A stretch of DNA of 33,540 nucleotides from Dehalococcoidia bacterium (GTDB lineage: Bacteria; Chloroflexota; Dehalococcoidia; Lucifugimonadales; UBA2985): contig CAUZOU010000003.1 in NCBI GenBank assembly GCA_963581795.1, positions 1 through 33,540 on the forward strand, read 5' to 3'. The notes beneath the pieces were generated by a model. The model saw only the letters and a list, made by a program, of their open reading frames with translations. It was not told the DNA's origin and ran no database searches. A program made the position numbers and the translations under genes. This document shows, piece by piece, positions 1 to 33,540 of the stretch; positions within the stretch are counted from its first letter, which is position 1; every line of letters starts with the position of its first letter.

Positions 1-1399
1 TATTGAACTCCCACCGATGGCGATGACGCTCCATTATCTCAGAAACACCGTAAGCCTTGGCGGCCTTGGTGCCTTCGATCACATGGCATGGATATTCCCC
101 AAGCCTCATGGTGCCACCCTTGGAGTGGACCGAGCGTTGGTCTGGCATGAGGTCTATTACTGGATGAGATGTTTCTTCATTGAACTCGGTGGAGTTGGCA
201 TCCGGCGCGTTGAGAATCACCCTCGCCAGCTCCACAACCATGAGTTGCATACCAAGGCAGAGACCAAGGTATGGAACCTGGCGCTTACGCGCATAGCGGA
301 CGGCCTGTATCATACCTTCTATTCCTCTGGAACCAAATCCACCCGGAACCACAATGCCAGAGGCAGAGCTCAAATACTGGTCAGGGCCATCCCTTTCAAT
401 GTCCTCCGAATGAACCCAGGAGATCTCCACCTCTCTGTCATGCTCCAGCCCAGCATGCCTGAGGGCTTCTTTGACAGAAATGTATGAGTCTGGTAGGTCT
501 ACATATTTGCCAACCACCGCTATGGTAAGTGGGCTATCCAGACCCTTCATGTGCTCCACCATATCCCGCCACTGTGTCATGTCCCTCCCATGAGAGGTAA
601 GAGCCAAAGATTCTATAATCTGATCCGCCAAACCAGCCTTTTCCAATATCAGAGGCACTTCGTAGACGTTGGAGACGGTTGGCAGAGAAATTACTCCATG
701 CTGCCGCACGTCACAAAAAAGCGCAATCTTGGCTTTGATATCTTCAGTGATAGGGTAGTCGCTACGGCAGAGAATGGCATCTGGCTGAATGCCAATCCCG
801 CGAAGTTCCTTGACACTGTGCTGAGTTGGTTTGGTCTTCAGCTCCCCAGCTGAGGAGATATACGGGAGAAATGTCACGTGGATGTAGAAGACGTTGTCAC
901 GCCCCACCTCGTTCCTCATCTGCCGTATAGCTTCCAGGAATGGCAGGCCCTCAATATCACCCACCGTGCCACCAACCTCTACCACAACCACCTCGGCTCC
1001 TGTCTCATCGGCCAGTTTCTTCATGCTGTTCTTTATTTCGTTGGTAACGTGAGGAACAGTCTGAATAGTCCCCCCAAGAAATTCCCCTCGCCGTTCCTTG
1101 GTAATAACCGTGCTATATATTTGCCCGGCAGTAATGTTGGATGAACTGGTAAGCCTCATGTCTATGAAGCGTTCATAGTGACCAAGGTCAAGGTCTGTCT
1201 CCGACCCATCATCTGTAACAAACACCTCACCGTGTTGATAGGGGGACATTGTGCCTGGGTCCACATTTAGGTAGGGATCAAGTTTCTGAACGGAGACCGA
1301 GATTCCGCGGCTCTTGAGAATACGTCCTATTGAAGCAACGCTTATCCCTTTCCCAACCGAGCTAACCACACCGCCAGTTACAAACACGTACTTGGTCAT
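1..1399 (-). CDS. pyrG: CTP synthase (partial, 3' end runs off the left edge)
   Basis: Not in the ORF track. Manual translation from ATG at 1399 gives MTKYVFVTGGVVSSVGKGISVASIG...KLDPYLNVDPGTMSPYQHGEVFVTDDG; glutaminase nucleophile motif PYLGLCLGMQ near 250-280; ERHRHRWEFN at the window edge; GGAG upstream of the start. Confidence 0.98.
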   Translation of the reverse strand, partial: MTKYVFVTGGVVSSVGKGISVASIGRILKSRGISVSVQKLDPYLNVDPGTMSPYQHGEVFVTDDGSETDLDLGHYERFIDMRLTSSSNITAGQIYSTVITKERRGEFLGGTIQTVPHVTNEIKNSMKKLADETGAEVVVVEVGGTVGDIEGLPFLEAIRQMRNEVGRDNVFYIHVTFLPYISSAGELKTKPTQHSVKELRGIGIQPDAILCRSDYPITEDIKAKIALFCDVRQHGVISLPTVSNVYEVPLILEKAGLADQIIESLALTSHGRDMTQWRDMVEHMKGLDSPLTIAVVGKYVDLPDSYISVKEALRHAGLEHDREVEISWVHSEDIERDGPDQYLSSASGIVVPGGFGSRGIEGMIQAVRYARKRQVPYLGLCLGMQLMVVELARVILNAPDANSTEFNEETSHPVIDLMPDQRSVHSKGGTMRLGEYPCHVIEGTKAAKAYGVSEIMERHRHRWEFN

Positions 1400-1426
1400 T
1401 TGCCAGGCTCCAGCCATATTATCAAT

Positions 1427-1543
1427 CTAACCCTCACAACGACGGCAAGAATAAAGAAACCATCTTGGGGGCTGTTCTAGCGGGGAACAAAAATCACAGT
1501 CGTGGCATAATGGTGGCTGATACGGAATCACATGAGGAATCAT
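1427..1543 (-). CDS. possible 38-aa Cys-rich upstream ORF in the pyrG leader
   Basis: MIPHVIPYQPPLCHDCDFCSPLEQPPRWFLYSCRRCEG*, CxxC-x16-CxxC spacing, GAGGA upstream. May be a chance ORF. Confidence 0.3.
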   Translation of the reverse strand: MIPHVIPYQPPLCHDCDFCSPLEQPPRWFLYSCRRCEG

Positions 1544-1574
1544 CTCTTCAATTCCTCGCTGCCGCCCGAGAGAG

Positions 1575-1604
1575 ATGATATTTTGATATGAAAGGTGTTG
1601 TCAA
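1575..1604 (-). promoter_or_regulatory. sigma70-type promoter for pyrG (TTGACA-18-TATCAT), predicted start at GGGC (1567)
   Basis: Minus strand reads TTGACA acacctttcatatcaaaa TATCAT ctctctc GGGC. Confidence 0.7.
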
Positions 1605-1796
1605 GGGCTTTGCCTCTCGATTAAGTGGATTGCAGGATTATTTAGTAATATCGTTAACCAATTACATTAGGTCTCATGCCCGTTGACGGCAAATCTACCT
1701 GGAGGCTTTGACGGAGAAGCCTGATCGGCAAATCATAACGAGAGTCTTTTACTCGCCCCCGGATTGGAGTTCAGCTACAAACCCACTTACCAGTCA

Positions 1797-2741
1797 TTAA
1801 AACTCTTCCTCGCCGTCCTGCAGCTTTGGCAACGGCTGCTCCTGAAAACCCTCAAGTTGCAACGTGGTGTCAAGGCGACGCTTATACCGCTCCACATGGT
1901 CGTTGCCGACTCGGTAGGCCTCCGATGCTTGGGTTACGCGCCTGCCTATCTCTTCGTGCTTGATGTAGAAGAGGTCGAATGAGCGTTGCAGGCCTGTCAG
2001 TCCCTGTTGGAGCTTCTTGGCGCCGCTGATAATCTCGACATTGCGTATAGACAGGATAACCACCTGTAAGAATGCGTAAAAGGTGTTGGGGCTGACCGGG
2101 AGAACGTGATGTTCCTGCGCATACTCCTGTATTCTGGATGGGCTTCCAAGATGGTTCTTCTCAGCTATGGTCTCGTAGTATATGGCCTCGGACGGGATAA
2201 ACATGAGAGCGAACTCTGAGGTGCCGTTCTCCGGTTTTACGTACTTGGCCTGGATGCTGAAAATCTGCTTCCTGACGGCCTCTTCAAAGGCCTTCCAATG
2301 GGTCGCTCGGTCCTCAACAGATTCGGCGTCCATGTACCTCATGTAATCGTCCCTTGGAAACTTGGCGTCGATGGGTACAACAACGTCCCTGAACTTGACG
2401 ACACAGTCCACCTTTTCGCCGCCGCTGATAGAGTACTGCCGCTCCCATATTCCCTTTGGGAGTACTCTGTCCAGCAACTCTTCCAAGATGACCTCGCCGT
2501 AAGCACCCCGCAACTTTGGAGCCTGTAGAAGGTCCTTCAGAGACTGCCCGAGGCGTTGCGCCTCATCCTGCTGCTGAGTCAGTTTCTGGATCGCCTCGCC
2601 CACTTCCTTGAACGCGAGGAGTTGGTCCCTCAACTGGCCGTCGTCCACCTTTGATGGCATGTTAACTGAGCGTTGCGTCAGAATAAACCAGCCAAAGAGA
2701 CCAATCAACACCACCATCGCACCGAGGATTGCAATCTCCAT
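1797..2741 (-). CDS. rmuC: DNA recombination protein RmuC family
   Basis: N-terminal TM helix, short coiled coil, KLRGAYGEVILEELL, PD-(D/E)xK-like VDCVV...IDAKFP, KYVKPENGTSEFALMFIPSEAIY, VSPNT motifs. Confidence 0.92.
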   Translation of the reverse strand: MEIAILGAMVVLIGLFGWFILTQRSVNMPSKVDDGQLRDQLLAFKEVGEAIQKLTQQQDEAQRLGQSLKDLLQAPKLRGAYGEVILEELLDRVLPKGIWERQYSISGGEKVDCVVKFRDVVVPIDAKFPRDDYMRYMDAESVEDRATHWKAFEEAVRKQIFSIQAKYVKPENGTSEFALMFIPSEAIYYETIAEKNHLGSPSRIQEYAQEHHVLPVSPNTFYAFLQVVILSIRNVEIISGAKKLQQGLTGLQRSFDLFYIKHEEIGRRVTQASEAYRVGNDHVERYKRRLDTTLQLEGFQEQPLPKLQDGEEEF

Positions 2742-2825
2742 GGTTCTTCGTCTCCTGCAACCTCAGCGTTCGATTACATCGCACCAACAATGCCATAGAT
2801 AGCTCAAGCTAAACCTGGTTTTCTA

Positions 2826-3443
2826 CTACACAGGCCTGGGCGAGTGGAGTTCCTCATAGGCCGCGATCTTGTCCTCGTGCTGCAGTGTCAGGGCTATATC
2901 GTCCAGCCCGTCGAGGAGGCATTGGCGGCGAAACTCGTGTGTCTGTGGGTCGTTGTGCACCGTGAATGGGATGGCAAGACCGGATTCATCTCTCAACTCG
3001 CACGTCTCCAAGTCCACAGTCATCTGATACCCAGGCTCTTCCTTTGCCTTTATCATGATCCGGTTTATCTGTTCCTGCGACAGATGGACGGGTACGATGC
3101 CATTATCAAAGCAGTTTTTGTGGAAAATCTCGGCGAAGCTGGGGGCTATGATAGCCCGGAAGCCGTAGTCCAAGAGGGCCCACGGTGCATGTTCTCTGGA
3201 AGAACCGCTGCCAAAGTTACGTCCCGTAATCAGGATTGTGGCGCCCTTATAACCAGGGTTGTTGAGTTCGAAGTCCGGATTTGACTGGCCGTCGGGAAGA
3301 AAACGCCAGGCTCCAAAGAGGAACTGGCCGAAGCCGGTGCGCTCGATGCGCTTGAGATGCACGGCTGGTATTATTTGGTCTGTATCCACGTTTTCCCTGT
3401 CCAGGGCTGCGGCTATGCCGGTTATCTTTTTAAATGGCTCCAT
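2826..3443 (-). CDS. leuD: 3-isopropylmalate dehydratase small subunit
   Basis: NVDTDQIIP, GRNFGSGSSREHAPWAL, SFAEIF, LLDGLDDIALTL; follows leuC. Confidence 0.98.
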   Translation of the reverse strand: MEPFKKITGIAAALDRENVDTDQIIPAVHLKRIERTGFGQFLFGAWRFLPDGQSNPDFELNNPGYKGATILITGRNFGSGSSREHAPWALLDYGFRAIIAPSFAEIFHKNCFDNGIVPVHLSQEQINRIMIKAKEEPGYQMTVDLETCELRDESGLAIPFTVHNDPQTHEFRRQCLLDGLDDIALTLQHEDKIAAYEELHSPRPV

Positions 3444-3512
3444 GATGCACTCCTTGCCGTTTGCTAGGATGTATAAGTTTTCTCTCGATTGTGCTTTTTT
3501 GCCAGCACAACT

Positions 3513-4922
3513 CTAGGCGTTGATTTCCCACTCTCGGATGTCAACAAAGTGGCCGGCAATCGCCGCCGCCGCCGCCATCTGTGGACTCACAAGATGGGTG
3601 CGGCCTCCTGGGCCTTGGCGTCCTTCAAAATTGCGGTTGGATGTGGAGGCACAGCGCTGGCCGGGCTGAAGCATGTCGGGGTTCATAGCCAGGCACATGG
3701 AACAGCCAGCCTCCCGCCAGTCTAGACCGGCATCCTTGAAGATGCTGTCAAGACCCTCAGACTCCGCCTGCTTCTTTATTGCGGTTGATCCCGGCACCAC
3801 CATAGCATACACATCGGAATGCATTTTGTGCCCCTTGACCACGGCCGCCGCGGCCCGCAGATCCTCTATTCTGGCATTGGTGCAGGAACCGATGAACACT
3901 ATATCAATCGGTATTTCCTGTATAGCTGTATTAGCCTCAAGCCCCATGTACTCCAGCGCCCGTTCTGCACCGCCGCGCTCCCTGTCTGAGCTGAAGGAAG
4001 AGGGAGACGGAACCCGCCCGGTCACTGGGACCACCATCCCGGGGTTGGTACCCCAGGTGACAAATGGCACCAACCTGCTGGCATCTATCTCAATCACCTT
4101 GTCGAATGTAGCGCCGGGGTCGGTGGCAATGGCTTTCCATTTCTCAATGGCGGCTTCAAAGTCGTCCTCCTGTGGCACCTGTGGACGGCCCCGCATGTAC
4201 TCAAATGTGGTCTCGTCCGGGGAGATCATACCTGCCCTTGCACCAGCCTCGATGGACATGTTGCATACCGTCATGCGACCTTCCATTGAGAGAGAACGAA
4301 TCGCCTCGCCGGTGTACTCAATCGCGTGACCGATGCCGCCGTCGACGCCTATCTGACCGATGATTCCAAGAATAAGGTCCTTGGCAGTGACTCCCAGCGG
4401 CAACTGGCCATTGACCCGAATCTCCATAGTCTTGAGTTTAGTTTGGCCTAGGCACTGTGTAGTCAATACCTGCTCCACCTGAGTGGTGCCGATGCCAATA
4501 GCCAACGCCCCAAAGGCACCGTGTGTGGCAGTATGGCTGTCTCCACAGACAATTATCTTCCCGGGCTGTGTGTATCCCTGCTCCGGACCTATAATATGAA
4601 CAATACCCTGTCCTGGACTTTTCGCATCGTACAGCGTGAGGCCAAATTCCTTGCAGTTGTTATCCATAGCATTGATCTGCTTCAAGGAGATTTCGTCGGT
4701 GACTGGGAGGGATCGATCCCAGGTTGGTACGTTGTGGTCTACGGTACATACCGTGAGATCAGGACGACGCACCTTACGGCCACTCATACGGAGGCCATCG
4801 AAGGCCTGGGGAGACGTAACCTCGTGCACCATATGCAGATCTACGTACAGAATCGCCGGGTTGCCTGGGTCTTCATGTACAACATGAGACTCCCATATCT
4901 TCTCGAACATGGTCTTGGGCAT
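3513..4922 (-). CDS. leuC: 3-isopropylmalate dehydratase large subunit
   Basis: [65 protein letters not shown]. Confidence 0.99.
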
Positions 4923-4995
4923 ATTTGCACCTCTCTAAATTAAGGTTATCTAATATTAAGGGAGCAACTTTATAGAAGTCGTCTAACCGATGGCA

Positions 4996-6543
4996 CTACG
5001 TGGAAACCTCCGTTTGGGCCTCTGACACACCCTCTATGACAATCAGTTTGTTCAGGGCGTTCAAGTAGGCTTTAGCACTGGCCACTATGATGTCTGTGTC
5101 AGAGCCACGTCCCGTGTACACCTTGCCGCCTTTCTCAATGCGTATGGTAGCATCACCGATGGCGTCAGTGCCCTCGGTGATAGCGCCTATAGAGAACTCC
5201 TTGAGCGTATTGGATACCTGGAGTATGCGGTTGATGGCTACATAGACGGCATCAACTGGGCCTGTACCAATCGCAGCGTCGGTGAGAACCTGCCCTTCGG
5301 GGTTTATCAGACGCACCGTGGCCGTTGGTATTTCGTGGTCGCCGCAGGCTACTTGAACGTGGTCCAGTTTGTACAATTCCTCCTCAGACCGACGGCGGTC
5401 GCTCATCAGGGCTTCCAAGTCCCGATCAGTGACCTCCCGTTTCCTGTCCGCCAGCTCTTTGAAGTCCTCAAATGTCCTGTTCAGTTCATCCTGAGTTAGA
5501 TGGTAACCCAACTCTTCTAGGCGGGATTTGAGGCCTGCACGCCCGCTCAGTTTGCCAAGCACCAGAGTACTACCGGGAATACCAATGGACTTAGGATCCA
5601 TAATCTCGTAGGTGGCTCGCTCCTTGATAACGCCGTCTTGATGAATCCCGGAGGCATGCCGGAAGGCGTTCTGACCCACAATGGCCTTGTTTGGTTGCAC
5701 TGAGAAGCCGGTGATATCGCTTACCAGTCGGCTTGTGCGATAGAGCTGAGTGGTGTCTACTCCAACGGTGATGTCGAAGAAGTCGCCACGAGTAGCCAAG
5801 CCCATTATAACCTCTTCCAATGAAGCGTTTCCTGCCCTCTCTCCTATACCGTTGATGCATCCCTCAACCTGCCGCACCCCCACCTTAACCGCGGCGAGGC
5901 TATTCGCCACCGCCAGGCCGAGGTCGTTGTGGCAGTGGACTGAGATGACAGCTTTGCCAATGTTTGGGACATTCTGCTGAATGCCCTCCAGCAGCTTGGC
6001 AAACTCTTCTGGAATGGCATACCCGACTGTGTCTGGGATATTTACCGTGGTCGCACCAGCGTTGATGGTAGCCTCCAACAAAGCGTAGAGGTACTCAGAA
6101 TCGGTGCGTGTGGCATCCATTGGAGAGAACTCCACATCCTCATAGTAGCTTTTGGCCCTGGCTACTGCGGCCACGGCCATCTCCATCACCTCTTCACGGT
6201 TCTTTCGGAGTTGATGCATTATGTGTATGTCCGAGCTTGAGAGAAAGACGTGTATGCGAGGGTGATTCGCCTCTTTGAGTGCCTCCGCTGCCCTATCTAC
6301 TGCAGCCAGATTGGCATGCGACAAGGATGCAATGATGGGAGTCCTGATCTCTCTGGCAATGGCCTGCACAGCCAGAAAGTCACCCGGGGAACTGACGGCA
6401 AAACCAGCCTCGATTACATCGACCCGCAACCGCTCCAGCTGCCTGGCAATCTCTAACTTCTCTTCCAATGTCATGGCTGCGCCGGCGGCTTGTTCCCCGT
6501 CACGCAGCGTGGTGTCAAATATTATTACCTTGTCTTCAGGCAT
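4996..6543 (-). CDS. leuA: 2-isopropylmalate synthase
   Basis: DTTLRDGEQ, HCHNDLG, GIGERAGNA, HASGIHQDG, C-terminal regulatory domain with GPVDA; AGGAG ribosome-binding site at 6552-6556. Confidence 0.98.
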   Translation of the reverse strand: MPEDKVIIFDTTLRDGEQAAGAAMTLEEKLEIARQLERLRVDVIEAGFAVSSPGDFLAVQAIAREIRTPIIASLSHANLAAVDRAAEALKEANHPRIHVFLSSSDIHIMHQLRKNREEVMEMAVAAVARAKSYYEDVEFSPMDATRTDSEYLYALLEATINAGATTVNIPDTVGYAIPEEFAKLLEGIQQNVPNIGKAVISVHCHNDLGLAVANSLAAVKVGVRQVEGCINGIGERAGNASLEEVIMGLATRGDFFDITVGVDTTQLYRTSRLVSDITGFSVQPNKAIVGQNAFRHASGIHQDGVIKERATYEIMDPKSIGIPGSTLVLGKLSGRAGLKSRLEELGYHLTQDELNRTFEDFKELADRKREVTDRDLEALMSDRRRSEEELYKLDHVQVACGDHEIPTATVRLINPEGQVLTDAAIGTGPVDAVYVAINRILQVSNTLKEFSIGAITEGTDAIGDATIRIEKGGKVYTGRGSDTDIIVASAKAYLNALNKLIVIEGVSEAQTEVST

Positions 6544-6551
6544 ATCGGAAT

Positions 6552-6691
6552 CTCCTTTTTCCTCTTCCCAAGCACGTTGAGGTTCAATTTGCCAACTCTG
6601 GGAAACGTTCGTCCGTTAAGCCCCCATGACGGGCACATCCCTGGTTTTCATAGAGAACCGATGTGGAGTAACTGGGAGGAGACTATAGGAG
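6552..6691 (-). promoter_or_regulatory. LEU-element-like translational attenuator of leuA (anti-SD/SD helix)
   Basis: 5' arm CUCCU-AUAG-UCUC-C-UCCCAG (6691-6672) is complementary to 3' arm UUGGGA-A-GAGG-AAAA-AGGAG (6571-6552), which contains the leuA SD; inner GCCC/GGGC stem with possible GUC/GAC pseudoknot at about 6611-6634. Confidence 0.7.
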
Positions 6692-6724
6692 GACAACGTA
6701 GTGCGCCAAAACGACCATTGCCAT
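6683..6724 (-). CDS. putative leuA leader peptide MAMVVLAHYVVLL (can extend in frame to ATG 6784, 33 aa)
   Basis: Ends GTT GTC CTC CTA TAG (tandem Leu codons directly before the stop); AGGA upstream of ATG 6724; lies between an internal promoter and leuA. Confidence 0.7.
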   Translation of the reverse strand: MAMVVLAHYVVLL

Positions 6725-6794
6725 AAGCCGTTCCTGGTGGCGTACTACGTTTGATACCTCTAAAGAGAATATTCTCTTACTCATAAGCGGAGGC

Positions 6795-6803
6795 ATTATA
6801 GCA
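6795..6803 (-). promoter_or_regulatory. extended -10 promoter (TGcTATAAT) for leader-leuA-leuC-leuD
   Basis: Perfect TGnTATAAT immediately after the ilvC stop codon. Confidence 0.7.
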
Positions 6804-6806
6804 GAC

Positions 6807-7802
6807 CTATACCTGCTTTAGAAAGCCCATCATCTCGCGAAGCGTCTTGCCTACCTGCTCTACGGGGTGACTGGCATCCTGCTGACGCATCTTGTTGAAC
6901 CGCGGCCTGCCCTCGTCGTTCTCGGCAATCCATTCCTTGGCAAAAGTGCCGTCCTGTATCTCAGTCAGGACACGCTTCATATTCTCTTTGACCTTCTCAT
7001 CAACCACCCTGGGGCCTCGACTATAGTCCCCGTATTCGGCGGTGTCGCTGACGGAGTAGCGCATGTATTCCAGTCCGCCCTGATAAATGAGGTCTACAAT
7101 GAGCTTCAACTCATGCATGCACTCGAAGTATGCCGATTCTGGCTGATAGCCGGCCTCCACAAGGGTCTCGAAGCCTGCCTTGATGAGTGAGGTGACGCCG
7201 CCGCAAAGCACAGTCTGCTCTCCAAACAGGTCGGTCTCTGTCTCTTCTTTGAAGGTGGTCTCCAGTACTCCTGCTCTTGTGCAGCCGACACCCCTGGCAT
7301 AGGCCAGAGCTATTCCCTTCGCATTGCCTGACGGGTTCTGATGTATCGCGAGAAGGCCAGGCACGCCGGAACCTTGAACGAATATCTCCCTCATCCGGTG
7401 TCCTGGGGCCTTTGGAGCTATCATGGTTACGTCTATCTGTGGGCTGGGGACTATCTGATTGTAGTGAATATTGAAGCCGTGGGCGAACATAAGAGTCTTG
7501 CCGTCAACCATGTAAGGCTGAATGGATTCATTGTATATCCTGGACTGCAGATGGTCTGGCACCAGCATCATTATCACGTCAGACTGCTGGGCCAAGTCAG
7601 CAACGGTTCCAACCCGCAGGCCAGCTTCCTCCGCCTTGGGCCAGCTGGAACTGCCCTGGTATAGACCAACCATGACATTGACACCACTGTCCTTGAGACT
7701 CAGGGCATGGGCGTGGCCCTGACTCCCGTAACCAACAATTCCAACAGTCTTGCCCTCAAGCAGAGAGAGGTCAGCATCATTCTCGTAATAGATAACGGCC
7801 AT
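6807..7802 (-). CDS. ilvC: ketol-acid reductoisomerase
   Basis: [50 protein letters not shown]. Start placed at ATG 7802 ([12 protein letters not shown]) behind AAGGAG rather than at the ORF-track start 7859. Confidence 0.98.
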
Positions 7803-7966
7803 GATAAGTTGGCTCCTTATATGTAGTGTTACAACGAGTATACAGTCTACACCCGTCACGGCGAGCCTGTCTAACCAGCTTAGGGGAACAAGTCACGCTC
7901 ACCATATTAAGCATCGCGTACATTCTAGGGTTGGGCTTTAACAAGTGCACAGGTTAAAGCAACCGG

Positions 7967-8518
7967 CTAGTCAGCACAGTCTGACTTAGCATTACCTCGC
8001 TCGGGCCTGTGCCGACTGTCCAGTGCCAGGGACTTGTTCATGCCACGCATGAGGCCCACGCGGCCTGTCCGCATGACCTCTCGTATACCGAAGGGTCTGA
8101 GAATGCGGAGCAGGGAATCGACCTTGTCTTCGTCCCCAGTCACTTCAATAATCACCGAGTCCGGCGAAACGTCAACAATGTTGGAACGGAATATCTCCAC
8201 CAGCTGAAGAACTTCCGGACGTGTGGAAGCGGTTGTACGCACCTTGATAAGCGCAAGCTCCCTTATAACCACATCCTCTTCTGATATGTCGGAAACTTTC
8301 ACCACATCTATGAGCTTATAAAGCTGCTTAGTTACCTGATCAACAGTGCCGTCATCGCCGTCTACAACAAAGGTCATGCGAGAGAAGCCAAGGGTCTCAC
8401 TGTGCCCCACGGCTAGGCTTGATATATTGAACCCCCGGCGTCGGAACATGCTCGACACCCGGTTAAGAACTCCTGGCTTGTCCTGTACCAGAGCTACAAT
8501 CGTATGCTCTTCGTTCAT
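7967..8518 (-). CDS. ilvN: acetolactate synthase small (regulatory) subunit
   Basis: ACT domain VQDKPGVLNRVSSMFRRRGFNISSL, KQLYKLIDVVKV, RELALIKV; TAATG overlap with ilvB. Confidence 0.97.
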   Translation of the reverse strand: MNEEHTIVALVQDKPGVLNRVSSMFRRRGFNISSLAVGHSETLGFSRMTFVVDGDDGTVDQVTKQLYKLIDVVKVSDISEEDVVIRELALIKVRTTASTRPEVLQLVEIFRSNIVDVSPDSVIIEVTGDEDKVDSLLRILRPFGIREVMRTGRVGLMRGMNKSLALDSRHRPERGNAKSDCAD

Positions 8519-10212
8519 TATGATCTCGCCTCTTCTGCCAATGGTTCCTCCACAAGCTCCGCCGTAGTCTGCCCAGCTGGGATCATTGGATAAACATTCT
8601 CTTCCGGTTCTACCATGAAGTCCACCAAGACCGGGCCTGGGTGTGACATGGCCTCTCGAATGGCGTCCTTGGACTGGCTACGTTCGGTAACACGGATACC
8701 GTGTATGCCGAAAGCCTCGGCCAGCTTCACAAAATCTGGATTCCTTGTGTAGTGAGTGGAGAAGTAGTCCTTTTTGTAGAACAAGTCCTGCCACTGCCTG
8801 ACCATGCCCAGAAAGCCGTTGTTAAATATGGCGAACTTCACAGGAAGATTATTCTCAACTATGGTGGCCAGTTCTGACATGGTCATCTGGAAGCCACCGT
8901 CGCCCGCTATGGACCAGACAACCCTATCGGGCTGACCTACCTGAGCCCCCATTGCCGCGGGTACTTCAAAGCCCATCGAACCCAGCCCTCCTGAGGTGAT
9001 GAAGGAGTTTGCTATTTTGCATGCATAGTGCTGGGCGGCCCACATCTGGTGCTGCCCTACTCCTGTCACGACTATGGCTTTGCCCTCGGTAACCTCACAC
9101 AGGTCACGCACTACTTGTTGCGGCAGCAGCTTATCCGTTTCACGAATATGCAGAGAGGGGTGATTAGCCTTAAGCTCTTCAAGACGCTTTATCCATTCTG
9201 GGTGCGTTGCCGACTCCACAGACGGGTTCAACTCTCTCAATACTCTGGCTAAGTCCCCGACTATGGGGACGTCGGTACTAACGTTCTTATCTATCTCAGC
9301 TGGGTCTACGTCAACGTGAATGATCTTGGCGTTGGTGGCAAAGCCACTAGTGTCGCCAGTAATCCGGTCATCGAAGCGCATGCCAAGTCCGAGGACGAGG
9401 TCAGCTTCATCTATGGCGAGGCTCGCATAAGCCAAGCCGTGCATGCCCGGCATGCCAGTAAAGAGAACGTGGTCGTCCGGGAAAGCACTGCGACCAAGAA
9501 GCGTAGTTTCTACGGGGATTTGTGCCTTTTCAGCCAGTTCCGTCAACTCATCAAAAGCCCCGGAGATGATTACGCCATGACCAGCCAAGATGAGGGGTCT
9601 TTTGGCCTCATTAATAAACTTGGCAGCTTTGGTTATCTGTGACGGATCCCCATCCAATACAGGCTTGTAACCAGGCAAATCCACAGTCTCCGGATAAACG
9701 AATTCCGCTACCTCTGTAAAAACGTCCTTGGGAATGTCAACAAGGACAACGCCTGGGCGGCCTGTACTTGCAATATAAAACGCCTCTTTTATGGCGACTG
9801 CTATATCCTCTGCTCTCATAACCAGATAGTTATGCTTGGTAACGGGAAGGGTTATGCCTGTCACGTCAACTTCCTGGAAGGCGTCTTTTCCAATGGCTGC
9901 CCGCCCTACCTGGCCAGTGATGGCCACCATTGGTACCGAGTCCATCTGTGCGGTGGCTATACCGGTAACCAGATTGGTAGCCCCTGGCCCAGATGTGGCC
10001 ATGCAGACACCAACTTTACCAGTTGCCCGTGCGTAACCGTCGGCGGCCATGGATGCGCCTTCTTCATGTCGAGTCAATATATGCCTAAGTTGTGGATAGC
10101 TGGACATGGTCTGGTATAGGGGCAATATTGCCCCGCCGGGTAAACCAAATATCACTTCTACGCCCTCACGCAGCAGGCTCTCACAAACTATTTGACCTCC
10201 CGTTAGCTTCAT
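8518..10212 (-). CDS. ilvB: acetolactate synthase large subunit
   Basis: FGLPGGAILP, RHEEGA, TSGPGATN, RFDDRITG, GVGQHQMWAAQ, ThDP-binding GDGGFQM...NNGFLGMVRQWQ. Confidence 0.98.
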   Translation of the reverse strand: MKLTGGQIVCESLLREGVEVIFGLPGGAILPLYQTMSSYPQLRHILTRHEEGASMAADGYARATGKVGVCMATSGPGATNLVTGIATAQMDSVPMVAITGQVGRAAIGKDAFQEVDVTGITLPVTKHNYLVMRAEDIAVAIKEAFYIASTGRPGVVLVDIPKDVFTEVAEFVYPETVDLPGYKPVLDGDPSQITKAAKFINEAKRPLILAGHGVIISGAFDELTELAEKAQIPVETTLLGRSAFPDDHVLFTGMPGMHGLAYASLAIDEADLVLGLGMRFDDRITGDTSGFATNAKIIHVDVDPAEIDKNVSTDVPIVGDLARVLRELNPSVESATHPEWIKRLEELKANHPSLHIRETDKLLPQQVVRDLCEVTEGKAIVVTGVGQHQMWAAQHYACKIANSFITSGGLGSMGFEVPAAMGAQVGQPDRVVWSIAGDGGFQMTMSELATIVENNLPVKFAIFNNGFLGMVRQWQDLFYKKDYFSTHYTRNPDFVKLAEAFGIHGIRVTERSQSKDAIREAMSHPGPVLVDFMVEPEENVYPMIPAGQTTAELVEEPLAEEARS

Positions 10213-10243
10213 ACTCCGTTACCTCCGTTGGTACTTTTCGACC

Positions 10244-10281
10244 AAAAAAATAATTCCCGCCCCATATAAGGGACGGGATTA
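10244..10281 (-). terminator. intrinsic terminator of the T-box leader
   Basis: UCCCGUCCC-UUAUAU-GGGGCGGGA followed by AUUAUUUUUUU; its 5' arm is shared with the antiterminator. Confidence 0.9.
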
Positions 10282-10531
10282 ATTGAGTAAATCCCGCGGT
10301 ACCACCCTTTTTCCCCGATTTTTATTAAACCGGGACGCTCTTACAGGACACAAATATGCCCCTCCCCTTGATAACGGGAGGCCATCCCGGCCGGTTCTAC
10401 TTGCCCCGACCAATCGAAGCTTTCTTCCGGCGGCTCAGGAGCTACGTTCTTAGGGCCTTTCCACGTCTGCTTCCACCGTACCAGACTCGCTAAATGGAGG
10501 ATTCCCTCTTACTCTTCTCCGTCTTAGCCTT
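10244..10531 (-). promoter_or_regulatory. T-box riboswitch, predicted specifier GUA (Val)
   Basis: K-turn GGC-UAA-GA...GA-GCC; stem I with AGUA, AGCGA and GGUGGAA; specifier loop GAAC-GUA-G (codon at 10445-10443); stem II with AGUA/GAA; CCGUUAUC element; T-box AAAAAGGGUGGUACCGCG (about 10294-10312); antiterminator closed by CGUCCCUU. Confidence 0.95.
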
Positions 10532-10568
10532 TGATTACCTTCTTTTTTTATACACTAAAGGAGCTTTC

Positions 10569-10596
10569 AGTCTAGCACAACTCGACTATTTGTCAA
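10569..10596 (-). promoter_or_regulatory. promoter of the T-box/ilvB transcript (TTGACA-16-TAGACT with TGn)
   Basis: Minus strand TTGACA aatagtcgagttgTGc TAGACT, about 40 nt upstream of stem I. Confidence 0.7.
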
Positions 10597-10654
10597 CATG
10601 CGTAGGCACGGAGAAATCGTACGCATGATAGATTGCTAAGCATCACACAAACAA

Positions 10655-12088
10655 TCAGGGCAAGATTGCCCTAGTAGCCGCTTCGATAGCGTCCACAAGA
10701 GGTCCCGGGTACACGCCAACAACGATGACACCCGCTATCAGCACACCTAGTGCACCGCCGCTGACCCGGGATATCTTCAGAGGCGTATTATCGATTGCAG
10801 GCACCATGTACATCTGCTTCATAACCATCATGTAATAGTAGAGAGATATGAGGCTGTTGGTTATAGCCAGCCCCACCAGCCACAGAAGCCCCCCATCAGC
10901 AGCCGCGGCGAACAGGTAAAACTTGGTTGTGAATCCAGCAAAGAATGGAAGCCCTGCAAGTGAGAAGAGTGACACTGTCATGGCCATGGCCACCAAGGGT
11001 GACCTGTCAGCCAGGCCGGCGAAGTCGGAAATCTCTTCTTTATCCGTCGAGTTGTAGAAAATGATAACGCACATGAAAACCGCCAGATTTGTAATCCCGT
11101 ACCCAACTAGGTGAAAGATCACACCATTGGAAGCCAGCGGCGACAAGGCTGCCACACCCATCAACAGATAACCCACCTGCCCCACACTGGAGTAGGCCAG
11201 CATGCGTTTGATGTTTTGTTGTGCCAACGCTACCAGGTTTCCAACCGTCATGGTCAGGGCCGCCAGGATCACCAGAATTATCTGCCAGTCGTCGAAGACA
11301 GGCATAAATGCCTGTGAGAAGAGTCGCAGTATAAGAGCAAAGGCGGCTGCTTTCGATCCAACAGCCAAGTATGCAGTCACAGGCGTAGGGGCACCCTCGT
11401 ATACATCGGGGGCCCACATGTGGAAGGGCACCGCCGCCACCTTAAAGCCAAGCCCGGCTATTATAAGAACCAGACCCACCAATACTGCAGGGTTTATAGG
11501 AGTCCCGTCCAAGAGGAGTGCAGCGTGTATCTCTTCAAAGCGGGTGGTGCCCAGCATCCCGTACACCTGGCTGATTCCGTATAAAAGCAATCCTGAAGCG
11601 AAGGCGCCCAGCAGAATATATTTGAGCCCGGCTTCACTGGGTTTGAGCCCATGACGGCCGTAAGAGACCAAGACGTACAGGCTGAAACTCAAAAGCTCCA
11701 GTGAGATATATGCCGTCAGCAGTTCGCCGGAGGCGGCCATCAGCATCATCGCCAGAATTGAGAATAGCAGTATGCCGTAGTACTCTCCGGGACGGCTCAA
11801 GTGTTTCTTAACGTAGTCCACCGACGCAAGCACCACCAGCACCCCAAGCACTAGGAAGAAAGCCTTGAAGAAGAGGGAGAAGTTATCCACAAGGAAAAGG
11901 CCGTCGTAGAGATTCGTGTCCCTACCCCACATATACCACAAGGAGAAGATAAGCACGCCTATCAGTCCCACCACACTCAACGACGGCAGGTAGCCTTTCT
12001 TGTCCTGTGGCAGGATAAGGTCTATGCCAAGCACTCCAAAGGCCACGGCTGCCAGGGTGAATTCTGGTGAAAACAGCATGTAGTTCAT
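10655..12088 (-). CDS. nuoN: NADH-quinone oxidoreductase subunit N
   Basis: Multi-TM antiporter-like subunit; SLELLS, EAGLKY, GFKVAAVPFHMWAPDVYEGAPTPV, KRMLAYSS; last gene of the nuo operon. Confidence 0.96.
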   Translation of the reverse strand: MNYMLFSPEFTLAAVAFGVLGIDLILPQDKKGYLPSLSVVGLIGVLIFSLWYMWGRDTNLYDGLFLVDNFSLFFKAFFLVLGVLVVLASVDYVKKHLSRPGEYYGILLFSILAMMLMAASGELLTAYISLELLSFSLYVLVSYGRHGLKPSEAGLKYILLGAFASGLLLYGISQVYGMLGTTRFEEIHAALLLDGTPINPAVLVGLVLIIAGLGFKVAAVPFHMWAPDVYEGAPTPVTAYLAVGSKAAAFALILRLFSQAFMPVFDDWQIILVILAALTMTVGNLVALAQQNIKRMLAYSSVGQVGYLLMGVAALSPLASNGVIFHLVGYGITNLAVFMCVIIFYNSTDKEEISDFAGLADRSPLVAMAMTVSLFSLAGLPFFAGFTTKFYLFAAAADGGLLWLVGLAITNSLISLYYYMMVMKQMYMVPAIDNTPLKISRVSGGALGVLIAGVIVVGVYPGPLVDAIEAATRAILP

Positions 12089-13587
12089 GTCAGGCTAGCC
12101 ACCCTGGCAAGAATGGGAGCCACACCGCTGTTAATTAAGTCCATCCATGGTTTTGGATATAGCCCGACTACCAGTAAAAAGATCACCAGTATTCCCATGG
12201 AAAATCCCTGAAGCCGTGTGGCATCGGGCAGGTGTTCCCAACGAGGGTCCAAGGGGCCGAAGAATACCTTGGCCAAAAGCCTGAGGATGTATACGGCCGT
12301 GATGGCCGCTCCTATTATTCCCAGCATGCCCAGCACAGGGTAGTCCTTGAAGACACCAATGAATACCATCAACTCCGCTACAAATCCGCTGAAGCCTGGC
12401 AGCCCCAGAGAGGTGAGTCCCGCCACGGCAAAGAAGGCGGCTGTGAGTCCCATGCGCTTGGTCAACCCCTCCAGCACTCCAATATCTCGAACGTGGGCAC
12501 GGTCGTAGACGACTCCGACTAGGGCGAAGAGGAGGGCTGTCATAATGCCGTGTGAGAACATCTGCAGGACCGCACCACTGACTCCCAGAGAGTTGAGCGT
12601 GGCAAAGCCCATGAAGACATATCCCATGTGACTCACGCTTGAGTAGCCAATAACGTATTTCAGGTCTCGTTGCCCCATAGCCGACACAGCGCCGTATACC
12701 ACGTTGATCGTGCCCAAGATGATCAAGACTGGCATCCAGTCCTCTGCACCCTGAGGCAGCAGGTCAATACCAATCCGTATTATGCCGTAAGCCCCAAGTT
12801 TCATCAGCACTCCGGCGTGGAGCATACTCACCGATGTGGGTGCCGCCACGTGACCGTCAGGCGACCAAGAGTGAAACGGCCATAGACCAGCTAGGATACC
12901 AAAGCCAACCATGAACAGTGGAAAGAAAATACGCTGGAAGTTCTCGGAGAAGGTCACATGTTCCAACTCCAGAAGCGAAAATGTCCCAATCCCTCCCTCC
13001 ACAAACACGGCTACAAGGGCCACCCACACGAGTACGCTTCCAGCCACCAAATACAACATCAGCTTCATTGCCCCGTACTCTTTGGGCCTCAGGAAACTGC
13101 CGAAGTCGCTGCTACTTCCCCAAACTCCAATGAGCAGGTACATTGGCATAACAGCCAGTTCGTAGAAGAAGAAAAAGAAGAACAGGTCAAGAGACACGAA
13201 CACACCAAAGACTCCCGCCACAAGCAGAAAGAAGAGGACAAAAAATTCTTTGGCTCGATACTCAACGTTCCACGACATTAGGACTCCCGTGAACATCACG
13301 ACTCCGGTGAGCAGGACCATGGGCACTGAGATGCCATCTACACCCAATGAGAAGGTAACACCAAGGGAGTCCAGCCACTGAATCTCACGAGTGAGCTGAT
13401 ACCCTGCCTCAGCGGTGTCGTACGCCAAGAAGACGTAGGCAGTGAGGGCCGTGATCACCACTGCCACTGCCGCGGACGTCAGCCTTATATGCTGGAGCCT
13501 ATCCTTTGGCAGAAAGGCCAGAAGGACGCCCCACCCAAATGGTATTGCCACAAGGGCCATGAGTACGTATGAGTCGAATGTATCCAC
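12085..13587 (-). CDS. nuoM: NADH-quinone oxidoreductase subunit M
   Basis: LGVDGIS, FFFFYELAVMPMYLLIGVWG, PFHSWSPDGHVAAPT, MKLGAYG, YSSVSHMG, GLPGFSGFVAE. Confidence 0.96.
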   Translation of the reverse strand: MDTFDSYVLMALVAIPFGWGVLLAFLPKDRLQHIRLTSAAVAVVITALTAYVFLAYDTAEAGYQLTREIQWLDSLGVTFSLGVDGISVPMVLLTGVVMFTGVLMSWNVEYRAKEFFVLFFLLVAGVFGVFVSLDLFFFFFFYELAVMPMYLLIGVWGSSSDFGSFLRPKEYGAMKLMLYLVAGSVLVWVALVAVFVEGGIGTFSLLELEHVTFSENFQRIFFPLFMVGFGILAGLWPFHSWSPDGHVAAPTSVSMLHAGVLMKLGAYGIIRIGIDLLPQGAEDWMPVLIILGTINVVYGAVSAMGQRDLKYVIGYSSVSHMGYVFMGFATLNSLGVSGAVLQMFSHGIMTALLFALVGVVYDRAHVRDIGVLEGLTKRMGLTAAFFAVAGLTSLGLPGFSGFVAELMVFIGVFKDYPVLGMLGIIGAAITAVYILRLLAKVFFGPLDPRWEHLPDATRLQGFSMGILVIFLLVVGLYPKPWMDLINSGVAPILARVASLT

Positions 13588-13640
13588 TTTTACTCTATTT
13601 ACCCTGTTATTTCATTACTACGGCAATTGTAAATTTCTTA

Positions 13641-15542
13641 TTACGCATATGGTAGCGCCAGCCACCATATCAATGCTACCGCCACCACTCCAACAGCCAT
13701 TCCAAGGGCGTAGTTATATACCTTGCCCGTCTCCAGATACCTCAACTTCCATCCAGACAGTAACACCGAACGCCCCGTCGCGTTCACTCCAGCATCGTTC
13801 ACCACTATACGATCAAAGAGTGCCATGAAGCGGGCAAATGCCAGGACAACTCTGTCGATGCCCCACTGATACAGGCTATCAATATAGTACTTGTTGACCA
13901 GCACCCGATGCAGTCCAGCGAACCGCTCACGAATACGCTCTGACGAAAGCGCTTTCCCTGAATACAGCGCCCAGCCAAGGCCAAACCCCGCTATGGAAAG
14001 CACAACTGAGATGGTCATCACAAGGAAGTTGATATGATAGGCCTCCGGCTCCTCAAAGAACAGCCAGTTCCCAAAACCGTCGTAGCCAGGGATCAGTCCA
14101 GGGGCCAACAGTCCTGCCCCCAACGCAAGAACGGCAAGGGCCATCAGAGGCACGGTCATGACCAAAGGCGATTCATGGGCATGATCGTTTTCCGTCTTCA
14201 GATTGCCGAGCACCACAAGGAACAGAAGCCGGGCCATGTACAGAGCGCTCATAAAAGCGGCTACAAGGGTCAGGATAAAGAACAGAGGGCCTCTTCCGTC
14301 GAGTACGGCCACAAGTATCTCATCCTTGCTGAAGAACCCGCTGAGAGGAGGTATACCTCCTAGGGCCAGCAGGCCAATGCCAAAGCTAATTGATGTCACC
14401 GGCATACGCTTCCAAAGGCCGCCCATTTCCCGTATGTCACGTTTGTCGCCGGTACCGTGTGCAATGCTCCCGGCCCCAAGGAACAGCAGTGCTTTAGCAA
14501 AGGCATGAGCCACCAGATGGAATATAGCCGCTGTAAACCCAAACGACCCAAGCGCCAGCATCATGAAGCCAAGATGGCTTATGGTTGAATACGCAAGCAC
14601 ACGCTTGAGGTCGGTCATCACCAACGCCATAGCCGCCGTGATAAGAGCCGTCAAGAGACCAATCACTGCGACCACGAGCATCGCCGTATCCGACATCACG
14701 AACAGAGGGAATACCCTTGCCACAAGAAAGACTCCGGCAACCACCATCGTGGCCGCATGGATCAGGGCGCTGACAGGCGTAGGGCCTTCCATGGCGTCTG
14801 GGAGCCACACGTGCAAGGGAAACTGGGCCGACTTACCCATAGCACCCAGGAATATCAACAAGACTGCAGCCGTCAGAGTGCCGGAGCCTATGCCGCCGTT
14901 TTCCGCTACGTGAATAATTGTGGAGATGTCGAAAGTCCCAGTCTCGTTGAACAACAGCAGAATGCCTATCAGGAGGCCAACATCCCCAATTCTGGTGGTG
15001 ATGAATGCCTTTTTGGCCGCTTCTGCAGCAGAACGTCTGTGATACCAGAACCCTATGAGCAGATAGGAACATGCACCCACAAGCTCCCACGCTATGTACA
15101 TCAATAGGAAGTTGTCGGCAAGAACCAGGGTTAGCATTGCCGCGGCAAAGAGGGAGTGGACGGCAAAGTACCAGCTAAACGACCCCTCCTGATCTTTCAT
15201 ATACCCCAGCGAGTACACCTGCACCATGAGAGCCACAAAGGTCACGAGGCCGAGCATAACCACCGACAATTCATCAACGATTATCCCCAAAGTGAAGGTA
15301 TTCCTTCCGACAGTGAACCAATCCACCGAAAATGTACCGCCACCTGAGGAGAGAAACTCATTCAGTATGTACCAAAAGACTCCGAAGCCAGCGAGGATTG
15401 CCAGAGGCGAGAGAAGGGCCACCTGCTTTGGCAAGAAGCGGCTCAAGATAACGATGGCAAAGAAAGCGGATGCACAAATAGCGGGCGCTAACCACGCCCA
15501 CTGCACGCCCAAATTCGCCACCGGTTCTGCCTGAAGCATCAT
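13641..15542 (-). CDS. nuoL: NADH-quinone oxidoreductase subunit L
   Basis: WELVGACSYLLIGFW, TRIGDVG, GKSAQFPLHVWLPDAMEGPTPVSALIHAATMV, HAFAKALLF, C-terminal lateral helix region. Confidence 0.97.
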   Translation of the reverse strand: MMLQAEPVANLGVQWAWLAPAICASAFFAIVILSRFLPKQVALLSPLAILAGFGVFWYILNEFLSSGGGTFSVDWFTVGRNTFTLGIIVDELSVVMLGLVTFVALMVQVYSLGYMKDQEGSFSWYFAVHSLFAAAMLTLVLADNFLLMYIAWELVGACSYLLIGFWYHRRSAAEAAKKAFITTRIGDVGLLIGILLLFNETGTFDISTIIHVAENGGIGSGTLTAAVLLIFLGAMGKSAQFPLHVWLPDAMEGPTPVSALIHAATMVVAGVFLVARVFPLFVMSDTAMLVVAVIGLLTALITAAMALVMTDLKRVLAYSTISHLGFMMLALGSFGFTAAIFHLVAHAFAKALLFLGAGSIAHGTGDKRDIREMGGLWKRMPVTSISFGIGLLALGGIPPLSGFFSKDEILVAVLDGRGPLFFILTLVAAFMSALYMARLLFLVVLGNLKTENDHAHESPLVMTVPLMALAVLALGAGLLAPGLIPGYDGFGNWLFFEEPEAYHINFLVMTISVVLSIAGFGLGWALYSGKALSSERIRERFAGLHRVLVNKYYIDSLYQWGIDRVVLAFARFMALFDRIVVNDAGVNATGRSVLLSGWKLRYLETGKVYNYALGMAVGVVAVALIWWLALPYA

Positions 15543-15553
15543 TTGTTACGTCC

Positions 15554-15859
15554 TTACCATTTCATCAAGTCAACCTCATCCACATCCACCGAAGCACGAT
15601 CCCTAAAGAGTCTTAAAATTATGGCCATTGCCAGTCCAACCTCAGCCGCCGCCACGGTGATAACGAATATCGCTATGACCTGCCCCGTGGCCTGCGCCCC
15701 TTCCCCGTACGCCGCAAAGGCGATGAGATTTATGTTTACCGCGTTCAGCATAAGCTCCAGGGCAAGGAGGACGAGTACTGCGTTACGCCTGGCCAGCACT
15801 CCATATATGCCTATTGAGAACAGGGCTGCACTGAGTATCTGAAAGTGGATGAGGCTCAT
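15554..15859 (-). CDS. nuoK: NADH-quinone oxidoreductase subunit K
   Basis: RRNAVLVLLALELMLNAVN, VAAAEVGLA; three TM helices. Confidence 0.97.
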   Translation of the reverse strand: MSLIHFQILSAALFSIGIYGVLARRNAVLVLLALELMLNAVNINLIAFAAYGEGAQATGQVIAIFVITVAAAEVGLAMAIILRLFRDRASVDVDEVDLMKW

Positions 15860-16347
15860 TCTGCATCCCTCTCCCTAGCTATGACTATGGCCCCAATGAG
15901 GGCCACAAGCAACACCAGAGATGCCACCTCAAATGGAACCGCCCATTTCGTAAAGAGGCTATCGCCCAGTTCCCTGAAAGCAACCGAATGACGGGCGGTT
16001 TCATTCGGAGCCCCGTTTATAATCGCCCAGGCCAGAAGCACAAACACCCCCAAGGCCGTTACAATAGCCAACGGCCACTGTGGATTGGCCCTCATTGCCC
16101 GGAACTCCTGTACCCGTGTGAGCATTATCACGAAGAGCACCACTATGGTGATGGCCCCTCCGTAAATGAGTACCTGCACCAGAGCAAGGAACTCGGCCAG
16201 CAGTAGTAAATACAGTCCTGCAACCGCCATCAAGGACACAAGAAGTAGAAGTGCGGCGTGCACCACGTTGCGTGACATCACCACCCCCACAGCACCACCA
16301 AGACACACGACACCGAGGAGATAAAACACGGCCAGAGACAGGCTCAA
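15856..16347 (-). CDS. nuoJ: NADH-quinone oxidoreductase subunit J
   Basis: RNVVHAAL, AEFLALVQVLIYGGAI, PFEVASLVLLVALIGAI. Confidence 0.96.
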   Translation of the reverse strand: MSLSLAVFYLLGVVCLGGAVGVVMSRNVVHAALLLLVSLMAVAGLYLLLLAEFLALVQVLIYGGAITIVVLFVIMLTRVQEFRAMRANPQWPLAIVTALGVFVLLAWAIINGAPNETARHSVAFRELGDSLFTKWAVPFEVASLVLLVALIGAIVIARERDAE

Positions 16348-16883
16348 CTCTCGGCCTCCACCGTTTCTTCCTTGGTTTCAGCAGCCTCATCCACGGGTTT
16401 GGCCTCCGCCTCAGCCTTGATCTCCTTCTCGGGTCTCCATCCGGATTCCTGCTGATAAGCTTTGCCCATCTCAAGCAATTTGGGAAGGTTTGTGCGGTTG
16501 CCGTTGCGAGCGTACTTGCTCAGTTCGTGCTCATGACTCATCTCAATCGCATCGAAGTTGCACACGTCCACGCAGATACCGCACAGGATGCATCTACCTA
16601 AGTTTATCTCAAAGCTATCCACAATTTTTCTGCGCGTACTCTTGCCGTCGGCATGAAGGGGATTATCCTTCATCACAGCGGTCATGCACTGCGTGGGGCA
16701 GTAGCGGACGCAGACCATGCACCCGGTACAGTAGGGTTCCTCCACCTTTGCGTCCCACATGAGAACTGGAAAGCCCATATAACGGTCCTCAATTGGTTTA
16801 TGTTCATCTGGGTATTGATACGTCACCGGATGACGGAAAAAGGTGGACAACGTGACCAAGAGCCCCTTTAAATTACCCAGCAT
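16344..16883 (-). CDS. nuoI: NADH-quinone oxidoreductase subunit I
   Basis: VTYQYPDE; two [4Fe-4S] motifs CTGCMVCVRYCP and CILCGICVDVC. Confidence 0.96.
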   Translation of the reverse strand: MLGNLKGLLVTLSTFFRHPVTYQYPDEHKPIEDRYMGFPVLMWDAKVEEPYCTGCMVCVRYCPTQCMTAVMKDNPLHADGKSTRRKIVDSFEINLGRCILCGICVDVCNFDAIEMSHEHELSKYARNGNRTNLPKLLEMGKAYQQESGWRPEKEIKAEAEAKPVDEAAETKEETVEAES

Positions 16884-17991
16884 TGGACGCCTCCGAAACG
16901 GGCACGTATAGTTTCACGGTGTACTCTGGGGTGGGAGCCGTGCGCATACGCCTGCTTAGTTCCCAGACCACAGCCACCAAGATAGCCACGGACATTATTG
17001 TAAGGCTCCAGGCAGGCCATTCATAGAACTTGTAGACCGCAGTGATTATCACGTTTACGAAGGCCAGAGGCACCAATACCTTCCACCCAAGGGACATAAG
17101 TTGATCGATTCTCAGGCGCGGATACGTGCCGCGCACCCAGAAGATTACGAGAATGACCATGTATGTCTTGACCAGGAAGACAAGAACCCCCAGAGCGGAA
17201 ACGTCGTCGGAAACCCCCGGAAATAACCACCCTCCCAGGAACAACAGAACTGTAAGTGAGGCAATTGCAAAGGTGTTGATGTACTCCGCCAGGAAGAAGA
17301 CGGACCAGTGGGCACCGCTGTACTCCACGAAAGGCCCTCCAACCACCTCAGACTCCGCCGGATGTATGTCGAATGGAGTCCGGCCCAACTCAGCCAGCCC
17401 AGCGATAAAGAATATCACCAGTCCAAGCGGCTGGATCAGGGCATAGACTACCGTATCCTGTTGATCCACAACCTTCTGCAAGTTCATGGATTGGGCCAGC
17501 ATCACCACTCCAAGCACCGCCAGAATCAGCGGTATTTCATAGCTTATCAACTGTGCCGCTGCCCTGAAGCCTCCAATCACAGCGTACTTGTTTGAAGAGG
17601 CCCAACCGGCCGTTACCAGCCCCACTATGGATAGAACGGAGAAGGCTATTATGTAGAAAAGACCCATCTCCATGTTCTGAATGACCAGGTCTTTTGCAAT
17701 CGGTATTGTCACCCATATCATGAACGTTGGAATAAACACCGCCAGAGGTGCAACCCAGTACACCACCCGGTCAACCCAGCTGGACAGCAGGTCTTCTTTA
17801 GCCATGAGTTTGATCGCATCGGCCACAGGCTGTAACAGTCCGTACGGCCCCGACCGCGTTGGACCCATACGCATCTGCATTCGGCCAAGGAACTTACGCT
17901 CCAGCCATGTCAGTGAGAGGACTACGACGGAAAGCCCAGTCAGCACGCCAAGTATGACCGAGACCAACAGCAGCGTTTCCAGAGCGCTCAA
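16873..17991 (-). CDS. nuoH: NADH-quinone oxidoreductase subunit H
   Basis: ERKFLGRMQMRMGP, GLLQPVADAIKL, AQLISYE, RTPFDIHPAESE, PRLRIDQLM. Confidence 0.97.
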   Translation of the reverse strand: MSALETLLLVSVILGVLTGLSVVVLSLTWLERKFLGRMQMRMGPTRSGPYGLLQPVADAIKLMAKEDLLSSWVDRVVYWVAPLAVFIPTFMIWVTIPIAKDLVIQNMEMGLFYIIAFSVLSIVGLVTAGWASSNKYAVIGGFRAAAQLISYEIPLILAVLGVVMLAQSMNLQKVVDQQDTVVYALIQPLGLVIFFIAGLAELGRTPFDIHPAESEVVGGPFVEYSGAHWSVFFLAEYINTFAIASLTVLLFLGGWLFPGVSDDVSALGVLVFLVKTYMVILVIFWVRGTYPRLRIDQLMSLGWKVLVPLAFVNVIITAVYKFYEWPAWSLTIMSVAILVAVVWELSRRMRTAPTPEYTVKLYVPVSEASNAG

Positions 17992-19109
17992 CGGTCCACC
18001 TCGCCAAGCACAATGTCCAGAGAACCCAAGATAACCACTGCATCGGCAATATAAGTACCCTTGAGAAGCTCCTTAATAGCCATCAAGTTGCAAAACGATG
18101 GCGGGCGCACCTTCACTCGGTACGGCTTGTCGGCACCGTTGCTCACCAAGTAGACGCCTATCTCCCCGCGAGGATTTTCACCCCGCACGTACACCTCTCC
18201 CTGAGGTGGCCGGAGCACCAATCTGCTGGGAGTGATGGTCGGCCCGTCCGGCATCTGTTCCAGCGCCTGCTCTATAATAAGCATTGACTGACGCATCTCC
18301 ATAACACGGACGTAGTACCTATCCCATGAATCGCCCTTTTCCCCAATGGGTATGCCGAAATCAAACCTGTCATACACCGAGTATGGCTCGTCTTTACGCA
18401 CGTCCATTGGAACGCCGCAGGCACGCAGCGAAGGCCCGCTCATTCCGTAAGCGATGGCCGTCTCCGCGTTGATAACACCAACCCCTTTGGTGCGCGCAAG
18501 GAATATCTCACTGAAACTCAAAAGTCTGTCTGTCTCATCTATCCCTTGCCTGAGTTCTTTGAGAAGCGCTCCCATGCGCTGGGAGAAATCGTCCGGCACA
18601 TCACCCTTCACTCCACCGATACGTATGTAGTTGTGCATCATCCGCGCACCGGTTACCGCCTCAAACATGGTCTGTATTTTCTCCCGGTCGCGGAAGGCAT
18701 ACATAATTGGCGTCATGGCTCCGGCATCGATACCGAATGTACCAGAAAACAGAAGATGGCTGGCTACACGGTTCAGTTCACACAGTATTACCCTGATGTA
18801 CTCTGCACGCTCCGGCACCTCAAGCCCCATGAGCTTCTCGACCGCCCTGCAAAAGACCATCTCGTTATTGAGATTGCTAATGTAGTCCAGCCTATCGAAG
18901 AGTGTGACTATCTGAGCGTACAGCTCCCCCTCGCACAGTTTCTCCGAGCCGCGATGTAGGTAACCAATATGCGGTTCCAGGTCAACAATACGCTCTCCAT
19001 CCACCCAAAGCACCATACGAAAGACGCCGTGAGTGCTAGGGTGTTGAGGCCCCATGTTCACCATCATCTGTACCGTATCGAGTTGGCCTTCTGTGTTTAT
19101 GTCTACCAT
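17988..19109 (-). CDS. nuoD: NADH-quinone oxidoreductase subunit D
   Basis: NMGPQHPSTHGVFR, GYLHRGSEK, DRLDY, ENPRGE, C-terminal SLDIVLGEVDR; no NiFe-binding CxxC, so not a hydrogenase large subunit. Confidence 0.98.
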   Translation of the reverse strand: MVDINTEGQLDTVQMMVNMGPQHPSTHGVFRMVLWVDGERIVDLEPHIGYLHRGSEKLCEGELYAQIVTLFDRLDYISNLNNEMVFCRAVEKLMGLEVPERAEYIRVILCELNRVASHLLFSGTFGIDAGAMTPIMYAFRDREKIQTMFEAVTGARMMHNYIRIGGVKGDVPDDFSQRMGALLKELRQGIDETDRLLSFSEIFLARTKGVGVINAETAIAYGMSGPSLRACGVPMDVRKDEPYSVYDRFDFGIPIGEKGDSWDRYYVRVMEMRQSMLIIEQALEQMPDGPTITPSRLVLRPPQGEVYVRGENPRGEIGVYLVSNGADKPYRVKVRPPSFCNLMAIKELLKGTYIADAVVILGSLDIVLGEVDR

Positions 19110-19615
19110 TCTCTATACTCTGGCATTTCAAAGTCTCTGCGGCCAGGATAACCCTCAAACCCCTCGTACAGGAGTAGAGGAGCCATATTGGGGTGTCCTT
19201 CGAAGGAGACTCCAAAAAGGTCGTGGCTCTCTCTCTCGTACCAGTCGGCTCCAACCCACAACGGCGTCACAGAAGGCAGTGAGGGTTCATCCGGGGAAAC
19301 ATTGGCCTTCAGCACCATCATGTGATTCAAGGTGGTGCTGTACAAGTGATACACAACCTGTAAGTGCTCCACATAGTCCACCACGCACAAACACATGAGA
19401 TAGTCAAAGGAAAGCTTAGGGTCTTCTTTAGCCACCCGGCAAACGGCAGAAATATCGTGTGGCTTGACAGTCGCCGCCACTAGATTGACCGTCGACACGA
19501 TTTCCGGCTCGAACTCCGCCAAGACTCCGGGGAGCAATAGCTCCAAGGCACGGCCTTTATCATCTAAAGCGGAGGAGGCCTGAGGAACCTCCTCACGCCT
19601 ATGTCTTTCTGCCAC
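19103..19615 (-). CDS. nuoC: NADH-quinone oxidoreductase subunit C
   Basis: [32 protein letters not shown]. Confidence 0.96.
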
Positions 19616-20120
19616 GCTCTCTGGCGTCCTGCATGATTTTCTCTTGCAACTTCAAAAAGCCGTCTATCAGGGCCTCGGGCCTTGGAGGGCACCCAGGCAC
19701 ATAGACATCAACAGGAATTATGTGGTCAACACCCATGACCACTGAGTAAGACCTATAGTACGGCCCGCCGTTGGTGGCACAACTGCCCATTGCTATGACC
19801 CATTTTGGTTCTGGCATCTGTTCGTAGAGGATTTTGATTGGCTCCGCCATCTTCTTGACCACAGTCCCGGCTACTATCATCACGTCCGACTGCCTTGGAG
19901 ACGGCCATGTGACAATACCGAACCGATCCAGGTCGTGATGGGCCATATATGTGCTAATCATCTCAATGGCACAGCAGGCCAGACCGAAGGTCATAGGCCA
20001 CAGAGAAGACTTCCTAGCCATGGCAATGAGCTGCTCCGACCTGGCGGTAATCACCCCGGGAGCAGCCTGGTTCAGCATGCTGCGCGGCTCCATATTCCCG
20101 GTACCCATGTTCAGTTCCAT
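19599..20120 (-). CDS. nuoB: NADH-quinone oxidoreductase subunit B
   Basis: [10 protein letters not shown] (N2 tandem Cys), [29 protein letters not shown]. Confidence 0.98.
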
Positions 20121-20482
20121 TGCAGGGCTCCCTTTCTCCAGCTGTAGATTATGCCGAAGAATAGAATCCCCATGAACAGAATCATCTCATAAAACACTGC
20201 ATCGACACTGTTCAGAAAGACCAATGCCCAAGGGAAGAGAAAAACGGCCTCAACGTCGAATACGAGGAACAGAATCGCGAAGATATAGTATCTCATATGC
20301 AATTGTGACCAAGAGTAAGGAGAAGGAGGAATGCCACACTCGTAGGGCATATCCTTGATAGCGGTCCGCTTCTTGGGGGAAAGCACGTAGGAGGCACCGA
20401 ACATAATCGCCATACCTACAAACCCCACAACGCCCGCTATCACCACCGCGGTGTAGTTGATTGCTAACCCTTCAGGTGCCAA
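20111..20482 (-). CDS. nuoA: NADH-quinone oxidoreductase subunit A
   Basis: [36 protein letters not shown]. Start tentatively TTG 20482 behind GGAGG (ORF track extends to 20500). Confidence 0.95.
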
Positions 20483-20551
20483 ACGCATCCTCCGGGACAA
20501 TGACTCAATAACAGGTCATCGCCACAGGGCCACAGGATTATGAACTAGGCT

Positions 20552-20580
20552 ATGATATACTGCCTCCTTGGTGCTGTCAA
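20552..20580 (-). promoter_or_regulatory. sigma70-type promoter of the nuo operon (TTGACA-17-TATCAT)
   Basis: Minus strand TTGACA gcaccaaggaggcagta TATCAT in the nuoA/ACAD divergent gap. Confidence 0.75.
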
Positions 20581-20620
20581 TTGAACCTGCTGGCAATGAG
20601 AAACTATTGGCACCAAAAGG

Positions 20621-21817
20621 ATGGATGAAGTGGATTTCCGATTCAGTACTGAGCAACAGGCTTTTCAGACAGAGATCCGAGACTTCATCTTCACAGAGTT
20701 ACCGCAGGAACTGTTATGGAGTGAGAAGGTCGCCTTCACAGATGCCGTCTGGCCCACTGTGCTGGAGGCACGCAAGGAACTGGCCAAAATGGGTTGGCCC
20801 ACCATGCACTGGCCCATAGCATACGGCGGCCAGTGCGCTTCACACATCACGCAAGCGATCCTTGTGGAGGAATTGGCCTACTGGGGAATGCCACAGGCCA
20901 TCACCGTTGACGATGGCCCCAATCTCATAGGCCCAACCATCATCCGTTTCGGGTCTGACCACCTGAAGAAGACCCTTTTACCTCCCATTGCAAGTGGCAA
21001 GACATTCTGGTGCCAGGGATACACCGAGCCGGGAGCCGGCTCAGACTTGGCGGCCGTTCGCACCACAGCCTCGCAAGACGGCAATCACTACGTTATAAAC
21101 GGCCAGAAGGACTTCATCAGCGGTGCAGCCAGGGCAGACTGGATACACATCCTGGCTCGCACCGACCCTGAGGCTCCCCGGCATCGCAACCTCGGCTACT
21201 TCGTTGTGGATATGCGTTCTCCGGGAATCACCCTGCGCCCCCTAGACGAAGCGCATGGCAGGAGCGGTATGCTCAACGAGGTCTTCTTCGACAATGTACG
21301 AGTGCCGGTTGCAAACCTAGTCGGAGAGCGGAACGGAGGCTGGGAGGTGGCTATGAGTACGCTCACCATAGAGCGGTCAGGGATAGAGAATGTCGGCCAT
21401 GCCAGGAGTCTCCTGAAAGATATCACGGCCTATGCCAGGGAGACAGTCCGCGATGGCGAATCGCTCTTCTACGTCGCCCTTATCCGCAACAAGCTGGCAG
21501 AGATGGCGGTGAAAATAGAAGCGTGTCGTTTGGCCGCCTACAGAGTAGCCTGGTTGAGAGACAAAGGGCTTAACCCCGCCTATGAGTCCTCCATGAGCAA
21601 GCTTCTGAGTAGCGAGATGTGGCAGCAATTCACTGACGTTGCTTTACAGATACTAGGGCACTATGGCCCCCTGGAATCATACTCAAGGTATGCGCCCCTG
21701 AAGGGGAGAGTTGAAGAGGCATACATGGGATCCATCGTCGAGACCATCTACGAGGGTACATCCGAGATTCAACGCAACATAATTGCTCAGAGCGGCCTAA
21801 GTCTGCCACGGAAATAG
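20621..21817 (+). CDS. acyl-CoA dehydrogenase family protein (catalytic-type subunit)
   Basis: WCQGYTEPGAGSDLA, INGQK, NEVFFDNVRVP, LTIER (candidate catalytic Glu), TIYEGTSEIQRNIIA. Confidence 0.95.
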   Translation: MDEVDFRFSTEQQAFQTEIRDFIFTELPQELLWSEKVAFTDAVWPTVLEARKELAKMGWPTMHWPIAYGGQCASHITQAILVEELAYWGMPQAITVDDGPNLIGPTIIRFGSDHLKKTLLPPIASGKTFWCQGYTEPGAGSDLAAVRTTASQDGNHYVINGQKDFISGAARADWIHILARTDPEAPRHRNLGYFVVDMRSPGITLRPLDEAHGRSGMLNEVFFDNVRVPVANLVGERNGGWEVAMSTLTIERSGIENVGHARSLLKDITAYARETVRDGESLFYVALIRNKLAEMAVKIEACRLAAYRVAWLRDKGLNPAYESSMSKLLSSEMWQQFTDVALQILGHYGPLESYSRYAPLKGRVEEAYMGSIVETIYEGTSEIQRNIIAQSGLSLPRK

Positions 21818-21826
21818 TCGAACAAC

Positions 21827-22954
21827 ATGGATTTCACAATCACAAATGAACAGGAGATGCTCCGCACCTCCGCAAGGGAATTCCTGGACGCTGAATGTCC
21901 AAAGTCCCTGATGAGAACAATGGAAACCGACGACTTCGGCCACTCCACGGAATTCTGGCAAAAGATGGCGAGCCTTGGGTGGCTTGGTATGCCTTCCCCT
22001 GAGCAGTACGGAGGCACCAACTTCAGTTTCCAGGACATGGCCATCCTTCTCGAGGAGATGGGGCGATCCCTGTCTCCAGGGCCTTTTTTCTCGACGGTGG
22101 TCCTGTGCGGGCAAGCCATCCTTGAGGCTGGAACCGATAATCAGAAGGCAGATTTCATGACCAAAATAGCCTCTGGGAAGCTAGTCATGGCCCTAGCCTT
22201 CACGGAACCCAGCGCCAGCTATAAGCCAGTGGCCATCTCTGTTCGGGCCGAACTATCAGGTGGCAACTACGTCATCAACGGTACGAAGATGTTTGTATCC
22301 GACGGCCAGACCGCAGATTACTTCATCGTCGTCACACGCACCAGACAAAGCACAAACCCACAGCATGGCATATCGCTCCTGCTAGTGGATGCTCGCAGCC
22401 ACGGCATCACTGTCAATCCCCTGCGCGTCATGGGTATAGACAAGCAGGCTGAGGTTGTGTTTCAGAACGTCCGCGTGCCATCAGAAAACCTGCTAGGCTC
22501 TGTCGATGAGGGCTGGCTCCTAGCAGAAAAGCTCTTAGCCTGGGGGGCCGTTGGTAAGTGCGCCGAGTCGGTGGGTGGCGCTCAGGCAGCGTTGGACATG
22601 ACTGTAGATTACGTCAAGAACCGCAATGCCTTCGGGCAGCCAATAGGGAGCTTCCAAGCCATTCAGCATCACTGCGCCAACATGCTCGCAGACGTGTATA
22701 CATCCCGTTACCTCATGCATCAGGCTGCGTGGCTGGTGGATGAGGGAGAATTCCAGTCGCCGGAAATATCGAAGGCAAAGGCGTGGATAAGCGATGCATA
22801 TCGACGGGTCACGACCCTAGCGCACCAGTGCCACGGAGCCATAGCGTTCACCAAGGAGATCGACATACACCTCTATCACAAAAAGGCCAAGATCAACGAA
22901 ATACTCTTTGGAGACGCCGCCTTCCACTGGGATAGAATAGCCGGAGATTTATAA
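21827..22954 (+). CDS. acyl-CoA dehydrogenase family protein (partner-type subunit)
   Basis: MDFTITNEQEMLR, ALAFTEP, INGTKMFV, RNAFGQPIGSFQAIQH, HQCHGAIAFT; lacks the ER and GTSEI motifs of the preceding gene. Confidence 0.93.
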   Translation: MDFTITNEQEMLRTSAREFLDAECPKSLMRTMETDDFGHSTEFWQKMASLGWLGMPSPEQYGGTNFSFQDMAILLEEMGRSLSPGPFFSTVVLCGQAILEAGTDNQKADFMTKIASGKLVMALAFTEPSASYKPVAISVRAELSGGNYVINGTKMFVSDGQTADYFIVVTRTRQSTNPQHGISLLLVDARSHGITVNPLRVMGIDKQAEVVFQNVRVPSENLLGSVDEGWLLAEKLLAWGAVGKCAESVGGAQAALDMTVDYVKNRNAFGQPIGSFQAIQHHCANMLADVYTSRYLMHQAAWLVDEGEFQSPEISKAKAWISDAYRRVTTLAHQCHGAIAFTKEIDIHLYHKKAKINEILFGDAAFHWDRIAGDL

Positions 22955-23054
22955 ACATAAGGTTTCTCTGCAGAACAATCCCTAGTCGCAGAGAATGATG
23001 GATTCCTGTATGATTCCTAGAACTCTGATTTGTAATTGAGAAGGAGCAACTCAC

Positions 23055-23999
23055 ATGGAATACCGACAATTAGGCTCTACTGGGCTTCAAGTCTCTGCCG
23101 TTGGCCTTGGAACCAACAATTTTGGATTCAGGATGGACGAAGAGAACTCGCTCAAGGTGGCCCATCATGCCCTGGAAGAAGGGATAAACTTCATAGACAC
23201 GGCCGATAGCTATGGCAGGGGTCTATCTGAGGAACGCATAGGCCTGGCTTTCAAGGACACCCGCAAGGATGTCATCATAGCGACTAAAGTCGCCAATCCC
23301 GTTGGGGACGGCCCCAACAAGCGTGGCAATTCCCGTCACCATATCATGAACCAAGTGGAGGCCAGCCTTCGCTTTCTGCAAACGGACTACATCGACCTGT
23401 ATCAGATACACCGCGTCGATCCCAACACGCCCATAGAAGAGACACTCCGCGCTCTGGACGACTTGGTGCATCAGGGCAAAGTGCGCTACATCGGCTGTTC
23501 CAACTTCGCCGCTTGGCAGACGTGCGAAGCTATCCAGACCTCCAAGGCACTCAACCTTGCTCCTTTCGTCACAGTTCAGCCGGAATACAACATGCTCAAT
23601 CGCAGCGTTGAGCAAGAACTGGTGCCCTTCTGCAAAGAATACGGCGTCGGGATACTCCCTTTTTATCCCCTTGCCAGCGGGTTTCTTACCGGAAAATATC
23701 GTCAAGGGGAGGCGGTGCCCGAAGGCACTCGTCTAGCCGGCAATGAACGAGCCCAGGGAAACACCCTGACCGAGAAGAATTTCGCCATGTTATCCAAGCT
23801 GGAAAGCTTTTCCGAGGAGCGGGGGCACCCCATGGTGGAGCTAGCCATAGCCTGGCTACTGGCCAACTCTGCGGTGAGTTCGGTAATCGCTGGGGCCACC
23901 AAGATTGAACAGGTTACAGCTAACGCCAAGGCCGCCGACTGGCATCTCACCACCGAGGACATGGAAGAGATAGAGAAGATTCTCCAGAGCGGTGACTAA
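23055..23999 (+). CDS. aldo/keto reductase
   Basis: Catalytic tetrad context IDTADSYG, IATK, DLYQIH; GKVRYIGCSN; QPEYNML; AGGAG upstream. Confidence 0.96.
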   Translation: MEYRQLGSTGLQVSAVGLGTNNFGFRMDEENSLKVAHHALEEGINFIDTADSYGRGLSEERIGLAFKDTRKDVIIATKVANPVGDGPNKRGNSRHHIMNQVEASLRFLQTDYIDLYQIHRVDPNTPIEETLRALDDLVHQGKVRYIGCSNFAAWQTCEAIQTSKALNLAPFVTVQPEYNMLNRSVEQELVPFCKEYGVGILPFYPLASGFLTGKYRQGEAVPEGTRLAGNERAQGNTLTEKNFAMLSKLESFSEERGHPMVELAIAWLLANSAVSSVIAGATKIEQVTANAKAADWHLTTEDMEEIEKILQSGD

Positions 24000-24069
24000 G
24001 GCCAAGAGCAAAAGCTACAAACCACCCTGAGTTATCTCAGACTTAATCTCCTGCGACCAGGGAAGATGC

Positions 24070-24118
24070 CAAACCAAATATGCCGCCCACGGTAATCGTG
24101 GGCGGCATATTTGGTTTG
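24070..24118. terminator. perfect 22-bp inverted repeat, probable bidirectional terminator
   Basis: caaaccaaatatgccgcccacg-gtaat-cgtgggcggcatatttggtttg between convergent AKR and VLRF1 genes; T-rich tail on both strands. Confidence 0.75.
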
Positions 24119-24294
24119 CTTACACAGACGAGAAAAGGCAACGAGCCTTGAGCTAGAACACAGACTGTATATGATCAAGAGTTTTGGTCTGAGTTTTCGA
24201 ATCGCTTTATAGAAAACTTTACCTACTGCTAACCTGAACCTTGTAAACCCAGCGGAACGTCTGGAATATAAGCGAGGAGTCAATCCAGATTGCT

Positions 24295-24999
24295 TTATGA
24301 GTCTGGACTGTAAGTGACAATGCGACTCGTGTATATCTGGCGTGGAAGCTCCTTGAGCGCGTTCAGAGATGGTCGCTCCACGTTCAGTATCCGATGTAGG
24401 CGGATTGCATCAAGGCGTTGCAGGAAAGGGCACCTCTTCTCGAAGGCCAACAACGTCAAACGATCGCCGCCTAGGATAAGGTGGGTTAGGCTGCCGGTGT
24501 AGGATTCGACTCGCTCTTGCAAGGTTTCCGCAGCCTTGTCAAATAGCATCCTGGCCTGATCCTCACGGCGACGGGCGAAGCGAGCCGATGAACTGCCGCC
24601 CTTCTTGTGCCTTCCTTTGACAAAGCGTGAGCCAGTCTTGGACACAGCCAAGTGCTCACCTTCGAATATGCCTACAGCAAAGCCGCTCATCCGTAATAGC
24701 AGTACCAAGACGATCCTGCGTCGTTCCAGCACCGACCACATAAGATCCAAGTCCCAGCCAGGAGCTGTGGCCTCAGATTCGATAGGAAATGGGGGCAGCA
24801 CGAGTCGCACCTCACCCGGGCTCCAGAACAAAATGGCACCGGTCTCGGACGCCTGAATCGCTGCGATGGATTCATCGGACAGCTTGATATCTTCGGGGGG
24901 CATCTGAGTGGATGTCAGGCAGTAAGTGTAACCATCCTGCTCCGGCTCTTGCCATTGCGCTACCAGACGACGGAGGTTCTGAATCGATACGTCTTGCAT
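24295..24999 (-). CDS. acVLRF1-family (Vms1/ANKZF1-like release factor fold) protein
   Basis: VLPPFP, VLVLLLRMSGFAVGIFEG, SKTGSRFVKGRHKKGGSSSARFARRREDQA, LILGGDR: the motif order I recognise for Actinobacteria/Chloroflexi VLRF1 proteins. Confidence 0.88.
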   Translation of the reverse strand: MQDVSIQNLRRLVAQWQEPEQDGYTYCLTSTQMPPEDIKLSDESIAAIQASETGAILFWSPGEVRLVLPPFPIESEATAPGWDLDLMWSVLERRRIVLVLLLRMSGFAVGIFEGEHLAVSKTGSRFVKGRHKKGGSSSARFARRREDQARMLFDKAAETLQERVESYTGSLTHLILGGDRLTLLAFEKRCPFLQRLDAIRLHRILNVERPSLNALKELPRQIYTSRIVTYSPDS

Positions 25000-27425
25000 C
25001 AGAATAGCTGGGCAATGGTGGTTCCGTCAGTGCGCGTGCCCTCGTCGGGAACAAAAGAGGCTACTTGCTTGTGCAAAGCGAGGTATTCACGCAGAGCGTC
25101 TCGCAGTGCTCCTGTTCCCACTCCATGCACAATTCGCACCGTAGACAATCCTGCCAAGATGGCTTGATCCAAGAAATGATCCAATTGCATTAATGCCTCT
25201 TCTACCCGAACCCCCCGAACGTCCAGTTCACGCCCTGAGAATGCCTCAATGGGAGACGAGGCAGTAACGGTAATGGCAGGAGATTTAGCAGCAGCTTCAG
25301 TCTTCCGCTCAATCTGGTCCATGGAAATCTTAGCCCGCATGGACCCGAGCGCTATTTCCAGCGTCTGATCATCTGCTACAGCCGCAAGCACCTCCATGGG
25401 TTGACTAACTCCTTGCAAGTACACCATATCCCCCGGCTTCAGACCCCATATCCAGTCGCGGCTAGCCCCGGCAGGACGCCATGAGGGAGACCTGAGCTCT
25501 TTCCTCAGCCCCGACACTTCATGTCTCTGGTCACGCAGAGCCTTGGAAGAATTCGCTGGCACAGGTTCTTCGACGGCTTGCGCCACGCCTTTCGAAACAG
25601 ACGGAGCTACAGTACGTTTCGAGGCTCGCTCAGCTACCATCAGTTTTTGCCATATCTCCTCGACCTTGATCTCCAGATCGCGGCGTGCCGACTCCATCAA
25701 ACTATCCTTCTCATGCTCCAATGCAGTCAGCTTCTCGTCCAATTCCTGTCGCAACGCCTTGGCGCGTCCCATCTCCTGCTCCGCCTCCTCTCGCTTCGCG
25801 GAGGCCTGACTCTTCTCTCGCTGTAGGTCGCCCAGCAGCCCTTCCATTTTATGATAATCATCTGAGAGTAGAGAACGTGCATCATCAATGACCGCTTGCG
25901 GCATACCCAGTCGGGCGGCAATGGTGATGGCATAACTCCTCTCTGAAAGGCCCATGATAAGTCTATAGGTTGGAGACAGTGTTTCAGGATGTAACTCTAC
26001 GCTGGCATTGACCATGCCTGGGTTCTCGCGTATGAATTCAGCTAGGTCCCTCAGGTGCGATGTGGCAATCGTCTGGATGTCCCTCCGATGGAACTCAAGA
26101 AGGACTGCCTTGGACAGGGCCGTTCCTTCCTCTGGGTCCGTGCTCGTGCCCAGTTCATCAATAAGAACCAGGGATGCAGGTGTAGCCTCCGCAAGAATCT
26201 TGGTCAGATTATCAACGTGGGAACTAAATGTGGAAAGGGAACGCTGAATGCTCTGCTGGTCTCCTACGTCTGCATAGAAGCCGTCGTAAATACTGAGGGT
26301 GGCCTCGTCCGCTGGGATGTGTAGACCAGAATGCGCCATCGCAGCCAGCAGACCAGTCGTCTTCAGAGCAACGGTCTTCCCTCCGGCGTTGGGGCCGGTA
26401 ATTAGCAAGAGAGACCACATGTTGCCCATTTCTATCGTATTCGGAACCACCTTGCCCGAAAGCAATGGATGACGGGCATCCTTGAAGCGCAAATAAGGTC
26501 TTTTGGTTTCGATCACCGTGACTGGCACGCTATTCGTGGCAACAGAATATCGACCCTTGGCCATTGCCAGGTCTATCTGCGCCACCATGTCCAGTCCCAG
26601 CAGTAGTTCGCCGCTCCAGTACCCAACTGACTCCGAAAGTATCTGTAGGACTCGCGCTTCCTCGCGCTCTACCGCCAAGCGTAGCTCACGCGACTGATTG
26701 CCTTCGGAGACTATTGTCAGAGGTTCCACGAATAGCGTTGCACCACTGCCGGATACATCGTGCACGATGCCCGGCACATGGTGCCTCATTTCGGATTTTA
26801 CCAACAGTACCATGCGGCCCTGGCGCTGAGTTATAAGAGGTTCCTGGAGCACACCGCCGTCCTGGAGATGCCTCAGGGTTTTCTGGAGATGTTCTTCTAA
26901 CCTAACGTAGGTTCTCCGTGACTCGACCCGCAGGTCTGCCAGTTGTGTGGAAGCCTGATCCAGCACTTCACCGTCTCTCCCAATTGACTTGAATATCTGC
27001 GATTCAAGGTCGCTCAGGTCCGGTATTTTCCCGGCCAGAGAAGCTAGAATGGGCAATTCCCCATGGGCAATAACAGCGTGACGAGCCTTGCCGAGCACGG
27101 TAATCACTTCGAGCACGTCTCGCAATTCATTGCCTTGTAGCCTGCTCCCGAGAGACGCTGCTTCTACCTGCAGCCTCACATCCTTGTTTGAGGAGATGTC
27201 TAAATCTTTACCGCTGCCAAGGAGCTGCACGGCCTCTGAGGTCTCAAGCTGACCCTGCAGAACATCGTCGTGTGTATGAGCAGGTCTCAGCGTAAGGGCC
27301 AACTCCCTTGCCATAGAGAACTGGATGCGACCTGCCAGGCGCTCCAGCACCAGAGGAAACTCCAACAACTCCAGTGCCCTGCTCTGGAGTTGTTGCTGTG
27401 TATCTGTATCGACAGTGCCGCTCAT
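24999..27425 (-). CDS. mutS2: MutS2 (RqcU-like ATPase with KOW and Smr domains)
   Basis: LELLEFP N-terminus, GIVHDVSGSGATLFVEP, ARHPLL, Walker A TGPNAGGKT, GDQQSIQRSLSTFSSH, Walker B LIDELGTSTDP, coiled coil, KOW LKPGDMVY, Smr ELDVRG...IVHGVGTGALR. Confidence 0.97.
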   Translation of the reverse strand: MSGTVDTDTQQQLQSRALELLEFPLVLERLAGRIQFSMARELALTLRPAHTHDDVLQGQLETSEAVQLLGSGKDLDISSNKDVRLQVEAASLGSRLQGNELRDVLEVITVLGKARHAVIAHGELPILASLAGKIPDLSDLESQIFKSIGRDGEVLDQASTQLADLRVESRRTYVRLEEHLQKTLRHLQDGGVLQEPLITQRQGRMVLLVKSEMRHHVPGIVHDVSGSGATLFVEPLTIVSEGNQSRELRLAVEREEARVLQILSESVGYWSGELLLGLDMVAQIDLAMAKGRYSVATNSVPVTVIETKRPYLRFKDARHPLLSGKVVPNTIEMGNMWSLLLITGPNAGGKTVALKTTGLLAAMAHSGLHIPADEATLSIYDGFYADVGDQQSIQRSLSTFSSHVDNLTKILAEATPASLVLIDELGTSTDPEEGTALSKAVLLEFHRRDIQTIATSHLRDLAEFIRENPGMVNASVELHPETLSPTYRLIMGLSERSYAITIAARLGMPQAVIDDARSLLSDDYHKMEGLLGDLQREKSQASAKREEAEQEMGRAKALRQELDEKLTALEHEKDSLMESARRDLEIKVEEIWQKLMVAERASKRTVAPSVSKGVAQAVEEPVPANSSKALRDQRHEVSGLRKELRSPSWRPAGASRDWIWGLKPGDMVYLQGVSQPMEVLAAVADDQTLEIALGSMRAKISMDQIERKTEAAAKSPAITVTASSPIEAFSGRELDVRGVRVEEALMQLDHFLDQAILAGLSTVRIVHGVGTGALRDALREYLALHKQVASFVPDEGTRTDGTTIAQLF

Positions 27426-27603
27426 GATATTCTTGCCTAAAGGAAGATTCTACAGCCAGCTTAACAGGCTGCGAAAGGGCCGTCCAAAAAGCGATCCGGC
27501 GTGAACTAGTAGCGTCCTCTTTTTCCTATCACACTCTCGCCAGACCCAAGTCTCTAGTGCAAATGACAAATTATTCCTACGGATGTATAGGACGATTCTT
27601 AGT

Positions 27604-28155
27604 TTACATTGGCAGAAGGGGAAGTACCCCATCTTCAAGGTCTACTTTTAAGGCATTGATTGCCAGGCACTGCATTGCGTAATAACCTATCGTCACGATA
27701 AGATCCACCGCGCCTTGCGGCCCAAGCAGGTGCTCAACCGCACTGTAGGTCGCGTCCCTAACCTGATGATTTCCCAAGAGTTCCTGGGTAAACTGGACGA
27801 ATACACTTTCCTTTGGCAATAGTCGCCTGGGTGGGCCTCCCTCCCTGATCGCTTCAATCACCTCATCTCTAACTCCTGCCTCCCTAGCCGAGTCGCAATG
27901 ATGGGTCCATAAATACTGACATCTCAAGCTTTTCGCTGTTGTCAGCGTAGCAATTTCCCTAACATCCGATGAAATCGCTGGCGATACATAACGAAGCTGG
28001 TCACCAAGTTGAGCAACACTGGACGCTACGTCCGGGCTATTGAGAAGCGCGGCAAAAGGTCTGGCCACATGCCCTCGATTTGCACCAATCCTGTCGTAGA
28101 TATCACGTTTGTTAGCGGGCATATCATCCTTATTTAGATAGGGTACTCTAGGCAC
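27604..28155 (-). CDS. carboxymuconolactone decarboxylase / AhpD-like family protein
   Basis: PRVPYL, ALLNSP, REIATL...CQYLWTHH...AREAGV, VDLIVTIGYY. Start placed at GTG 28155 behind AAGGAGG. Confidence 0.85.
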   Translation of the reverse strand: MPRVPYLNKDDMPANKRDIYDRIGANRGHVARPFAALLNSPDVASSVAQLGDQLRYVSPAISSDVREIATLTTAKSLRCQYLWTHHCDSAREAGVRDEVIEAIREGGPPRRLLPKESVFVQFTQELLGNHQVRDATYSAVEHLLGPQGAVDLIVTIGYYAMQCLAINALKVDLEDGVLPLLPM

Positions 28156-28216
28156 GGTACACCTCCTTAGTACAATAGAACAATCTTGGTCTAACGCAGG
28201 TATCACCAGATCACAA

Positions 28217-28619
28217 CTACGTCTTCAGTATCTCCATGTGCCTAAGCACACTCTCCAGGACTTCTGTCTTGATCAAAGCTAAGTCGACGTCCCTATCCAA
28301 AGTCGTCATGGTACAAGTGGATTTTCTTCTTTTAGCCTTCGCCGATAAAGCGTTTGCCCTCGTAGCGGCCAGACGCAAAGGAGGAGGGGAAAGGTTCGAG
28401 TGTGCTTGGAGGAGCCTCAGAGCCAGATGGAATCGCAAACGAGTCATCTAATGAGCGTTCGGCTACTGCTGCGTAAGCCAGGGAATCAACATTCTCTGAA
28501 TAGAACGTCAACACCCGTCTCACGCGATCCTGAACGGTCTCCCAATCCTCAACATCGGATGCTTGCTCAGCTTCGTCGAGGAGACGGTCAATCTGCCGCT
28601 GGATACGCTCGCTAGCCAT
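28217..28619 (-). pseudogene. disrupted N-terminal fragment of a Hanks-type Ser/Thr protein kinase
   Basis: MASERIQRQIDRLLDEAE helical leader, then SFASGRYEGKRFIGEG*(TAA 28334-28332)KKKIHLYHD, a frameshift, then TTLDRDVDLALIKTE = kinase subdomains I-II; the rest of the kinase domain is absent. Confidence 0.8.
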
Positions 28620-28820
28620 CCTACCTCCATCAATCAGACGATGTGGAAAGCCTAATTTTACTCCAAGAACCTAACCTAGTCGAGCAGGATTTCCCGAAGC
28701 AAGGAATACTGTGAAGCCAAGCTCATGAACGTGATCAGGGCAAGAATCATTGGAACAAGTCATTTTGAGACGGGTTCCTACATTTCTAGGAAGGCAGCGC
28801 ATAGCCTAGAATGCAATCAA

Positions 28821-28853
28821 TGGCTGCCCAACCCGTATAGAATCAAGAATTTT
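28821..28853. repeat. left attachment junction (core + P arm)
   Basis: tggctgcc core; ccaacccgtatagaatcaagaatttt (28828-28853) matches the reverse complement of 32949-32974 at 24/26 positions. Confidence 0.88.
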
Positions 28854-28940
28854 TAGCATGCCTTCTGAATTAGCTCTAGTTCGAGCTCAGTGAACCACAG
28901 CACAAGGCGAGGCCGTACGCTGTTCCAGACGGGGGCGCCC

Positions 28941-30542
28941 TCAGTCCTCACCGAGCCGAGCTGGCCGCAGCGTCTCCAGCCGCAGGTCATAGGAGGTCCC
29001 GTCGGTTGGCTGCCACCCTGTCACGTTGGAACTCACCGCGTAGGTGTCGTGCCGCCACGCCAGGGGGATGACCCAGTACTCCTCCGCCATGTCGTGGAGC
29101 GCTTCCCGGATACGTTGGTCCCTCTCCTGAGGATCGGCGATGCTGAAGATCTCCTGGTAGAGACGGTCACCACTCTCCAGATCATAGTAGGACATCATTG
29201 TGCCTGTCGCGGAGGTCATGTACTGGTAGATGGACTCGCCGGTACCATGCCAGTTCTCATAGGCACCATGGAAGATGGGAGCGGGCGCTATGTCCACGAA
29301 GTTCTGCGGGCGTGGAACGAAGCGAGACATCACATCTGGGTAGTCCGTGGACACGATCTGCACGTTCAGGCCGATAGCCCTCCAGTCCTTGGCTAGCCGC
29401 TCCAGCGTCCTGGGCATGTCCCGCATTCCATAGGCAAGGATGGACAGTACGTACACCGGCTCTCCCGCGTAGCCGCTCTCCTCTAGGAGGGTCCGGGCCG
29501 TCTGAGGATCGTAGGGGTACGGTGCGAAAGAGGGGTCCCAGCCCACGTTGACAGGAGAGGCGAAGGGCACGCTGGGCGCCGCCACAGCCACTTCCTCCGG
29601 AAAGATGCCCTGAATTGCCGCCTCCACGTCTACTCCCAGCGCCAGTGCCTTGCGGAAGGGTAGGCTGGAGGTTAAATAGGCCGGATCGTAGCTCATAAAG
29701 AAGCGCAGCAACGTACCCAGCACGTAGCGCGGCCCCTGGACCTGGAATCCCTCTGCCTTGAGTTGCTCCACGTCCTCATGCAAGACGATGGTCAGGTCCA
29801 GCTCCCCCGCTCGCAGCTTGGACAGTCGGTCTTCAGGCGCGGGAACGTGGATGAGACGGAGGCGGTCAAAGCCCGGGACGCGTTCAGCGTTCCAGTAGTC
29901 CCGGTTGGCCTCAAACTCGACGTACTCCCCCCTGACCTGATCCACGAACCGCCAAGGCCCGCTGCCAAGGGGGACATCCTCGAACCCAGGCGCTCCCACC
30001 GTTTCGTAGTAGTGCTTGGGCAAGAGCGGCATGTCTCCCCGAACCGAGCCCAGGTTGGAGAGGAACTCCGGGTCAGGCCTCTTCAGGTGGAGTCGGGCGG
30101 TGTAGCGGTCTACGATCTCCACCCGGTCCAGTGCTTCCTCCACATCGGAGCAGACGGCGCAAACGGCGATCGCCCGGGGATAGTGCTCTAGGTTGAAGGC
30201 GATGTCCTCTGTGGTGATCTCCACTCCATCGTGCCAGTGCATGCCCTGGCGTAGAATGAGAGTGTAACGGGTCGCGTCCTCGTTGGTCTCCCAGCGCTCT
30301 ACCAGCCCCAGCGCTAGATCAGGCCGTCCGGATGGACCGGCACCGATGAGGAAGTCGTACAGAGGGCCGTGGTAGAGCAGGCCCAGTTTTCCTTCTAGCG
30401 ATGGGTCCATAACTGCGGCTCCGAAGTCCGGCACCGCCACCCGGAGGACGGTATCTTCCTGGCTCACGGAGGTTGGCGCCGAGGAACAGGCAGTCACCAC
30501 GAACAATCCCATCAGGATCAGGATTGTGTAAAGTTTAGTCAT
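28941..30542 (-). CDS. ABC transporter substrate-binding lipoprotein, family 5 (peptide/nickel type), orphan
   Basis: Lipobox VVTAC; LVERWE...YTLILRQGMHWHDGVEITTEDI; PLGSGPWRF; FEANRDYW; FRKALALGVD; PYDPQTARTLLEESGY. Confidence 0.92.
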   Translation of the reverse strand: MTKLYTILILMGLFVVTACSSAPTSVSQEDTVLRVAVPDFGAAVMDPSLEGKLGLLYHGPLYDFLIGAGPSGRPDLALGLVERWETNEDATRYTLILRQGMHWHDGVEITTEDIAFNLEHYPRAIAVCAVCSDVEEALDRVEIVDRYTARLHLKRPDPEFLSNLGSVRGDMPLLPKHYYETVGAPGFEDVPLGSGPWRFVDQVRGEYVEFEANRDYWNAERVPGFDRLRLIHVPAPEDRLSKLRAGELDLTIVLHEDVEQLKAEGFQVQGPRYVLGTLLRFFMSYDPAYLTSSLPFRKALALGVDVEAAIQGIFPEEVAVAAPSVPFASPVNVGWDPSFAPYPYDPQTARTLLEESGYAGEPVYVLSILAYGMRDMPRTLERLAKDWRAIGLNVQIVSTDYPDVMSRFVPRPQNFVDIAPAPIFHGAYENWHGTGESIYQYMTSATGTMMSYYDLESGDRLYQEIFSIADPQERDQRIREALHDMAEEYWVIPLAWRHDTYAVSSNVTGWQPTDGTSYDLRLETLRPARLGED

Positions 30543-30617
30543 GATCGCTCTTCAAAAATAGCTGGGACAACATACCCTCATCCTCTGATTCTAGCAAGCA
30601 CTCCCTCCGCATACCAC

Positions 30618-30694
30618 AATCTGCCCGTTTCAGAATATATTATGCTCAACCTGCGCAATCGTACAATATATTGCATGACTAAGACGGGCAGATT
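30618..30694. promoter_or_regulatory. candidate operator region upstream of the substrate-binding protein gene
   Basis: AATATATT palindrome twice (30634-30641, 30665-30672; 31 bp apart) inside an 11-bp perfect inverted repeat (30618-30628 / 30684-30694). Confidence 0.4.
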
Positions 30695-30910
30695 TGTAGC
30701 GAATATGAGCTCCAGGGAAATGTGCCGTAAGCAAATGTGGCTACAAGGACACCACTAGACCAGGACAGGTGGAATCCCCTAGTGGCCCTTTATCCTGTTA
30801 CTATTCCTGGCAGGGTAGGCGCGCACCACAGGGCGACACTGGCCGCACACAAGACGCCTACAGCCAAGAGAGAAAAGACACAGTATGGTAAGCCCTGTCC
30901 GAGCATCAAA

Positions 30911-32509
30911 CTACTCCACTTCCGTGGAAGAGGGTCCAGGGACGAGCTTGATGAGGTTGTCGCCGAAGAGGCTTGCCACCCACAGAGTGCCCCTTGCCGA
31001 GACCACGGCAGAAGGACTGTCGACGGGGAAGAAGCCCGTTTCACCCGTGGCGATGTCTACCCTCAAAACCATGTCGGCGCCCCATGCAGCAGTCCAGAGA
31101 TAGCGTCCGTCGAAGACAAGGTGGCCAGGCCAGCCACCAACCACAATCTGAGTCAGTACCTCACCCTCCAGCGAGAGCCGGATCAGCTTGCCCTCCCAGT
31201 TGATAGACACCCATATGCTCTCGCCATCGAAGGCTAGGCCACTGGGGCCCTTGCCGCCCAGATACGGCGTCTCCTCGTAGCCTGAGGCGGGAGGTGGAGC
31301 GCCAGACACCCGGTATCTGGCTACTAGAGTGCCCTCCCGGCTGAACTTCTGCACCTCCTGCAGATTCAGGCTGGCCACCCACAGGTGCTCCCCATCTAGG
31401 GCGATCGACCATGGGGCCGTATGCCCACCCCTGATGGGAATGCGGCCCACAATCTCCCCGTCCACTGTCATGGAGTAGACCGCGTTACCCCAGGAGGTGA
31501 CTACCCATAGGAATTCCCCGTCGTACGCCAAGTCCACCGGTGCCGTGTGCCCGCCCCCAATTGTATATGTGTCCACCACTCGGCCGGAGAGGTCAACTTT
31601 CGTCACAGTGCTATCTCTGCCGTTGCCCACCCAGATATATCCGGCCGCGTGTAGGATGGCGCGCGGCCCATCCCCCACCCTCACGGTAGCCACGACGTGG
31701 CCATCCTGATCAAGCTTGGTCAACGTATTCTCCGCGCTGCTGACGACCCAGATATGCTCGCCGTCGAAGGCAAGTGCTTCGGGTCTGGGGAAGCCCTCAA
31801 AGAACACCCCTGTCATATGAGGGCGCAAGTCCACCAAGTCTGGAGTCACCGGCGTAGGTGGGGACTGAGGAACGGCGAGCACTGGCGTGGGCGCTGGGAT
31901 AGTAGTCGGTGCAGCGGCCAGCTCAGGATTGACTGGCTCTAGGTCTAGCCAAGCGTAGGCCGCGTGGCCACCCGTGAACAAATCGCCATCGATATGGCCG
32001 TCGACTTGCAGCGTCCCAGAGGGCATGAACAGAACATCGCTCACGTCCATCTGAGAAAGGAGGCTGAGGGTGAAGTCCATGGAACCGGATGGGGACAGCA
32101 CGCCAAGCTCACCGTCGAAGCGGTACTCGTGGGTGTCAGTGATCACCAAACACGTGCCATCATCCTGGACTTCCATAACCACGTCCAGCCTAGCCGCCCC
32201 AGAAAGGGGAGCACCAACGGCGTCCATCCTCTCCTGCAGCGAGAGGGGCAATGTGTACTTGCCGTCCACCGCTAGGACCAGCTCCACGACGCCCTCAACA
32301 ACACCCTCACAGGGAGGGTTGCCTCGGAGCACGTATGTCCCAGACCAGCGCGTTCCATCCATAGTGCCGAACACGGGAAATTCCGTCGCCGCGCCTGTCG
32401 GCGCGGTCGCTGACGGGGTATCGCCTGCAGTGCCAGGTTCTGGAGATGGTCCCTCACTACAGGAGACCGCTATCACCAGCAGCAAGGCCAGCATCCACAG
32501 AAAACGCAT
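30911..32509 (-). CDS. lipoprotein with Pro/Thr linkers and C-terminal 7-bladed beta-propeller (Vgb/YncE/NHL-like)
   Basis: Lipobox IAVSC; seven repeats of the type P-x-x-LAFDGE-x-IWV; extended -10 TGcTACTAT 9 nt before the ATG and no SD (possibly near-leaderless). Confidence 0.85.
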   Translation of the reverse strand: MRFLWMLALLLVIAVSCSEGPSPEPGTAGDTPSATAPTGAATEFPVFGTMDGTRWSGTYVLRGNPPCEGVVEGVVELVLAVDGKYTLPLSLQERMDAVGAPLSGAARLDVVMEVQDDGTCLVITDTHEYRFDGELGVLSPSGSMDFTLSLLSQMDVSDVLFMPSGTLQVDGHIDGDLFTGGHAAYAWLDLEPVNPELAAAPTTIPAPTPVLAVPQSPPTPVTPDLVDLRPHMTGVFFEGFPRPEALAFDGEHIWVVSSAENTLTKLDQDGHVVATVRVGDGPRAILHAAGYIWVGNGRDSTVTKVDLSGRVVDTYTIGGGHTAPVDLAYDGEFLWVVTSWGNAVYSMTVDGEIVGRIPIRGGHTAPWSIALDGEHLWVASLNLQEVQKFSREGTLVARYRVSGAPPPASGYEETPYLGGKGPSGLAFDGESIWVSINWEGKLIRLSLEGEVLTQIVVGGWPGHLVFDGRYLWTAAWGADMVLRVDIATGETGFFPVDSPSAVVSARGTLWVASLFGDNLIKLVPGPSSTEVE

Positions 32510-32660
32510 AACGAAAGCATAGTAGCACAGGGCCGGTCATCAAGTAGACTGCGCCATACCTACATCACTGAGAGAGGTTTAGGGCCAGTTCAAAAGTTCT
32601 TACGGTAATGGGCTCTTAGGCAGCATTCAGCGTAACGCTATATCCCAGCCGTTCAATTCT

Positions 32661-33008
32661 ACTGACCTCTCGCCGCTCATACATAGTCTTAAAACACGCA
32701 TTAACCAACTCCCGTCGGCCCGCGAAGCGGCACAGTTGCTTATCTCGGGGAACAAGCTGCACCTGCTAGATTCGGCAAGCATACATACCTACGTAAGCGA
32801 TATGAGATCTCTACTTAACGGAGGCATGTTAGATGAGCAAAAAGTATTCGTTCGTAGTTTTGTCGAAGAAGTAGCGATCAAAGGCAAAGAGTGTCCCCTC
32901 AGATCCAGGATACCGATACCACGGCAGCCGTTGAGTCATACGACATCGAAAGTTCTTGATTCTATACGGCTTGGCTGCCGAGCCTGGATTCGAACCAGGG
33001 TTACGTGA
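32661..33008 (+). pseudogene. C-terminal remnant of a large serine recombinase/integrase
   Basis: In-frame DLSPLIHSLKTRINQL...HTYVSDMRSLL...EQKVFVRSFVEEVAI...IPIP...KVLDSIRLG resembles the coiled-coil/C-terminal end of large serine recombinases; no catalytic domain upstream (in-frame TAG at 32580); frame reads through the att arm into the tRNA antisense. Confidence 0.75.
32949..32979. repeat. right attachment junction (P arm + core overlapping tRNA 3' end)
   Basis: aaagttcttgattctatacggct followed by the tggctgcc core; inverted partner of 28828-28853. Confidence 0.88.
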
Positions 33009-33045
33009 GTCAGAGTCACGTGTGCTACCACTACACCACTCGGCA
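32972..33045 (-). tRNA. tRNA-Gln (anticodon CTG)
   Basis: TGCCGAG TGGTGTAGTGGTAGCACA CGTGA CT-CTG-AC TCACG TAAC CCTGG TTCGAAT CCAGG CTCGGCA G CCA; U1-A72 pair, G73 discriminator, encoded CCA; 74 nt. Confidence 0.98.
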
Positions 33046-33061
33046 ATGCAGGCCGCCATTC

Positions 33062-33090
33062 AGTGTAATACCACTCTCAGTCATGGTCAA
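33062..33090 (-). promoter_or_regulatory. promoter of tRNA-Gln (TTGACC-17-TACACT)
   Basis: Near-consensus hexamers with 17-bp spacer, -10 ending 16 nt upstream of the tRNA. Confidence 0.7.
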
Positions 33091-33096
33091 TCTTGC

Positions 33097-33540
33097 TCAG
33101 GGAGCCAGAAGTCCCTCTTTCCGCAGGTCAGGCGAGCCTTCTTCGTCCGGGAGCATGTCAAATATCAAGCGCCCGCGCGATATTGCCTTTATGATCTCGG
33201 CGTATGTATCCAGTGCCTGGACGCGGGCGATTATATATTCCTGTATGTGCTCAGCATCAAGGCTTACAAGGTAATCGTACAACCTAAGTGACGACTCAGC
33301 TCCCAACCGCTTCTGCACAATGAGTTCCTGTTTCATATCTGCCAAATTCGGGTCGTCAAGCACCACAAGCCACTGAATCAGGTATCCCAGGAAGTGCTCG
33401 TCCCTATTGATGTCTGCATACCAGGAGTCAAACCTGTCGCCGATAAGGTCTCTGAACCCCTGATAGTCAGGGTATGAAACTAGGGTGAGGCCAGTAAATT
33501 CCTCCAACTTTAGCCAGAATGCCCTCTCAAACTGCTGGGC
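33097..33540 (-). CDS. hypothetical protein (partial, 5' end beyond the right edge)
   Basis: Frame is open to the window edge (AQQFERAFWLKLEEFTG...); acidic, helical-looking; no family recognised. Confidence 0.7.
   Translation of the reverse strand, partial: AQQFERAFWLKLEEFTGLTLVSYPDYQGFRDLIGDRFDSWYADINRDEHFLGYLIQWLVVLDDPNLADMKQELIVQKRLGAESSLRLYDYLVSLDAEHIQEYIIARVQALDTYAEIIKAISRGRLIFDMLPDEEGSPDLRKEGLLAP

Follow-up and report, generated by a model that had tools for sequence, protein, structure and literature searches.

A probable remnant of a large-serine-recombinase element at the 3' end of a tRNA-Gln gene in a marine Dehalococcoidia bacterium

In the window—the whole stretch of 33,540 nucleotides that was analysed, to which all coordinates refer—two GC-rich genes lie between short repeats, one of which falls on the 3' end of the gene for tRNA-Gln(CTG) (Table 1). 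This arrangement raises the question of how those genes came to occupy that site and of whether they could still leave it. We regard the 4151-bp segment as the remnant of an integrative element inserted by a large serine recombinase (LSR) at that 3' end, an interpretation to which we give a probability of roughly 85%; the island itself is a real, decayed element.

Table 1. Features of the island and of its tRNA target, in window coordinates.
Feature	Position	Strand	Remarks
Left core copy (attL core)	28821..28828	+	GCTGCC at 28823-28828 aligns with the tRNA-Gln 3' end in the relatives' empty sites
Predicted integrase end in the circular attP form	28825..28893	+	22 codons and a stop (CPTRIESRIFSMPSELALVRAQ, then stop), deduced from the reading frame
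Left arm, interpreted as the former attP's P' half-site	28828..28853	+	Inverted copy of the right arm, 24/26
Cargo gene 1, family-5 solute-binding protein	28941..30542	-	SBP_bac_5, E 1.1e-51; GC 0.618
Inverted repeat in the spacer between the cargo genes	30618..30694	.	16 nt (88%); conserved in G002:C37, matching there on both strands
Cargo gene 2, beta-propeller protein	30911..32509	-	Weak Vgb_lyase, SGL and NHL-like matches; GC 0.614
LSR C-terminal stub, stop-to-stop frame	32583..33005	+	141 codons; homology from about residue 22-28 to 139; first ATG 32736
Right arm, interpreted as the P half-site	32949..32974	+	Inside the stub codons for K-VLDSIRLG; last bases TGG = the tRNA's CCA
Right core copy (attR core)	32972..32979	+	4 nt of the tRNA-Gln acceptor stem, with the discriminator base and CCA
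tRNA-Gln(CTG), intact	32972..33045	-	Sole CTG isoacceptor gene in the assembly

Terminal repeats and the tRNA-Gln target

The earlier note had claimed an 8-bp repeat at both ends, and the octamer TGGCTGCC is indeed present there with a start-to-start distance of 4151 bp; taken alone, this octamer is within chance (the window has five matches where 1.96 are expected, and 6 of 100 shuffles reach five), and one extra copy lies inside the island, at 29007. The inverted arms, of 26 nt, are complementary at 24 positions (92%). With up to three mismatches allowed, the 26-mer was found at only two sites in the window—two matches being attained in none of 100 shuffles—and the 17-nt exact core of the arms occurs at two sites only across the whole 1.01-Mb assembly, which leaves no spare attP. 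Instead of lying outside the inverted repeat, the direct repeat shares 1 and 3 bases with it. Calculated from these coordinates, the reconstructed attP would measure about 56 bp and consist of two inverted 26-nt half-sites with a 4-nt spacer; because the arms are 4 nt apart once the circle is joined via one core copy, T and G (core positions 5 and 6) would constitute its centre, in agreement with the near-palindromic attP centred on TG that had been proposed.

On the side of the target, the Rfam tRNA model matches 32975-33045 and, because that match starts only at 32975, the TGG at 32972-32974 is taken as an encoded CCA. In two relatives of the same genus (contigs G002:C50 and G001:C3) the homologous left flank is joined straight to tRNA-Gln at GCTGCC, without the island, and an ungapped alignment tracks the relatives as far as GCTGCC at the left junction of the window and from GCTGCC onward at the right one. 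The predicted empty attB is thus borne out insofar as cargo-free relatives join their flanks inside the core, the sequence in common being GCTGCC (6 of the 8 core bases) and not the full octamer; likewise, the flanks meet at tRNA-Gln, as foreseen, but the tRNA-Gln of the relatives has no encoded CCA. It is the element's own arm that supplies the discriminator base and the CCA of the tRNA-Gln in the window. Because a divergence of 12-24% separates the flanks of G001 and G002 from those of the window, the junction can be placed only to within GCTGCC, and symmetry alone makes TG the most likely crossover dinucleotide.

The island is no misassembly: one contig from run X5 spans 27844-33001 with a single difference and a diverged contig from X10 bridges the left junction. 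Seven runs from seven studies contain at least 0.97 of the sampled words, though all of them are possible sources of this DNA.

The integrase stub and its homologues

A phmmer search with the stub against 1.84 billion representative proteins returned 299 matches at E <= 1e-3. From the 150 matches listed, 12 of the longer proteins were scanned with Pfam: three were full-length, with Resolvase, Recombinase and Zn_ribbon_recom domains, three lacked such domains altogether, and in the other six one or two of them were present. In the full-length LSR matches P0021, P0062, P0111 and P0152, which contain all three domains, the stub aligns at about residues 405-530. The 141-codon frame, which the earlier note had taken for an integrase stub, is thus homologous to the C-terminal, post-zinc-ribbon region of LSRs, whereas the catalytic and DNA-binding domains have disappeared. 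Pfam found no Resolvase, Recombinase or zinc-ribbon domain in the stub itself, and in the genome PF07508 matches only contigs C4 and C66, with none in the window; because no catalytic LSR part is left in the window, the identity of the enzyme is read from this C-terminal stub. The final 10 codons of the stub are antisense tRNA-Gln, and the GC content of 32583-32971 is 0.481.

It had been suggested that a full-length recombinase ending in a VLDSIRLG-like sequence be sought, and one was found: P0152, a protein of 526 residues in public data, has precisely VLDSIRLG, followed by the tRNA-antisense tail, as its C-terminus, and was the only match of the search designated "longer" (1 of 677 candidates). 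The last 18 residues of P0152 and of the stub are identical (VLDSIRLGCRAWIRTRVT), the arm encoding 8 of them and the antisense tRNA the other 10, so that the same arm would be fused to the same tRNA in both. Upstream of those residues the identity falls to only 36 of 96, from which we conclude that the stub and P0152 are not close relatives.

Other loci exhibit parallel arrangements. In the metagenome locus L043 the same 17-nt arm core is followed by TGG and then by the 3' end of a tRNA-Asn, and a W-x-R-T/S motif is present near the C-terminal end in 15 of the 150 homologues listed (from the 299 matches in total), which motif, in aligned homologues, comes after VL....G and corresponds to the antisense reading of the tRNA T-arm. 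Among 29 loci with stub relatives in the same order, a tRNA was present anywhere in 2, and the frame ran into a tRNA in none. The near-complete LSR of G267 carries a 21-nt arm in its last codons, with an inverted copy (20/21) 9.0 kb away; a direct repeat, GCCCACC, adjoins both arms, and the layout is present twice in that genome. The repeated unit there is 10.35 kb long and its ends are not at the arms, so that G267 gives no proof that the arms are termini.

Integration, decay and the present state of the island

We propose that a circular element with the attP described above was brought by a tetramer of its LSR into pairing with an attB formed by the acceptor end of the tRNA and the DNA immediately downstream, as would be expected from established knowledge of these enzymes. 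Strand exchange would have taken place at the central dinucleotide within GCTGCC, most likely at TG, on which the palindrome is geometrically centred, and would have split attP into the two arms, one at each end of the island. Because the integrase gene crossed attP, its last codons are, since integration, antisense within the tRNA, and the tRNA remains intact because the element's arm provides the discriminator base and the encoded CCA. Thereafter the first 390-410 or so integrase codons—with the catalytic, recombinase and zinc-ribbon domains—would have been lost, as would any other genes of the element, so that two GC-rich lipoprotein genes now make up the interior.

Both cargo genes have, by eye, a lipoprotein signal-like N-terminus; no permease genes adjoin the first, and the second is present as a single copy in the assembly. 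The impression, likewise formed by eye, that the cargo was GC-richer proved correct: the genome averages 0.534 (sd 0.021), none of 2251 windows of 1.6 kb reaches the values of the two genes (0.618 and 0.614), and the cargo, which no other 1.6-kb stretch of the assembly equals in GC, is compositionally foreign. As regards the contrary case that the earlier note had named, in which the two cargo genes would be syntenic core genes without the arms, the orthologue of the second gene (NHL) in G001, 77% identical in amino acids and 80% in nucleotides, occupies a different locus beside a tRNA-Gly; arm copies in G001, G002 and G012 were at chance level only.

The composition bears as well on whether the island arose in one event or in two. 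The cargo might have entered later, replacing the interior of an older element together with most of its integrase gene, in which circumstance the island would be a mosaic. The sharp division into cargo genes of 0.61-0.62 GC and a stub of 0.48 would agree with such a history, as would the GC content of the G001 orthologue, 0.60 amid surroundings of 0.40-0.46; because that high-GC copy sits at a different, low-GC locus, the NHL gene would seem to move on its own. A propeller gene followed by a solute-binding-protein gene recurs, moreover, as paralogous pairs in G001:C48 and G012:C97. Nevertheless, only weak repeats, and no second junctions, were found around the cargo inside the island, and a GC contrast between integrase module and cargo is frequent in mobile elements. 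We therefore hold the two-event history as possible, with the balance of our judgement against it. It concerns the history of the island and is compatible with LSR integration at the tRNA.

As to whether the island could still move, the earlier suggestion of mobilisation in trans would have attL and attR remain usable, the island being excised and moved, as a cis-mobilisable unit, by an LSR of the same specificity from another element together with a directionality factor. P0152, by virtue of its arm-encoded tail joined to the same tRNA-Gln sequence, makes this conceivable: the 8 arm-encoded residues are identical in the two proteins against 36 of the preceding 96, and the arms of the island are still complementary at 24 of 26 positions. 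Furthermore, integrase-less islands with att sites constitute a described class, according to accounts of the CIMEs (PMC5704250) and of the Dehalococcoides ssrA islands (PMC3146451). The conservation of the arms, however, is explained equally well by divergence while the integrase was still active. In the assembled 72% of the genome no cognate LSR was detected, the stub finding only itself at E <= 10 and P0152 having no match at E <= 1e-30; the one intact LSR of the genome is unrelated to the stub in this region (E 0.38).

The population data lean against such mobilisation. The contigs of four seawater runs, which drop rare forms, contained neither the 4151-bp excision joint nor the circle joint, the only skip observed belonging to a sister species of 90% identity; nor did contigs, which cannot show absence, contain an attP circle or an empty site of the same species. 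A contig diverged by about 6-9% keeps the island with the same left junction, while in a diverged contig of the stub about 9% of positions differ and two frameshifting 1-bp insertions are present, one within the right arm. The cargo and flank genes, in comparison, differ between strains by only about 3%, a pattern that fits neutral decay. We consequently consider present mobilisation unlikely, and the contigs point to an island that is most likely now fixed and vertically inherited in the genome of this marine bacterium.

A non-autonomous transposon is classically marked by terminal inverted repeats that have a short direct repeat next to them. The arms and the direct repeat are real, and the island might be envisaged as such a transposon, its arms being the terminal inverted repeats and its target-site duplication being CTGC or more, with a DDE transposase acting in trans; we reject that origin as very improbable, since the island has no transposase, the arms occur twice in the assembly and at chance level in G001, G002 and G012, the direct repeat overlaps the arms instead of flanking them, the right arm falls in the conserved terminal codons of an LSR frame and P0152 has the product of those codons too, and the same point of the tRNA is targeted in L043 and, judged by their tails, in the 15 homologues of the 150 listed.

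The island may be the fossil of a sizeable LSR clade, undescribed as far as we have searched, whose members would use tRNA 3' ends as attB, carry attP in their own last codons, replace their C-terminal tail on integration by one read from antisense tRNA, and supply the discriminator base and CCA; P0152 would be the working enzyme for this attP/attB pair and could move the island with its stub. We put this broader conjecture at somewhat under even odds. Within it, the exchange of tails might provide a built-in switch from one state, free or integrated, to the other.

The tRNA-targeting kind of serine-integrase mobile element is little described, and here a serine recombinase would occupy a niche usually credited to tyrosine integrases, namely the 3' end of a tRNA that is kept intact. 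Serine integrases are prized in genome engineering, where a new enzyme with a known attP/attB pair is directly usable. In the present case nature itself supplies both sites, the window having attL and attR and two relatives the empty attB, and P0152 is a full-length candidate enzyme. A core of 6-8 bp is likely to be overlooked by island finders that seek long tRNA duplications. In addition, the locus offers a dated example of an element decaying into ordinary chromosome (cargo about 3%, stub and arm about 9% plus indels).

Comparison with known systems

The tyrosine-integrase islands resemble this one in having the 3' end of a tRNA as a target that is restored on insertion (PMC5704250, PMC8092301); they are described, however, as encoding a tyrosine integrase and as leaving direct repeats 25-76 bp long (PMC8092301), whereas our island has a 6-8-bp core, inverted arms and a serine-type remnant. 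With no such integrase gene in the island and a repeat of 8 bp rather than at least 15 bp, we rejected that assignment. The CIMEs, which, as described, have no integrase or transfer genes and keep attL and attR, are matched by the island in sequence; their definition, in the account cited, was established on ICE and IME systems of tyrosine recombinases with accretion and co-excision shown (PMC5704250).

LSR prophages and integrative elements include phiC31, Bxb1 and A118. The likeness of the island to such elements resides in the Resolvase/Recombinase/Zn-ribbon family, in an imperfectly dyad-symmetric attP of about 50 bp, in the lack of a long target duplication (as far as described in PMC8092301, PMC9303363, PMC10083194 and PMC5704250), and in a central dinucleotide within a short core common to attL and attR, which core in serine integrases measures 5-8 bp (PMC8092301), with an example of 8 bp on record (PMC9303363). 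In the accounts cited, the LSR elements described disrupt protein-coding genes (PMC8092301, PMC5704250), whereas the island lies at a tRNA 3' end that it rebuilds; its integrase frame, in addition, crosses attP, and of the enzyme there is only a stub.

The closest published system is that of the Dehalococcoides ssrA islands, of which 15 of 31, according to their description, are without an integration module and have been discussed as possibly cis-mobilisable or fixed (PMC3146451). The target and the repeat differ, that source placing those islands in the middle of the tmRNA T-loop with a 20-bp direct repeat (PMC3146451), whereas ours lies at the discriminator and acceptor end of tRNA-Gln with a core of 6-8 bp; and the six-gene module reported for them (DsiB, DsiA, RecF-like, ParB-like, Mom-like and more), which includes a second small recombinase (PMC3146451), is absent here. 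Given the tRNA-Gln target, the 8-bp repeat and a content of two cargo genes plus a stub, we did not assign the island to that family. The palindromic attP arms are a feature of our island. By description, the two systems would have in common an enzyme of the serine recombinase family (DsiB in the ssrA islands), a small RNA gene as target, entered at its tRNA-like 3' end, and an integrase by the junction (PMC3146451).

Core repeat, inverted arms and empty sites

The island noticed in the earlier note is real, and that first reading was right in its main claims: the 4151-bp segment belongs, in decayed form, to a branch of the serine integrases that targets tRNA genes. The repeat at both ends, the inverted arms overlapping the core copies, and the placement at the end of a tRNA-Gln gene were all confirmed; their coordinates are compiled in the table. 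Allowing up to three mismatches, the 26-nt arm matches only two sites in the window, and two matches were reached in none of 100 shuffles, while the exact 17-nt arm core occurs just twice across the whole assembly (80 contigs, of which the window is all of C3; 1.01 Mb; 71.6% complete). The 8-mer TGGCTGCC alone, present in five copies in the window—one of them inside the island—against the 1.96 expected, by itself means little. As read from the sequence, the right core copy consists of the CCA and discriminator base of the tRNA-Gln together with four bases of its acceptor stem; a search of Rfam over positions 28600–33200 returned nothing besides that tRNA. In a circle joined at a single core copy, 4 nt would separate the arms and the center of the dyad would fall on the central T and G of the core, which position agrees with the palindromic attP centered on TG that had been proposed.

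Features of the island and its right boundary, in window coordinates
Feature	Position	Strand	Description
Core repeat TGGCTGCC, left copy	28821–28828		Spacing between copies, 4151 bp
Core repeat TGGCTGCC, right copy	32972–32979		3' end of tRNA-Gln(CTG)
Inverted arm, left	28828–28853		26 nt, 24/26 complementary to right arm
Inverted arm, right	32949–32974		26 nt, 24/26 complementary to left arm
Cargo gene 1	28941–30542	minus	Family-5 solute-binding protein (Pfam)
Cargo gene 2	30911–32509	minus	Beta-propeller protein; weak Vgb-lyase, SGL, and NHL-like matches
Integrase stub	32583–33005	plus	Frame open for 141 codons, crossing the right arm and continuing into the tRNA
tRNA-Gln(CTG)	32972–33045	minus	

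The island is an insertion. A DNA search of 41 genomes showed that in both other members of the genus (G002, contig C50; G001, contig C3) the two flanks are adjacent, with the conserved left stretch leading directly into the tRNA-Gln. In a four-way alignment the window agrees with the relatives as far as GCTGCC at its left junction (attL) and from GCTGCC onward at its right one (attR), this block being the only one common to all four sequences. The test set beforehand, that relatives without the cargo should join at the predicted core, thus came out in favor of the prediction, with both empty sites meeting inside GCTGCC. Two details require amendment. GCTGCC is preceded by AA in the relatives but by TG in the window, so that six of the eight bases proposed for the core are supported and the TG is not; and, of the intact tRNA-Gln 3' end expected at the empty site, the junction at the tRNA stands, but the encoded CCA does not, there being none in the tRNA gene of the relatives. 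It is the end of the arm of the element that supplies both the CCA and the discriminator base in the window.

Between a gene of the CMD family and the tRNA-Gln, G001 (L018 on contig C3) has some 1.65 kb of other sequence past the empty site, where the window (27400–28820) differs from it, so that the neighborhood of the tRNA-Gln is variable beyond the island as well.

The integrase stub and its relatives

Pfam gave no match for the ATG-started 90-codon ORF of the stub (32736–33008); phmmer, run against 1.84 billion representatives, returned 299 homologues at E ≤ 1e-3. Domains were scanned in 12 of the 150 homologues listed, with longer proteins being chosen: three were full-length large serine recombinases (LSRs) having the Resolvase, Recombinase, and Zn_ribbon_recom domains, six had one or two of those domains, and three had none. 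Because the stub matches the full-length proteins at about residues 405–530, it represents the region behind the zinc ribbon, which homology upholds the view of the integrase as an LSR reduced to a stub; some 390–410 residues, with all the catalytic and DNA-binding domains, are gone from it.

A word-indexed search among longer proteins had a single return in 677 candidates, P0152, a protein of 526 aa with all three LSR domains, encoded on a contig of 1904 bp. It ends in the 18 residues VLDSIRLGCRAWIRTRVT, exactly those at the end of the stub—eight come from codons of the arm and ten from the tRNA-Gln sequence of the window read in antisense—and P0152 is therefore the full-length recombinase with a VLDSIRLG-like end that had been envisaged. 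Given this identity of the tails, there is in nature a complete enzyme joined in the same way at the same site. Before the tail, 36 of 96 aligned residues are identical, so that P0152 and the enzyme of the stub are cousins sharing a site and not near-copies. The usefulness of the island lies mainly in that attL, attR, two natural attB sites, and P0152 as the candidate full-length enzyme are all in hand.

Running into a tRNA is partly a habit of the LSR family of the stub. A W-x-R-T/S motif stands near the C-terminal end in 15 of the 150 listed homologues; in those that were aligned it comes after a conserved VL....G and corresponds to a tRNA T-arm read in antisense. Within the order of the window, 129 of 301 sampled genomes contain relatives of the stub at about 35% identity, a single genome giving as many as 13 scored matches; at 29 such loci (L079–L107), a tRNA was present in only two and a frame running into a tRNA in none. 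These relatives share the tail SVLDFV.SGPP, mostly in the same codons (GTTCTTGAT...), and diverge afterwards: by eye, among 28 tails, about 15 continue in a T-arm-like manner without a tRNA, six resemble a weak inverted copy of the arm, and three stop immediately. ARAGORN detected no tRNA at these T-arm-like antisense tails, which about half of the order-level relatives have. When the sequence following the frame was searched for an uninterrupted attP in 28 of the relatives, the best dyad scores, 10–14 of 22, were too weak to be of use.

A scan of the collections for the 17-nt arm core gave 15 loci on genome contigs and 37 on metagenome contigs, with one match each; since at no locus did both arms lie close together, no attP form was found in these scans. 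Upon extension, one credible relative was left, L043 (positions 190–300 of a metagenome contig), where the arm core is followed by TGG and then by the 3' end of a tRNA-Asn(GTT). With only about ten LSR-like codons upstream and no integrase frame left, L043 is a second, more decayed footprint of the same kind as the island, at another tRNA. Locus L051 is a doubtful relative, having 27 of 70 flanking bases alike and neither an LSR nor a tRNA alongside; the remaining loci were chance matches.

The one match of the stub in viral contigs (L108) proved to be no more than a tRNA of a phage tRNA array read in antisense, and neither P0152 nor a further protein, P0001, had a match in the viral contigs. 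The genome G267 contains a frameshifted, near-complete LSR with a 21-nt arm in its last codons, an inverted copy (20/21) 9.0 kb away, and a GCCCACC direct repeat beside both arms, as in the layout of the window. This arrangement is present twice (L114, C14 5700–16050; L115, C32 3230–13542) within a 10.35-kb repeat whose copies are 99.9% alike. We rejected it as a second example because the ends of the repeat do not coincide with the arms: the repeat extends 1.3 kb past one and 23 nt past the other, there ending inside a T-loop-like GTTCGAG.

Cargo genes

The impression, gained by eye, that the cargo is richer in GC was borne out: the two genes have GC contents of 0.618 and 0.614 versus a genome mean of 0.534 (sd 0.021), which values were attained in none of 2251 windows of 1.6 kb, and the stub has 0.481. 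In view of this sharp break inside the island, the cargo may have replaced the interior of the element in a second event. Both N-termini look, by eye, like lipoprotein signals. The propeller gene has one copy in the assembly, and its orthologue in G001 (80% nt and 77% aa identity) lies on a different contig beside a tRNA-Gly(CCC), with a GC content of 0.60 among neighbors of 0.40–0.46. Arm-like sequence did not exceed chance level in G001, G002, or the family genome G012; these two observations together imply that the cargo genes are not syntenic core genes, as the first reading required.

Paralogues of the propeller and family-5 solute-binding genes, paired on one strand with the propeller gene first as in the window (28941–32509), occur with 36% and 48–49% aa identity in G001 (C48 2968–5572) and G012 (C97 5–1548), and this recurrence suggests that the two proteins work together. 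The spacer 5' of the solute-binding gene, along with its first codons (30471–30812), is 76% identical to a stretch of G002 (C37 1012–1370) upstream of a 203-aa ORF. The 16-nt inverted repeat of that spacer (hairpin 30618–30694) matches that stretch on both strands at 91%; the hairpin, for which Rfam has no family, may be a shared regulatory element. On contig C20 of the assembly of the window (L075, 1–1000), a tyrosine-integrase gene, truncated where the contig begins, stops right before the 3' end of a tRNA-Gly(CCC). The sequence ttttgtgcc precedes that tRNA end; in G001 (L007, C48 820–940) it stands in triplicate 5' of this tRNA, directly before the propeller orthologue; a second island system, of the tyrosine type, may thus exist at the tRNA-Gly.

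Present-day mobility and comparison with known systems

Present mobility of the island is shown by none of the observations, several of which lean against it. Two other LSR genes are present in the assembly, an intact one on C4 (L003, 459 aa) and a broken one on C66 (L002, frames of 180 and 216 aa), neither of them related to the C-terminal region of the stub. The stub found only itself there at E ≤ 10, and P0152 found nothing at E ≤ 1e-30, its best family relatives being 56–57% identical.

The DNA of the window occurs in seawater and marine metagenomes: at least 0.97 of the sampled words were present in seven runs from seven studies, each run being marked as a possible source, while 10 of the 20 runs listed had half or more of the words. 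The Logan contigs of four runs (X5, X10, X18, and X19, the last two covering 2 and 9 of 30 bins) contained neither a 4151-bp skip nor a circle joint, though rare forms escape such contigs. Only one long skip occurred, from 28165 to 32974; the X5 contig that has it shares just about 90% identity with the flank and hence comes from a sister species. One contig of X10 carries the empty site of a relative. At the right junction, record 21 of X5 and record 7 of X10 reach 30 and 29 letters past 32972, which is below the 31-letter rule, and are not counted as bridging it. A diverged contig of X10 spans the left junction (28624–29010) with 25 differences and 11 gap letters; others, covering pieces of the cargo genes and of the right-flank gene, differ by about 3% (34/1189, 15/476, and 17/524), and a piece of the stub by about 9% (33/358), with 1-bp insertions behind 32814 and 32965, the latter inside the right arm. 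If these diverged contigs represent one strain—which the contigs cannot prove—the island would be older than the split of the two strains, and the cargo genes would be constrained while the stub and the arm drift.

The island has the anatomy of a serine-integrase element, for which a short shared core is typical: 5–8 bp (PMC8092301), with an example of 8 bp (PMC9303363), and a central dinucleotide core within LSR att sites (PMC10083194) are described. According to PMC8092301 and PMC5704250, the tRNA target is by contrast atypical, since such elements insert within genes and disrupt them, tRNA 3' ends being the domain of the tyrosine integrases. The word tRNA is absent from the main text of a survey of thousands of LSRs (PMC10083194), and our literature search, by title and the start of the abstract, found a serine recombinase at a tRNA gene described nowhere. 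In sequence the island corresponds to a cis-mobilisable element as defined in PMC5704250; a third copy of the arm is absent from both window and assembly. The nearest published system that we found is that of the ssrA islands of Dehalococcoides, in which, according to PMC3146451, the tRNA-like end of the tmRNA is the target of a CcrB-like serine recombinase, whose insertion leaves a 20-bp repeat; the integration module is missing from 15 of the 31 islands.
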